The notes under the pieces: model-generated
The model's input: the letters and a program-made list of their open reading frames with translations, nothing else
What the model was told of the DNA's origin: nothing
Databases searched by the model: none
Translations under genes and position numbers: made by a program
NCBI GenBank assembly: GCA_000442015.1
Contig: KE560959.1
Span: 124,001 to 188,000, forward strand
Source of the DNA: Rozella allomycis CSF55
Taxonomy: Eukaryota
DNA: 64,000 nucleotides
Reading direction: 5' to 3'
Shown here: piece after piece, positions 1 to 64,000 of the stretch
How positions within the stretch are numbered: position 1 is the stretch's first letter
Layout of the letters: each line of letters starts with the position of its first letter

Positions 1-876
1 TATCAAAGAGCATGGGAATATTTATGCTTGGCAGACAAAGAAAAGTTGGATGAACATCAAGGATTGTTTCATTCCATAATGTCAACTTTTTATTTTGCAA
101 TGTGTGATGTACAGAAAACGCTTTATCACATTGAGCTTGGAATTAATAAGGAGCCGAGAAATGCGATGCTCTTGGCAAAGAGGGCAACGATAAAGATGGA
201 AATGGGAATGCCACAGGAAGGCTTAGAAAGTTTCGAAGAGGCAGAAAAAGTTGATCCACAGAATCCATTTGTGTTTTTAAACAAGTGCTATTATTTGTCA
301 ATGTCATCTGCATTTATTGGCTATGATGATGCACAGAAATGTGTATTGTTAGGCAGTGAATTCCCAATAGCATTTGTGAACCTTTCAAGATTCTATTTAA
401 GCATGGGTAATAAATCAAAGGCTTTGGAGACGATTAATCTTGGCCTTGAAAAACATTCTTCAGATCCCCATTTGATAAATATTTACATTGATTTGCTTTC
501 TGACGATGAACGTAAAGATAAACAAGATTATGTTTCTTCTTTAATCGATAAAATGTTGGAATTGAACCCCAAAAACGCCGTTGCTTATCTCGTTGCTGGT
601 GGCAATTTGATGCTTCAAAAGAAATACGCAGAAGCGTTGGAGATGCTTGACAAGGCAGAGGAATTAGATCCAGCTTATTCTTTCACCTACTTTGCCAAGG
701 CGCATGTCAACATTCTAACAAACAATCTAAACAAGGCAAAAGAACACATAAAGAAGGCAATTGAGAACACTACAAATCAAATGGAATTAATTCAAGTTAT
801 TAGGCAGGCAGTGGAAATAGAAATTCAAATTAAAGTAATTGAAAAATTCCCACAATTATTAAATTTAATCGAGTAA
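1..876 (+). CDS. TOM70: TPR protein, Tom70-like mitochondrial import receptor (5' part outside window)
   Basis: Tandem TPR repeats (KRATIKMEMG..EAEKVDPQNP, DKAEELDPAY, AKEHIKKAIE) resembling the Tom70 C-terminal half. Confidence 0.65.
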   Translation, partial: YQRAWEYLCLADKEKLDEHQGLFHSIMSTFYFAMCDVQKTLYHIELGINKEPRNAMLLAKRATIKMEMGMPQEGLESFEEAEKVDPQNPFVFLNKCYYLSMSSAFIGYDDAQKCVLLGSEFPIAFVNLSRFYLSMGNKSKALETINLGLEKHSSDPHLINIYIDLLSDDERKDKQDYVSSLIDKMLELNPKNAVAYLVAGGNLMLQKKYAEALEMLDKAEELDPAYSFTYFAKAHVNILTNNLNKAKEHIKKAIENTTNQMELIQVIRQAVEIEIQIKVIEKFPQLLNLIE

Positions 877-931
877 TTTATTTTTTGTATTTTCATAGAT
901 CTCAAATCACTGCCAGAAATGCAAATTCATC

Positions 932-2173
932 TTAATAAATTAATTCTTCAATCTCTGATAATAAATATAATGAACCTGTTATTATTATCATCTCCTCTTT
1001 ATCATTTAAACTTGCAATTGCGTCATTTATAGATTGCGCACTGCTTGCCGAAATACCCGGATACAACTGGAACGAAAGATTTGAAAGTTCATGAACGTCG
1101 GCACACGCAATCCAAGGCATATCAATCACTTTATCAAAAGGGACAAACGTTATTTTATCTTCAACTCTCAAAAACTGACCCAACAATTCCTTGTAATCTT
1201 TGCCCTTTTTAAATCCAACGATCCAATGTATCTTTTTTGAAGTATGTGTATTTCTTATGTAATCACTCAACTCCTTTAAACCATCTCTATTATGGGCTCC
1301 ATCAACAAACACCTCTTTGCCATTCACTTTGGTCGAACAATATCTTCCAAAATGATTCAAACTTAAAACATTCGGTAATTCATTTTCGGGATATAGAATT
1401 TTAAAAGCAGTCAAAGCTGTACTTGCATTCATCAGGCAGATAGGTGAAAGAAAAGTGCATGCAACATTATACTCGGTATTGTTCTCTAGCCTCCAATGTA
1501 ATATATCACTATCACTCTTTACACTTTGACCACCCACACAGCTAATTTCATTAATGGAATACATTTCATTGTTCTCGATTTTATACTTTTCAGCTTCTTC
1601 CTTTAATGTTTTCAATGCATTAGGTTCCTTCTGATATCCAATTAATACTTTTTCAGTGTTCGAAAATATACCAGCCTTTTCACGTGCAATGGATACTATG
1701 GTATTACCGAGAAATTCAACATGGTCAAGTCCTATCGATGTAATTATGGACAAACTCTTTCCTTCCAAAACATTAGTAGCATCCAATCGGCCGCCTATAC
1801 CCACTTCAACAATCGCAACGTCTATTTTCCAGTCTTTGAATACTAAAAATGCAGTTGCAGTCTGGATTTCAAAAAGTGTCGCTCCAAACTGATTTGCATT
1901 TTCAACAATCTTCCTTCTCTCCAGATAAAAATCTAAAGAACAAGAATTATTATTAATTTTAATTGCATCTGATGGATGTTTTACATGTGGTGAATAGAAA
2001 GTGCCTATTTTATGATCAGGAAAAGACTCGGAAATGAAATCAGTGAGAAAAGCACACACTGACCCTTTTCCATTGGTTCCTGCTACATGTATAATTTTTG
2101 TAAACGACTTTTGCGGATTTCCTATTGCGTTTAACAGCTTTTGTATTCTTTCTAAACCTAAAGTAATGGCCAT
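932..2173 (-). CDS. FOL3: Dihydrofolate/folylpolyglutamate synthase
   Basis: IHVAGTNGKGS P-loop, EVGIGGRLDATN, DGAHN, ITGSLYL motifs; first plausible ATG gives MAITLGLERI; intronless. Confidence 0.9.
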   Translation of the reverse strand: MAITLGLERIQKLLNAIGNPQKSFTKIIHVAGTNGKGSVCAFLTDFISESFPDHKIGTFYSPHVKHPSDAIKINNNSCSLDFYLERRKIVENANQFGATLFEIQTATAFLVFKDWKIDVAIVEVGIGGRLDATNVLEGKSLSIITSIGLDHVEFLGNTIVSIAREKAGIFSNTEKVLIGYQKEPNALKTLKEEAEKYKIENNEMYSINEISCVGGQSVKSDSDILHWRLENNTEYNVACTFLSPICLMNASTALTAFKILYPENELPNVLSLNHFGRYCSTKVNGKEVFVDGAHNRDGLKELSDYIRNTHTSKKIHWIVGFKKGKDYKELLGQFLRVEDKITFVPFDKVIDMPWIACADVHELSNLSFQLYPGISASSAQSINDAIASLNDKEEMIIITGSLYLLSEIEELIY

Positions 2174-2201
2174 AATTTGCAGGGATTTTGTAACACAAAA
2201 T

Positions 2202-3338
2202 TTAAAATAATTTATTGAAACAGTTAACACAATATGGTTTAAAAGAATGTTCCTTGAAGCTAGTATTCGCAAGAACCCTTGAACAATGTGAACAAGTAAA
2301 ATGCTCTGGGTGATATTTCCTATCCTGGGCTGTGATGCACTTTCCCACTATTCCTTTTTTGCATACACAACATATAGTCCCTCGAATTGTAGTTTTATTA
2401 CTATTACCTTTCATAAGGTGGTAGTGTTCTTGACAGTAAGGTTTCTCTTGATGACTGAAGAATTTGCTGTCATCGAATGATATTTTACAAATCTATATGT
2501 CGATAATCAAGATAATTTACTTCGCAATTAAAGCATTTTTGATGCCAAAATTTGTTTAACGCATTAATTGAAGTTTCATGTATAGGATTTCCACATCTAT
2601 CACATTTTTTAGTAAAGAGATGCTTGTAATCTTGTTCGCAGTAGGGTTTACCGTCACGTTCTAAATATTCACCATCGAGGAAGACTTTCCCACATATTGT
2701 ACAGGTGAAATGTTCAGGGTGGTACTCTTTTCCCAAAGCCGAAACGCATTTCTTCATTATCATAAAGTTTTTTTCGCTTACGCCATTAATTTCCTTTTGA
2801 CACATAGCACACACCGGTATTCCAATTGATGGATAATGCTCTTCACAATATATCTTATCATTATCCGCATAGAATGGCAATTCACAAACGTTCTTTGCGC
2901 ATTCGTAGCATTGAAAGTGCTCTTTATGCCACACTAAATTTTCCACTTTCATAAATTCACGACCATAGATTAAATCAAGGCACTTTGAGCATTTTAGATT
3001 TTCAGATTCGGTTAATGGAGAAGGTAAAAAAGCTTCAAAATTCTATAATCAAATAATGCGCCATAATTTACCGGTGTCAATGGCGATGGAATCTTTATGC
3101 CTGTAGAATCAGTTGGGCTATGTAAGCTTTCTTTGTCAATAATCGACACTTTCTTTTTATTAATATCCAGTGACACAATTTTTTCATGGTGTGCCATTTC
3201 TGCCATCAGTCCATCTAATTCGGTAAATGTAAATCGATTTTTGACATTGATAGTAGAGTTATTTGACTCCTTTGTATTTTCTTCTACATGTAATGTATTA
3301 TTGGAAAGATCGCCAAGCAGTTTATCTAGCTCATCCAT
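2202..3338 (-). CDS. PXL1: Paxillin-like protein, LD motifs plus four LIM domains
   Basis: N-terminal MDELDKLLGDL (LD1-like) and four CxxC..HxxCxxC LIM units after removing four 27-30 nt GT-AG introns. Confidence 0.85.
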
Positions 3339-3397
3339 TTTCCGTTCTATAAATAACAAGATGTCTAAAGAGTACAAATATGTAGATTTATTATTTA

Positions 3398-4705
3398 TTA
3401 TGATGACTGTTTTGAGCAGCAACGAAAAAGCTTTCCAAAAATTCCTTTTCTTGGTTTTGTTTCATGTAAATTGTTTGTCCCTTGTGTGGTATTTTTGTTT
3501 CTTTGATTTTGAGACACATCGTTTGTATTATACATTCCACTTTTATACTCATTTTTCTTTATAACATTTATAATAACTGTACTTTGTAATCGTTATTCGA
3601 ATTGTTAAGTTCTTTAAGGTTAATCCAGTCGTATTTTACGTCATTTTCTTTTACGTTGCATTTTTCCAATATGATTTTAAATAGGCTTATTAGGTAATCG
3701 TAGTTTGGGGTCTCTTCAAATCCTAGGTTTCGCGTATATGTCATATATGCAGCAACCTCATCTATTTAAGTTTACGTGGCCCATTTACCAGGAAAGCCTT
3801 CGCAGAGATCTTTAATAGAAACTTGTTGTTTCTTTTCACCGATTTTTTCGTATTTTTGCTTGTTAGTAGCTGCCTTTAGCCCTTGCCTAATTAATGTCTG
3901 AATAGCAATTTACCAAGGTAGTTGTTGCCTTAGAAAATATACAAAAACGTGACCTAAAGCTTCTAAATCATCTCTACGACTTTGTTCTCTGCCTAAATGT
4001 GTGTTTATGCTCATGTATCTTGCAGTGCCCGATAGAGATTTCCTTTCCCGATATGGGATGTGCTGCTTTGTCTTTGGGTCTCTATAATATTTAGCCATCC
4101 CAAAATCTACGAGATACACTAAATCACTTTGAGATCCTCTTCCTATTAAGAAATTATCTGGTTTGATATCTTCCTTAGCTTTAGCAATCTAAAATACCTC
4201 GGTATATTAAATTTCTTTCATGGACAGTCTGAACTCTGGTAATCTTTCACTAATTATTTTATTTAATACCATTTGAACAGCTAATTTTGCTATTGTGGGG
4301 AGCGAGAACTTTCTGTTGCACATTTCAAACAAATCCTCTAAACTGGGTCCTAGTAAATCAAGGACTAAAACATTATGAAACCCTTCTTGCCCAAAATAAG
4401 ATACAGACGGAATTCCGACTATACAAATACAAAATGTCAAACTTACCACATCCCGCTAATATTTTATATGTTCTATATTCATCACGAAGCTGAGGTGCAT
4501 CGCTTTTTCTAGGCTCAAATTTAATGGCAACTGCTTGATTATTTAATAAATTTAATCCTTAAAAATAGGTCTCGGTTTTTGTTTTACCTTCGTATATTAT
4601 TCCAAAACTGCCTTCTCCAATTTTTCTACCAACTCTATAATGAACCCCTACAACAGATGGAGTAACTGTCCGTTGATCACTGTCGTCATTGCGTCTCCTA
4701 CTCAT
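3398..4705 (-). CDS. Casein kinase I, Yck1/2 / CK1-gamma type with C-terminal CC
   Basis: [43 protein letters not shown]; several 26-31 nt introns; last exon ends [16 protein letters not shown]. Confidence 0.93.
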
Positions 4706-4994
4706 TTATCGTGGCTAAAAGAGGCTTGGATCGGAGAGTCACCAGGGTAAATAAACAAATACAAATTAATACATTAAAATGTGCATTAAACAACATTTAA
4801 AATACAATTTTCAAAGGACCAAGAATCTAAGTTCTATTACAGGAAAAGAGATTGATAGATTTGCACTTTTACTGTAACAATCAATATTAAAATTTAAAAA
4901 CGTTTCAAATTCTTTGATATTTTTAACACGACCTTGCAATTGTTCACGTCATGTGATCAACAAAAGCCGAAATCAAAAACCCAGCCACCCCCGT

Positions 4995-6462
4995 ATGCGT
5001 AATACAAAATCCTCTCTGGCAGATACATTTATAGTTTCATCTGCAAATTCATCTCGTGCTTTTTTAAACGTTTCCGAGTCTCCTGGAGCTCAGGGGGAGT
5101 CTTTTGACACCACGACCCTAGGGAAAAATTATGAAGAATCTGTAAGTACAACAGCTTTAAATGCTGGTCAAATTAATGATGTTGAAAAACAGCCGCAAGT
5201 AATACTTCGAGAAAAAACACCAACAGGGTCTTTTGTCTCATGTTCAACTAACCTGTTAAATACTATTTTAGGCACAGGTCTTGTGACATTGGCATCTACA
5301 ATGAATGTAATAGGTATAATACCCGGCTCATGTTTAATATTGTTGTTTGCCATATTTTCTGGATTTGGTTTACATTTGCTTACAATTTCAGCTAGCAAGG
5401 TTGGCCGAACATCTTCTTTCTTCACTATTTCAAAAATAACATATCCTAAAATGGGCCTTTTATTTGATATTGCAATAGCTGTTAAATGTTATGGTGTTGC
5501 TACAGGTTATTTAATCATTGTCAAGAAGCTATTTTCGCGTATTTTATTAGAAGGGCTTTCATATGAACAGGGATTTTTCACTGGACAGAAATTTATATTG
5601 ACGATATCAATGTGTATTGCCATTCCACTTGCTTTACTACGTCGTTTGGACTCTTTAAAATACACTAGCTACCTTTCCATGTTGGCTATATTTTACTTAT
5701 TGATTCTTGTTGTTGTATTGTTTTTTCGTTCATTTGAATCTTCCTATGTAGTGCAGCCTAACTTATTTCCCTCATCTGAACAGAGTATTTTCACCATGCT
5801 AAAGAATCTTTCAATTATTATATTTGCTTTTACATGTCACCAAAATCTTTTTGCAGTTTACAATGAAAAAAGAAATAACAAAGTCTCTTCCATTAACAAA
5901 GTGATTACCTTTTCAATTTCCACTGCTTCTTGTTTTTACTGGGTAATTGGTATTCTTAGTTACTTGACTCTTTTAAAGCAACCAGATGGTAAAGTTAGCG
6001 ATAATATATTAGAATCATGTAATTGTTATGAGTTTAGTTAAATTAGATGAGAGTAATATGGCGGTAATTGTGGCCCAGTTTGCTTATGGTTTACTGACTT
6101 TGTTTTCGTATCCTCTGCAAGTGCATCCTTGTAGAAATTCGCTCGAGAAAGTTTTTCCAATTAGTAACGAAACCAGACTGAAGTATCCAAAAACTATTTT
6201 CTATGGTATTTCTGGTGTCATAATTTTAGCCACATTCTTTACGGCCTTTTTCGTTGATGAATTAGGATTAGTTTTAGCTGTTGTTGGATCCACTGGCTCT
6301 GTTACATTATGTTATATTCTGCCGTCACTTTTCTATGTAAAGTTAACAGAAAATGAGGGGTGGCATACTAAAAGGATTCTCGCGGCAGCTTTGGGTGCTA
6401 TTGGTATCATTGTGATGTGTCTGTGCTTACCCTCTGCTCTAGTGTCAAGTGCAGGTCATTAA
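4995..6462 (+). CDS. Amino acid transporter, Aa_trans/AVT family
   Basis: NLLNTILGTG, FAFTCHQN, SYPLQVHPCR, GSTGSV..YILP motifs; many hydrophobic helices; one short intron near 6019-6047. Confidence 0.88.
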
Positions 6463-6559
6463 AAACATTAAAAAATAAAAAATACTCAATTTAAACAATT
6501 TTAAATCAAAAATAATACATAGTATATCTATAATCTAATTTATTTACATTGATTTTTAA

Positions 6560-8272
6560 TTATGACGAGAACAATTCCCGCTACTAATTAGGATATAAAA
6601 ATATTACCAGAGAAGGTACAATCGCTTTGTTGTAGGCCTGAATATTGTGTTGATCGGATTCATCTATTGTTGTATACATCCTAGTTGAAACTTCAATATC
6701 TAAAGGTATGTGATCAAATAGAGATAGCCATTCGTTACAGAATTGAATCTGATCAATGGAATAGCCAGTGCACGCTTTGATAATTTCAGAGGGATCTTTT
6801 CCAGCGATAAAACTAACGTTACTTGGTAAGAATTGACAGCATTTTAAATAGAATGCGGAAGCCGCCATAAGACTGGGACAATGGATTGTGCTTTCTAAAT
6901 CATGGATTGCAATGTCAAGAAGGGATATCGCTGCCAAATAGTGGGAGGTTTTATATAAATAGCCGGGGCCTTTTCTGGTCGGAGTTATTCTTTTTCTAAA
7001 ATTTTGAAAGATGCTCAAACTCATAGATTGATTATTTGGCGCAAAATGTTTTGGAAACCACCGTGAGGCGTTTTGAAGGTACAAATTTAGCCACAGATTG
7101 CATGTTGGATTACATAAATCCCATTTTAAAGTCTGCATTAGCTTTAATTCCATATCCACAATTTCATGTCGTGTGAACGCATCATCACAAACCAGAACGT
7201 AGTACTTCAATTTTGGCGGAAACATTTCCTATTGCTTTTTAAGGAGCGTATTACTTCTAACTTGGATGCAACAAATAAAGCAGTAATGCCCAACAATTGT
7301 AATTTGTTGCGTGGTACATTTGTTGTCAGTGAAAGATATCGATCAATAAAATTAACAGCTAGATAGACTGTTTCCCTGTGTAGAATAAATTCTTTCGCGA
7401 CCTAAAATATTAAAAAAAGTTAAAATTCTACTTCCATTAACCATCCAATCATTGTTGTTCGCATTCTAGTGGTCAAGTCGGGATGTCTTTGGAAATACAA
7501 CATGTTAGGCATCATTTGCTTTTCTCTCTTTAAACAATGATTCCAAACTGATAATTCAATATGATAATTGGCCACCTAAATTTATTCCCGGCCAGGCAGA
7601 TTACATTGTTTCCTTTAACATATCCATAGTGCAGTAATGCTGCAAGTTGCGGTGCTTTACAATCTGGCAAGTCATCTTTATCAACCCAAGGGAAAAGCTC
7701 GGGTGTGGTTATCGAATAAACTCGCTGTCTCTTCAAATCCACTGCATCATCAGCCTCGTCACATAATAAAGCATGATCAAATTGAAAATCATCGTCGGTA
7801 GGATCAGATATTGAAGAATTGCTGTCTTCCTCATTATCATGCCATTTATTTTCGAAAATAGCTTCCAATTCTTGCGACACAGTCACCTTTAGTTCTTTCG
7901 ACTGCAATATTGACACATATTCACTAAACTCATGATTGTCATAATCTTCAATATTATCATTCATGTCTTTAAATGCAAATGGATCTTCAAGAGCATTTCC
8001 AAATTGTGATGAAGACGGCACCTGCTGCGTAGATTTTGTGTCACTAGTAACAGTCCTTCTTCGTTTAGGAGAGTTATTTTTCACAGGAGACAGCCTTTCT
8101 CTCTTCTTCAAAACGTTCTAGAGTCACAAAATGACACTGCCCTTACCAATGCATTGGTCAACGGACCAAGTATCGATCGTCTTCTAACACTGCCTCTCAT
8201 GTTGGGAATCAGTTCTGGTGCCATGTTAGCCTCCACAATCACACCGCAGTTCTCTTTTGCTGACATCTGCAT
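6560..8272 (-). CDS. Cyclin, most similar to cyclin E
   Basis: Spliced cyclin box HPDLTTRMRTTMIGWLMEVAKEFILHRETVYLA..FIDRYL..KLQLLGITALFVASKLEEMFPPKL..LKWDL..WLNLYLQ; C-terminal HNIQ. Confidence 0.85.
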
Positions 8273-8563
8273 TTTGAAAACACAACAGCAATCACCCCTG
8301 TTGGAAAAGTGGAATTTTACAATGAGAAAATCAAAAATAACAGCTATTTGTGTAATTTATGATTTCTTCAAAGTAATTTACCCCTACATCTAGAGTTCTA
8401 CTCAATGAGTTAGGTAGAACTTTACATGGGCCAACTAAGCATGAAGCTTTTAGCTTTGATAATCTGAAACTAAATTCATTGAGCATTTATATAGATGGAG
8501 CAAACCTTCAAAATAATAGTTTGTTGCTATCAATAACTTTTGACTGCGCCATATTTAAGGATC

Positions 8564-9394
8564 ATGCCATTTGCAACAAAAAAGCTCAATATTGAAAAGG
8601 CGAGTAACTTTATTTGTGTAAATATATGTAGAGAAAATTCTTTGAAACAACCAGTGGTATTAGTTGCATGTGGTTCTTTTTCACCTGTTACTTATCTACA
8701 TTTGAGAATGTTCGAACTGGCCAAGGATAGAATCGAAGATTCGAAAAGGTTTGAATTAATAGGTGGATATTTCTCTCCAGTTTCTGATTCTTATATGAAA
8801 AATGGTTTGGCGCTTCACACTCACAGAATTAAGATGTGTGAATTGGCTGTTGAAGACTCTGATTGGATTATGGTTGATGAATGGGAAGGTACTCACGCAG
8901 AATATGTAAGAACCGTAAAAGTTCTGGATTACTTTCAAGACTGTGTTAATCAATGGGTAGAACGAGGTAAATTAACAAAATTGAACACATCCAAGAAAGT
9001 ATTGGGAGAAATGTTAGAGTCATTTTACTAGCTGGCGGGGACCTAGTCGAATCATTCGGAATTCCTGGACTATGGGCTGATGCAGATGTATTAAAATCAA
9101 ATAATTTTCATGACAGTTAGAGAAAATTATGGGAAATTATGGTTGCTTGATTGTTGAAAGAACTGGCGTCGACCTTAAAGGATTTCTGCTGGAGCACGAC
9201 ATTGCATACAAGAATAGAGTAAAGAAACATTGTACAAACAATAGGAAAATATATTAATAGCAAAGCAGCACATTCATAATGATATTAGTTCTACAAAAAT
9301 AAGATTGTTTATCAAACGAGGCCTTTCAATTAAATATTTGCTGCCGGAAGAAGTGATACGGTACATCTACGATCATAATTTATACACGGAATAA
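8564..9394 (+). CDS. NMA1: Nicotinamide/nicotinate mononucleotide adenylyltransferase
   Basis: ACGSFSPVTYLHLRMFE, LAGGDLVESF, NDISSTKIR motifs; start codon uncertain. Confidence 0.92.
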
Positions 9395-9409
9395 AACTTA
9401 TAAACAATT

Positions 9410-10586
9410 CTATTTATTCTCATCATCATCATCTTCAGATTCAGAATAAGTTTCTTTTTCTTCAGTCCTGAAAGTACCCAGCACTTTGGTATTATAAGAT
9501 CCACACTCTTGGCACTTGTGATAAATAAAATGGTATTTAGTGGAGGACTTCTTCTCGCAGTCATTGCATGATATTTCAGCCTGGACATCTTTATACTGTT
9601 CAGGCATAACCTCTTGCGATAATACTTCATCCAAATGTGCATTGAAAGCAGACATATCATCAACTGATTTCAAGCAAACTGGACAAACATAATTCGTCTG
9701 CCTGTATTCTTCAAAGCAATAATTATGGATTGGATGTCCACATTTCTACTACAAAAAAGTCTTTGCTTTACCATGAATATTACTTGTCTGGTAGAATGGA
9801 AAAGATCTTCAAAGCATATTGGGCAGTCAGTCTGGAGTCTTTTTTCTATACACTTGTGTGAATTCTTTTGGTCTATTGAAATGCATGCATCACATCTCAT
9901 GCAATGATAAAAGTCAATGTCCAAACCTTTTCCTATTCGGCAAATACCACAAAGATGACAATGATAAATTGACTTGGATTCATCATTGTCCCAGAAATGA
10001 CAAATGTCACAATAATATTTGCCTAGGACCTCACCGCAGTTTTGACATTCCTTGGCGCAATCTTGTACCTCGTTGCATTTCATACACAGCATTTTTTCAA
10101 TTTTATGCCGGTTAATTTCATGGGTTTCGTTTTCGTTGTGGCAAAACCTACAGACATACCACTTTCCACAACATTTGGCGAAAATTTTATTGCCCCTACG
10201 ATAATGCTTACAGCCCATTTCTTTCGTGGCTTCAATCTTTAAAAAATAATTATTTCAGTTACATTATATGAGACGTCTTTATCTGTATCATTCACAACGA
10301 CAGCCGTATCTTCCTTTGGCGTATTTCTTTCCTGGACCCATTTGCCTGTCATTAATCTTTGTATTCTCTTGGTTTTTTCTTCTAGAGTCAAATTTTTATC
10401 TCTATGTATCGATAGAATGCTCCTCTTAATGTCCTCTTGATCATGGTCTGCGTTTATTCCAAAGGGTGTCACATTTCTTGAGTTTGACACATCAAGAACT
10501 GGATCATAAGGTGGTATATTACTATCACCATTTGATAAATGTGTATTATCTGCAGATCTATGACCTGCTGGACTTTGATCGCTCAT
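9410..10586 (-). CDS. CHY zinc finger/RING E3 ligase (RCHY1/Pirh2-like)
   Basis: GCKHYRR..CCGKWYVCRFCH, CPICFEDLF RING, C-terminal CNDC..YHKCQECGSYNT. Confidence 0.9.
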
Positions 10587-10678
10587 TTCCGGATTTTCAG
10601 AATTCCTCTACTCAAAAAGAAAAAAATCTTGTCCACATTCTAAATAAATATTTATGGCGCAAGTTTTGTTTTGTTATC

Positions 10679-13600
10679 ATGACTGTTGTCAATTCAGAAA
10701 GTTTTCTCCCGCCTATTCAAAACAATTCTGGAAGAAAAAGGGACTTCTATTCATCGACTATATTTCAAAATCAAATCGTTGAAAACAATTCAAATATAAA
10801 TCATCAGAAAAATTCATATTTAAGTAGGCTTATTCGCTTGTCAAATATCTCCAACACAGTTCCTTTGAACCAAATAAACTTTGTCGAAAATGAGAAAAAC
10901 TTAAAAACAGAAAACGAATTAATTGAACATGAAATAACTAGTGTTAAAGAAACAGACAAACACACCAATTTTCCAAGCAAGCTTCCCGTACCCATAGGAT
11001 TAGGATCACGTAAAAGAAATCAGTGGTTGGAACCCAATAAGAAAAAAGAGGAAATCGCATCAGAAATACGTGAAACTCTTAGGCATTCATATTCACCAAT
11101 TCTTGAAGAATTAAAAGTCGGCGATAAGGTGCAAGAAAGCCATGAAAGTAAACCTACACCTATAGAAAATGTAACTCAAGAAATAGCATACGAAGAATTG
11201 CTAGAAACTGGATATTCTGGTGAGATGATCGATGCCAAGATAGAGACTACGAACTTTGATGTAGAGGACAAAAAGAAAATTGAATTCAAATTAAAATCAC
11301 TATCTGAGTGCGAAAAGCCTAGTTCAGCAGGGTCTATAATTTGCGAGTATTCCAACGAATCATATTCCACAGAAATTCTATCGGGATTCGATTCTCTTAA
11401 AATGTCTATTGATACATTTATTAAACCAAAATTTGATTTTTCTTTATCTTCAGATCAAGGAATAAATAACGAACGAAATCTTAGTGTTGAACGCGGAATT
11501 GAAGATATAAGACCAAGTTCTTCCTACTCTTTTGTGATTGATTCTAATCCGCCCAGGAATCAAAGTAGATTGAGTAATATCATGAATAGGAGAAAAACAT
11601 GGATCGCTGATTTTAAAAAGCAGGCTAAAACAAAAAATGAAAACCAAGAATCTGTCACGACGAATTGCTTAAATGTATTAAAGAATGAGGTGAAATGTGT
11701 ATCTGATGCTGAAATTCAAACATCTCAAAATGAATTATTCTCCTTTAATGATATACGCGACGGTAGCGTTACAATACCCAACAACTTTATTTATCAAACC
11801 ATTTTGAACTATTTACAAGACCAAGGTTTACATGAGAGCGCCCAGATCTTTTCTTTGGAAACTGGTGTTGTTTCAAATAAAGAGAATGAAATCGAATTAA
11901 AAAGACTGATGAGGGACAAAAATTTTGATGAAGCCATAAGGCTAGTAAAGTAATTCATAAATTAAACAGCTAAAAAGAAAGACATGCCTTTCAGTGCTTA
12001 GTTCCAAAACTGTCCAATTGAAAAAGGAATCTACGATTCAAAAATTGAATATTTCTTTTCACGATTTCATTTACATTCTCTATAAATATTATTTTATCGA
12101 TTCCTTAAAAACAGGGGCAAAAAATATTGCATGGGAAGTACTTTTAAATTTGCGTGATTTCGTGGAAAATAAAGATAAAGAGGACAGATATAAATGGTAT
12201 GAATCAGATATAAATCATTTGGAATCTGCCTTTAATTCGGATCGAGAAAATGCTCCAAACTGGTTATTGAATTGGGATTGGGATACTGAAATGCATCGAT
12301 TTTGGAACAAAGTGGAATACGTGTATCGATTTAGGCGAATGAAAAAAATCCTATTTGAATTGAAGTCTTTGTATAGTAAATCTTTTATGTTGAAAAGAAA
12401 AGGTTCAAATATTTTGGATAGGTTCAAAATGGAAAACAGCGAGAAATCTGTGCCTTTGTTTGCCCATGTGGCAGCAGAATACTTCATGGATGTGAGATCG
12501 TCAATATCGATAAAGGATCTTTTCATGCTGGGTAAGCGAGTTTTGAAATCCGATATCAAACTGTTACACACCCTTTGCCCTGATATTCCAACCAATGCTT
12601 TTAATGATGAGTTCTTTTGGATTTCATGGCCTGTATGGGATGGGAAATATTCAACTGCATTAGATCAGAAAAAGAATCATATTGACAATGTAGACTATAT
12701 AAATATAGAGGATAATATTGTTGCAAAGACAAAAGAGATTAAAGTAATATATACTGAAATATAATATCATGAAAGAAGAAAGCAACAAATTAATCCAGAA
12801 ATTGAAGTTCAACTTTAAAGAACACAGCAAATTACAATCTTCGTCGGTCATTCGTCAATTAGACGTCTACAAAATTTCTGGAGATAATTAGTAATTTTCA
12901 TTTCAACCGAAAATAGTTACATTGCTGGTGCATCCGATGACAAAAAGATTTCAATTTATGATTTGCAGTTTGATCACATCCAAACCTTAGATCCTATCCC
13001 ACAATCTAAAACAATTATATTTTTGAAATTCCACCCTGAAAATTTCAACTGGGTGATTAGCGTTGATACCGACCGAAACATCGTATGGTGGCAATTGGAT
13101 TTGAGGCAGCCTCTGCAGATATGGCGAAAAAGTCATTCTCACACAGTTAATCATTTTGACTTTGTACCAAATGAGAAGGATAGTCGGTAATTGTTTACAT
13201 AATCGCATAATTTAGAGCTGTAACGTGTTCAGCCGATCATAGCATTAAATTTTGGCATTTTTCAACATCAAAGAGTCACGCAGCTAGTATTCACTCTAAT
13301 GCCCCATTTACAACATTTTGCATTTCGGGAAAAGAGGGAGTAATCGTTTTTATGAGTTCATATAGAGTCAATTGCTCTACGCTGCACAACCTAAAGGCAT
13401 AATAAAAATATACAAAGTGAAAACTTTGAATTTGATAAAGCAATGTCAAGTCATACCATTCATTGAAACTTCATTATGCTCAATTTGTGTGTCTCCTCTA
13501 GACGAAAACCTAATTATTATCTCAGCTGATAGAAGTGAAATGATAATATTGTTTAACATTAAACGAGAAAAAGTGGTAAAGAACATGACCGCAAGGGGTT

Positions 13601-13945
13601 ATACTGCAAGTGTAATCTAATTTCTAGGTTAGAATAGCGATTCAATCCAGTTCGGATCAATCCTGAAGGAACTGTAATTTACAGCATTTGCCCGCCTATT
13701 TTACCAACAAAGAAAAATAACGTGTTAGATTATTGCCATGTATTTGCGTGGAACGCGGAGATTGGACGACCAATTCAAATTGGATCCCTGGGAACAAGAA
13801 TTAAATCTATTAATATAAATAATACTTGCCTATTCGCACACTGGTAATTGAATTCTCTATGGAATACAGGATTAAAATAGACTCTAGCGACGGTTTGTTA
13901 GCAGGGTTTAGAGATGGAAATTTAATTACTTTTCACGTTAAATAA
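10679..13945 (+). CDS. Uncharacterised LisH(-CTLH) plus C-terminal WD40 protein
   Basis: LisH-like IYQTILNYLQDQGLHESAQIFSLE; WD40-like repeats (ASDDKKISIY, CSADHSIKFW) in later exons joined by short introns. Confidence 0.6.
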
Positions 13946-14055
13946 ATATTATTTTGCTTATAAGATTTACCAAAAAAGCGTTTTGGTCCTTGATTATATA
14001 CAACTAAACCGACTTAAAATAAGTTAATAACCCCTTCCTTTCCGGTAGTCAAGCA

Positions 14056-14874
14056 ATGTGTTATGAAAGTACTAGTCCATTTCTAGGCGGGTTCATTGCA
14101 TTCTACATAATTTTCAATTCCATTCTTTCAATTTGCCGAATTAAAATAGACTACGATAGAGGTTCCAAATCGTCACGTCATAAAGTGGCAGCATGCGCAA
14201 CAATTTTTCTTTTATGTTATAGCGTGTCATATATTTATGCCGCTATAAATCTCGATGAATTATACTTTAACAAAGGTACTGCATATGCTATGGCAATGAG
14301 TTCCGTTTTCTCGGGCGCTTTTCTAAGCCTATTCTCCTCTCTCAAACATGTGGCAGTCGTTGCAAGCGTCGTCAAAAGGCAAAGAATCATAGTATTTGTT
14401 GTATCGATAATTGTAATCGCAATGGCCGTCATGATATACACGGCTGTAACCGATATTCAAAAGGCAGAAACACTTCCTCCAAAATATTCAATCGCATTCA
14501 GTTTGTGTATAATGCTATGTATTTTCTTTGCAGTATTTCTTGGTGGAGGGTTATTTTCATATCACATTTGGCAGCAAGTTCAAAAATTGCCACAAACAAG
14601 GAGGGCCTTTATTTTATTGTTAACATCAGTAAATATATTCAACTTTCTTTCGATTCTCTGTTGGATCGTAGTTGTAATTGCCACAATGAAGCTAACGGGA
14701 ACTATCTATACTACGCCATCGACCATCATTTGTATGAATACGATCTTATTTTTTGAAAACTTTGGTGATCTTTTGACAAGAGAAGTTGCATCGCGTGAAA
14801 GGAATAAGTCTGCCGCAAAAAATTCGAAAGATATGACTGGCGCGTTAAAATCAGGAGCAGCACTTAAGTCTTAA
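14056..14874 (+). CDS. Orphan seven-transmembrane protein
   Basis: Intronless 272-aa ORF with seven hydrophobic segments and a basic C-tail. Confidence 0.6.
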   Translation: MCYESTSPFLGGFIAFYIIFNSILSICRIKIDYDRGSKSSRHKVAACATIFLLCYSVSYIYAAINLDELYFNKGTAYAMAMSSVFSGAFLSLFSSLKHVAVVASVVKRQRIIVFVVSIIVIAMAVMIYTAVTDIQKAETLPPKYSIAFSLCIMLCIFFAVFLGGGLFSYHIWQQVQKLPQTRRAFILLLTSVNIFNFLSILCWIVVVIATMKLTGTIYTTPSTIICMNTILFFENFGDLLTREVASRERNKSAAKNSKDMTGALKSGAALKS

Positions 14875-14910
14875 ATAAAGGCATGACAAATATAAAAGTA
14901 AATAATTTAT

Positions 14911-15364
14911 TTAGCTATAGTTTAAACGAAACATGTCATTGTGTACATAAAAAGAATTTCCATTTTGCACCAATTGAAATGTTTGACTAAACTTGTGCGG
15001 AACAGCTTCGTCATCAACCTTTTTAATTGGCAAAAATATTTTCTACCTTAAGTTCACCAGTGACCAAAATATGGATAGCGTTAGGAAATGAATTTTGAGC
15101 ATCAATAGTGGTGATAGCATGTTGAACTTTTTGGAACGGTAGTTCCTATGTTAAACTAATTAAACAACCGTTTACAACCAATTTTTTCACGATAGCTTCA
15201 ATCCCCTTGCATTCAAGCCCCTCAAAAGTTAAAGTTGATTGATTTTGCTAATTTTTTATACCACCATATCTTACATACAAAGATTGAAGTTGTGTTCGGT
15301 CTTTATCGAAAACTCCGTAATAATAATTAACAAATTCTCTTGCTACTTGATTGACGTCAGTCAT
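14911..15364 (-). CDS. NTF2: Nuclear transport factor 2
   Basis: Not in ORF track. Spliced: MTDVNQVAREFVNYYYGVFDKDR..LTFEG..LPFQKVQH..VTGEL..FSQTFQL..VHNDMFRLNYS*. Confidence 0.9.
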
Positions 15365-15471
15365 GTTCGGTGCAAAAAATAACTAGGAATTTTACTGGTC
15401 CCTCAGGCGAATTTACAAAATTGGTTTATGCATAATGAATTTTTATACTTTATTATCCGAGAGTAGCCAAT

Positions 15472-15975
15472 TTAAGAGAACAATGCTAATGCGACTATTA
15501 CTGCGATTCCAGTCAATTGGTACTTTAAAGTTGAAGATTCGCTTTCAGATAGCAATGAATCATTTAAGGAAGTGCTGTTATTTCCAGTGCCTTCAATGGG
15601 TTCCATATTAGGACTTTCGCTTCCTGTGTCATGGGCTGATGCTGCGTCTTGAGGTCCATCAGGTTGAAGTTTGCTGGGATCTTTCTTTGAACTCTCTGTT
15701 TCTTCTGAATGCTCATTTCCAGTTTCATTTAGGCCTTTCAAGGCATCGCTTTTCTTTTCACCCGAGCTTGAGTGTTGTCCTTCGTGTTGAGAAGGATTTT
15801 CAGTTCCGTATTGCGATGGGTTTTCATTTCCATACTGCGACGGATTCTCACTTCCATATTGTGAAGGATTTTCTTCATATTGGGATGGATTTTCACTTCC
15901 ATATTGAGATGGGTTTTCTTCATATTGGGAAGGATGTTCTTCGTATTGAGATGGATGTTCATCGGCTTGTTTAGA
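15472..15975 (-). CDS. C-terminal half of a repeat-rich surface protein (ENPSQY repeats, hydrophobic C-tail)
   Basis: Open frame from the N at 15976; eight PSQ-containing repeat units; ends LTGIAVIVALALFS* like a GPI signal or membrane anchor. Confidence 0.7.
   Translation of the reverse strand, partial: SKQADEHPSQYEEHPSQYEENPSQYGSENPSQYEENPSQYGSENPSQYGNENPSQYGTENPSQHEGQHSSSGEKKSDALKGLNETGNEHSEETESSKKDPSKLQPDGPQDAASAHDTGSESPNMEPIEGTGNNSTSLNDSLLSESESSTLKYQLTGIAVIVALALFS
15783..15963 (-). repeat. Coding tandem repeat, 21/24-nt units (E[E/GS]-[H/N]PSQY)
   Basis: Direct repeats visible in DNA and protein. Confidence 0.85.
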
Positions 15976-16353
15976 NCGTATGGGAGTCATTGGCTTTAGG
16001 CTATTATTAACTGGGAAAAACTCCGCCGAGGCCGTATGCTTACTGACACTTTTGGCCTGCATTATCCAATTTTTAATTTTTGTATTCTCCTCGACCTTCG
16101 GATACAATCTTCTATTAAACAAAGGCCTCTTTCAAACCATATGGTTCTACCATCTCCTCTCTAGCAATTCTAATATCATCAATATACAGCATTTCTCCGA
16201 CAGTCTTAATATCATCAACCAAAACTGTGACGGTCTTGTCAGCCTCTGCCAGGACTATTCTTTCTAACTTCAACTCTCTCTGACATTAGACAGGGGTTTG
16301 TTAACNCTTAGCTTTGGGGACCGTACAATGAAAGAATAGAATTGCTCAGCCAC

Positions 16354-16409
16354 GGACAGACAGACAGACACACAGACACACAGACACACAGACACACAGA
16401 CACACAGAC
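16354..16409. repeat. Microsatellite (GACA)n then (CAGACACA)n on a small N-bounded contig
   Basis: ggacagacagacagacacacagacacacagacacacagacacacagacacacagac between Ns at 16306 and 16501. Confidence 0.9.
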
Positions 16410-16749
16410 TGAAACCATTCGACAACTACCCTGGTCAACAGTATAAATCCCTTAAAGTGAATGTGTAATCGAAGTGAAAATGGTGTTAACACGATTTTCA
16501 NTTGTTTCGTTTCTATTAAATATATTGTCTTAAACATCAAGCAGTTTGAAAATGTTCGCAGGTGATTACTAAAATGTTTAACACCAAGTATGGTGTCTGC
16601 AGAATAATAAAATATGTATTAAAATGCACTAATGCACTATGCAGTATTAGTAATTAGAATTTAATGTTATATGAGGATTGCCATAATGTTTGTAAAAGTG
16701 CGCAATTAATGGTGGCGGAGTATATCTCGGTCATACACTTCAACAAAAA

Positions 16750-17249
<500 letters not shown>

Positions 17250-17298
17250 ATAAACTGAACTTTTGTTTACTTGGCTACAAATATTTTTCAATTTCCCA

Positions 17299-18558
17299 AT
17301 GCTGACGGAGAGCACGAGTGAAATCGATATTCAAGAATCAGAAGTGGAAAAAATTATGGCCAATCACAAAGCTCAATCTTTCATTGCAATCTTGGAGGAC
17401 GCGATAGATCAATTAGCTATTCTAGATGATCTAATTCCTGAAAATGATCATAATAGATCACAAGAGCGAATAGTAATACATTTTTCGGTGATAAATTAGC
17501 TTGGAAATGAGATTAATAGAATAATGAAAGAGAGACACGAATTGGAATATAGATATCAAAGTCTTGCCAAAGATCAGCCTACTTTGAAGACGAAAACCAA
17601 CAAATTCCTTTATAAAGAAAATCAACAAATGCTTAATAATTTATCTAATGAATACGCTCAATCTACTCAAGGTTACAATACTATTAGCCTGTTATCTAGT
17701 TCTGGCCAGAACTTTAAAGTCCCATCCCGCTATTTCGCAGAATATCAAAAAGATTCAAATAGAAAGAGGAAATGTGCAAACTTTAATATTCAAAACAATG
17801 CGTGAATTGAAAGAAGGTAGATACAATCACATAGCGAAATACCTCGACGAAGAGCACAATAGGCGAAACGCCCTTCAGAACACTATAGAAAGGTATCATT
17901 AAATTGCCAAAGTAAAAGGGAGAAGAAGGCGGTTCAGATTTTGAGAAAGCTCAAAGAAGAATTGAACCTGGAAAAGACCAATTACGATAACGAGCTTCAC
18001 GAGAGAAACCAGGTTATACAGCATTTGCGAGACACCATTCAAGAAATCACTGTTCTTACTAATGCAGAGCAAAAGTATACTAGAAAAGAAATGAAGGCCC
18101 GAGAAGCAAGTTTTAAGCAGCAATACTCTGAAAAAGAATCAAGCTTGATTGATGAACGCCAGCAATTACAAAAACAGATTGAATTGGAGGAAAAAGCTCA
18201 CGAGAGAATTGTCGAATTTCTGAACCAACAAAAGGATGACTTGGAAAACCAAATACAAATATGGATGACAAAACACGAAGAAGACACTGAAAAAAAATCA
18301 ATGGAGCTTGAATCCTTAAAAACTCAGAGAGCTCAGGATTTGGAGAAATTCGAGCAATTGGTGAACACTTATGAAGAATATGAAAAATTTGTCGAGGAAT
18401 ATAAAATACAAAAGAAAAAGGAAGAAGAGATGAGAAAAGTTATGGAAGAGCAAACCCGTGCTGCTCTTGTACTTCAAAGATGGTACAGAAAGCGCTTGCA
18501 GAAAGCGAAATCATCTGCCAAGACGAAAAAGAAGAAGAGCGCTAAAAAGAAAAAATAA
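17299..18558 (+). CDS. DRC9: Dynein regulatory complex subunit 9 (IQCG-like), flagellar
   Basis: Long coiled coil with WMTKHEEDTEKK..DL..EYE, IQ-like AALVLQRWYRK and Lys-rich tail matching the IQCG layout. Confidence 0.8.
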
Positions 18559-18565
18559 AATGGAT

Positions 18566-19331
18566 TTATATGAAGATTATTTTCTTTGGATTTAGTGTAA
18601 AAATACATTCAAGGAGCTCGTCTTTTGAAATGTCAAAAATGCAGCGTGTTTTAACGTCCATGCCCATATCTATAGCGAGAGTATCGACTGTTTTAAAGAT
18701 ATCGTTTTCTATTCATTTAAATGATTCTTTTTTACCTAATTTTTGTAGTTTTAAAACTCTGTCAGAAGTTCCAACCCCAGTGGAGCCTTGAGTATTTTTA
18801 AGAAGCTCAATCTGTTCATTTGGTTTCAGATGTTTAGCGAAAAGCTTGTAAACTTTTAAATTACGCGAATTCTTAATATCCCTTTCTTAATAGCAAAGGA
18901 TCGTTACTTTATGATATCGCAGCATTTTCTCGCAGAGTATGACAGTAAAATCGTGTTGAGCGGTGATTTTTTATTTAGGAATTCAAAATCACTGCAATTT
19001 CTTTTATCTGATATTTCCACTATTTAAAAACATGGTGTATTCTTTACAATTATCAATTAAAGAATAGTTTTCAATCTCTGGGCGAGATTTTACATAAATT
19101 GATAATTTGTCTTTAAAGTATTCTTCTATTTCTTCAGATGTATATTCCTGCAGCTCTTGACCTACAAACAATGATTTTGATTTCTAGATGATTAAAAGAC
19201 CAGAAATTTACCTGATCAACAAGATTAATATACAAACATACCTTTTTAACAATTGCTTTTGAATCTTCATCTTTCAAAGCGCGCTTTTTCGTGAAAATAT
19301 GCTCAAAGTCACCGTCCAAAGAATCAGCCAT
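18566..19331 (-). CDS. CMS1: Cms1/CMSS1 90S pre-ribosome-associated protein
   Basis: MADSLDGDF start; KLFAKHLKPNEQIELL..GVGTSDRVLKL motif; ends IFDI..KKIIFI*. Confidence 0.75.
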
Positions 19332-19339
19332 AGAATTTG

Positions 19340-19345
19340 GTGGCT
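19340..19345. promoter_or_regulatory. AGCCAC/GTGGCT start-proximal motif (example inside the CMS1/UTP21 spacer)
   Basis: Same hexamer within about 20 nt of the ATG at 4711, 4983, 34651, 37107, 49486 and 62283. Confidence 0.55.
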
Positions 19346-19349
19346 TGGA

Positions 19350-21959
19350 ATGAAAAAATTTAAGAAAGAGGAATCTGAGCATTTAGATTCGAGTTTATTT
19401 TCATACTATAGAAAATGTGATGTTGTTTGTGATAGTGGAATTTGCACTGTTTCGTATTTGGGCAAATCTTTTTTCATTACGACTGTTGTTGGGAAATCGT
19501 TTCATGTTTATGAAGGATCCAAGCAGAAATTATTGTTTATTAGCAAACCGTTGAAGAATAAAATATCGGCCATGGCGTCTGTAGATGAGCATACGTTGGT
19601 AGCTTCCGGCAATGAGTTTCTTGTGTATTCTAGGGCTGATGTTGTTTCGTGCATTACTTTGGATGAGAGTATTGATGAAATATTGGTGTTGGGAGATTAT
19701 GTTTCATTGTTATCTAAAATGGAGAATTCACTGACTGTTGTNATGGAGAATGCACTGACTGTTGTACATTGGAGGCAAGATAAACAAGTTTTGGAAGATA
19801 TGAATGTAGTTTCAAAAATAAAGTTTGATAAAGAATTCCAAGCTTGTTGTCATATTCACCCAGATACTTATTTTAATAAAGTTTTAGTAGGTGGTAGGGA
19901 TGGACGAATTCAACTGTGGAATGTTAAGACAAGGTAATTAATGATAGTGGAATTGAAAAGAACATTAATATACGAGTTTCAAAAATACGAAAGAACTATT
20001 TGTAGTCTGGTTCAAACAACTGCACTGGATGTAGCAGCTGTTGGGTACATGGATGGCACAATTCAATTGATTCATTTAAAGAAAAATGTGCTTGTTGGTG
20101 AATATAAGCAACATGGTTCTGTCAATGCAATATCATTTAGAGAGTCTGATGTGAACATGCACATGATTTCAGTTTCAACAAATGGCCATATAACAGTTTG
20201 GGATTTAAATGAAATGAAGCAAGTTTACTTGAAAGACACTGGATTGGATTCTATTGGATTTTGTTCTTACATTAGAGGAACCAATTTAATTCTTGTAGCG
20301 TCAAAATTGAATGCGATTCAAGTAAATTCTAGTTTATGAATAAATGAAAGGTTTGGTCGTTTAACGATACGAGAAAAGATTTAACAATTTTGAAAGAGAG
20401 AAAAGGATTGTCAAGTTCAGCTTCATTTGTTAAATTTGTTGATAATAATTTGGTTTACACTGGAAATGAAAAGGGAGAATTGGAGCTCGTTCATATTTCA
20501 AGAGATTCTCACAATAGAATTTTCTCTAAAGGAAAAGAAAAGAATCTTAGCCTTTCAACGTTTTCTATTCCATCCACTTTACATAATGAGTGGGGTTGTT
20601 TAGCTGGATCAAGTTTAAAAGACAATAGCATCTCCATTTGGTCTCAACATAATAAAATTGTTTCAAAAGTCTATTTTGATAAACAAAAGGAAACAATTTC
20701 TGCTCTGGAAACTTCTCTTTGCTCAAACTTTTGTGCTTATGGAACATCTAAAGGAAGTTTGGTCTTGTTCAACCTCCAATCCAGTATTGTAAGGTGTAGA
20801 ATTCAAGGTATGTTTAACCAAAATTTATGAATTAGCACACAATGAAATAATCACTGGTGTTTTTATTGACGATACAAACCAATATGTTGGAACTGCTTCA
20901 CTTGATGGATTTGTGAAAATTTGGAAATTTAAAGACTTTTCTCTTTTGCATTCTATAAACATTGGTGCTTCAATTAATCTTATTTATAAGAAAAGAGAAT
21001 CATCTTTTCTTGCTGTATCTTGCGATGATTGTTCTATAAAGTTGATTGACTTGGATAATAAAAAAGTGGTGAGAACGTTCCTGGGTCCAAAGAAGCCAGT
21101 ATTGGCATTGGAAATATCAAACGATAATCGTCTTCTTTTAGCGTCTTCAACAGATTCCACTGTTTGTGTCTTTAACATTCCAAGTGGAAAGCAAGTTGAC
21201 AAGATGGTTTGCGAATTCACTCCAAAATCCATTTCAATTAGCCCTAACGATCTTTGCTTTTCTATTTCATATGTTGATGATTTGGGATTTCATCTTTTTA
21301 TGAACAAATCATTTTTTGAATCGGTTTCAACTTCATTACCTGCCATCGAATTCAATAACGCGGCATCCAGTGCAGAATTAATAGTTTCTGAAAATGAATC
21401 CAAATGGAGATCTTTAATAAATTTAGATACAATTAAAAAAAGAAACACGCCAAAAGAACCTCCAAAGAAACCAGAAAACGCTCCATTCTTTCTTTCGTCA
21501 GCTTCTTCAGTTCCTGTTATAGAAGATAAATCTGAGGGAGTTCCAATCTTATCTGATGAATTTCAATTCGATTATTTATTTTCATTAAGTCCAAGTAATT
21601 ATTTTAAAGTGTATTCAATAGATGATTTGATTAAAGAATTAGAAAATATGCCAATTTCACGCATTGACCTATTAATTATTCTTCTAGGGGAAAACAGAAT
21701 GAAATTTTTAAAAGCATTAATTCCTTGTTTAACCTCCAAGGCATCGTTTGATATGATCATGTCCATCTTGTCTAGATTTTTAGCGGTAAGTTTTGATATC
21801 TATAAAATATTTTAGATTCACGGCGAAAATATATTCCAAGATGCTGCAGATGAAGATCTAGATATTTTAGAAACAGTTTTATCTTCATTGGAAGGATCAT
21901 GGAACGCCAACGAAAATACCTTTCAAAGCTGTCTAAACTTGCTTTCAATGTTATGTTAA
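19350..21959 (+). CDS. UTP21: U3 snoRNA-associated WD40 protein Utp21/WDR36
   Basis: HPDTYFNKVLVG, LDVAAVGYMDGTI, WRSLINLDTIKKRNTPKEPPKKPENAPFFL; several short introns. Confidence 0.9.
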
Positions 21960-22005
21960 ACTAATAAATTATTTCTTTGAAAATTAATTTGTCAATTTTA
22001 CAAAA

Positions 22006-22964
22006 ATGTCTTCCTGCATTGTTTTAGGAGGTTCTGGATTTATTGGTAAATACATAGTCCAAAAACAAAAAGGTCGCAGAGTATGTCAGCATCTCGTGCA
22101 AAACGGGTTCAAAGTCAAATCCATATCCAGACACCCATTCAAAACGCAAAACGATTCCATTCAGTTTCATCCAATGGATTTATCAAAACCATCAGCAAAA
22201 AATATCGCCAACCTTTTGGACAAAAATGTAAAGGGCATTATCAACTTGATTGGCATCATGTACGAAGACAAGTCACGGGGCATCACATTCCAAAGACTTC
22301 ACGAGGAGCTCCCGAAAGAACTTTCCGTGGTCGCTAAAGAAAATGACTTGCATCTAGTTCATGTCAGTGCCATAGGCGCAAATTCCAATTCTGATATACC
22401 GTACCTTCGATCAAAAGGGCACGGAGAACGATATTGCAGCGATAGCGGATGCAAGTACACAATTCTCCGTCCAAGTCTAGTTTTTGGGCCAGAGGACACA
22501 TTTTTTAATGTAAGAAATTAGTTAAATTTTTACAGCGTTTTGCAATGTTGCTAAACTTTTTGCCAGTCTTACCTGTCTTCAATGGCGGTAAAAGTCTATT
22601 TCAGCCTGCATACGTGGATGACATTGCCGAAGCAATAGTTAAAATTGTCGGTAATGCAAATGAATACAATGGCAAAATTTTTGAATTGGCGGGCCCAGAT
22701 GTTCTAACTTACAGGCAAATGATGGAAAAGATAGTAGCGTACACTGGGAAAACGCGCCCGATTGTATCTATGCCTAATTCAATTGCTAACTTGCAGGCGT
22801 TTTTCATGGAGATGCTTCCAGTTAACCCTTTAACCATCACGAGAGATCAAATAAAAATGCTGGGAATGAATAATGTAGCTTCAGAAAATATGCCGGGATT
22901 CAAAGAATTGAAAATAACTCCAAAATATATTGATGAAATAGTCCCTCAATATTTAAATAAATAG
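22006..22964 (+). CDS. Atypical SDR, NDUFA9/Coq11-family NAD(P)-binding protein
   Basis: GGSGFIG, HVSAIGA, YLRSKGHGE, ILRPSLVFGPED, FQPAYVDDIAEAI, FELAGP, ITRDQ. Confidence 0.85.
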
Positions 22965-22988
22965 TCAATTTTATTTCAAAAATAAAAA

Positions 22989-23061
22989 TAGCAGCGCCAA
23001 GTTTCGATCAAGGGACCTCTGAGTTATGAGCCCAGCGCTCTTCCAACTGAGCTACGCTGCT
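22989..23061 (-). tRNA. Initiator tRNA-Met (CAT)
   Basis: AGCAGCGTAGCTCAGTTGGAAGAGCGCTGGGCTCATAACTCAGAGGTCCCTTGATCGAAACTTGGCGCTGCTA: A1-U72 pair, CAT anticodon, ATCGAAA T-loop, followed by a T5 Pol III terminator. Confidence 0.9.
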
Positions 23062-23067
23062 TGATAT

Positions 23068-23964
23068 TTAACACGACAATTGTTTAACTGTGTCGTTGCT
23101 CAAAAATATAGTTAGACTATATATTGCCCAAATGGTAACAATGGTCATGCTCCAGTATTTTATCGACGACTTGAAATCTAAGCGATCAAGTTCCATTGAA
23201 AATGTGGACAATGTACTTAACGACCCACAAAATCCTTTAGACACTCCTAAAATCATAAAGCATTCAACTGAAGAGTTTTGATGCTTGCCAGAGGTCCTCG
23301 CATATGTTAAATATAGCAATATCATAGAAGCAAGAAAGTTTGAAATCCAAGTTCCCACCGGCCATTTATGAAAACACTTTTTGCACATGATTCCTAGACA
23401 GTAGCGGGAAAAAGCACCTAAAGGACTAACAATTAATGCTACATATATCCATCCATATGCAATATTCATACACAAGGCTACAATGCAAATTATGTATACC
23501 ATTAAAATTGAAATTAGATATAAAATTATTAATGTTTTGCTTCTTCTTGGGTCTACTTTTATATGTAGCCAATCAATAAGAGTGCTAATTGGGATCTGTT
23601 TTCCTAATAGATAAAATCCATGAATAAGCGTATATCCAATCAAGGCAAAACTGAATAAGCTACCTATAGATTCAATACGCTTGCTAATAAGAATCGATTC
23701 AGCCGTCCAAGTGGAAAAAGAAGTTAGGGATCCACAGAATCCTGTCATCAGTCCAATTAGATGAGGTCTTTCTTGATTTCCATCTTCATTGGAGCCTGTG
23801 TTTGCTTTATTAAAGATTGAAATAAGTATGCATCCAACAATCTGTGGGTAATAGAAGGATGGCAACAAAAATGACGCATCTTTGCAAGCTATTTCGAGCG
23901 CTATTCTGAGCATCGTTCCAGCTAAAGAATAAAATCCGATTGCTATTAATGTTTGGAACTCCAT
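23068..23964 (-). CDS. FEX1: Fluoride export protein FEX (two CrcB/Fluc domains)
   Basis: Two GFCGSL(T/S)xxSTx motifs, PLGAFSRY, PVGTWISN; intronless. Confidence 0.88.
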   Translation of the reverse strand: MEFQTLIAIGFYSLAGTMLRIALEIACKDASFLLPSFYYPQIVGCILISIFNKANTGSNEDGNQERPHLIGLMTGFCGSLTSFSTWTAESILISKRIESIGSLFSFALIGYTLIHGFYLLGKQIPISTLIDWLHIKVDPRRSKTLIILYLISILMVYIICIVALCMNIAYGWIYVALIVSPLGAFSRYCLGIMCKKCFHKWPVGTWISNFLASMILLYLTYARTSGKHQNSSVECFMILGVSKGFCGSLSTLSTFSMELDRLDFKSSIKYWSMTIVTIWAIYSLTIFLSNDTVKQLSC

Positions 23965-23982
23965 AATGATTCTTGAATTTTC

Positions 23983-24586
23983 ATGATCGCCCAAGAGTTG
24001 TTTGATCGCAAAAAGAACTTGGAGAACATGCTTCAACAACAGGAAAGAATATTAAAAGAAGTATTAAAGTTTTTGTTTGTATAACAGAATCACGTTGGCC
24101 TAAAAGGTTCCCTGGTGGACGACCAAGGTTTTCCTTTAGAAGGAATAGACATTCCCGCTGTGACGAGCGCCAGGCGCAAGATAAATGAAATTAATACAGA
24201 CTATAATCTTCTGATGAAAGAAATAGAAAAGTATCTTGAACAACATTTTCAAAAAGAAGAAGGTGAAGGCAATCATGCAATTCATAGTCCGTTTGCAAAG
24301 GTCAAATCTGTTGTTCCTGATTCTCCTGCGTTTAAGTGTGTAAATTTTTTTGCTTTATTGAGAGTAGGGTATTTGTGTACACGACCAAATCATCCAGTTA
24401 GGCTCTATTATGCATGACGGTGAAACGAATTCTTGGATGAAGACATTGTCTTCATATATCCTAAGCATGAAAGATCAAACCGTGGATGTGAAATTGATCC
24501 GTCAAGGGATTGTCCACACGTTACAATTGATTCCTTGCGAATGGAGTGGCAAAGGACTGCTTGGGTTGGAGCTAATTCCATTGTAA
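23983..24586 (+). CDS. NAS2: Proteasome assembly chaperone Nas2/PSMD9 (PDZ)
   Basis: LVDDQGFP..IDIPAV..RRKINEINTDY, FAKVKSVVPDSPA, WSGKGLLG; two introns. Confidence 0.88.
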
Positions 24587-24587
24587 N

Positions 24588-25082
24588 GGCTTGTTTAGAT
24601 TGCACTGGGGTTTCATTCACGACATCAGCTTGTTTAGATTGGACTGTGTTCTCGTCAGCTTGTTTAGATCTAACTGGATTTTCATGCACCACTTCAGCCT
24701 GTTTCGATTCTCCTGATTGTTTAGCATCAGCCTGTTTAGGATTTGCGTGTTTGCTTTCTTCGCTACCATGATCTTTTAAAGCCATTGGTTTCTTGTCATC
24801 TTTTTTGTGGTCCTTTTTGTCGTCTTTTTTAGCATCTTCATTTGTAGCGTTATCTTTTTCTGTTCCATCATATGTTGTTGATTCTAATTCTGAAGCATGT
24901 TCTCTTCTTTGTTCCTGGTCGGCCATTAGAATAGACTCTGGGATATCTGTTAATGGAGTAAAGTCGTTTGATGACACTTCAGTCATTGGATCTTTAATCT
25001 TTTTCGTTTCTGGGTAGTCATTTGAAGTTGATTGAGAAGCGACCAAAGCGACTAGTAATGCTAATATAGATAATGTTTTCAT
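24588..25082 (-). CDS. N-terminal half of a secreted repeat protein (signal peptide, KKDD and SKQA repeats)
   Basis: MKTLSILALLVALVASQ signal-like start; repeats run into the N at 24587. Confidence 0.7.
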
Positions 25083-25302
25083 CTGAATGTTACAACTAGG
25101 GGAAATGCAACAGATTTTATAGGGTGTGAAAGTAAAATGATTGGTTCAAAAAGTGTCATCTAAAAATAGAAGATGGAATTGAAAATAGAAAGTACTAAAT
25201 AAATGCTACGACGTTAAGCATTAGCAATTAAAATATTAAATTATATACTTTAAAATAATTAAATTTCAATTAAAAACCATAAAATTCAAGTATGAAATAT
25301 GT

Positions 25303-25706
25303 TTATTCAGCATCTACAGTTTCAGTTTGCAAACCTAATAACAAAAAAAACCAAAACGCTACCTTTAAAGCTAGCAACGGGAACCCAAGAGACATAAGTG
25401 TAGAACTGATCTTTCGAGTCTTCTTCTTCTGATCTCATTCTAGCCATGCGAACGCGGATACGAAGAGGAACGTTTTTGATACCGCGGGACCAGAGAGCGG
25501 TATTTAAGCTAGGATCAATGCGAACTTGTTTAGTTTTCATTTCCTTTTGAGCGAAAGCCTTTACAACCTTGATAGCACCTGGCGCACGTTTTTTGAATGA
25601 TCTGATTAAAGAGAAAAATGTGGGAATACTTGCCATGCAAATATTTGTGCATGTGGATTGTGTATTCGCGAGTAACTGGTTCAAGAGGCTTTTTTTCAAT
25701 GGCCAT
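25303..25706 (-). CDS. RPL31: 60S ribosomal protein eL31
   Basis: VTREYTIHMHK..SFKKRAPGAIK..VRIDPSLN..WSRGIKNVP.RIRVR; two introns. Confidence 0.95.
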
Positions 25707-25991
25707 TTTCGCAAGGGTCAGAATTTTCTTTCGGAAATTTCAAAATGGAAGTGAAAAATGGGAGTGAGAAAAGGAATTAAAGGAAAGAGCGTGAGAATGT
25801 AAGAAGATGTAAGATATGAATAAATTAAGTAGAAATATTTGAAACATCGGATAAAAAACTTACGTGAAAATTACAAGTCTCGCAGTGCTCGTTAAATCGG
25901 ACGGGGAGTTAATTATGGAATATAAACAAATTTCTTCACAATACAACTATTTTTTATGCTTTTATGTTAAATCGGATAATATTTTTAGTTC

Positions 25992-28900
25992 TCACAAACT
26001 TCTACNGGAAGCAAGAACGATAGCATCTTCAGAGTCATTAGAATCATCATCTGAGAGTGTGTAATTGACTTTTTTCTTGTTTCTTTTAGCTTTTGGTGAA
26101 AAGAAGAGAGAGGAAGCATTTCCAGAGTCTTTAAGAGCAGATGGTTTCTTTGGAGTGTCTGAAGGTTTTGATTTCTTTGGAGGAGAGCTATCAATTGAAT
26201 CTTCAGAGTCGGATATTCTGACTTGTTTTCTGCTAGAGAAGAATGAACTCTTTGCAGTAGCTGAAGCGCTTTTAGTACTAGTAGCAGTTGACGCACTTTT
26301 AGCAGTAGTAGCACTCTTAGCAGTAGAAGCACTCTTAGTAGTAGTCTTCTTTGCAGTACTCTTAGTGCTCTTCGTAGCTGTAGTACCAGTGTCTCCTTTT
26401 ATAGTGTCTCCTTTAATGGTGTCTTCTTTTATAGTGTCTTCTTTCATAGTATCACTCCTCTTCACATTACCCTTCTTCGCAGTACCCTTCTTCTTATCAG
26501 AAGTCTTTGGCTTTGAAATGGAAACTCTTTCAATCTTCTTTGCGAGTGAATTAACATTAGAAGAACCCAAAGCCAAATTTAATCTTTCTTCTAGACTGAG
26601 ATCTAAGCTGTAAGCGCTAGTTAGTTTATTATCAACAGGAGATGACCTAGACTCATCTTCATCATCAACGTCGTCATCGTCATCGTTAAGGTCGTCATCG
26701 TCAAGGACATCACTTTCCTCTTCTTCCTCTTTTTCATCTTCTTCATCTTCAACAATTTCTTGAACAACTTCTTCTTTAATGACTTGTTTCTTTTTTCTAG
26801 ATTTCTTTTCTTGAATGTTTAATTTAAAAGTGCTTGTAGTTTCAATTCCTTTATTGAGATTCTATCAGTAGAATAGATTTATTGTTACATTGTATTCTTG
26901 AACAAAATCATCTAAATCATCCAACCATAAATCCTTTGGTGTTTTTTCTAATAGAATTGACAATTCTTTTTCCTTGTTATTCTTTTCATTAATCAACTTT
27001 TCAACCTTTTCTTTTGTTAAATTCAACAATGGCATATTAAGCAAATAATCGAACCCTTTGATTAAAGTGATTTGAGTGAGAGTTACCTATGATTAATGTG
27101 GTTTAAAGCATTATTACCTAATGATTAATGTGGTTTAANTTTTCATCTTCTTCATCTTCAACAATTTCTTGAACAACTTCTTCTTTAATGACTTGTTTCT
27201 TTTTTCTAGATTTCTTTTCTTGAATGTTTAATTTAAAAGTGCTTGTAGTTTCAATTCCTTTATTGAGATTCTATCAGTAGAATAGATTTATTGTTACATT
27301 GTATTCTTGAACAAAATCATCTAAATCATCCAACCATAAATCCTTTGGTGTTTTTTCTAATAGAATTGACAATTCTTTTTCCTTGTTATTCTTTTCATTA
27401 ATCAACTTTTCAACCTTTTCTTTTGTTAAATTCAACAATGGCATATTAAGCAAATAATCGAACCCTTTGATTAATGTTTTGAGTGAGAGTTACCTAATGA
27501 TTAATGATTTAAAGCATTATTACCTATGATTACTAATACCTTCACTTATTACCTATGATTACTATAACCTTCACTGATTACCTTCCTTGTCATCCTTTTC
27601 ATAATCTTTGGATTGTAATTCCTTTTCAACATTAATCTTCAATTTATTCTTAATAACCAAAGTTTCATTAATCAATTCAAGAATAAATCTAGCCTTGTTT
27701 TCCAATCTAGACAGTTCTTTTAATAACTGATTAGAAAGATATTCTTTTCTCTTTTGATAAAAGATTAATCTTAGATTATAAAATTCTTTAATTATTTCTT
27801 CAACATTTAAATATTTCTTTAATCTTCCAAATGAATCAAAACAAACTAAATTCCCACAAGATAATGAAACACTCATTTTGAATTTCTTTTCTAATCCTTC
27901 CTTTTCAATTAAACTCAATTGTTCTCTTGTTAAATTGATCACAAATTTAATATTCTCATCCTTGTGGTATTCTTTAAATGAAAGAATTGTATTATTTTCA
28001 ATTAATGATTCTAAATATTCTTTATAATTTTGAGTCCAACATTTGATTGGCAATTCTGAGATTTCCAAACTAGTTTCATTAATCTTTTTAATGATTCCAT
28101 TTATTTTGTATTTATCTACATCTACTTGTTCTATAACCCCTTTAAACCCCTTGTACCATGGATGCATCTTTTCAATCTCTTTCCCATTAATCATTCTCTT
28201 TATATTCTCAACAAGATCAATTGGATTGTAATTAGGCACAAATGTACTCCATCCAGTCCCTATCCCTTCAGCTCCATTAATCAACGTCATGGGAATAATC
28301 GGTATATAATACTCGGGCTCTATATCCTGTCCATCTTCATTCAAATATTTCAACAAATTATCATCTTCTATTCTAAACAACTTTCTAGCCAATGGTGACA
28401 ACAATGTAAATATATATCTGGGGCTAGCATTATCCTTTCCTTTATGAATGTTAGATTATTGAATTACCTCCTTGAAATCTACTACCAAACTGTCCATTTG
28501 GCATCAACAAATTTATATTATTACTACCTTGATAGTAAAGAAATAAAGTGATTACCTTTAATGAGTTTCAAACAAAGTGATTACCTATTATGATATGCAT
28601 TTCAACTACTTTACCTTGATGAATTAAACTTCAACTACTTTACCTTGATGAATTAAACTCNATTAATAGTAAAGTAACAAAGTGATTACCTTGATGAATT
28701 AAACTTCAACTACTTTACCTTGATGAATTAAACTCTAATCACTTTACCTACAAAGTCTTGCGCCAAGTTGATAATCGTGCCACTAAGACTCACCTCCCCA
28801 TGATGATACGCTGTATGCTCACTCACATACCCAGACAACTGATTCACCTTCACTTCACTCTTCAAATTACGCTTGAAACACGCATAGATAATCTTTCTCT

Positions 28901-31900
28901 GTCCAGGCTTAAATCCATCAACCACACTCGGAATAGATCTAACATTATCTGCAACTGAAAATAATATCAATTCCTTGTTCACAAAATCTTCAACTTTAAT
29001 AGACTTTGTCTTGTGATCCATATACGTCCCTGGCTGGAACTTTCTCAACCACTCCTTTCTATCTTCAATCTTCTTCTTGCTAAACGCCATATCAACCATC
29101 TCTCTATCTCCTTCCTTTACTCCTGAAAATGGTATTCTATGTTCACTCATGGCCTTGAAATACTTGATAGCATCATCCTTTGTACTTGTTCCCAAACCCT
29201 ATTAAAGAGAGTGAAGGGTGAGATTACCTATTAAAGAGTTTAAAATTATTTTACCTATTATTTAATCTCATATCATGTTTTACCTAATATTTAATCTCTT
29301 AACTTACTTTACCTAGTATTTAATGTCTTAACTTACTTTACCTTGTAGTATTTGATTGTCCATCCTATAGTTAAGATTAACATGTCCACTTACCTTGCCC
29401 ATTGTTATTCTTACTCTTCCATTCTTCATACTCTGGAATTGTATAAAAACTTTCAACCTTGTTTCCTTTGGTACATTTCACTATCGGTGTAATAAATTCT
29501 TGTATAAACCCTGGTATCTTTAACAATGATGGCCAAAATTTATCAAACAAATTAATCAACAATCCCTTTATATGAGATCCATCATGATCCTAAATTGAAT
29601 TTAGTAATGCATGTTACCTATTGTTAATGCATTAGTTTAGGGTTACCTATTCTAAATGTACTATAATCATGCTTACCTATTGTTACTCTACTACAATTAT
29701 GCTTACCTATTGTTACTCNAACATTACCTATTATAGAGTTTAAACATGGCATTACCTATTATAGAGTTTAAAACTATTTTACCTAGTATTTAATGTCTTA
29801 ACATAATTTACCTTGTAGTATTTGATTGTCCATCCTATAGTTAAGATTAACATGTTCACTTACCTTGTCCATTGTTATTCTTACTCTTCCATTCTTCATA
29901 CTCTGGAATTGTATAAAAACTTTCAACCTTGTTTCCTTTGGTACATTTCACTATCGGTGTAATAAATTCTTGTATAAACCCTGGTATCTTTAACAATGAT
30001 GGCCAAAATTTATCAAACAAATTAATCAACAATCCCTTTATATGAGATCCATCATGATCCTAAATTGAAGTTAGTAATGCATGTTACCTAATTGTTAATC
30101 TACTACAATCATCGTTACCTATGGTTAATCTACTATAATCATGCTTACTTGATCAGTCATTATCATAACGTGCCCATATCGCAACTCACTCGCACTGGTA
30201 TAATTCTTGCCTTGCTGCAACCCTAAAATTCTTTTAATATTCTGAATTTCTTGATTCTCCAATATTTGCTTAGCAGATGCTTCTCTAACATTCAACAATT
30301 TCCCTCTCAATGGAAACACCCCAAAATAGTCTCTTCCAACTACAGACAACCCTTGCACTGCTAATGTCTTAGCTGAATCCCCTTCTGTCAATATCAATGT
30401 ACACTGCGATGAACTCTTCGTGCCAGCATAGTTCGCATCATCCAACTTTGGTATCCCACTAATCCTACTGGTCTTGTGCCCATCACTCTTCTTCAACATC
30501 TGATTCTGCTTCGCTTGCGCAACATTCAATATATTCTCAACAATCCCAGACTTCAACACCTTTCTCCACCTTCTTCAATCTTTACCTTTTTCATAAATTC
30601 TTCTCCAAGAATACATTTAGAACCAAACGACGATTGCTTCAATGTCATCGTCTCCTTTGTTTGCGAATCAAACGAGGGATTCTCTATCAAACAATTAATA
30701 AACAACGCCATCTGGTTCTTTATTTGAAATGGCTTCAGTGGGGCTGCCTTGTTCTTCTTCTTCGTCGCTTCAACCAACGCACCAACAATCTGATCAGCTA
30801 CATGCGCTACATGCGTTCCTCCCTTGCTAGTACAGATGGAATTCACGAACGATATCTAAACACTCCAACTCTGCATTCTTACTTGCTGGAATTGTCCCTC
30901 TGATATACAAAATCCAACCTCCCATCTGTCACTCTTTTCAAACAAAACAGTCGGCTTCACTCCATTCTCATCTTCCTTCACAAACTGATTCACATAGCTC
31001 TTAAAATCTTTAATCTTTATTCTCTCGCCATTCAAATAAACTTTCACATCCTTCACTACCCCAGCCATATCATACACTCGCTTCACAAACAACTTTTCTA
31101 CATCCTCATCAAACGTCTCCATTCCAAATCTCTTCAAATCTGGCTTAAACGTTATCTACTCATTCAAACTACCCATCTTTACCTTGGTAAAATCATCCTT
31201 GCTATAGTCTACAATCTTTGGCTGTCCAACTTCACTCATATTCTTCTTAAACACCTTTGCAGTCTCAGTTTCATTCTTACTTGTCTAAATTTCTTCTTTT
31301 TGCTAGAATCAGCAGTCTCAACAACAAACTCGGTAGAAAATATATTACACAACTTGGCGCCAAATCCATTTCTACCCCCAGTCACCTTTTTCTGCGAATC
31401 ATTATAATTAGAAGATGTCAACAAATGTCCAAATATCAACTCGGGCACATACACCTTTTCATCCGCATGAACCTCAATCGGTATCCCACGCCCATCATTC
31501 ATCACACTAATCACATTATTCTCTCTATCAATATCTACCCTTATCACCCCCATCCCAGGATCACGTTGCTACTACCACCCAAAAACAACTCTTACCTTGT
31601 TGTCAGCCGCATTCACCAGTATCTCATCAAAGATCTTATAAAATCCAGGCGTATACGTGATATTCTTATACACAAATTTTCCTTGCTCAACAATCCACAT
31701 CCCCTGGGTAATACTCTCCACTGACCCTATATACGTATCCGGACGCAGCAAAATATGCTCCAACTGTGTCTTTTTCTGATACACCTCCTCCACCGGTCGG
31801 TTGTCTCTTTTCTGCTGCAATGGCTTTTTCACACTCTTCTTCACAGGCTGTCTTATGCTTATCTTATTCTTACTGAAGCCGTAAACGATGACTCATAATC

Positions 31901-31906
31901 ACTCAT
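25992..31906 (-). CDS. TOP2: DNA topoisomerase II (assembly includes two duplicated exon blocks at N joins)
   Basis: YQKKTQLEHILLRPDTYIGS, GGRNGFGAK, TEGDSA, PLRGK, MTDQDHDGSH, YYKGLGTS, DGFKPGQRK, YHHGE, ASPRY, GIGTGWS. Confidence 0.97.
27140..27464. repeat. Direct duplicate of 26731-27055 (probable second haplotype at N join 27139)
   Basis: Apparently identical sequence at offset 409. Confidence 0.85.
27465..27581 (-). other. TOP2 intron made of 4 tandem unit introns (29+29+30+29 nt)
   Basis: Each unit GTAA...AG; removal joins DDKEG to FDYLLNMP. Confidence 0.9.
28528..28747 (-). other. TOP2 intron made of tandem unit introns (six complete 28-30 nt units plus two cut by the N at 28661)
   Basis: AG|GTAA junctions at unit spacing; removal joins QDFVG to SNNINLL. 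Confidence 0.88.
29199..29341 (-). other. TOP2 intron made of 5 tandem unit introns (29+29+29+27+29 nt)
   Basis: Removal joins IKYYK to GLGTS. Confidence 0.9.
29812..30059. repeat. Direct duplicate of 29342-29589 (probable second haplotype at N join 29719)
   Basis: Offset 470; two substitutions seen, one intronic and one synonymous. Confidence 0.85.
30060..30148 (-). other. TOP2 intron made of 3 tandem unit introns (30+31+28 nt)
   Basis: Removal joins MTDQ to DHDGSH. Confidence 0.9.
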
Positions 31907-32183
31907 TGTCGATTTGAGCGCCAAGTTTTTGCAAGGGTTTACAAACAGATTTTTAAAACCTGAATGGAATATCCTTCCAATAACACTCCTCTTCTTGAAT
32001 AAAATCATTCCAAAATATGCGACAAATGCAGTCACTTTGTACAGCCACTCAAAATTTAAATACACAAAATTGACTTTTCAAATATACGTAAATTAAAACA
32101 TTACTCGTTAATTTTTATTCTTATTTCTTATCTTATCCTTCAATCTTCATGTTAACAACCCCTGTCAAAACTTTTTTCCAAAT

Positions 32184-32772
32184 ATGCCACAAGACCAACA
32201 GCAAATTCCAGCAGATATCAAAGACGAAACTCTCGAAGAAGACAAGGAATTAGAAGCTATGAAATTACGCGTTAAAGAAATGGAAGAAGAAGCTGCCAAA
32301 CTTCGTGAAATGCAAGCTCAAGTGGAGCAGCAAATGAACATGTCTCTTGATTCTCGTAAATTTCATACCTTTAATTGTTCTAGTCGAGTCTAAAGAAGTA
32401 GTAGACAATCGCTCCATTTACGTCGGAAACGTACAGTTTATTCTGTGTTGAAATTAGGTTGACTATTCATCTACTCCAGAAGAATTACAAGCACATTTTC
32501 AAGCTTGCGGAACTATCAAAAGAGTCACCATCAATTGCGACAAGTTTACTGGGTCTCCAAAAGGATTTGCTTACGTGGAATTCGCTGACCCTGAACATGT
32601 TGCTAATGCTATGGCTCTAAATGAGTCACTTTTCAAAGGAAGACTTCTCAAAGTTTTGCCAAAGAGAACAAATATTCCAGGATTCAATAGAGGAAAATGG
32701 AGAGGTCGTGCAAGAGGCAGAGGTGGCTACAGAGGCCGTGGAAGAAGAGCAGCACATTTTGCCCCGTATTAA
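32184..32772 (+). CDS. PAB2: Nuclear poly(A)-binding protein PABPN1/Pab2
   Basis: [23 protein letters not shown] coiled coil, RRM ([18 protein letters not shown]), RG-rich tail ending FAPY. Confidence 0.93.
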
Positions 32773-32821
32773 AAAAATTGTAAAAATATTAAAAAAATTA
32801 GAATAAAGTGATAAATAAAAT

Positions 32822-34648
32822 TTAATCAGTCTTTGCCTTGAATAACTTGTCTCTAATCTTCTCCATCAAACTTTTCTTTTTCTTTACTCTCCACTCGCGC
32901 GTGTAAATGTTAAACAAGGAACCAAAAAATAAGGCCACTAATGTACTTGTAAACGTTATCACATTGAAAGGCATGCTAAAATCTGGTAATGGAAGAATGA
33001 GAACGAGAGTATTTGTAACATACTTGGAAAACCTTTGATTCCAAAGACTAATTACAGAAAAAAATATTTTTTACGGTTGATCAGAGTTCCAGAATAATGA
33101 TTCACCTATTTCATGCTCAAATAAAGCAATTCCTGGACTAGTGTATCATATATAACCAGATTACTTCAAATCAAATCCACGGTTAGGATCAGGCGGGTAT
33201 TCAGTGTATTTTAATGAAGCTTTTGTATATTCATATGAAATTTCCGTAACAGACTCTGGAGCCAAATCTAATTTCATCTGAATGGTTGCAGGTCTCTCTC
33301 TATCCTTGGCGGGCGTGTAAAAATACTCATCAATGTATGCTTGAAGACTTTATAAAGTAAATGTTACACTTTGTTTTTATAATGGAACCTTTAGTTAACG
33401 TGCTCACTTCTACTGTATGGAAATATATTCTTGCCAACCAAGGAACAATCTCCGTCCATAAAACCGTAATGTTTGTATCTGGATTTATATTTTTAATAAA
33501 GGTCTTTATCTTTCCCCTCTCTTGGCCATAGCCTGAAAATCTTCGAATAATTTTCAGTCCTTTGTTGTACGGACTTGATTCAAAATCTGTTCTTTCAAAT
33601 GAAAGTTCGGTTTCTGATTCAACATTTATTAAAGTAACATTTCTCTTTAAAGAATTCAATGATAGTTGCTTTGATTGGACACTGTTATTGATAGTGACGT
33701 TTCCGTCAATTACAATTCTTGAGTGCTCACTTATCGGACATTTCTGAATTGATTTGACACCAAAAAATGAAATATCAAATACTTAATATCAATCAACAAT
33801 CGTAATACCTTTTGACTTTGTGTAGTGATGTGAATGGACAACTGTCAATGTCTGAATTAGATGCAATTCTTTTTTTGCACAAATTGCGTCGGAACAAAGA
33901 ATCATTACATGAATTCCTAGAGAGTGGTAATTAGAATCAAAGACTTTTCTTCCTTCCAAAATTCCTGCAAACCCATTCTCTCATGATATGAATTGTTTAT
34001 TACCTTTGATTTGCACGGCAAAAGTTTTTTCCATGGCGTGAGATTTTCAGTGCAAACAATTTCTCTTGGTAATAAAGAGTATTTTAATTTCAGGTTATCG
34101 TGATCTCTTATTTCATGCCTTTTGTTTTACCTGGATAATACTTTCCTTTGGGCAATGGATGGTTTTCTGGTTTAAATAATATCAAATCTTCTGCAGTTAG
34201 ATCCTGCTTCATAAAGTTCAGGGATGCACACGATAATCCAGAGAGTGAATTTGTCAATTTTTTCCAATCTTCATCCCAGATATTAATACAGAAAGTATTT
34301 TTACGTTTGATTTGACCACACCCACAATTCTACCCCTGATGGAGAAAGTGGGGTTATCGGCTGTCCCCAGTTATCATGATTCCAACGACCTTGAGTAAAG
34401 CTTAAATGTAGCTGTGAGAAATTATATTGATTTGCCAAATGACCAATAGATCTAGGGAAGGGTCCAAAATGAGAATCAATTTATGAGAAAATATATTTAG
34501 TACTTGAAGGCCAATCAATTATTTGTGTGAATTGAAAATGAGAGACAAGAGAATTATCTTCATTCCAACGAAAGAAGACGTCTTCAGTATAACTATATGC
34601 CAAAGTGAGCTTTAAATGATACAAGAAGAAGATTAAAAGAGACATCAT
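32822..34648 (-). CDS. GPI16: GPI transamidase subunit Gpi16/PIG-T
   Basis: [60 protein letters not shown]; ends KAKTD*. Confidence 0.92.
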
Positions 34649-34755
34649 TGGTGGCTTCGTAGCGTCAGCGTAGAGAACAATTCACATTGAAAAGGGAACG
34701 GCCTAGAATAAAAATTAAATAGAACTAAGTTTATTTAATTATTCAAAAATCAGAA

Positions 34756-37092
<2,337 letters not shown>

Positions 37093-37159
37093 TCAGGGGC
37101 AGGCTGAGCCACAACGGTACAACAATTGATGAAAAGTCTCAATGATTAGTAAAAAATCT

Positions 37160-39995
37160 TTATTCATTATCTGTCAACAACAAGAAAGTCTTGCAATACA
37201 CAGCTTTTTTCCTTACAAGTCTCTTTGGGTGGTCCAAACAAGCGTTAAGTGTGTTCAATATTAAAGTCTTGTGTGGATATACTAATTTATAGTCGCATTT
37301 GAGCAAATGTAGTAAACAATCGAGTGTAGTCAATTTGAATTTCATTTCGACAGGTGCATTCAACGTGGAAAGAATTGATTCCATTATCAATGAGTAATTG
37401 TCATTGACGAACCTTTCCGATTTATCAATTATACTGTTCAAAACATTTAACGCTGATGAATTCAGTTGGATGTCTTTTCCTAAACAAGTCAAAACTAACC
37501 TTGTAACCTAAATTGCATCAAATGTAACGCCCCTACTTGATCAGTGAAGTCGGTAGTGATAGAATCATTTGATTTCAAAAAGAATATTGAAATTAATCCA
37601 AGTTTGATGCTCTTATTGTCTTCAGGGTTTTCCAACAACATAGCAATGGCTTTTGATAGAAAGCGTTGTTTCGCCAACAATTTAATTTTGCAAAATGTAA
37701 GTTTGGTCAGGAAAAATGTATGAGATTCAAAGAGTTTCGAAATATATTCAATATCAGAAATATGAATGCTGCCGACAATTGCTGAAAATATTTCTAAAGC
37801 TTTGTCGATTTCTCCTCTTAAAAATAATCCCTTACATATCATCATTTGAAAATTAATTGGCAATTGCAGATTTAAAATGTTCTCGACGATGTTGTAATCT
37901 GCGTCAAGTTTATTGACCAATGAGGCGACTGCATATTCACCTATGGGTGATGTTTTGAATATATTGAAGGATTTTATAATCAAAGGATTTATTTCCTGGA
38001 CTGATTTTATTACATCATCTGTAGAACAACAAATAGCGCAGGTAACCAAGATAGAGTTGAACACGTCGTCATTTGATTGAAAGCTTTGTTCGAAAATGAT
38101 AGCGTCGTGATCAAAGTATAGAAATATAGAATTCTTTAAAAACTGAATTTGGCAATGAGAGTTTAATTTTCTTAATAAAGCGACTAAAAACACTTCCAAA
38201 GTTCTATAATCTTGTCTCAATTCATCTAAAACAGAATGAATCCAAGATTTCGCAAATTTTAATGCTATTTCTTGGTTAAACAGGTCGTGCGATAAAAGTT
38301 TAATGAGACTATCGTAATCAACCCTTTCAGCCTTTTCCATGTAAGAGTTTATGAATAAGAACAAATCATTAGAGGAATCTACAAGTTTTTCATAAATAGA
38401 AATAAAATTTTCATTCTTCAATTCAATATTTTCATTAACAAATGATTCAACAAAAGCTGGATTCTTTTCTTTAACTCTTTTAAGAATATTAACCATCTCA
38501 GTTTCATTTTCGGGATCTCTAATCAATAAAGTTTTTAGTTTATTTAAAATAAAGACAATCTAAATAAGATAAATCCATCATATAATACCTGATCATCATT
38601 CAACATGGGTACGAGCGAAGAAAACACTTGGAGAGTTGGTAACGCCCATTTCGGTTTTCCCGGAAATTCATTTTCATTTATTAACACGAAATGCAAAATT
38701 TCATCTATTTGAATTTTTGATTCATCGATTTGATCTGAAAATTGCACTAAAATAGAAACAGCTTCAATGAATATTTGCTTGTTTGAAGAAAGAACTTGAT
38801 CATTTCCTTTCTTGAACAAATATCTAATGAGATCAGCAAAAAATGTGTTTGCCAAGACTTTGGCAGACTTACAAATTTCCTTTAACAATTTCAATGATGT
38901 CACGGCATCTTTTGATTCTGGTCTGTCAAAGCTTTGGTTAATCCTCAATTCAAAATTTAGTGTTAACACTGATAGTGGGTCGTATTCCAAAGTTCCAGGA
39001 GATTGTATCACGAGGTGTATTAATTTTAGAAAACATTCCATAGAATATGCCTCTACATGTTCATCTACATTTTGATAAATCTATTATGAAAAATGATAAG
39101 AAGCTACGTGTGTAAGAATGATATTAATAAGACCATCTAAGTGATTCGATAAAACAGTTAAAGGGAAAGTTTGGGTTTGAAACAAGGAAGAAAGTAAATC
39201 CAAAACATCCACCTATAAACGCTGTTAAAAATTATTACTTTAACGTTTGAACTATCTGCTTCAATCTTATCCAGCAATTGGGGAATCAGATAAGACAAAA
39301 ACAACTTGTGATTAATAAGACATTCCTTTAAGGATGACTTGAGTAACTTGGCATTTACATCATCTATGCTTGTTTTAAATGTTATAGGAAAATAGCAATA
39401 AACTACATCAAAAAAGTTCTAATTTGGGCAAACTCATTTCATTACTTCAACTTGCTCTTCTTCCAAAGGAAGATTGCTACTGATTTGTTTATGAGTATTG
39501 AAACAAACATTTAGAATTTCTGGATCCTTTTCACCATCCATAGCCACGACAAAGGAATCAATAAACTCTTGAGCGTCATTTGACTGAACCAATACTTGAG
39601 AATATTCAGTAGCAATACACTCAAATATTTGAATGACTAGGAGTCTTGTTTGCTTTTCAAAGGAATTTGCGTTAAAGTCTTCTAGAAATCTATATAACTA
39701 TTGATAACTTCAATTACTTTGGATGAATTTTAAGAATATCTTGGCTATTTAAAATGTTATTCTTGAGTAAATAATATATTCCAGCTAGTAGAGGTTGAGC
39801 ACAATAAGTGTCATCTAGTCTTTCCAGCATAAATAAAAAGACGTGGTGTAAATCTTGTTTTAAATTTTCGCTGGGATCTATTTCGTAGAGTATTTTAATT
39901 TTTTCATTTAAATTTTTTATAGCATCAATTCTTTCATTTTGGTTTCCACTTGTTAGATTATTTTGCAAAGATTCTACGAAATCCAAAATGCTCAT
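37160..39995 (-). CDS. MET18: Mms19/Met18 HEAT-repeat Fe-S assembly protein
   Basis: MDGEKDPEIL, DVVYCYFPITF, C-terminal LDHPKRLVRKKAV. Confidence 0.85.
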
Positions 39996-40077
39996 TAGGA
40001 ACGCCACAACGAAAAAAGGGTTAACCAAACATAAAAAGTTTTAAGGGTGTAAATGATTTGTAAAACGATTAATTTAT

Positions 40078-43000
40078 TTAAAGATTTCTTGAAAATACTT
40101 GAGTTGATTCAATTTCTTTTTCCAGTTCTGAAATTTTGACATGTTGATCTGCCAACAATGATTCTGCTTTTGAAACTAGAAATGTAGCCACATTTGTTAG
40201 AGTATGATCAGGTCCATTATAAATGCTACAATTGTCGGCCATAATTTGCAAATCTTTAAGAAACGTGGATGCAGTGACGTGTTTGAAATTCTTTACTTCC
40301 TACATAAAGAACAAAAATTTAGAATACTTTTTTAATTGTCGAAAGATCTCTAGGTTGTTTTATTTTCAAGAGATAATCTTTGTAGATTTTGGTATCAACT
40401 GGATCTCTAAAAGCGAATGCTGCAGGGATAGCCATCAAAGTGTTTATAATGTCTTCAAAGATGAGAGACAATTCTGTTAAAGGTCTTTTTCTCTTTACAC
40501 CTTTAAAATTGTCTTCAACGTCAACAGCCAATTTCTTCTTTTTACTCAGTTTGGCCTTTTTAGATTTTCTATTAGATTTGTTAAATGAATATTACAGAGA
40601 ATTGCTTCTTGATATAACCGATTCATCATCATCAAAAAGCAAATCTTCAATAACGTTTCCAGTGTAATTTGGACAAACTTTGTTATTTCTGTTATGTCCA
40701 GTTTGACCACAACTGCTGCATCTAAGAATTGAAGATTTTTTCTTTCCTTCGTCTTGCTCTGTGTTATTGAATGGATTAACAAATGGACTTTTAAATTTGC
40801 ATAATCATTTTACTTTGAGTTTTCGTTTTTCGTGCCAATGCTTTTTCTTGAATTTAGTAATTGTTTTTGTCTAACGTAGGCGTTGATTACTTTGGGGTCT
40901 GTAACAACTTCACTTTCTGTTCTAACCATTCCATTTGCCATTTTATACTTTCAATAATAGTTAAAATATTTACATTTCTTTTTATTGTTAGTATTTTTGG
41001 TTTAGCTTCAAATTTAGAACTTTTTGATCCAAAACTGGCAATGGATGTGACGTCATCGTCAAAGTCAATTTCTTTTTTCTGAATTTCAAATTTTTGTCTA
41101 TTTATTTCATCTTCTTGCAAAAATTCTGGTTCATTTGTATTGCTGAGAGAATTTAGCTGGGCTTTCCAAATCTTGTTGATCTATTAAAGAATAAAAAGTA
41201 TCATACTTCCTCTTTATAAGCCATTCTTTGATCATTTAGCGATACTTTACTATCCCCTTCTCTTGAAGTTAATTGGCGTATTGATGATTTAACAAAACTG
41301 AAGCCTTCACCTTTTCCTGTAGGATCTCCGAATCCAGTCAGTTGCAGCATAGCTTTGTCTTGTGTGGCATTTATGAAATTTCTCGTAACCATCCATGGCG
41401 CCAATTTCACTTCATCATCTAGTGTTTCTTCTGCTTCTTCAGTATCAACAGCCAAATGCACATATCCAGAATCTTTTAATCGTTGCTGACCAGCAAGCAT
41501 GCTTTCATACAAACATGCCATTTCTGGATTTACTATTTTTCTCAATTCATCGTCACTTGGGATGACTGACCCTGGTTTTAAATACCAAGTGCCGCTTCCA
41601 CTTTTGCTTCTAGTTTCAGCGAAATCTTTTAGCCATTTTCTTATATTTGCTTCTGTAGTTTCTCTAAATAAACATGTTAGTTGTGGTAGTCTGAATGACT
41701 TTTCAGGGCTTTGACTCTTCTTTAACAATCTCCAGGCAGTGAATTGAACTCTGCTTTTTAAATACAGACTAACTTTGCGGGAATGAACGCTGGGAACTTC
41801 CATCAAGGGAAAAGTTTGACCAACCAAAAAGGAATGTTCAATATTCCTAATGTAGTGTCTTTGGCCTTCTTTGGAAGTACATCTAATTAATAAGAAATCA
41901 GAATATTTAAGAGGCTGTTCAAATATTGGAGCTCTAAATAGATTGTTATAAACACATTGAATAGTTTGACCAGGGTCTACATTACCAAAAGTGAAGAATG
42001 GAGAAGCATCAACATTTTCTAATATGACAGGTGAGCCAATTTCATTTTTAGGAATATTTAGATCAGCTTCTCCTTTTTTGCGATAGTAAGTGTTTATTAG
42101 AGTACCCATGCTTACATTCATAACGATTGGCGGGTATTCTTCAGAATATTCCAAGAGAACGAAATCACCGTCGTCTTTAACAGAAAGATCGTGAACGTTT
42201 TTAGGGATGTGAGAAGGAGATTCTTTCAAATGATGATTTTTGCTTTTAACAAAAGTTATTCTAGACCCTGCAACAAAGTCAAATGGAGGTCTGTGCCAAT
42301 TTCTCATCTCAGATCTTGTAAAGCATGTTTTGAACTATAAATGAAATAAAAATGAAAATACCAAGGCTGGCAATAACTTTAAAGCTGGATAAGAATGTTG
42401 AACGATGGATTGACCAAACGTGTGTCTTATTCTTCCTTTTGTCTTTGTTTCGTAGTAACGATCATTTGAAAGATTGAATTTGTCTAAACTTCCTTTGTAA
42501 GCTTGAAACATATTTTCTTGTTTCAAATCTTCTTGATTGACTCTCTCTGGCATATTCCGTGGTGGGTATTGCTGGTATGGAAGCAGCCCAGGATGTCCTT
42601 TGAAACACCAACAAATGTTTTACTTCTTGGGTCATGAAATTGTGGATTTTGTCTTCCAAATATTTCTTGAATTGTTGGAGTGTCATCAAACACATAAAAT
42701 GGATCATTTTTGTTCAAAATTAAATGAGATACAAAAAGTTTGGCAGGGGGTTGTTCATCATCCAAAATAATTCTCTCATCCCAATCACCAAACTCAAAAT
42801 CATAATTCTTTATTTTAGTACAAACTCTAATAATCAATTCATCCAACGAAGTTATCTTCTCTCTCCAAGTGTTCAAAAGAATCATCGTGATTTGTTTGAT
42901 TTGATTGCTATTCACGTAGCCAAATGAATTAGAATAAAGCCCTCTAAGGGAATTGGGATCATTCAGCTTCCCCCATTCAGTCCAATCCCAAACTATCCTT

Positions 43001-43852
43001 GACTCCCAATCATCCAGCTCTGTCGCCTTTTCTTTAATAATCTTCTCCACATATTCATACAGCCTTTTCTCTTCTTCCTGTGTCAACTCATTTCTCATCC
43101 TAAATCCAACTTCGGGCATAGGCTGTTTATCATTCATCTCTTCTATCACTGATTGGTAATGGTTGCTCATCATATTCTCCTCTGTGCTCTTTGAAAACTG
43201 CGCTCTAGATGCAATACTCTTAATGTCCATCACATTAGTCTTCTTAACTGAATTATATCTCTCAAGCAAAATCGGATTCTTTGCTAACTCTGCTTGATCT
43301 ACCACATACTCAAAATCATCACTACTCACTCCCTCAAGGGCTTCATAAACAAAAATACATTCTTTTTACCTTTAATAGATCTCATCTTTTTATAAACCCT
43401 TTGCTGCTCTTTAGATATCAACAATTCGGTAAATTTCACTGGCTTTCCTTTTTGAAATGACGGAAACATCGTTCGCATATCAACTTGTTCCTTCTTTTCC
43501 TTTTCAAGGACAATATTCTCTTCTTCCTTTACTACATCCATCTGGAAATCGTCAAACGCTAAATCAGGCTGCACGGAATCAACATAAACATCTTCTGCCA
43601 ACTCATCAATATCCTCAAAATCAACAGCCTCCACCCCAGGCTTCACTGTAAATGCATCCTCTCTACTATTCTTCTTTCCTCCAGCTTGTAAAATATCTCC
43701 AAACAAATTCGCTGGAAGGTTAGCCAAAGATTCTCTGATTTCCTTGAAAAACACATTTAAATCACACCTACCTCATCTAAAAAGTCGCCTTCTATATTCC
43801 CTCGTTCGTCTACATTGCCAAATATAAAAGATACGTCAATTCCTTGGCTCAT
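40078..43852 (-). CDS. TAF1: TFIID subunit Taf1 with zinc knuckle and one bromodomain
   Basis: IFGNVDERG (TAND), FNLSNDRYY, LLEYSEEYPP, LAPWMVTRNF, GDPTGKGEGFSF, CSSCGQTGH, FRDPVD..DYL bromodomain. Confidence 0.92.
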
Positions 43853-44025
43853 TCCAAGAATCCGAAATTTCAAAACACTCCAAAAGTTACTTTACTCATT
43901 TTCTTGATAATATATAATCAACTCATCAAAAATAAAATTCTATTCATATAAAACTTGCTGATCGGACTTGCTTTACTTTTCACCTGAAAAGGAAAGTTAG
44001 TTGACCCTTGCATCCTCATTAATTT

Positions 44026-45733
44026 ATGCACATTAGCAAATTGTTACTGAAAGCAGGAAAACCAGTATGTTGTTTAAATGTAATGTAAAGAAAAATACAC
44101 CTGTGCCTATCAAAGCAACCACTGGTTTTAAAATGCCAAAAATTCCTCCCATTGCGACTCCAAAAAAGCCAATTATAGTTGATGCACCATGCTGGAATAA
44201 CGAAAATGAAGATTTAGGTTGTAAAATTGTTCAGGCAAGCCCAAGATTATCTGAAATAATGGACAAGGTCAAAGTTCCTATAGCGTGGGAAAAACATGTA
44301 ATCAACATATATTGTGTTAAAAGGTTAAATTGTTCAACCAAAAAGCATGGTTGTTGAGAAATGAAACCAAAAACTTGAAAAATTTTATAGTAGACAATTG
44401 TAATAACAAATTTCTAGATATCTACATTGGTAAAATAGATAATGCATTTCTCATAGATGGAAAACACAATAGTGGGAAATCTGGGGAATGTCTAGCATTA
44501 ATGGACTATTTATTGAATGAAAACGACTGGGTTATTCTTTATAGTCCTCAGAGTAATTATTTTAGTCCGAATACAAAGTGTTTAGATGGACGGACGGATG
44601 GTATCCCTACTTTCCAGTCAAATCAAATAAGGATGAGGTTCCAAAGGAGTTTGAACAACCAACATTGGCGATCGAATTTTTACAAGCTCAAATGGCCATC
44701 AACGAAAAGATATTTAATGAAGTGAGTTTCTTTTAGAAATAATATAGATTATTGCTACATCTATTGAAGAGATGCCAAATGTAGAGGGACAGACTTTGTC
44801 TGAAATTTGTAAAATCGGGATTGAGGACGAAACGAAGGCGCATCCAGCTATTAAACTTTTACTTACAACTTTGGCAAACCAAGAAAAGTATTTTTTTATT
44901 TATTAGAAAAATAGGTTCCCGGTTTTAAATATCATGGATGAGGCAAATGCTCTTCATTTGTCAAAAATATCGTATAACAATGTGGATTCGACCCCATTGA
45001 AGCCTGAAAATTTACTGTTAATGAAACATTTAAAGGAATTTAGACGGCAATGCATTGAAGCCAAAGGCACTAAAGTGTTTCTTCAAGTGACTTCATATTA
45101 TCAAGAAGGGCTTTTGCACAATAACTTGAAACCTTTGTTTTTTCTTTTGACTCACATGGGAAAAGAAAAAATATCTGCAAAGAATACAGATTATTGGCTG
45201 GAGTTAAACGATTCCCTTTTTCTTCAAGAAAATCATCTTTCACTTTTAGAACCCTTGTTTAGAGATATTGAAAACACATATCTTGGTCAAATAAATGAAG
45301 TAGTCAATAAAAGGGATTTGTTAGAATCAATAATAGCAGAAAAATTGACAGCGTTAAGTGAGAATAGAAATGCGAACCCCTTGAATGAGCAAAAGTTGAA
45401 GACTCTAATGGCAAAATACCTGAGAACCTTAAATTGTGACGAGCGCTCTTTGAATGTGTACGAACAAGTCCATCCAAACGAGAAGAACGTTTTTATGTAC
45501 AAACCAGCACCGCTTGAATTTGCTGAAGCAAAAGAATTGCTACGATTTTACAAACAGAAAGGTTTAATTTATCCCAGTAAATATATTAACATCAAAATAT
45601 AGCGACTATATCCGACGAATACATTGAAAAGAAACTCTTTGTGACTGGGAGATCCATAGGCGATATCTATGTGGATTGTTCCGGGGAAGAGCTCTTTGCC
45701 TCTCTTGGTCAAATGGAATTTTTAACTCAATAA
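44026..45733 (+). CDS. Probable mitochondrial ribosomal protein mS29 (DAP3/Rsm23-like)
   Basis: AWLLRNET, IDGKHNSGKS P-loop-like, FEQPTLA, IMDEANAL motifs; divergent. Confidence 0.6.
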
Positions 45734-45797
45734 AATTTAAGATCTATAAAAATTATCTATGATTTCTAAATTTATACTTAATTCCTATTTGTCAGAG

Positions 45798-47333
45798 ATG
45801 AACAAGATATATTCCGAAATTTCCAAGATGGTGGAAATGCCGCTGGCGATGCTACATTCGTGTCAAACTCTCAATACCGATTTTAATAGCGAAAGGGTGA
45901 AAGATGTCGGTATTATTGGCTTTGATTTCTATTTTCCTCTAACCTTTGTTGAGCAATCGGATCTAGAAAAATATTACGGTGTTTCCGAAGGAAAATATAC
46001 GATTGGGCTAGCCCAGGAGCGCATGGCATTCACAGGAGATCGGGAAGATGTCAATTCAATGGCTCTAACCGCGGTGAAACGTTTAATGGATTCTTCTAAA
46101 ATTTCGTATTTAGATATAGGCCGCATTGAAGTTGGCACTGAATCGATAGTTGATAAATCCAAATCTGTGAAAACCGTACTTATGCAACTGTTCGAAGAAC
46201 ATGGTAACACCGATATCGAAGGTGTGATGTCAATCAACGCATGCTACGGTGGAACAGCTGCTTTATTCAATTCTGTTGCTTGGGTTGAAAGCTCTGCTTG
46301 GGATGGGAGATTCGCTTTAGTAGTAACGTCTGATATTGCGGTTTACGATCATGGAAATGCACGACCAACTGGAGGGGCAGGGGCCGTTGCACTTCTTATT
46401 GGTCCAAATGCTCCATTAGTTTTAAACAGTAAATCGAATATTGTAAAATAATTTAGCTGTTAGAGCTTCGCACATGAAAAACACCTACGATTTCTACAAA
46501 CCAGTGTTTTCGTCAGAGTATCCTCAAGTGAATGGAGCTCAATCGATTTCTTGTTACTACGATGCTTTGGATAAATGTTACTCGAGGTTTATTGATAAAG
46601 CTGGAAGTTCGGTAATGTTGATTCCATGATTAACAAAGACTGGGAAAAAGTACAATGTAGATTCATTTGACTATTTTGTTTTCCATTCCCCATTTTCAAA
46701 ACTAGTTCAAAAAAGCTTTGGTCGTTTGGTATTCGTTTATTTGTTATTTTATAGGTTTACAATGACATGATCCGTTCGGAACAATTCGCAAACGATGAAT
46801 TGGAAAAATTGTCTGATAAAGAACTTGAGAAGAAAATGATTCACATTTCAAAGCAAAAGTTTTCAGAAAAAGTTTTGCCTTCCACTTTTGCCTCTAAAAA
46901 TCTTGGAAATTCTTACACTTCGTCTATATTTTTTGGATTGATTTCCTTACTAGCTATGGAAGATCCAGTAATATTGAATACATTATTGCACAAAGGTTGA
47001 TAAGGACATTGTACTGTTTTCGTATGGTAGTGGATTGACATCATCCATGTATTGGCTAACTTGTAAAAAATCAATGAAAAGATGGGTCGATTCAAGTGCC
47101 TTTTTTAAACGATTCTCCAATCGATTACGCCAAACCCCCGAAGAGTTCGAATACGTAACTTTTTTTAAGATATCTTATTTAAGGCATTATCGTTAAGAGA
47201 GAAATTAATTAAAACCCCTCATAGTTATCATCCAATTAGTAGCATCGACTTACTCGACTTCCAAACTTTTTATTTGGATCATATCGACAGCGAATATAAA
47301 AGAGTATATACTCTCAAAAGCTCTCAAATTTAA
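45798..47333 (+). CDS. ERG13: Hydroxymethylglutaryl-CoA synthase
   Basis: [62 protein letters not shown]; start uncertain. Confidence 0.95.
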
Positions 47334-47379
47334 TTTAATAAAGACATACTTTCATCCATCACCATTAGTTACTGCATCA

Positions 47380-48179
47380 ATGGCGCTTTTAAATAACGCA
47401 AATAACGAAAAACAATTCTCTAAAGATTTTGTTATCAAACTATTAAATAGACTCAATGATAATTGGAATAGCTTTTCTAGCAAAGTTATAGACCTAAATG
47501 ACACTGAAATTGAGGCATCGGAAATTGAAGTGCTCGACGAGGACTTATTGGCACCCTTGGCAAAANNNNNNNNNNNNNNNNNNNNNNNNNNNNNNNNNNN
47601 NNNNNNNNNNNNNNNNNNNNNNNNNNNNNNNNNNNNNNNNNNNNNNNNNNNNNNNNNNNNNNNNNNNNNNNNNNNNNNNNNNNNNNNNNNNNNNNNNNNN
47701 NNNNNNNNNNNNNNNNNNNNNNNNNNNNNNNNNNNNNNNNNNNNNNNNNNNNNNNNNNNNNNNNNNNNNNNNNNNNNNNNNNNNNNNNNNNNNNNNNNNN
47801 NNNNNNNNNNNNNNNNNNNNNNNNNNNNNNNNNNNNNNNNNNNNNNNNNNNNNNNNNNNNNNNNNNNNNNNNNNNNNNNNNNNNNNNNNNNNNNNNNNNN
47901 NNNNNNNNNNCGACGGAGTTTGGAAAGAAAGCAGATTCAACCCTATCACATAATAACAATCAATCATACCCACGTTACAGATTCAACAAAGTCGTAGACA
48001 TTCGCATGACTTCTACCACATTTCCTTCCATTCAACGTTTTACACCATATGTGATCAGATATCTTCCTGATCTGGAAGATCATTTAATGAATGTGAATAG
48101 AAAGCATTTTTGTCACATGATTGGCAATTCGTTCGTGGCGTTATACAATGATATGAAAAGGGATACAATGAGTCAATAA
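47380..48179 (+). CDS. Hypothetical protein spanning assembly gap 47566-47910
   Basis: Open frames on both sides of the gap (MALLNN..PLAK; ..YPRYRFNKVVDIR..KRDTMSQ*). Confidence 0.45.
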
Positions 48180-48186
48180 AAGTTTA

Positions 48187-49334
48187 TTAAAGTTGTGGAA
48201 GAGTATTTTCCCACACAATAGTATCTTTTTCAATTACAGGTAAATCCTGCGTTTCAGGTAAAGGCGGATGAGAACCAGGTATGTACGTAGGGTAGAATAA
48301 ATCAACCGGTTGAATACAGCGGGAATCATGTAAATAAACTGGAGTACTATCGTGACCTTTTCACACTAGCATTTGAAAATTACCAGGGATGCTTCCTCTT
48401 AGAAATATGCAATTCGTTACATTGCAAACTTTCATAACCTGGACATGAAATGTGGCTCTGTTTTTGTTTCCCATTCTTCCAGGTAATTTCTTTCCTTTCC
48501 ATACCCGCCCCAGACCCTAAATATCTTTCTCCATCACAATTTACCATTGGCCCGATAGATCCAGGATGCCTATGTTTTTTAGTCGTACCATGAGTTTTTG
48601 GCATTCCTTTGAAGCCCCATTTCTTCATAACTCCTTGAAAGCCTTTTCCGATGCTCTTTGACACACAATCAACAAATTGCCCGGCGGTAAAGTGTGCCGC
48701 GTAAAGAGGAGTACCTCTTACATCATAAAATTTATCTTACCAACAGGAAGTAAGGCATCTTTTTCAACCTGAAATGTCTTTAAATATCTCCTAACATAGA
48801 GCCCTCTCCTCAAGCATTCATGCCTCCACAGACCTCTCGCTGTACTTGGCGACTTAAGTTCGGCACAAACTTGCTGAAAGTACAGCTCTTTCTTCCCGTT
48901 GTTAACAACGACTTTATCGAAAACTTGATTATCAGAGAACTTTAATATTTAATATAGTACATTACTTTCACCACAGTTACCGGAATTCTTTTTCCCCAAT
49001 TATCATAAATACTCATCATTCCAACTTTTGTGCCAATCATTCCAGTTCTACGATATCGTTTATTGCGATCGTATGTTAATCTTTGTAAACATATTTCCCT
49101 GGTAGGAGGGAATGCCCAAGCAGGTTTCACAACCAATTCACGCTTAGGGATTAATTGTACAGTCGGAATAGTTATTTTTACACGCTCTGGGCCGTATCCA
49201 AGTTTCTGAAGCTCTTCTGGCACTGGGGTATTATCCATTGGTGCAACTTGTATGCTTGAATAAAAGCTATAATTGAAGAATCTTCTCACTTTGAATGCGT
49301 TAGACCTTAATAAAATGCTGTTAAAAATTGACAT
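48187..49334 (-). CDS. MRPL3: Mitochondrial ribosomal protein uL3m
   Basis: [58 protein letters not shown]. Confidence 0.92.
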
Positions 49335-49508
49335 TAACTGAAATGCAAGGGAGTAAAAATATTGATTTCCAAATTAGGATTGTGACTCATGGCTCCAAGT
49401 TTTTGAAAGGCGATTTCGAAGTGTTAGTAATAATTATAATGCTCATGTTTACTTTAATCTTTCCAATTTGACTTTTCCCTGAATCAGCCACCCAACCCTG
49501 GCGGAAAA

Positions 49509-49882
49509 ATGAAGCTCGTTCGGTAAGTATTGTTTTTATAACGTTAAGTAGTTTTCTTATGAAGCTCACGAACGAAACAGTAACCGTGGAGCTCAAAAAC
49601 GGGACACTTGTCCACGGAACTATATCCGGAGTGGACGTTGCAATGAACACACACTTAAGAACAGTCAAAATGACTGTACGTAACAAAGACCCAGTGTCTT
49701 TAGAAGCTCTTTCTATACGTGGATGCAATATTCGCTACTTCATTCTCCCCGATGCTACACCCCTTGATCCACTACTCATAGACGATTTACCAAAAATCAG
49801 AGGAAAAAGAAAGCAGGTCGTCGCCGCTGGTACGAGAGGAGCTGCTAAAAGAGCTCGTGGTAGAGGCCGAGGCCGTCGCTAA
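49509..49882 (+). CDS. SMD1: Sm protein D1
   Basis: [46 protein letters not shown]; one intron. Confidence 0.95.
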
Positions 49883-50270
49883 TTTTGTCCTTTTATATTA
49901 ATGTAACGTGTTTTATATATTACAATCATAGAAATTTTTCAGATTCTTAATTATTTTCCAATCTTTTATTTTCTTCATTGCTATTCCCCATAGCTTTAGT
50001 CAGGTGATTGAATTTACTGTATTCTTTCAGCGTTACATCTATGGGAGAGAAATTTCATCTACCTAAAGTTCCTAGTTTTTAGGCCTTTAAATCGATGAAA
50101 AGTTGGAGCGTGAAAATGAGAAAGTTTGATTTTGACTTTTTCGCGTCGCTCGGACAAACATTACGTAATAAAATCAGCCTTTAATCTAAATCTTTGTATT
50201 AAATTTTGATTTATTTTTTATTTATTTACATTCGGTGTTTGGTCGTTGTCAAGATTCTGTCGTAATTCCA

Positions 50271-54847
<4,577 letters not shown>

Positions 54848-54880
54848 TAATAAATAAATGTAAGTTTTAAAGTTTACACT

Positions 54881-57493
54881 TTATTGATGTTTGTTCAAAG
54901 GATCTCCACTTTTAATCATTGTTGACGACAACATGGAACCTGACATTTTCGTATGCGCTGCTATTTTATTTTGCCATAACTCTAAAACATTGACCCATTG
55001 TTGATATTCTTCTTGAACAGAAAATGTAACATCATAGCGACAATTTTCCACAATAATACTAAGTGCAGAGGTTTTCGCATTCTTTTGAATAGAAAAGTTC
55101 TTAATGAATTTCAAAAACAAAGAATGATTTCCAATCCCAAATGCCTCAAGTTTACTAAATTCAGTATTTCTTCTTAATGACAGAAAATGTATTGCATTCG
55201 TGTTTGGATCGAGGGCCATTACCATGCGTGATGTCTCACTGAAAAATGAAAGGCTTTTCTTGACTCTTACAGACACGTCACTCGTTATCTTATACGTTTT
55301 CTTCAACTCTGAGTCATTCTTTACATCAGTACTTTTAACAGCGACAACCGTTCCACTTTGACCTACCGTTTTCTTATCATGCCGAGTAACATAAATGTTA
55401 TACATTTTATGAAGAAACATACATACAATATTGAAAAAAGCTATGTATGTGATTGAGAGTACTTTAACAAGAAAGGTAGAAGTAAAGCCTAAACTATTAG
55501 ATGTCAAAATGGGTATTGTGAATATCATTACAATCGTCACATTGTAAACTGATAAGGAAATAGCTTTGGTTTCTTGAAACTTTGATGGGATATCTCTTGT
55601 TTTAAACGCCATTATCAAATTTAATGCCAAAATTAAACCTCCATAGGTCAAAATCAATCCTAACATCACTTCCTGCACCATAGAGTTTGAGCTTCTGCAA
55701 GTCCAATAGTATTCTTTTGTGCTCAAGTACTTCATAACATGTGGTTTCGGCCTATCAATAATATTCCATACAAGAGCAAATAAAACGTTGGGTAATGTCA
55801 TCAGTATACCTACCAAAGATACTTTTTTGTCTGTCCACTTAGATCCTTCGCCCGAATTAATAACATAAAATAATCGATATAGCCGGACCATTTTAGCGAA
55901 ACTAAACGAATAAAACAAAGAGAAGGAAAGAGTAAGAAGAAATGTATCAGCTATGCAAAATGTGTCATTTGGCTTTCCCGTCATTATCAATAATTGTATG
56001 AAGCCTAACGCAAGTCCAAAAAGGAGCACATAGCTAATCTTTACACTTACGCGAACTATAACAGGATTTTTTCGATTTAGGGCATAAAATATGAAAACCA
56101 AAAGAACAACTACAATACCAACTGCACCAAGTAAAACTGAAAGCTTGCCAACCACAGTAGAAAAATCAGAATATAAGGCAACTTCATTAGGATCAATGTA
56201 GTCTTTTGGCTTTATAGTAGATCCACCTGGATAATATATTGGTCTAATCGAATAGATGGTGCCTTGACTCCACGTGGCGGCTTCAAACGCTTCTCCATTT
56301 AAAGTATTTAAGATGCTATAGTCGCCAATCCTCTCACCATTAATGTCCAAAACAACTTTGCCTGTAGGCGTTATTAAATTGTCAAACATGAAGGTCTGTG
56401 GGACAATAAAGTCCGACTTGTACGTACCATTAATTAGACCTTGAACTGTATATGTTGAGTTAGATTTTAACACACGATCAATACCATAAGCAATCAAATC
56501 CAAGCAAGATGCGAAACTCATTGTGTACAAAGGTGGTTCTGTAGACGTATTGTTGAGCCGGAATGGTGACGATGAATTAAGTATACCAGAGACCCACGAA
56601 GTTTTCATTTCTTCATAAATGGGCCCTTGCCCTTCTTTTGCTACAAAGAATATAACGTTCTCCATTAATTCCTTTTCCTCGTTCGTTAACATATAGTAAC
56701 CAGCATATACACCGTCAGATATTATCCAAACATAGCCTTGTTCTAAGAGCCCTTTTTTCTTTGCTTGCTTCAAAACAGCTAAACAATCTTGTAAATACCC
56801 GAAATATAAGATGATTTTTGCGTCTGAATCCTTGACTAAATTAACTACGTTTTTAGGACCGCTTTCCAAATCTGAAGCGTAAAACGAAGTTCTAACCAAA
56901 ATATTAATTTCGTATGATTTCGCACTCTCTGTTAACTGATTTGCTAATGCTTGGCCATAATCATCATTGGTTCCAATAATAGCGATAGATCTCCATCTAT
57001 TCTCATGCACATAACTGGCCATTGCCGATGCTTGAAAAAGATCGCTGGGTATTGTTCTGAAAAAGTTTGGATATTGTTCTTTATCAGCAAGCGCTGGACT
57101 AGTTGAGGATCCGCAACATACTGGAAGGTCGAAATTCTGGGTTATTAATGACGTTATTATGGTCAAATAGGAAAATGATGAGCCTATAATCGCAGTAACT
57201 CTATCATTGTTATTGAATTCAAGTAAGTCGTTGATCAGATTCTTACGTGAGAAACCACAGTTTCGGTACACGAATTCCAATTTCGTATTGTTATCTATTA
57301 GACTATCGATTTGATTGATTTGATCTAAACGAAGGTATATGGAGTTGATTGCATCTACACATTCGGGACAAATCTCTTCATCGAATGGCATAGACACTCC
57401 GATTTTTATAACATTATTTCCATTAGGGTTTAAACATTTGATTAATACCTGCAAAGATGAAAATAAAAGCAAAATTCTGGACAAGTAATGCAT
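54881..57493 (-). CDS. Class C (GABA-B-like) GPCR: Venus flytrap plus 7TM
   Basis: Signal-like MHYLSRILLLF; STSPALADKEQYPNFFRTIPSD, DDYGQ; YPGGSTIKPKD; FAKMVRLYRLF; AFKTRDIPSKFQETKAI; intronless. Confidence 0.92.
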   Translation of the reverse strand: MHYLSRILLLFSSLQVLIKCLNPNGNNVIKIGVSMPFDEEICPECVDAINSIYLRLDQINQIDSLIDNNTKLEFVYRNCGFSRKNLINDLLEFNNNDRVTAIIGSSFSYLTIITSLITQNFDLPVCCGSSTSPALADKEQYPNFFRTIPSDLFQASAMASYVHENRWRSIAIIGTNDDYGQALANQLTESAKSYEINILVRTSFYASDLESGPKNVVNLVKDSDAKIILYFGYLQDCLAVLKQAKKKGLLEQGYVWIISDGVYAGYYMLTNEEKELMENVIFFVAKEGQGPIYEEMKTSWVSGILNSSSPFRLNNTSTEPPLYTMSFASCLDLIAYGIDRVLKSNSTYTVQGLINGTYKSDFIVPQTFMFDNLITPTGKVVLDINGERIGDYSILNTLNGEAFEAATWSQGTIYSIRPIYYPGGSTIKPKDYIDPNEVALYSDFSTVVGKLSVLLGAVGIVVVLLVFIFYALNRKNPVIVRVSVKISYVLLFGLALGFIQLLIMTGKPNDTFCIADTFLLTLSFSLFYSFSFAKMVRLYRLFYVINSGEGSKWTDKKVSLVGILMTLPNVLFALVWNIIDRPKPHVMKYLSTKEYYWTCRSSNSMVQEVMLGLILTYGGLILALNLIMAFKTRDIPSKFQETKAISLSVYNVTIVMIFTIPILTSNSLGFTSTFLVKVLSITYIAFFNIVCMFLHKMYNIYVTRHDKKTVGQSGTVVAVKSTDVKNDSELKKTYKITSDVSVRVKKSLSFFSETSRMVMALDPNTNAIHFLSLRRNTEFSKLEAFGIGNHSLFLKFIKNFSIQKNAKTSALSIIVENCRYDVTFSVQEEYQQWVNVLELWQNKIAAHTKMSGSMLSSTMIKSGDPLNKHQ

Positions 57494-58054
57494 GATGTAA
57501 TCTCCAAAACAAATAAATCCCCTGGTTTCCGTTTGTTTATAATGACTAGCGTAAATTTTGTAAAATTTCATTCTAGCGGTTTTTCAATGACTTTATGGAA
57601 CAAAGCTTAAGTCAGAATTATAGAGTCATTGAAGAAGGCAATTTATTGCTTTGAATGATAAAGTTCGAAAGTTCTTGTACATCATTAAATTGTTCTTCAA
57701 CTGCGAAGGCTGGTAATCATTTTGGATGCTGTCATACTTGGCACGTTCTAGCCCCAAAATAGGCCATGAGTTTCAACGTGCATCTTTCATAATACCAATA
57801 ACTTTGCGGATATAAACATAAAATTGTAGATTTATTAATTGATTTATTTACTAGTTACTTGGGTATTTCGGAAGTTTCCTGATATCGCTCTTCATGTATT
57901 CTTCAAACATTTTTTTCTTATTTATTTGTTTTTTTNNNNNNNNNNNNNNNNNNNNNNNNNNNNNNNNNNNNNNNNNNNNNNNNNNNNNNNNNNNNNNNNN
58001 NNNNNNNNNNNNNNNNNNNNNNNNNNNNNNNNNNNNNNNNNNNNNNNNNNNNNN

Positions 58055-59668
58055 CTGACTTTAAATTTTGTCACTGCATCCTGGGCCGATATTACCTTGT
58101 ACAAAATTTTATCGACTATTTACTGCCATAACACATTCATCTATTGCGACAATAGAAAAAGGAGCGTTTTGGTCGTCAGAAAATAGCACTGCCTCACCAA
58201 AAAATTCCCCTTCTTGATATTGTTGAATAGGCACATTAAATAGCTTTCCATGCAATTCCAGTTTTTGCTTAACTTCACAAGTCCCTTTCCTAACTATGAG
58301 AATTTCAGTCATCGGTTTTCCTTCTTCCATAATGACTTCTTTTGGTTTGAATGATTTCCATTTTATAACTTCTACCACTGATTTAAGAGTCTCCTCTTGC
58401 CAATCCGCAAAATCTTTCAATTTTTTCATAAAGTTTATCTTTTCTTTACATTCATTATCATAAATAAACCTAAGTATTCTGTTATAATCGCTTTTTTCAA
58501 CTCGGGCAAACTGTGTGAACTCGCTTGTGACTACTGTCGCGGATCTAGGCTTATCATTAACCAGCGCCAAATCTCCAAAACCACTACCTGCTCCCAACGA
58601 CACTACAGTTTTAGAGTCTGATATAATCCCCGTTTTAGATATTTTAACATCCACTTTTCCTTTTAATATAACGTACCAACTTGTTCCAACATCGCCTTGC
58701 ATAAAAACAACAGTATCCGAGTTCATTTCATCAAAAAGCATTACGCTGCACAACTCTTGTAACACAAAAGATGATAATTTTTCAAACGCTTTTATATTTT
58801 TTACGTTTTTAAATAACTTGCGGCGATCGACTTTGGTCCTTTCATGAGGCTCCTTTTTCAATAAGTTAACAGTTAGATCGTGGTTGTAGCCATTCTCATT
58901 TTTCTCTTTTCTCATTTCAGGTGGTACATATTTTATTATTTTCAGTTCCCTGATTGCTTTAGGAGCAACTTTTTTAAATGGCTGTTTTGGAGCAGCTAAA
59001 ATTTTGTCAGGCTGATATGGAACGGAGTTTTGTTTACAAAATAGTTTCATCCATTCTAATACATTCTTTTCCGTTAATATTTCGTCACTTTTATGTTTGT
59101 TGAGTGGTCTAAAAGCATGGTCTACACTTTTGCCAAAATACGCGCGCCTTAAAGATTGTGTAGTAATAGGCCGGTCTATTACTTGAGCTATTGTGTTGGG
59201 TCTTGACTGAAATTCAATGTTGTTCATAGATTCTAGAGTAATAGGTCTTGACGAAAAAGAATGAGGTATAATTTCTCCCGTATTCTTTGAAGCTACTTCT
59301 TTTATAAGTTTAAAAAATTCATTGTGCTTTGAAATCCGGGTGTGAGTGTCTCCTAGCTCGTATGAATTCTCTTTAGAATATTGGACAACCTTTTGATAAT
59401 CTACCACATGTGACACTTTCTTTGTTGGATGATTCAGTAACAAGGGATAAGAATTTGAACATTGTTCGGCTTTTTCTCGATTTGCTATGCCTGATTGAAT
59501 TCTTTTAGTGGCGGTTTTTGTCAATCTGTGGGCTGGTAAAGAAATTATATGTTTTGCGTGAAATATTCTTTCGCTTGAATGGCCTTGACTATTTTTCCCG
59601 CTTTTGGATCTGAAATAAGCATTCTTAATTTCATAATCTCTCAGATGCTCCCTCAAGCAACTGTCCAT
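58055..59668 (-). CDS. Cyclic nucleotide-binding domain protein (two CNB domains), 3' end lost in gap
   Basis: VFMQGDVGTSWYVILKGKV..GFGDLALVNDKPRSATV; second CNB IMEEG..FFGE. Confidence 0.8.
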
Positions 59669-59717
59669 ATCGGGAGTAAGTGAAAGCTAAAAATAAACTT
59701 GCAAAAGATTTAATAAT

Positions 59718-62275
<2,558 letters not shown>

Positions 62276-62420
62276 TGAACTTAGCCACAATCTATTTTCG
62301 AATCAAATGAAATAATATCAAATGTGAATATGCGAGTAAGAATAAAATTATAAAAATGTTTAAATATCTGTTGTTTATCTTTGTGTGTGTATAATCTCGA
62401 AAATTAATTCGGGAAATTTC

Positions 62421-64000
62421 ATGAATTCTCCGGATGAAACCCACACTGAAAAACCAGAAGAATGTCGATATATAAATACATCTGACGCTGATAACAAAAA
62501 CTTATTTCCCGATAACCGAGTTCGGACTGCGCGTTATACGTTATATTCATTTTTACCAAAACAATTGTTGTATCAGTTTTCCAAGATTGCTAATGTGTAT
62601 TTTTTGTTTATATCTGTGCTTCAAATGATACCGGGACTATCACCGACTGGAACATGGACTACGATAGTTCCACTTTCTGTATTTGTGGTACTTGGTATGT
62701 TGCGAGAAGGCTATGACGATCATAAGAGATATCAGCAGGATGATGTTGAAAATAATACGCCTGCGATTGTTATGAGGAAAAAGGATGATAAGATGGAATG
62801 GGTGACAGTTCCATGGTGGGATGTGAGAGTTGGCGAAAAGTTGATTGTGAGAAACAATGAATTTTTCCCAGCGGATATATTATTGTTGAATTCTAGTGAG
62901 ATTGAAGGGGTGTGTTATGTTGAGACTGCGAATTTAGATGGAGAAACCAATTTGAAGAGCAAAGAGTCGCTGGACGTGACTGTTAAAGCAGCGTGGACGG
63001 AAGACCATTTAAAGGAGTTGAATAGTAAAAACATGGAATTGTTAGAATAGTGAATATTAAAGTGCAATTGCCAGATAATGATTTGTATAACTTTGATGGG
63101 GCGATTGTATTGACTGAAAATGGAGAAGAGATTAAGCGACCTGTTGGGATTAATCAGTTGTTGCTTAGAGGGAGTCAGTTGAAGAAGACAAGTTTTATTT
63201 ATGGGGTTGTTGTTTATACTGGTGAGGATACAAAGATTAGAAGGAATGGAAATGCCAATATCAAGAGTAAAATGTCTGTGATGGAAACGAGAATAACCAA
63301 CAGAATAATAGCGATGGTGTTTATATTTGTATTGATGGTTGCACTAATTTCATTTCTAGTTTTTATATTCCAGAATGGAGATTTGCCATGGTATGTTTCT
63401 AGCCAAACTACTGCCGATTTAGCGATGCAGTATTTTACGTTTGTAGTTTTGTACAATACGATGATTCCAATTTCATTGTATGTTACATTAGAAATTGTTA
63501 GAATGACGCAGGCATTTTATATTGACAGTGACGTGGAAATGTACTGTGCTGAATCTGACACCCCTGCCAAAGCGAGGACTAGTTCATTGAATGAAGATTT
63601 GGGGCAAATAAGTTATTTATTCTCTGACAAGGTAGAAATAAATTGAAATAACGATAGACGGGAACATTAACTGAGAATAAAATGATAATGCGATATTTTA
63701 CAACAAAGGGGATGTTGATACAACAGGGGTTGGTTGATGGTAAAATAAAACTGAAATAAATTTGTAGAATCGATGAAGATTAAGAGTGAAAAGGTTATAT
63801 TGGATCCAAGTAGGGAACAAAAAGAGATGATGGTTGAGTTTATGCAGTGTTTGTCACTTTGTCACACTGTGTTGCCTACAATTCCAGAACATTCTGTAAT
63901 CACTAAGCCATCAGAAGATAAGAATGGAATAACAATGAACAAATTCAAAACACTTGATGAGAGTGAAAATGGGTATTTCAAGTCTATAGAGTACCAAGCA
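62421..64000 (+). CDS. P4-type ATPase phospholipid flippase (runs off window)
   Basis: DNRVRTARY, QFSKIANVYFL, ETANLDGETNLK, LLLRGS, IPISLYVTLE, FSDKTGTLTEN, LCHTV. Confidence 0.93.

Follow-up and report, generated by a model that had tools for sequence, protein, structure and literature searches.

The DNA topoisomerase II gene (TOP2) of Rozella allomycis CSF55 raises the question of whether four of its introns are each a single unit or a chain of complete mini-introns with no exon between them and, if they are chains, how they arose and how they would be removed. In the 64,000-nt stretch of contig KE560959.1 analysed here (hereafter the window), the gene occupies positions 25995–31906 on the minus strand, as delimited by Pfam domains, a tblastn exon map and the frame left open after intron removal. 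Tandem arrays occupy 4 of its 13 intron positions and single introns the other nine. Removal of the whole arrays together with the nine single introns leaves an uninterrupted frame of 1189 codons that carries Top2 motifs, which bears out the claim of the preliminary description that array removal restores them. The exon translations match HATPase_c (PF02518), Toprim (PF01751), TOPRIM_C (PF16898) and DNA_topoisoIV (PF00521), and the ATPase, Toprim and DNA-cleavage (topoIV subunit A-like) domains share this one reading frame. Retaining contiguous subsets of units introduces an in-frame stop in 40 of 41 cases. Unit splitting and frame reconstruction also placed, on the same strand, a single 29-nt intron (29365–29393), a 23-nt micro-exon directly after it (29342–29364) and a single 28-nt intron (28440–28467), the last of which is also present in DNA contigs.

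All of the arrays lie on the minus strand and consist of head-to-tail units of 27–31 nt that start with GTAA, end with (T/A)AG and join as AG|GTAA. The 27 complete units have GTAA at the start and AG at the end without exception (20 of them with T at position −3 and 7 with A), and every internal boundary reads (T/A)AG|GTAA; that is, a 3′ splice site set directly against a 5′ splice site. Arrays range from three to at least six units and from 88 to 175 nt, in segments of 27–31 nt, and none is a very long intron cut into large segments. Version A2 of array A (27465–27581, phase 1) comprises four units (29+29+30+29 = 117 nt), version C1 of array C (29199–29341, phase 0) five units (29+29+29+27+29 = 143 nt) and version D2 of array D (30060–30148, phase 0) three units (30+31+28 = 89 nt) between …MIMTDQ and DHDGSH…; both the exact division of the four long introns and these three sums reproduce what was first reported. 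The remaining versions are interrupted. A1 (27056–27139) has an N at 27139 and a truncated unit, then 31+31 nt; C2, within 29720–30059, has 29+27+28 nt and is then cut by the N at 29719; D1 (29590–29718) has a truncated unit and then 30+30+29+28 nt. Array B as assembled (28528–28747, phase 1) reads as 29, 29, a segment of 46 including an N, 29, 30, 29 and 28 nt. Tandem Repeats Finder recovered periods of 29–30 at 27517–27583, 28601–28749, 29247–29343, 29643–29718 and 30083–30142. All seven chains with at least two AG|GTA links in the window fall at 27493–30148 on the minus strand, and 19 GTA starts have at least two such links, against a mean of 0.03 and a maximum of 1 in 100 dinucleotide shuffles; for at least three links, the counts are 11 and 0. 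The array organisation is confirmed in the DNA and lies far beyond chance.

The units can be compared with ordinary introns. Single introns outside TOP2 (48 candidates in the 64-kb window) measure 24–29 nt, with none of the 48 at 30–31 nt, and the GTAA..TAG spacing in the window peaks at 26–28 nt. The narrow length band described earlier therefore stands, whereas its range of 26–31 nt has to be revised to 25–29 nt with a mode of 26–28 nt. Array units are longer, with a mean of 29.1 nt versus 27.1 nt (P = 1.6e-8) and 8 of 27 at 30–31 nt, and this excess of about 2 nt is not predicted by the model proposed with the preliminary description; were the tuning to length strict, part of the units might be spliced poorly. 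On a splice-site matrix derived from the single introns, units score 10.3 ± 2.0 bits and single introns 10.0 ± 2.1 bits (leave-one-out), compared with 3.7 ± 3.7 bits for 2362 GT..AG decoys. Within the window, arrays occur at 4/13 intron positions of TOP2 but at 0/45 candidate introns outside it (Fisher P = 0.0017). A candidate two-unit tandem of 30+28 nt in another gene (19184–19241, minus strand) is ambiguous because its first unit is a multiple of three and free of stops. Longer candidate introns elsewhere in the window (37–204 nt) were set aside as they look like chance GT..AG pairs or intergenic sequence, and no array was found among them. An Rfam search of 25500–32500 returned one sub-threshold match, outside the arrays (sR52, E = 0.26, with 22.3 bits where the gathering score is 50), and nothing to indicate that the array units contain an RNA gene. 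Predicted folds of six array stretches gave z-scores of −2.0, 0.18, −2.07, 0.19, −0.43 and 0.01, providing no convincing RNA structure.

The assembly of this gene is a mosaic. As assembled, it contains two exon blocks in duplicate and three single Ns (27139, 28661 and 29719), all within arrays; at the N at 29719, C2 and D1 meet, both of them truncated. Positions 26731–27065 recur exactly at 27140–27474 (335 nt, offset 409), and 29308–29599 recur at 29778–30069 (offset 470). With the flanks duplicated in this way, arrays A, C and D are each present in two versions within the span 27056–30148, and two exon blocks occur there twice. The second copies on the minus strand, namely that of the exon downstream of array A (27140–27464) and that of exon 6 with the 29-nt intron, the micro-exon of 23 nt and the first part of array C (C2; 29720–30059), are artefacts made by the assembly, because read depth equals that of unique exons. 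In run X1, the read-contig depth of the other copy of the exon 6 block is 313 versus 320 for unique exons, and array contigs lie at 0.47–0.82 of flank depth. Array B as written (220 nt) is a chimera of two alleles: 28528–28660 comes from a longer allele, with units of 28, 29, 30, 29, 29... nt, and 28662–28747 from a three-unit allele, and an X1 contig at about half depth joins 28529 to 28662, a 132-nt skip that yields a three-unit array B.

Contigs from individual runs carry the arrays independently of the scaffold. An extra 28-nt unit at 28575 in array B is found in contigs of X5 and X3, and an extra 30-nt unit at 27489 in array A in an X3 contig. Substitutions and small indels distinguish version A1 from A2, and the variant letters of A1 recur at partial depth in contigs of X1, X3 and X5. 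Single contigs in X1 and in X3 span version C1 (29190–29366) with 0 mismatches, contigs of the same two runs cover D1 over 29570–29698 with 1 mismatch at lowered depth, and D2 is matched by the loose ends of an X7 contig. Overall, scaffold-free contigs of four runs cross three to five consecutive units and the flanking exon with 0–1 mismatches, and the shortest allele among the run contigs has three units. The single 28-nt intron at 28440–28467 is retained in contigs, and the four runs are thus DNA, not cDNA; they are independent of the assembly as libraries and assemblies but possibly derive from the same strain, and so do not count as independent isolates. The public TOP2 protein under the name Rozella allomycis CSF55 is a fragment of 459 residues with 99% identity to exon 9, and the 2103-nt contig behind it ends at arrays C and A. 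Elsewhere in the window, a 900-aa ORF agrees with another protein of this name at 834 of 862 aligned positions, with 4 substitutions and two gaps amounting to 24 residues, as expected if the DNA is from R. allomycis or a nearly identical relative. The preliminary description had itself raised concatenation during assembly as a way in which the arrays could prove spurious. The run contigs uphold the arrays; part of the single gene structure claimed for TOP2, however, is a mixture of two haplotype versions, with array B chimeric.

Within the arrays, 69 of 98 interior columns vary (at least 97 changes), against 0 of 24 splice-signal columns (rough Poisson P = 5e-11), in a comparison made among units and between the two versions of the arrays, not among species. 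Interiors have a mean pairwise identity of 0.55–0.62, with a minimum of 0.30, and the ungapped arrays contain no decayed boundary. The units therefore diverge inside yet keep their splice signals, as had been noticed, and the junction is conserved above its surroundings, as at recursive splice sites. The arrays also behave as minisatellites, with head-to-tail repeats of a unit within 10–100 bp and a copy number that, in the manner of a VNTR, differs between assembly versions and between runs. Such fast turnover implies that many units are young, and conservation of the signals is then in part a result of recent copying and not of selection. The similarity score is 3.7 within arrays (79 pairs) versus −1.5 across arrays (272 pairs). 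No unit is copied elsewhere in the 64-kb window, where the best matches outside TOP2 are of 14 nt (E = 0.004), one of them to a unit of array B. The proposal that arrays grow by duplication of whole introns is in part borne out by whole-unit gain and loss (+30 nt, +28 nt and the three-unit array B); tandem duplication as their source is what we infer from these patterns.

Several other accounts of the locus have to be weighed. That the arrays are assembler products, in which reads or haplotypes were concatenated from ordinary single introns in the genome, is very improbable: the three N gaps within arrays, the duplicated flanks, the fusion of two alleles in array B and the public contig that stops at arrays C and A all speak for it, but the scaffold-free contigs of four runs cross the units with hardly a mismatch, their shortest allele still has three units, and concatenation of one intron cannot yield diverged units. 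A mobile, introner-like element that generates introns by inserting beside existing AG|GT sites would fit the marked dissimilarity of some adjacent units (interior identity down to 0.30) and the 14-nt match of one array B unit elsewhere. This origin is nevertheless highly unlikely, given that units are more alike within an array than across arrays and that terminal repeats or target duplications were not seen. The many near-identical dispersed copies of an introner family were not found either, with no full-length unit copy and no match of more than 15 nt outside TOP2 in the one 64-kb window searched.

The arrays could instead be neutral intronic minisatellites removed in one step, from the first GT to the last branch point and AG, with the internal signals young and unused leftovers. 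The near-identity of many units and the change in copy number from one version to the other indicate fast turnover, and units are longer than typical single introns. Moreover, predicted folds weakly pair the first with the last unit in A2 and the three-unit B allele (z of about −2 in 2 of 6 stretches) and also in D, and such pairing could loop the interior out, shorten the effective intron and favour one-step removal. However, 4 of the 6 stretches fold no better than their shuffled counterparts, and interiors have diverged to a mean identity of 0.55–0.62 with no change in any signal column and no boundary decayed. The internal sites match genuine introns in strength, and less distance separates them than separates the outer sites, a spacing that intron definition would be expected to favour. 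We therefore consider one-step removal unlikely. A small chance also attaches to the idea, compatible with the explanation that we prefer, that the arrays are kept to regulate TOP2 through a splicing delay or a throttle by nonsense-mediated decay. Their concentration in TOP2 and the stops produced when units are retained agree with such a role, but stops are expected anyway from A/T-rich units that begin with GTAA and end with TAG, and a copy number free to vary between versions argues against a tuned length.

The reading that we prefer, to which we give a probability of roughly 0.6, is that the arrays are hypervariable tandem duplications of whole mini-introns, the internal signals of which are kept by selection and the units of which are probably removed singly through zero-length exons. 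A resident mini-intron at each of four TOP2 positions would have been duplicated in tandem, whole and in register, to give minisatellite-like arrays in which each unit is a complete putative intron (a 5′ GTAA, an A/T-rich branch-like stretch and a 3′ (T/A)AG) and neighbouring units abut as AG|GTAA, a presumptive zero-length exon. Because pairing the GT of any unit with the AG of any downstream unit leaves an in-register array, copies would be tolerated as long as their own signals are intact. Whole units come and go quickly, making alleles and libraries differ, and this turnover broke the assembly and set two versions side by side. Selection would preserve the internal signals while interiors drift, and intron definition acting on single units would excise one, or a few, per successive round until the exons meet; this unit-by-unit route is the most likely one. 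An upper length limit on the spliceosome is suggested by the length distribution in the 64 kb. We regard as evenly balanced the stronger proposition that the spliceosome is tuned to introns of about 27–30 nt so closely as to allow longer ones only in the form of chains of complete mini-introns, that TOP2 requires up to six or more consecutive rounds at one exon junction, all through zero-length exons, and that selection holds the copies splice-competent as chains expand and contract in the manner of minisatellites.

If this is true, TOP2 would represent the densest natural recursive splicing and an undescribed route of intron growth in a genome with ultra-short introns. Removal of units singly would make the locus a natural experiment on intron definition, with the same junction spliced three to six times running, through zero-length exons, by a spliceosome adapted to introns of about 27 nt; the spacing of neighbouring splice sites, the order of removal and the upper limit of intron length would become testable, and intron length would grow in quanta of one intron. 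The arrays also break short-read assemblies and gene models. At this locus they led to three gaps, to exons in duplicate and to the chimeric array B, and comparable loci in other tiny-intron genomes may be concealed likewise. A search of metagenome contigs with exon 9 gave 181 pattern matches, none of which was confirmed. A DNA-pattern scan of metagenome contigs for three TAG|GTAA boundaries 27–31 nt apart gave at least 119 loci; those inspected, which include 12 examples, are mostly satellites or GGTA-rich repeats. Screening the loci for flanking frames of at least 60 codons left 32 entries in 10 loci, all in phase 1, and 31 of the 32 have lengths that are multiples of three, as expected of in-frame coding repeats. 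The locus that departs from this, L030, repeats a 31-nt segment composed of an exon end and a 5′ site where a longer intron begins, and its upstream exon bears a HEIPHELG motif that may be ZIP-transporter-like. Among the matches listed, screened by flanking frames and inspected in part, no analogue of the mini-intron arrays was found.

A literature search gave no description of tandem mini-intron arrays, in agreement with the initial impression that this organisation had not been described. Zhuo et al. (2007) reportedly found human introns that arose from tandem arrays with splice sites in the repeats, and L030 is of this kind, unlike the TOP2 arrays. Similar to intronic minisatellites, the TOP2 arrays are head-to-tail repeats of tens of bases with polymorphic copy number and splice signals in each repeat; they differ in that the unit is exactly one complete, functional-looking intron of species-typical size at an existing intron position. 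In the spliceosomal twin introns (stwintrons) of filamentous fungi, one of the two introns is inserted into a splice signal of its partner, which forces the order of removal. The TOP2 arrays share with them the removal of one intron and then another at the same place, but no unit is nested in the splice signal of another: units abut, every GTAA and AG is already intact before splicing, and any order would be workable.

The narrow length band near 25–30 nt is like that reported for genomes with ultra-short introns, including Paramecium and Nyctotherus (about 25 nt; PMC5014332) and the myxozoans (PMC13644364), and introns of about 30 nt are reported for R. allomycis S23 (PMC6349667); the main text of the myxozoan paper contains no mention of ‘tandem’, ‘recursive’ or ‘adjacent introns’. 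In Schizosaccharomyces pombe, spliceosome profiling revealed a zero-length exon in the 336-nt intron of SPNCRNA.445 (bioRxiv 10.1101/226894), likewise a fungal internal 3′ splice site directly beside a 5′ splice site within a short intron. In the long introns of Drosophila, recursive splicing takes place at zero-nucleotide exons, or ratchet points (bioRxiv 10.1101/006163; PMC8605326), where, as in TOP2, a 3′ splice site lies against a 5′ splice site without an intervening exon (AG|GTAAG in the fly); after one splice a fresh 5′ site abuts the upstream exon, as it would in TOP2. As described in these reports, the S. pombe cases are two instances seen in spliceosome-bound RNA, with neither tandem repeats nor copy-number variation, and the fly ratchet points, the stepwise use of which has been shown, are isolated in introns of tens of kilobases, the intervening segments of which are not complete short introns in repeat. 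The TOP2 arrays, by contrast, would have steps of about 29 nt, up to six running, at sites that would derive from whole-intron duplication. Taken together, these comparisons place the TOP2 arrays as a novel variant within ratchet-point recursive splicing and intronic minisatellites.

TOP2, encoding DNA topoisomerase II, lies on the minus strand; its exon translations match HATPase_c, Toprim, TOPRIM_C and DNA_topoisoIV (Pfam) and are collinear with fungal and animal Top2 proteins in a tblastn exon map. Once four whole arrays (A to D) and nine single introns (26, 27, 26, 27, 27, 26, 29, 28 and 27 nt) are taken out, a 1189-codon open frame reads through the intact conserved junctions ...MIMTDQ|DHDGSH..., ...KYYK|GLGTS..., ...AQDFVG|SNNINLL... 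and ...DKEG|FDYLL..., and the arrays therefore occupy 4 of the 13 TOP2 intron positions. This bears out the preliminary description, in which removal of the arrays restored Top2 motifs. Its division of the arrays into units also holds: when the minus strand is cut at each AG|GTA, the unit lengths sum exactly to the intron in array A2 (27581–27465; 29 + 29 + 30 + 29 = 117 nt), C1 (29341–29199; 29 + 29 + 29 + 27 + 29 = 143 nt) and D2 (30148–30060; 30 + 31 + 28 = 89 nt), the numerals marking alternative assembled versions of one array. Array B (28747–28528) is a chain of 28–30-nt units interrupted by an N. Across the arrays, GTAA opens and AG closes each of the 27 complete units, position −3 being T in 20 and A in 7. 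An in-frame stop results from 40 of the 41 contiguous subsets of retained units, the exception being one 30-nt B unit kept alone. Purine- and G-rich composition sets the six single introns of the 5′ TOP2 region apart from the A/T-rich array units.

Within the window, chains of this kind are confined to TOP2. All seven chains with at least two AG|GTA links at 24–34-nt spacing lie within 27493–30148 on the minus strand; apart from a remnant of A1, the rest of the window holds single links only (7 on the plus and 11 on the minus strand). GTA starts with at least two links numbered 19, against a mean of 0.03 (maximum 1) in 100 dinucleotide-preserving shuffles of the window, and those with at least three numbered 11, against 0. 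Outside TOP2, GTAA-to-TAG spacing over the range 15–120 nt peaks sharply at 26–28 nt (16, 17 and 21 cases; 2–11 in other bins). We screened for single introns as GTA..AG segments whose removal joins two open frames of at least 50 codons and whose retention breaks the frame. Of 59 donors, 48 were solved at 24–29 nt (one at 24, 3 at 25, 14 at 26, 11 at 27, 12 at 28 and 7 at 29 nt), none had a solution at 30–33 nt and 11 had solutions only at 34–40 nt. PMC6349667 describes as 'short (~30 nt)' two introns of R. allomycis, and the intron density of the species is 2.5 per kb (PMC8476143). Of the 13 TOP2 positions, 4 carry arrays, versus none among 45 candidate introns outside the gene (Fisher P = 0.0017), where the 45 are a hand-copied set (the programmatic list has n = 48) and counting a possible two-unit tandem intron at 19241–19184 would put one array outside TOP2. 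This candidate (19184–19241, minus strand) consists of 30 nt, GTATG..CAG, followed by 28 nt, GTAAA..TAG; its first unit, a stop-free multiple of three, could instead encode 10 residues, VCLYINLVDQ. Both units contain a TTAATC motif, and the host gene encodes ...KSLFVGQELQEYTSEEIEEYF....

Frame-neutral segments also occur in another gene of the window. A class-C receptor open reading frame of 900 codons matches a public Rozella allomycis CSF55 protein (P0121) at 834 of 862 aligned positions, with 4 substitutions and two gaps totalling 24 residues, which are introns in the public model. On this match and that of a public partial TOP2 protein (below), we take the window to come from this species or a nearly identical one. 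P0121 is without the 16 and 8 residues encoded by the window frame at 55013–55060 and ~57375–57398 (both minus strand); the segments are GT..AG, 48 and 24 nt long, in multiples of three and stop-free, and may be either coding sequence removed by the public model or frame-neutral introns.

The assembled TOP2 locus is a mosaic. Of nine single Ns in the window, only three, all in TOP2 arrays, have exact repeats between their flanks (27139, 28661 and 29719; 335, 50 and 201 nt, respectively); flank comparison revealed no duplication at 15976, 16306, 16501, 19742, 24587 and 26006. A short tandem repeat contains the N at 19742, that at 15976 falls just past the end of another, and that at 26006 breaks the low-complexity C-terminal tail of TOP2, which at 26262–26493 (minus strand) contains 15–27-nt tandem repeats encoding S/T/A/K-rich peptide repeats. 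The sequence at 26731–27065 equals that at 27140–27474, and 29308–29599 equals 29778–30069, a short break excepted, so that TOP2 as assembled has the exon that follows array A twice, and likewise exon 6 with a 29-nt intron and a micro-exon. The exon 6 duplication amounts to 219 coding nt (196-nt exon and 23-nt micro-exon), a multiple of three, so the frame would stay open, though roughly 73 conserved-core residues would then occur twice. We compared contigs of four public DNA runs (X1, X3, X5 and X7) over 27140–29718; their independence is that of separate libraries and assemblers, not of separate isolates, and they may share a strain with the assembly. In X1, read depth was 302–313 over the duplicated stretches versus 307–320 over unique exons, which makes the former single-copy in the reads. 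Inside the arrays, X1 contig depth was reduced (146.5, 201.6, 213.6 and 252), and paired variants stood at part depth (29600 T>G, for instance, at 146.5 of 273.5). Most simply, arrays A, C and D were each assembled as two haplotype versions set side by side. At array B, 28529 runs straight on to 28662 in an X1 contig whose depth is about half. This joint defines a three-unit allele; as 28528–28660 is part of a longer one, the 220-nt array B of the window is chimeric. A public partial 'DNA topoisomerase II [Rozella allomycis CSF55]', 99% identical to exon 9, starts exactly past array C, ends reading into array A and agrees with the 1189-codon model across array B; it comes from a 2103-nt contig bounded by arrays, so a second assembly broke at them too. 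At 27474 and 28243, two X3 contigs have loose ends that continue into ATAACTTCGTATA-containing sequence, which is loxP-like and which we take to be the linker of a circularisation-based mate-pair library rather than genome sequence.

The arrays themselves are real and polymorphic DNA. Scaffold-free X1 and X3 contigs span 29190–29366 (five C1 units and both flanks) with 0 mismatches, and scaffold-free contigs cover D1 (29570–29698) with 1 mismatch and four B units (28500–28640) with 0. The concern that the arrays might be assembly concatenations can thus be set aside: the tandem mini-introns first described exist as DNA that contigs cross, although the assembly exaggerates and scrambles them. 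Whole units differ between runs: X3 has an additional 30-nt unit at 27489 in array A, X5 an additional 28-nt unit at 28575 in array B (with a back-joint for it in X3) and X1 a further variant unit beside the last D unit; X7 loose ends agree with the three-unit D2 version.

Array units share more with their neighbours than with other arrays (mean similarity score 3.7 for 79 within-array pairs versus −1.5 for 272 across-array pairs), and we found no copy of a unit elsewhere in the window, where the best matches were 14 nt. Together these observations favour local duplication over a dispersed element and, with the whole-unit gains and losses between runs, support the proposed growth by duplication of whole introns. 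We infer that in-register tandem duplication of a whole intron gave rise to the arrays. The first event was probably aided by AG|G(TA) microhomology between the two ends of the intron, most evident at array B (AG|GTA at both junctions); further duplication would be easy once two copies were present.

If the arrays were neutral intronic minisatellites, removed from first GT to last AG in a single splice, the internal splice signals need be no better kept than the rest of the repeat. Among 26 distinct units aligned within their own arrays, 69 of 98 interior columns vary, with at least 97 changes and a mean pairwise interior identity of 0.55–0.62 (minimum 0.30). By contrast, 0 of 24 signal columns vary (G1, T2, A3, A4, A−2 and G−1 in four arrays), as the preliminary description had anticipated. 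The Poisson chance of zero signal changes at the interior rate is ~5 × 10^−11, a rough figure, given the relatedness of the units and the uncertain alignment of diverged ones. The comparison is not circular because units sum exactly to the intron in each ungapped array and no boundary has decayed; these arrays contain no double-length units from decayed boundaries. Units also have the quality of ordinary introns: with a splice-site matrix trained on the 48 single introns, they scored 10.3 ± 2.0 bits (minimum 6.1), single introns 10.0 ± 2.1 (leave-one-out) and 2362 decoy GT..AG segments of 25–31 nt in the window 3.7 ± 3.7. Predicted folds weakly support single-step removal: the first unit pairs with the last in A2, the three-unit B allele and D, with z of about −2 in only 2 of 6 folds, and the complementary ends of the three-unit B allele pair at z = −2.07. 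Positions 3–12 of the first array-B unit are a perfect 10-nt complement of the start of that array's GTAATCACTTT-type units. Recursive splicing of the arrays is plausible and consistent with the conservation data. Each unit would be recognised by intron definition and removed in successive rounds; any splice at a unit boundary leaves an in-register array beside the exon, so every order would yield the same mRNA. Established intron-definition behaviour would predict such unit-wise removal for equally strong sites 29 nt apart. Two further observations count against unit-wise splicing or are unexplained by it: the concentration of arrays in one gene, and the length of the units, which exceeds that of single introns (mean 29.1 versus 27.1 nt; Mann–Whitney P = 1.6 × 10^−8), with 8 of 27 units versus 0 of 48 single introns at 30–31 nt.

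In the literature searched, with the organism's genome paper and supplements outside it, we found no description of tandem or back-to-back mini-intron arrays, and tandem, recursive or adjacent introns are absent from the main text of a paper on ultra-short animal introns (PMC13644364). Zero-length exons are established in long Drosophila introns (bioRxiv 10.1101/006163; PMC8605326) and described in two S. pombe introns (bioRxiv 10.1101/226894). Those are isolated sites, whereas the TOP2 arrays are repeats of complete introns. Human introns were reportedly found by Zhuo et al. in 2007 to have been born from tandem arrays. Among the matches listed in our DNA-pattern scan of metagenome contigs, one is an example of that kind rather than a whole-intron array: at L030:9501–9890 (plus strand), about 13 copies of an exon end plus 5′ splice site follow one another at 31-nt intervals, and the row of AG|GTAAGG sites opens a longer intron. 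The upstream exon encodes ...FHEIPHELG, a motif that is presumably ZIP-transporter-like. Seven A/T-rich contigs from the scan (24–31% GC) carry a 30–31-nt repeat of GTAATAGAGATCCGTGGGTAATAGTTGGTAG type, which begins past a conserved ...TAATATTAT|GTATATAATTATTATGATAATAG... lead-in in five (L043, L052, L058, L103 and L113) and past a variant lead-in in L029; the L006 stretch listed starts mid-array. No reading frames flank the repeat in these seven contigs among the matches listed. Stwintrons are nested introns, whereas the units of the TOP2 arrays abut. The arrays share their repeat nature with intronic minisatellites and human tandem-array introns but, unlike either, one unit is one complete intron.

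Follow-up and report, generated by a model that had tools for sequence, protein, structure and literature searches.

The accessible portions of two reports describe recursive splicing at zero-nucleotide sites, or ratchet points, in Drosophila and mammals (PMC13149111; PMC8605326); as the former sets out, the known recursive sites lie in introns that are typically >10 kb, and they have been demonstrated in RNA. From fungi such as Lipomyces, the available text of another paper describes stwintrons and other complex intervening sequences, which contain more than one U2 intron unit and can be removed in consecutive reactions and sometimes in a single one (PMC7138796). A third route to altered intron content, in the part of the account that is available, is intron gain by tandem genomic duplication of a segment that contains AGGT (PMC3443670).

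The locus described here, array A, lies on the minus strand in a gene for DNA topoisomerase II (Top2) within what we call the window, the whole 64,000-nucleotide stretch of DNA that was analysed and in which all positions are numbered. Array A (27465..27581) is a 117-nt, phase-1 interruption made up of four complete GTAA...AG units with zero exon sequence between them. It resembles a recursively spliced intron, as described in those sources, in having AG|GU juxtaposed within an intron, such that excision of one segment would regenerate a donor. It differs in that its 117 nt fall short of the >10 kb of the described cases, in that it is known here from DNA alone, and in that it is tiled wholly by segments of single-intron size, apparently born of duplication and varying in number between alleles. 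As for RS-exons, each donor in array A precedes another unit, and any retained unit gives a stop codon, as cryptic exons may too. Stwintrons, in the available description, are nested, one unit interrupting or lying inside another, whereas the units here, three to six or more of them, abut with their ends intact and with nothing nested; no internal intron interrupts a donor, a branch point or an acceptor, which rules out that the arrays are stwintrons as described there. The likeness to intron gain by tandem duplication is that a duplication around AG|GT alters the intron content and leaves the protein unchanged; in the classic case, as far as the available account goes, exon is copied and a new intron position arises, whereas here intron units appear to have been copied at an existing position.

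Minisatellites, or VNTRs, are tandem repeats with a period of 10-60 nt and with copy-number polymorphism. The arrays share with them a 27-32-nt period, mosaic neighbours, allelic copy-number differences and polarity, but differ in that their period is phased on splice sites and that both of their ends coincide with exon boundaries.

We found no description of stacks like these in the literature searched, most subscription papers being outside its reach, and the accessible parts of two papers on very short introns (PMC13644364, PMC13685798) contain no such stacks and use the word "recursive" 0 times in each. A pattern scan of metagenomes returned at least 109 loci and, after a microsatellite filter, at least 73 matches in at least 67 loci. 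Among the matches listed there was no relative with such stacks, but micro- and minisatellites instead, and none of the non-microsatellite matches examined resembled a stack in a tiny-intron gene. Of the two loci with the longest two-sided open frames among the matches listed, L060 looks bacterial and L045 looks like a vertebrate gene. Each holds a 29-nt repeat: L045 has five 29-nt GT...AG units between two open frames (1100-1244), in a repeat that reaches into the upstream exon and takes in its end, a pattern expected of duplication across a donor site, and in L060 a perfect 29-nt tandem repeat (~1480-1620) interrupts a gene. That gene adjoins a probable toxin-antitoxin partner.

Array A and its host gene

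Top2 occupies 25992..31906 on the minus strand, as judged by its reading frame and by homologs. The exon upstream of array A (27582..28439, minus strand) was identified by homologs and by Pfam, its best named matches being early-diverging fungi at 55-58% identity; the exon downstream (27298..27464, minus strand, with a second, N-joined copy at 26889-27055) was identified by Pfam. Positions 85-381 of the Pfam family PF00521 precede the array and positions 380-432 come after it. Array A sits in a variable loop in which homologs have ~15-35 additional residues, so that homology alone cannot fix its ends, although the reading frame can. None of the 15 combinations that retain one or more units leaves the frame open, and all 15 run into an early stop; among the GT/GC..AG pairs tested, a single one opens the frame, namely the pair that removes the full 117 nt. 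Its removal restores the Gly codon preceding FDYLL, which the array splits in phase 1.

All four units lie on the minus strand: A1 (27553..27581, 29 nt) is G-rich and carries the first donor, A2 (27524..27552) has 29 nt, A3 (27494..27523) has 30 nt, and A4 (27465..27493, 29 nt) is C-rich, carries the last acceptor and has an interior without G. The original prediction of an N-free array of 29+29+30+29 = 117 nt on this strand is thus borne out at 27581-27465, as is its description of the first two units as near copies (their interiors are 87% alike, and the two differ at three letters). It had also held that A3 and A4 share little beyond their ends; they are 58% alike, against an across-array background of 50 +/- 9%, and share more of their 3′ halves than had been claimed. 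AG|GT is present at all three internal junctions, and TAATCA lies close to the 3′ end of all four units as well as of both complete units in the second copy of the array described below.

Chains of three or more units occurred in none of 40 simulated 128-kb sequences, which gave two-unit chains at 0.825 per simulation, and a four-junction pattern matched five times in the window, every time within Top2, and never in 100 shuffles. The G+C content of the window is ~34%, which agrees with Rozella allomycis as the organism, as do the fungal matches of Top2 and the intron lengths published for that species (PMC6157073). An Rfam search of the window gave no match to the arrays, its sole match being one tRNA gene (22989-23061, minus strand). 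The anatomy of array A is real and non-random, and it is probably functional.

Further arrays and their allelic versions

Four intron positions in Top2 are stacks (arrays A to D), with a tandem period of 29-30 at each. The reading frame also places eight single introns of 26-29 nt in the gene, at seven of which homologs align across the junction, and there is probably a ninth, of 26 nt, near the gene start, as read from the sequence.

Two versions of an array meet at each of three single Ns (29719, 28661 and 27139), in two cases with a repeated stretch of exon, and these N-joined repeats look like alleles. Contigs of the DNA runs bridge two of the Ns, from 28662 to 28529 in X1 and X2 and from 29720 to 29219 in X1; for the third, loose contig ends at 27138 and 27490 in X1, X2 and X5 indicate that unit 3 of array A leads into the units after 27139. 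One copy of each repeated exon is nearly without contig cover (bins 27155-27416 and 29906-30036); the allele reading rests on the joints and loose ends and not on these gaps in cover.

Read as alleles, all on the minus strand, the versions differ in unit number at every position. Array A has the four-unit allele and another that most simply has six units (at least five), whose 3′ part, one partial and two complete units of 31 and 31 nt, lies at 27056..27138. Array B (28528..28747) consists of two alleles joined at N 28661, one of three units, completed by the joint from 28662 to 28529, and one of at least five. For array C there are a five-unit allele (29199..29341) and the 5′ part of a four-unit allele (29720..29811, with the joint 29219-29720 in X1), and for array D a three-unit allele (30060..30148) and a longer one of at least five units, represented by its 3′ part (29590..29718). 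All eight array versions are tiled by GTAA...AG units of 27-32 nt, one version being partial and four being partly rebuilt, either from contig joints or loose ends or, in the case of the longer version of B, by assuming a first unit. A further version of array B in X5 has a 28-nt in-register insertion, copied across a junction. The available part of one report describes Rozella allomycis as triploid (PMC6784888), so that, if this is the organism, three versions of an array would be expected.

One contig of X2 lacks 13 nt in array C (window 29304-29316). As listed, this gap abolishes one internal junction and leaves a 45-nt segment, which is beyond steps of 24-34 nt and could be cleared either in one 45-nt step or by nested cuts of at most 36 nt; if the listed place marks the gap's other end, a 16-nt unit results and a route of 24-34-nt steps exists. 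The deletion could reflect a null allele or an artefact, or it could indicate that cuts of greater length, or nested ones, are feasible. An X2 contig also differs from the exon after array A (window 26928-26997) at six letters, five of them in third codon positions and one altering a residue; on this sequence comparison, allelic divergence near array A may exceed what the two copies in the window suggest.

Elsewhere in the window, further single Ns occur at 15976, 16306, 16501, 19742, 24587 and 26006, some of them within repeats, and these may be similar joins of allelic contigs. At 15780-15961 a 21-24-nt tandem repeat lies within an open frame, which encodes a small protein that is probably secreted or on the surface.

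Single introns in the window

Outside Top2, 79 of 81 single introns in 22 regions of the window are 26-29 nt long and none abut, in a parse that allowed 24-34 nt; the count leaves out two from a region that was parsed on the wrong strand (32350-32950), and this short-only parse is biased towards short introns and, in 29 of 100 trials, passed over an artificial intron of 60-120 nt. A longest-frame parse in which 18-400 nt were allowed placed 65 of 90 introns at 25-30 nt, with 18 shorter, which we take to be artefacts of parser bias, and seven longer. Six of these seven were gone under the 24-34-nt limit, one with the wrong-strand region and three because the model now began or ended elsewhere. 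The one long junction left (12744-12798, plus strand) could be a gene boundary, a plain intron of 55 nt, or an intron of 28 nt whose end is not AG. In the window, long introns of the plain kind seem to be rare. For Rozella allomycis, the accessible parts of two papers give a mode of 26 and a median of 28 nt for 94% of introns in a length fit (PMC6157073) and ~30 nt for two introns (PMC6349667).

The units of the arrays average 29.2 nt versus 27.2 nt for the single introns, a comparison in which the units are not independent and the parse favours short introns. GTAA begins 29 of 29 distinct units versus 53 of 73 single introns, and 26 of 29 units, against 34 of 65 single introns, carry a TAA 4-16 nt upstream of their end.

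Junction conservation and the removal of the arrays

Across 19 pairs of related units, which were chosen by us, none of 114 positions in the junction hexamers had changed, against 77 events in 449 interior positions. Once the terminal sites, which would be kept under any model, are set aside, this invariance has P ~3e-6 if 68 positions are counted and 5e-9 if 102 are. Thirteen further mapped allelic changes, which partly overlap the 77 events, likewise spare GTAA and AG. The original prediction had proposed selection on the unit ends, and these counts support it: the internal junctions appear to be conserved beyond neutral expectation, the exception being the junction-breaking deletion in X2. 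In-register exchange between units could itself protect a shared motif, but exchange alone would not make AG|GTAA, of all motifs, the part that stays invariant in each of four separate arrays.

The anatomy of array A, the need to remove the full 117 nt, the invariant junctions and the allelic differences in unit number are established directly. The explanation that we favour, with a probability of roughly 0.6, is that each unit is a working intron, that the units would be cleared in successive rounds of splicing, and that they multiply like a minisatellite. Array A would then consist of four functional spliceosomal introns stacked end to end and separated by exons of zero length. The spliceosome here would normally excise segments of ~26-29 nt that run from a GT to an AG, and excision of any unit would restore a donor joint, either AG|GTAA or exon|GTAA. 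Successive rounds could therefore follow more than one order and still lead to the same final mRNA; changes that destroy an internal AG or GT would mostly be purged. We infer both the use of the internal sites in vivo and the order of removal. Several observations are counterpoints to this stepwise reading, namely the 13-nt deletion in X2, the longer units, the pyrimidine-rich last units and the possible 55-nt intron. A ~29-nt ladder in RT-PCR would be ambiguous, because whole-unit differences between alleles, and PCR slippage between units that are nearly identical, should also give steps of ~29 nt in the absence of recursive splicing.

The main rival, which we consider rather unlikely, is that the array is removed mostly in one step, from the first GT to the last AG, with the internal junctions persisting as a fail-safe for stray cuts or through homogenisation. 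In such a scheme the pyrimidine-rich last unit would provide a strong 3′ end, and pairing between the first and last units may shorten the distance. The stacks are polar, with G-rich head units and a C-rich last unit: in seven of the eight array versions the G minus C count is lowest in the last unit, and last units are 27% C and 2% G versus 9% C and 12% G in single introns. The predicted duplex between first and last units beats dinucleotide shuffles overall (Fisher 2e-4, post hoc; p 0.006 for A, 0.003 for B, 0.28 for C and 0.07 for D), as against 4 of 60 control pairs of single introns at p<=0.05, and own-array first-last pairing ranks 1 of 24 in three of four allele combinations, also post hoc. 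In array A the first donor and the final 17 nt remain outside the predicted stem, as one-step removal would have it, and the X2 deletion, which breaks a junction in array C, is on the same side. In arrays B and D, however, the first donor is buried within the predicted stem; the last units pair equally well with G-rich single introns that lie towards the 5′ end of Top2; and the folding energy of whole-array RNA shows no excess over shuffles (z +0.3 to -1.3). Nor does one-step removal readily explain why AG|GTAA should be the invariant core of four independent arrays.

The composition of the gene itself is also polar. Silent sites on the coding strand of Top2 (window 28000-31900, minus strand) are strongly G-rich and C-poor over the first two thirds, with G up to 0.60 and C at 0.04-0.12 at fourfold sites, and the skew wanes toward the 3′ end. 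The single introns of Top2 likewise shift from G-rich to G-poor along the gene, and arrays A to D occupy the later part of the skewed zone and the stretch where the skew fades. A weaker skew is found at 42523-43772 and 62364-63646. The polarity and the pairing could fit removal in one step or stepwise removal in a set order, or they could have a mutational cause.

It is improbable, in our view, that the stack was selected as a regulator, several rounds of splicing serving to delay the Top2 mRNA or to send partly spliced, stop-containing RNA to decay: the early stop in all 15 partly spliced forms of array A is what such a regulator would use, but alleles vary freely in unit number at all four positions.

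Origin of the units

Neighbouring units within an array share halves and are up to 83-96% identical, whereas units of different arrays, compared within this window's arrays with introners in mind, are 0.50 +/- 0.09 identical (313 pairs); the first and last units of one array can be as unlike as 0.30-0.35. This mosaic of neighbours suggests growth in the manner of a minisatellite, and for the mutational mechanism we infer in-register slippage or unequal exchange by about one unit length per step, through which stacks would arise and change unnoticed by the protein. The original prediction of old duplications was half right, in that units are still being gained and lost: the second copy of array A has two 96%-identical units that are absent from the four-unit copy. 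A derivation of the units from the flanking exon was unsupported, with 1 of 34 unit rows at nominal p 0.025 and none in array A.

Had the units been inserted serially from elsewhere, as introner-like elements or by reverse splicing at AG|GT, rather than duplicated in place, first and last units as unlike as these would be no surprise; the close likeness of neighbours within arrays relative to units of different arrays, and the insertion in X5 that copies across a junction in register, make such an origin very improbable. That array A is an assembly artefact is hardly credible: the region is misassembled, with repeated exons joined by Ns, and unit 4 of the window has extra contig cover in X1 (263.8 observed, 135.7 from the long contig alone) and not in X2 or X5, X1 being a run that may be the source of the window, but in X1, X2 and X5 a single contig (27490-28529 or beyond) carries units 1-3 together with the donor of the next unit, and the units differ in sequence and are not collapsed copies.

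Implications

The stepwise reading can be taken further, although we do so tentatively and with some doubt. The spliceosome of this organism might measure length and hardly remove more than ~32 nt, in which case longer introns would have to be obligatory recursive stacks: hypervariable minisatellites whose polarity, with a G-rich head, a pyrimidine-rich tail and pairing between head and tail, may set the order of removal. If so, introns could grow only in whole-intron steps, and wherever an insertion fell at a zero-length exon, a single intron position would become two.

If the units are excised singly, the arrays would represent recursive splicing at the opposite extreme of size, and as a constitutive process in an essential gene. 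They offer a natural test of the limit on intron length in tiny-intron genomes, with alleles of differing unit number within one organism as built-in controls. Stacks of this kind also disrupt assemblies and gene models, an effect illustrated here by the exon repeats joined by Ns, and they show a route by which intron sequence can multiply without mobile elements.

What the first reader, a model, noticed from the sequence alone, without database searches (positions are those of the whole stretch)
29199..29341. Array C: five unit introns splitting the YYK-GLGTS motif
GTAAAGTAAGTTAAGACATTAAATACTAG | GTAAAGTAAGTTAAGAGATTAAATATTAG | GTAAAACATGATATGAGATTAAATAATAG | GTAAAATAATTTTAAACTCTTTAATAG | GTAATCTCACCCTTCACTCTCTTTAATAG = 143 nt. 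Neighbouring units share halves, as expected from stepwise unequal crossing-over. It follows a 23-nt micro-exon and a normal single 29-nt intron.
Basis: seen in the sequence. Interest (0 to 1): 0.72.

Follow-up and report, generated by a model that had tools for sequence, protein, structure and literature searches.

The report
Stacked mini-introns in Rozella genes
In an early-branching fungal parasite, one intron of the topoisomerase II gene is five tiny introns stacked end to end with no exon between them, an arrangement found in dozens of its genes that probably has to be cut out piece by piece, although no RNA evidence is yet in hand.

Summary
Window 29341-29199 (minus strand) is five GTAA...TAG units (29/29/29/27/29 nt) splitting YYK|GLGTS of TOP2. 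The exon after it is 100% identical to a Rozella allomycis protein. Only complete removal keeps the frame.

It is one of a genome-wide class: 161 linked TAG|GTAA pairs against 5 in the control. I curated 85 arrays of 2-12 units, each unit 26-33 nt like ordinary introns here. They favour AG|G exon junctions, and paired versions (probably alleles) differ by whole units.

Sequence statistics say the internal sites work. All 223 junctions are intact while unit interiors diverge, internal acceptors carry branch-like motifs and avoid rival AGs, and unit-like strings are depleted in exons. Against strict necessity, RPL7 has ordinary 150 and 238 nt introns, and EJC genes are present.

Unexpected: arrays sit at the centre of a mirror-symmetric base skew reaching about 250 nt into both exons, which points to a DNA-level hotspot. 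It is weak at array C itself.

No RNA holder was listed. Best reading: recursive splicing through zero-length exons at roughly 1/600 of the Drosophila segment size (about 0.7). I found no report of it in ten literature searches.

The parts
29313..29341 (-). Array C unit 1 (29 nt, GTAA...TAG); holds an internal GTAAGT 24 nt from its AG
29284..29312 (-). Array C unit 2 (29 nt); differs from unit 1 at positions 17 and 26 only
29255..29283 (-). Array C unit 3 (29 nt); shares its 3' half with unit 2
29228..29254 (-). Array C unit 4 (27 nt); in frame if retained but carries a stop
29199..29227 (-). Array C unit 5 (29 nt); C-rich, G-free interior (0 G, 9 C)
29342..29364 (-). 23-nt micro-exon (G)WTIKYYK, ends AAG
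   Evidence: tblastn 8/8 identity to P0005 657-664
29365..29393 (-). ordinary single 29-nt intron
28748..29198 (-). downstream exon GLGTS...QDFV, begins with G; 100% identical to P0001
29720..29811 (-). second version (probable allele) of array C: three full units 29/27/28 nt plus the start of a fourth, cut by the N at 29719; lacks counterparts of units 2 and 3 and has an extra derivative of unit 4
30060..30148 (-). array B, version 1 (30/31/28 nt) at TDQ|DHDG
29590..29718 (-). array B, version 2 (at least 5 units: partial plus 30/30/29/28 nt)
28528..28747 (-). array D at FVG|SNN, two overlapping versions joined at the N at 28661
27465..27581 (-). array E (29/29/30/29 nt); a second version ends at 27056
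26007..31906 (-). host gene, DNA topoisomerase II (3' end not determined); exon blocks are duplicated across the single-N joins at 27139, 28661 and 29719

Best explanation
An ancestral single intron at an AG|G exon junction has multiplied in place into a minisatellite whose repeat unit is one whole minimal intron. The spliceosome defines these tiny introns locally: GTAA donor, branch-like TRA 6-7 nt before the end, AG at 26-33 nt. It removes the units one at a time through zero-length exons. Because each cut regenerates AG|GT or AG|G, any order ends in the same YYK|GLG mRNA, and any incomplete product has a premature stop. Expansion needs two things: the G|G junction context, and a site of elevated, strand-asymmetric DNA change. 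SHOWN: anatomy, frame, genome-wide class, junction context, whole-unit differences between versions, selection-like statistics, flanking skew. INFERRED: that internal sites are used in vivo, the order of removal, decay of partial products, and the nature of the DNA process.
For: (1) Class: TAGGTAA-N17-28-TAGGTAA 161 matches versus 5 for the reversed control; related patterns 112 vs 5 and 220 vs 5. (2) All 308 units of 85 curated arrays are 26-33 nt (the set was filtered to 25-34 nt and the model's length prior was centred near 29). None of the 103 arrays first called held a credible double-length unit. (3) 223 of 223 internal junctions are intact although adjacent interiors average 0.63 identity; a rough neutral model expects about 92 intact. 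In-silico breaks would have shown as a long unit in 60 of 85 trials. (4) Branch-like motif in 72% of first and 63% of middle units versus 37% shuffled. AG 4-7 nt before internal acceptors: 19 observed versus 59 expected. +5G, which would create a rival AAG just after an internal acceptor: 17 of 223 internal donors versus 18 of 85 outer and 88 of 342 single. (5) Inside exons, GTAA...[TA]AG at 26, 28, 29 or 31 nt is depleted, 17 versus 43, while GCAA (117 vs 126) and GTTA (117 vs 112) controls are not. (6) Internal donors match U1 better than single introns (6.35 vs 5.74 of 9); U1 and U2 ends are canonical. (7) The two long RPL7 introns use GTAAGT plus CTAAY; only 2 of 85 arrays have +5G outside together with CTRAY in the last unit. 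(8) AG|G context: 46 of 61 arrays of 3 or more units versus 33 of 167 single introns in the same genes. (9) The same position holds a plain 33-148 nt intron in 5 of 77 metagenome TOP2 loci. (10) The two versions of the 248-nt block next to array C differ at 2 bases while their arrays differ by whole units.
Against: The own RPL7 gene has introns of 238 and 150 nt without internal AGGT, so this spliceosome can span 143 nt in one step. Mago and SAP18 are present, and the EJC represses re-use of regenerated splice sites in Drosophila (PMC8184009, abstract). Last units are pyrimidine-rich (purine fraction 0.39 versus 0.60 in first units), as the 3' end of one long intron might be. Single introns show no AG depletion at -4 to -7 (83 vs 73), so that signal is not a generic acceptor mark. 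Units within an array are related, so p-values are overstated. Loci were chosen for intact TAG|GTAA pairs and gene models are my own. The flanking skew is nearly absent at array C itself (0.61 vs 0.59).
Confidence: 0.7

Rival explanations
1. One-step removal. The outer donor and the last acceptor are joined directly; the internal AG|GT sites are passive relics of recent unit duplication, kept intact by rapid turnover and conversion rather than by use.
For: Long introns can be spliced here (RPL7). Last units are C/T-rich and outer donors have +5G more often than internal ones. EJC genes are present. Arrays turn over fast.
Against: No fused unit among 223 junctions against about 131 expected broken. 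Only 1 of 223 adjacent pairs is identical, so turnover has not homogenised interiors. Internal units carry branch-like motifs and avoid rival AGs. Arrays lack the GTAAGT/CTAAY signature of the long introns. Unit-like strings are avoided even in exons. No fold-back brings the ends together.
Confidence: 0.15
2. Mixed use. Each AG|GT is a dual-specific site and the spliceosome removes one, several or all units per step at random, as in human UBC; only the sum matters.
For: Both short (26-33 nt) and long (150, 238 nt) introns are possible here. Every route gives the same mRNA. Precedent in PMC10809524 (abstract).
Against: The tight unit length and the depletion of unit-like strings only at 26-31 nt in exons argue that the nearest AG dominates.
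Confidence: 0.12
3. Assembly artefact: different alleles or paralogous introns chained together by the assembler.
For: The assembly does duplicate allele blocks across single-N joins, several of them inside or beside arrays.
Against: Array C has no N, and its units differ with only AG|GT between them. Both versions on either side of the N joins are themselves arrays. Similarity decays with distance and composition is graded along the array. P0001, from a 2103-nt contig, begins right after array C and ends at array E, so another record also breaks at the arrays.
Confidence: 0.03

Closest known systems
Recursive splicing at ratchet points (zero-nucleotide exons), Drosophila (10.1101/006163, passages)
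   Same: Juxtaposed AG|GT with no exon; up to six ratchet points per intron; one final mRNA.
   Different: There, segments are 2,596-63,580 nt in introns of 11-133 kb, with a U2AF-type TT at -5/-6 and conserved sites. Here segments are 26-33 nt, the whole intron is made of units, the units are duplicates of each other and their number varies between versions.
Zero-length exon in the 336-nt S. pombe SPNCRNA.445 intron (10.1101/226894, passages)
   Same: Fungal recursive splicing in a short intron.
   Different: Two instances in that genome, with an internal zero-length exon in a non-coding RNA host. Here at least 85 arrays of 2-12 units in conserved protein genes.
Stwintrons of Ascomycota (PMC7138796, passages; others seen as listings)
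   Same: A complex intervening sequence removed by consecutive U2 reactions; small duplications proposed as origin.
   Different: Stwintrons are nested and need inside-out order. These units abut, each has its own three signals, and order is not forced by sequence.
Dual-specific AGGT sites in tandem repeats, human UBC (PMC10809524, abstract)
   Same: A tandem array delimited by AG|GT sites.
   Different: UBC units are coding and optional. Here they are non-coding and all must go.
Intron gain by tandem genomic duplication (PMC3265369, abstract; PMC4974935, listing)
   Same: Duplication at an AG|GT context creates new splice sites in one step.
   Different: There an exonic segment is duplicated to make one intron. 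Here a whole existing intron is duplicated repeatedly.
Introners / introner-like elements (PMC3609843, listing; otherwise recalled)
   Same: Multiplying introns.
   Different: Introners are near-identical copies at dispersed new sites. Units of different arrays average 0.50 identity, 99th percentile 0.73, and multiply in place.

Membership tests
Recursive splicing / zero-length exons | 3' splice site directly followed by a 5' splice site inside an intron | tested here: met
   4 TAG|GTAA in array C; 223 in 85 arrays
Recursive splicing / zero-length exons | junction reads or lariats showing use of the internal sites | not testable with these tools
   no RNA holder listed
Recursive splicing / zero-length exons | internal sites more constrained than their surroundings | tested here: met
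   within-genome only; no close relative was available for a cross-species test
Recursive splicing / zero-length exons | host intron very long (over 11 kb in Drosophila; typical rather than strictly defining) | tested here: not met
   143 nt; longest curated array 340 nt
Recursive splicing / zero-length exons | no trace of the internal sites in mature mRNA | tested here: met
   inferred from protein: only full removal restores TOP2
Stwintron | internal intron interrupts the donor, branch point or acceptor of an external intron | tested here: not met
   units abut, each with an intact GTAA and AG
Introner | family of near-identical introns at unrelated sites | tested here: not met
   3000 between-array pairs: mean 0.50, 99th percentile 0.73
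Structure-shortened long intron | stable pairing that brings the outer splice sites together | tested here: not met
   array C z = +0.19; 61 arrays of 3-7 units not below shuffles or chimeras, p 0.47 and 0.36
Minisatellite / VNTR | tandem units of 10-60 nt with copy number differing between alleles (definition recalled) | tested here: met
   TRF period 29; versions differ by whole units; that the versions are alleles is inferred from the N-joined duplicates
U2-type spliceosomal intron | GT...AG ends, branch-like motif, U1 and U2 snRNA in the genome | tested here: met
   (U1 69 bits, just under the 69.5 cut-off)

The most novel reading that the evidence does not exclude
Rozella has intron minisatellites: hypervariable stacks of up to 12 minimal introns, each excised on its own despite an EJC. 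They mark intragenic DNA elements (break or recombination hotspots, replication sites or nucleosome-free patches) that have imprinted a mirror-symmetric mutation bias on about 250 nt of exon on each side. Stacking lets a compact genome keep 60-340 nt of non-coding DNA inside long essential genes, and intron number per gene is a segregating polymorphism.
Probability: 0.3. Interest if true: 0.9.

Novelty: new variant of a known kind. Interest (0 to 1): 0.78.

Why it matters
If the units are spliced singly, this is recursive splicing at the lower size limit of a spliceosome, in essential genes (TOP2, PRP8, UBA1, clathrin, RPN1, dyneins; and my gene models). It would give a short, PCR-sized test bed for open questions: how a regenerated AG|GT is re-used or protected, what the EJC does when junctions lie 29 nt apart, and in what order adjacent introns go. 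It would also show intron gain by whole-intron duplication still segregating, and means intron counts and gene models for this key early-branching fungus are wrong at these sites. The flanking skew ties intron expansion to a local DNA process that can be mapped.

Tried and rejected
RNA: no RNA holder listed for 28662-29718. One run, X1, was offered by species label with a 0.00 word share. Laid on L065 (ATP4 with a 4-unit array) at 80% likeness, it gave 6 short pieces under 90% and no joints. This says nothing for or against.

Hairpin model: rejected.

'The spliceosome cannot handle more than about 33 nt': rejected by RPL7. The 40 long introns of my first model (40 of 426 singles) look by eye like bridges over intergenic DNA and were not verified.

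'Arrays mimic intergenic DNA': the G-to-C polarity appeared in only 4 of 12 intergenic stretches.

'Arrays occur only late in genes': 4 of 10 arrays in ATG-anchored models lie in the first 500 coding nt.

Depletion of AG 26-32 nt into exons that start with GTA: 3 of 27 versus 106 of 302, but equally low at 34-40 nt (4 of 27), so not used.

Pattern for 40-80 nt introns with strong signals: 9 matches against a control of 121 that is not composition-matched; uninformative.

Relatives: 80 metagenome TOP2 loci were at most 69% identical. No stacked introns were seen; 3 regex hits (L075-L077) read as purine-rich coding sequence by eye.

Rfam: only a tRNA in the window, nothing in L148.

A 20-nt unit called in L057 was rejected as a model artefact next to a probable 1-nt homopolymer error.

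Earlier scan findings were not available, so none were used.

Full report
Observation. The 143 nt at 29341-29199 on the minus strand are five units of 29, 29, 29, 27 and 29 nt, each GTAA...TAG, after a 23-nt micro-exon and a single 29-nt intron. The gene is DNA topoisomerase II (yeast Top2, E 9e-59). The next exon is 100% identical to P0001, which its source names a Rozella allomycis protein; the next hit is 74% identical or less. Full removal yields GWTIKYYK|GLGTS, and all 31 partial products stop early. Thirty simulations gave no chain above two linked junctions, against five here.

The class. TAGGTAA-N17-28-TAGGTAA occurs 161 times in the genome versus 5 for the reversed pattern. I fetched 32 stretches around listed matches, not all matching contigs, and built gene models that allow zero-length exons. 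Of 103 arrays called, 14 were dropped for a unit outside 25-34 nt, a flank under 20 nt or an adjacent N, and 4 by eye. That left 85 arrays, 308 units and 223 internal junctions in 32 loci, with 2-12 units each. A model that forbids stacking and has a flat prior for long introns recovered many of the same outer boundaries, array C among them. Pfam named dyneins, PRP8, TRA1, clathrin, UBA1, RPN1, SPT16, MTR4, HYDIN- and CFAP-like proteins and ATP4 (34 of 38 exons had a hit). TOP2 has four arrays; no other gene in the window has a credible one.

Origin. Site C holds a plain intron of 33-148 nt in 5 of the 77 metagenome TOP2 loci where the motif was found, one more is shifted by a base, and 71 are contiguous. 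So the position is old and the stacking is derived. Arrays favour AG|G junctions: 46 of 61 with three or more units, against 33 of 167 single introns in the same genes and 9 of 175 elsewhere. There a duplicated unit regenerates both splice sites. Identity falls with distance: adjacent 0.63, non-adjacent 0.52, first-last 0.48, background 0.50. Single-N joins place two versions of several loci side by side. For array C the flanking 248 nt differ at 2 bases, while the second version lacks units 2 and 3 and has an extra derivative of unit 4. I read these as alleles, which is an inference.

Are the internal sites used? No RNA could test this. Indirectly, all junctions are intact where a rough neutral model expects about 92 of 223, and a broken junction would have been seen as a long unit in 60 of 85 trials. 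First and middle units carry a branch-like motif (72% and 63% versus 37% shuffled) peaking at -6/-7. Rival AGs are scarce just before internal acceptors (19 versus 59) and just after them (+5G in 17 of 223 versus 18 of 85 outer donors). In 159 kb of modelled exons, GTAA...[TA]AG at unit distance is depleted (17 versus 43) while two control donors are not, as expected if any such string is cut whatever its context. Internal donors fit U1 better than those of single introns (U1 consensus recalled, genome U1 end seen).

Evidence against. RPL7 has introns of 238 and 150 nt with no internal AGGT, so size alone does not force stepwise removal. Both use GTAAGT and CTAAY, a pairing approached by only 2 of 85 arrays. 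Mago and SAP18 exist, and the EJC blocks re-splicing in flies (PMC8184009, abstract); how it is evaded here is unexplained. Single introns lack the -4 to -7 AG depletion. Units are not independent, loci were chosen for intact junctions, and the models are unverified by RNA.

An unexpected feature. G-C skew falls from first to last unit in 58 of 61 arrays of three or more units and grows with unit number. Array C runs 3/1, 4/0, 3/1, 0/2, 0/9 G/C. It is not a hairpin. The bias continues into exons: at four-fold sites 50-200 nt upstream G is 0.24-0.30 and T 0.39-0.44, while downstream A is 0.44-0.49 and G 0.08-0.12. The upstream-minus-downstream G+T step at third positions is positive for 44 of 54 larger arrays (mean 0.16) and 20 of 22 pairs (0.22), against about 0.01 for single introns and random positions. 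Among G|G sites of the same genes it is 0.21 for arrays (61 of 68 positive) and 0.035 for singles (25 of 42). The rough reverse-complement symmetry points to a DNA-level process centred on the array. Break repair, replication and nucleosome phasing are candidates (general knowledge, not tested), and cause and effect are open. At array C, which lies between arrays B and D, the step is only 0.02.

Comparison. It works like Drosophila ratchet-point splicing, whose segments are 2.6-63.6 kb (10.1101/006163, passages), and like the S. pombe zero-length exon (10.1101/226894, passages). Membership awaits junction or lariat reads. It is not a stwintron (PMC7138796, passages) or an introner. Ten searches listed no report of stacked minimal introns. 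PMC8476143 and PMC6349667 mention R. allomycis introns without this feature in the passages seen, and PMC13685798 was not relevant. Most subscription journals are not in the library and I read no supplements, where an annotation note could exist.

Verdict. The feature is real, genome-wide and apparently undescribed. Stepwise removal is the best-supported mechanism (0.7) but is inferred. It is a new variant of a known kind; interest 0.78.

Noticed in passing
L054:1705-2044 (+): Longest array seen: 12 units, 340 nt, in a CFAP43-like gene, G-rich first half and C-rich end.
   Followed up: partly
L053:661 and 1362 (-): PRP8, the spliceosome's core protein, itself carries arrays of 4 and 2 units.
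   Followed up: no
L049:1696-1668 (-): RPN1 intron of 29 nt appears to end in TG rather than AG. Of the lengths tried, 29 gives the best-looking peptide (GQ|AIDTVGQAG, resemblance recalled); 26, 32 and 50 are also in frame. Non-canonical acceptor or a sequencing error.
   Followed up: partly
L148:1247-1484 and 1752-1901 (+): RPL7 has two long introns (238 and 150 nt); the second has C/D-box-like motifs by eye, but Rfam found nothing.
   Followed up: partly
array-bearing long genes, L033-L061: Strong waves of third-position G+T and GC along these genes, with a weak autocorrelation rise near 600 nt. Long genes without arrays in the window are flat.
   Followed up: partly
gene models with an ATG, all loci: Single introns lose G from the 5' to the 3' end of genes: 0.21 in the first 500 coding nt, 0.10 beyond 2 kb.
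   Followed up: no
85 curated arrays: The last unit ends AAG in 45 of 85, internal units in 22 of 223 (partly my TAG search bias); single introns at AG|G sites end AAG in 21 of 42.
   Followed up: partly
window 27139, 28661, 29719 and many loci: Single-N joins often duplicate 30-1100 nt of sequence, so exons appear twice in gene models.
   Followed up: yes
L057:870-1100 (+): Eight-unit array in a phage-type RNA polymerase gene; the downstream exon seems one base short in a G run, probably a homopolymer error.
   Followed up: partly
window 29336-29331 and 29307-29302 (-): Units 1 and 2 each hold a perfect GTAAGT 24 nt from their AG, just under the usual minimum intron length.
   Followed up: no
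window 15780-15961: Degenerate 21-24 nt tandem repeat ending near the N at 15976; my model reads it as a coding repeat on the minus strand.
   Followed up: no
window 22989-23061 (-): tRNA gene.
   Followed up: no

Follow-up and report, generated by a model that had tools for sequence, protein, structure and literature searches.

The DNA topoisomerase II (Top2) locus of Rozella allomycis is one single-copy gene, in which 4 of the 13 intron sites are occupied by arrays of 3 to 5 or more head-to-tail GTAA...AG units per site. The paired copies of exon blocks in the assembled locus are unmerged contig ends, with overlaps of about 50 to 530 bases, which were set side by side. Considering the locus as a whole, it is probable that one Top2 gene is represented by unmerged contig ends, that the array versions originate from different homologous chromosomes, and that the arrays are minisatellite-like. 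All positions refer to the window, i.e. the whole analysed stretch of 64,000 nucleotides.

Results

Topoisomerase II gene and its reading frame

The coordinates of the gene, its introns, arrays, duplicated blocks and joins are presented in Table 1. When each block was counted once and all the arrays were removed whole, the Top2 model was collinear with all three homologues tested. This de-duplicated model had no internal stops and its identity with the three homologues was 52.6–53.9% over 1360–1499 columns. In the assembled locus, homologue residues 580–664 and about 1149–1204 were each covered twice, while none of the three homologues aligned to the window carried these segments twice. The removal of one copy resulted in an intact gene of 1407 aa, as fits unmerged contig ends.

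When a 294-aa exon and a 67-aa exon were used as protein queries, neither search gave a match of 100% identity among its best 120 matches, and therefore the Top2 gene may be absent from the public protein sets or mis-modelled in them. The apparent exon duplications would spoil any gene model of topoisomerase II at this locus.

Table 1. Features of the Top2 locus, with positions in the window.
Feature	Position	Strand	Description
DNA topoisomerase II gene	25992..31906	-	homologue matches; de-duplicated model of 15 exons, 4224 nt, 1407 aa
Ordinary intron, 26 nt	31848..31873	-	Top2 model
Ordinary intron, 27 nt	31569..31595	-	Top2 model
Ordinary intron, 26 nt	31255..31280	-	Top2 model
Ordinary intron, 27 nt	31156..31182	-	Top2 model
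Ordinary intron, 27 nt	30856..30882	-	Top2 model
Ordinary intron, 26 nt	30560..30585	-	Top2 model
Array D, complete copy	30060..30148	-	3 units (30, 31, 28 nt), exact tiling; MTDQ / DHDG exons; phase 0
Unique block, right-hand copy	29812..30059	-	196-nt exon, 29-nt intron, 23-nt micro-exon
Ordinary intron, 29 nt	29835..29863	-	Top2 model; second copy 29365-29393
Array C, second copy	29720..29811	-	29, 27, 28 nt and 8-nt piece; 3' side cut by contig end
Single N, contig-end join	29719	.	pieces read across make a 21-nt chimeric unit
Array D, second copy	29590..29718	-	12-nt piece and 30, 30, 29, 28 nt; 5' side cut by contig end
Unique block, left-hand copy	29342..29589	-	compared with 29812-30059: changes at 29386, in the intron, and at 29398, synonymous in a Gly codon
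Array C, complete copy	29199..29341	-	5 units (29, 29, 29, 27, 29 nt); YYK / GLG; phase 0
Array B	28528..28747	-	DFV-G/SNN site, phase 1; interrupted by N at 28661
Single N, contig-end join	28661	.	pieces read across make a 46-nt chimeric unit
Ordinary intron, 28 nt	28440..28467	-	Top2 model
Array A, complete copy	27465..27581	-	4 units (29, 29, 30, 29 nt); phase 1
Unique block, right-hand copy	27140..27464	-	exon, 27-nt intron, start of last exon
Ordinary intron, 27 nt	27271..27297	-	Top2 model; second copy 26862-26888
Single N, contig-end join	27139	.	exon side without donor site; read-through stops after 150 nt
Array A, second copy	27056..27138	-	21-nt piece and two 31-nt units; cut by contig end
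Unique block, left-hand copy	26731..27055	-	identical to 27140-27464

Intron arrays and ordinary introns

The window was scanned for chains of successive GTAA...AG units of 24–34 nt each. No calls were obtained on the forward strand and 11 on the reverse strand, 10 of which fell in 27056–30148. In 30 mononucleotide shuffles of both strands, the mean number of chain calls per window was 1.27 and the maximum was 4. As the scan demanded GTAA and AG, these two features hold by construction, and independent evidence comes only from the tiling without gaps and from the concentration of the calls in one gene. The eleventh call, 2 units at 5885–5939, was located outside the Top2 arrays.

All the 27 complete units were 27–31 nt long, and the units tiled the arrays from exon to exon with zero leftover bases. 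This head-to-tail period lies in the range of minisatellites (VNTRs), the units of which are 10–100 nt. AG/GTAA was juxtaposed at all inner unit boundaries in arrays A, C and D as well as in the two parts of array B, and these inner sites may be considered as candidate dual acceptor/donor sites. Array B consisted of 2 units and a 28-nt piece to the right of the N and of a 17-nt piece and 4 units to the left, with 50 nt common to both sides (28611–28660 is equal to 28686–28735). For 85 pairs of units from the same site the mean identity was 0.71, and for 293 pairs from different sites it was 0.66, a gap too small to claim a spread of units among the four sites. Retention of a unit led to a premature stop with all 12 units tested, as would be expected of introns, and the possible route to micro-exon gain suggested in the original prediction finds no support.

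The 13 ordinary introns defined by eye (9 in Top2, 2 in a PABPN1-like gene and 2 in RPL31) were all 26–29 nt long. The gaps of the TAF1 model were 18–37 nt with a median of 27 nt, and the one of about 37 nt was the longest of the 22 intron-like gaps in the window. The S23 gene of R. allomycis is reported to have two putative introns, each of about 30 nt (PMC6349667). Ultrashort introns are also described elsewhere, with no tandem arrays in the accessible parts of these reports (PMC13644364, PMC10245619, PMC13685798); in PMC5701793 the word "intron" is absent.

A tentative reading of the arrays is that they are true tandem introns with zero-length exons, which a spliceosome adapted to ~27-nt introns would remove singly and which would vary in number and order among the 2–3 homologous chromosomes. 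The splicing of an array as one ordinary long intron of 89–220 nt, from the first donor to the last acceptor, is doubtful; the inner GTAA and AG would then be passive parts of a minisatellite grown from a duplicated short intron. The mRNA product is identical by either splicing route, hence the intact reading frame does not discriminate between them, and the TAF1 gap of about 37 nt indicates that the intron length is not absolutely fixed. However, the 13 ordinary introns keep to 26–29 nt and none of the 22 gaps exceeds 37 nt, so that an intron of 89–143 nt would greatly exceed the lengths observed. In addition, the intron size and both ends were kept in 27 of 27 complete units despite a unit divergence of 4–30%, which also speaks against a single long intron.

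Single-N joins and duplicated blocks

A gap scan of the window located the Ns at 27139, 28661 and 29719 exactly between the copies. The corresponding flank-overlap scores were 372, 50 and 312, respectively, the highest score among 154 control positions being 19. The flanks dovetailed: the right match started 0, 24 and 58 nt past the N and the left match ended 11, 0 and 42 nt before it, with the offsets falling inside the diverged arrays. The right-hand contig that begins at 27140 starts within a 9-nt coding microsatellite. The pieces across 29719 and 28661, 21 and 46 nt, were outside the 27–31 nt range of the units. The meaning of a single N in this assembly, probably a join of contig ends, is what we infer from the window alone. 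Duplicated flanks were detected at 4 of the 9 single-N sites in the window; at the N at 19742, a 23-nt sequence occurred on both sides with one mismatch. The single Ns between the copies had not been mentioned in the original prediction.

Two substitutions, a synonymous and an intronic one, separated the unique blocks 29342–29589 and 29812–30059 (248 nt), and 0 differences in 325 nt were determined between 26731–27055 and 27140–27464. An additional substitution was located at 29600, in the last unit of array D. The exon blocks had been noted to differ by about two substitutions and had been taken as two assembled versions of one locus; the former agrees with the measured values, and the latter with the single Ns and the dovetailing flanks.

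Differences between the two versions

The unit counts were comparable for array D only, with arrays A and C each having one copy cut at a contig end. The unit number of array D was 3 in one assembled version and at least 4.4 in the other. In array A, both comparable unit pairs differed by 1–2 nt (31 vs 30 and 31 vs 29) and were 90% identical, and the matched units of arrays C and D were 87–96% identical. The interior units of the two copies were 77–87% identical, some of them with no counterpart, compared with 99–100% in the flanks. Such a divergence of the interior units requires either a very fast array turnover or mis-assembly. On re-measurement of arrays A, C and D, all the coordinates and unit lengths given previously were reproduced. 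The assumption that the arrays change only by whole splice-competent units is not supported, as 1–2-nt indels and substitutions occur between matched units.

According to the low number of differences in the unique blocks (a synonymous and an intronic substitution in 248 nt and none in 325 nt), two haplotypes of a non-haploid isolate appear to be the likeliest source of the two versions. The identity over the 325-nt block agrees with two alleles only on condition of a low local heterozygosity, and it agrees equally well with a gap-filler that wrote one sequence twice. A TAF1 exon in the window matched a named protein of R. allomycis CSF55 with 100% identity. For this isolate, a non-haploid, heterozygous, triploid state is reported, and the single-cell SNPs are reported to match the isolate SNPs (PMC6784888). 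In the accessible part of PMC9457484, the ploidy of Rozella is not mentioned. An intron-array polymorphism at the locus, with the versions being alleles, is plausible from these comparisons.

Assemblies are least reliable at contig ends that lie in repeats, and a gap-filling error inside the repeats may be the source of the version differences. In this case there would be one array structure per site, the reads would have been misthreaded through near-identical units during assembly or gap-filling, and each contig end would have been prolonged separately, from its side, into the repeat. Apart from 3 substitutions, all the differences are indeed within the arrays adjoining the contig ends. The 325-nt block is identical in both copies as if one template had been written twice, and at the left end of array A the type of the preceding unit recurs, which resembles a looping extension. 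Nevertheless, such an error is unlikely to account for the versions: the substitutions at 29386, 29398 and 29600 are clean and located in or beside unique sequence, the truncated copies consist of mutually different units with no exact loops, and the isolate has been reported to be heterozygous (PMC6784888).

Real tandem duplications of the exon blocks, with the Ns being single unknown bases, are highly improbable, since the copies begin and end at the Ns in a dovetail geometry, the units spanning the Ns have 21 and 46 nt instead of 27–31 nt, the segments are single in the aligned homologues, and usable splice sites with a kept frame for both copies fail at 27139, where the donor is missing and the read-through stop removes the C-terminal third of the tail. 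At 29719, the frame is kept, with the 21-nt chimeric unit. The copy 29342–29589 is in frame, and the Top2 model in which it was kept remained open (1480 aa, 0 stops), so the reading frame alone does not decide against a real duplication there. The Top2 model of Synchytrium endobioticum also has the homologous segment twice, which may be the same type of artefact.

Origin of the units and RNA features

The 27 unit queries matched the window outside 27000–30200 by 10–15 nt only, with a best E value of 0.004. These matches are at chance level and thus there are no copies of the units elsewhere in the window, by which a dispersed element was rejected. A duplication derived from the exons was rejected as well: the local scores of 7–16 against the flanking exons were within the shuffled range (95th percentile 14–20).

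The folding of five array segments resulted in z-scores from -2.0 to +0.45. For array A, the only marginal case, 5 of the 200 shuffles reached an equally good fold, and RNA structure was not retained as a feature of the arrays. No inverted repeats were found inside the arrays; the 2 pairs in 27000–30200 were both within an exon. The only match of the Rfam scan was a tRNA at 22989–23061.

Discussion

The duplicated appearance of the locus is explained by the assembler having failed to join the contigs across the arrays and having placed the overlapping ends consecutively with a single N. The two versions would most probably stem from different homologous chromosomes of the heterozygous, reportedly triploid isolate. 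As minisatellites, the arrays would gain and lose units by slippage or unequal exchange at the repeated AG/GTAA junctions, and point changes and small indels would build up within the units. A change in the unit number would be tolerated because a donor and an acceptor are present in every unit. Units could be removed in any number, either one by one or from the outer donor to an inner or outer acceptor, and all these splicing routes are predicted to lead to the same mRNA.

How new introns come about has long been an open question, and few intermediates have been observed. If the versions are alleles, four sites in one gene would gain and lose whole introns on a population time scale. The introns of this organism are so short and uniform that each added unit amounts to a complete intron. 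Provided that the units are true tandem introns and differ in number and order among the homologous chromosomes, the birth and death of whole introns by tandem duplication would be a standing polymorphism in a deep-branching fungus. The arrays in Top2 are notable, as no description of tandem whole-intron arrays was found in the literature searched.

Where contig ends that are allelic or overlap remain unmerged on the two sides of a gap, false tandem duplications arise in draft assemblies. The Top2 locus resembles such cases in that the duplicates adjoin a gap, dovetail and have 99–100% identical unique sequence in an organism reported to be heterozygous. It differs from general false duplications in that all the breaks are in tandem arrays of intron-sized units, and therefore the unmerged ends are also informative on the array variation.

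Several described systems share features with the arrays. In human UBC and VCX3A, dual-specific AG/GT splice sites are reported in tandem repeats, and one intron-copy insertion polymorphism is reported for VCX3A (Duan et al. 2024, PMC10809524). As in these repeats, the unit boundaries of the arrays are AG/GT, one site may be usable as both acceptor and donor, and a repeat expansion may be tolerated with the extra copies being spliceable. In contrast, UBC and VCX3A are described as having coding monomers or long repeats as units, in a genome of long introns, whereas the Top2 units correspond to whole ultrashort non-coding introns. The ratchet points of Drosophila, where recursive splicing occurs at zero-nucleotide exons (bioRxiv 10.1101/006163), are similar to the inner boundaries in that an acceptor and a donor are juxtaposed without an exon and one splicing step regenerates the next donor. 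However, the described ratchet points lie in very large introns, which they split up, and do not form tandem repeats of each other, and the stepwise removal of the Top2 units is putative.

Intron gain by the tandem genomic duplication of an AGGT-containing segment has been proposed (PMC3265369, PMC4974935, PMC2891723), and in both cases a tandem duplication would create new donor-acceptor pairs. In that model, as described, the new intron arises from a duplicated exon, whereas in Top2 whole existing introns would have been multiplied at an existing site. Introners and introner-like elements are likewise multiplying introns (PMC3609843, PMC4457414); according to these reports they are longer and dispersed over many genes, whereas the Top2 units are confined to 27000–30200 in the window.

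Topoisomerase II gene and ordinary introns

The window was eukaryotic and gene-dense, with a G+C content of about 34%, and it encoded DNA topoisomerase II (Top2) on the minus strand (Table). In a protein search, the 294-aa Top2 exon matched thousands of Top2 proteins with a top identity of 57%, and the whole region was aligned by three homologues. The TAF1 exon at 41204-42334 was 100% identical to a protein assigned to Rozella allomycis CSF55, and the annotated 1140-aa TAF1 model was recovered as 10 exact-match segments, collinear within the window; the window was accordingly assigned to R. allomycis. A 100% match was absent among the 120 best hits in each of two protein searches with Top2 exons; public protein sets may lack the Top2 gene or carry it in a faulty model.

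The ordinary introns in the window are ultrashort, 26-29 nt. The single introns of Top2 (n = 9) were 26, 27, 26, 27, 27, 26, 29, 28, and 27 nt, those of the PABPN1-like gene 28 and 27 nt, and those of RPL31 28 and 28 nt. The nine gaps between the exact-match segments of the TAF1 model measured 18-37 nt (median 27). The literature search for ultrashort introns of R. allomycis gave, in the accessible text, a single remark: the S23 gene has two putative introns, each about 30 nt long (PMC6349667).

In the neighbourhood, genes were located at 54884-57583 (-), 51511-54000 (+), and 58112-61164 (-), including a class C GPCR (ANF receptor and 7tm_3) and an MRCK-like kinase PH domain; a cyclic-nucleotide-binding protein and a WW-HECT ligase were also present. 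Coding tandem repeats occurred at 15780-15961 (periods 21-45 nt) and, within the Ser/Thr/Ala/Lys-rich C-terminal tail of Top2, at 26262-26493 (periods 15-27 nt).

Structure of the intron arrays

Four more Top2 intron sites (arrays A-D) consisted of head-to-tail units with a GTAA start and an AG end. Each array was tiled from exon to exon with 0 bases spare, and all 27 complete units measured 27-31 nt. The scan for GTAA...AG unit chains gave 11 calls on the minus strand and none on the plus strand, whereas 30 shuffles gave 1.27 calls on average and 4 at most; the scan demanded GTAA and AG, and the unit ends are therefore not independent evidence. Ten of the calls fell within Top2, and the eleventh, of two units (5885-5939), lay opposite a plus-strand gene.

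Positions of arrays, second copies, and sampled genes (window coordinates)
Feature	Position	Strand	Composition
Array A, complete copy	27465-27581	-	units 29, 29, 30, 29 nt
Array B	28528-28747	-	interrupted by N
Array C, complete copy	29199-29341	-	units 29, 29, 29, 27, 29 nt
Array D, complete copy	30060-30148	-	units 30, 31, 28 nt
Array A, second copy	27056-27138	-	21-nt piece and two 31-nt units
Array C, second copy	29720-29811	-	units 29, 27, 28 nt and 8-nt piece
Array D, second copy	29590-29718	-	12-nt piece and units 30, 30, 29, 28 nt
Top2, sampled for ordinary introns	25992-31906	-	
Other genes sampled for ordinary introns or gaps	25320-25720, 32100-32770, 40081-43742		

The Top2 model, built with every array removed whole and each duplicated block counted once, gave a 4224-nt frame of 1407 aa with 0 internal stops and was 52.6-53.9% identical to the three homologues over 1360-1499 alignment columns. 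The arrays are considered intronic because this frame was intact and collinear with the homologues. Any one unit kept in the mRNA would give a premature stop (12/12 in arrays A, C, and D), as would any one ordinary Top2 intron (9/9). At the level of the reading frame, the arrays were shown to be intron-sized tandem repeats at intron sites, which are predicted to be necessarily missing from the mRNA.

No RNA structure signal, inverted repeats, or Rfam matches were found in the arrays; the sole Rfam match in the window was a tRNA gene at 22989-23061 (-). Some unit 5' ends of array B were mutually reverse-complementary over about 10 nt, and its folding gave no signal (z 0.18). The third-position G+C of Top2 was 0.36-0.56 in the exons upstream of array D and 0.14-0.30 downstream of it, except for the exon 28748-29198 (0.43) and a 23-nt micro-exon; the A+T-richer 3' part holds all four arrays.

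Second copies and their origin

Homologue residues 580-664 and about 1149-1204 were each covered twice by the window. All coordinates and unit lengths in the original prediction proved right on re-measurement. It had made no use of the Ns, of which the window contains nine single ones and two runs. The single Ns 27139, 28661, and 29719 sit precisely between copies, and alignment of the flanks resulted in a dovetail at each. Right of N 27139, the sequence restarts at the point equivalent to 26731. Left of N 29719, array C and the exon block are already covered and the sequence ends inside array D; right of it, the sequence opens within array C, crosses the exon block, and enters array D. At N 28661, 50 nt are identical on either side. 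The flank-overlap scores were 372, 312, and 50, compared with a maximum of 19 at 154 control positions. All six contig ends lie in repeats, five in intron arrays and 27140 in a 9-nt coding microsatellite. Scaffolders commonly place a single N where the distance between two contigs is estimated as zero or negative. The second copies are contig overlaps left unmerged, an assembly artefact.

A fourth single N, 19742, was flanked by a 23-nt duplicate with 1 mismatch (19719-19765) in another gene, WDR36/Utp21-like, where it repeats 8 residues in frame; the duplicate resembles the unmerged overlaps of Top2. Duplicated flanks were not found by flank alignment at Ns 15976, 16306, 16501, 24587, and 26006. 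N 26006 falls in the last Top2 exon, and Ns 16306 and 16501 lie on either side of an 8-nt microsatellite (16356-16409).

The differences between the overlapping copies, attributed to two haplotypes in the original prediction, are probably allelic in origin. The unique block 29342-29589 differed from 29812-30059 at 2/248 positions, once in a 29-nt intron and once in a synonymous glycine codon; both look like neutral polymorphisms. Array D carried a third difference, in its last unit. Assembly error would have to account for these intronic and synonymous substitutions, and is also opposed by the triploid-like k-mer and allele-frequency patterns reported for R. allomycis and by single-cell SNPs matching the isolate SNPs, i.e. 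within-cell heterozygosity, in the accessible text of Ahrendt et al. 2018 (PMC6784888). The haplotype reading is plausible and fits this ploidy. In favour of error, the second unique block (26731-27055 and 27140-27464) was identical (0/325 differences), the remaining differences were all in repeats at contig ends, and divergence was far greater for interior units (77-87% copy-to-copy identity, some unmatched in the other copy) than for units next to exons (90-96%) or for flanks. Error is considered less likely than allelic origin. A true tandem duplication in the genome is very unlikely: the exon copy at 27139 ends without a donor site and reading on from it leads to a stop 150 nt further on, and the pieces joined across Ns 29719 and 28661 give 21- and 46-nt units, outside the range of all complete units, although the frame alone does not decide against a duplication at 29342-29589 because it stays open (1480 aa) with this block retained.

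In the 1000-aa Synchytrium endobioticum Top2 model P0241, residues 584-649 and 824-889 were one repeated segment homologous to window 29389-29589, both occurrences with 72.7% identity. This may be a similar duplication artefact in another early-diverging fungus.

Variation of the arrays between copies

The array sequences differed between the copies as predicted, and so did unit order and composition. In the right (higher-coordinate) copy of array C, a unit like left unit 1 was followed directly by units like left unit 4, and the left copy of array D held a unit type missing from the right one. The predicted difference in unit number was seen in array D (3 vs at least 4.4), the sole array that allowed a count in both copies, since in arrays A and C one copy is cut by a contig end. 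The claim that arrays change only in whole units failed on the very data it was drawn from: in array A both comparable pairs were unequal in length (31 vs 30 and 31 vs 29 nt, 90% identity), and in arrays C and D matched units were separated by substitutions. Every complete variant unit was intron-sized with both splice ends, but these ends were required by the scan.

Discussion

The arrays may have arisen by in-place duplication of an ancestral short intron; slippage or unequal exchange, acting at their repeated AG|GTAA junctions, could then make them grow or shrink. Splicing of any unit would leave its neighbours intact, and all routes would lead to one mRNA, so that changes in array size would be tolerated. 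The units may be removed singly or the array as one long intron; the narrow range of ordinary intron lengths favours the former.

Tandem arrays of whole ultrashort introns were unreported in the open-access main texts searched. As far as the accessible texts go, the nearest published concept concerns dual-specific AG|GT sites within tandem repeats, for which human VCX3A gives one case of intron-copy insertion polymorphism (PMC10809524), followed by the zero-nucleotide recursive splice sites of Drosophila (bioRxiv 10.1101/006163). In classical tandem-duplication intron gain, the new intron derives from exon sequence (accessible text of PMC3265369 and others); exon derivation was rejected for the Top2 units, as the similarity of the arrays to flanking exons was not above shuffled controls. 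Introner-like elements are dispersed, whereas no copies of the array units were found elsewhere in the window, and this assignment was also rejected. The Top2 arrays are unusual and merit a direct test.
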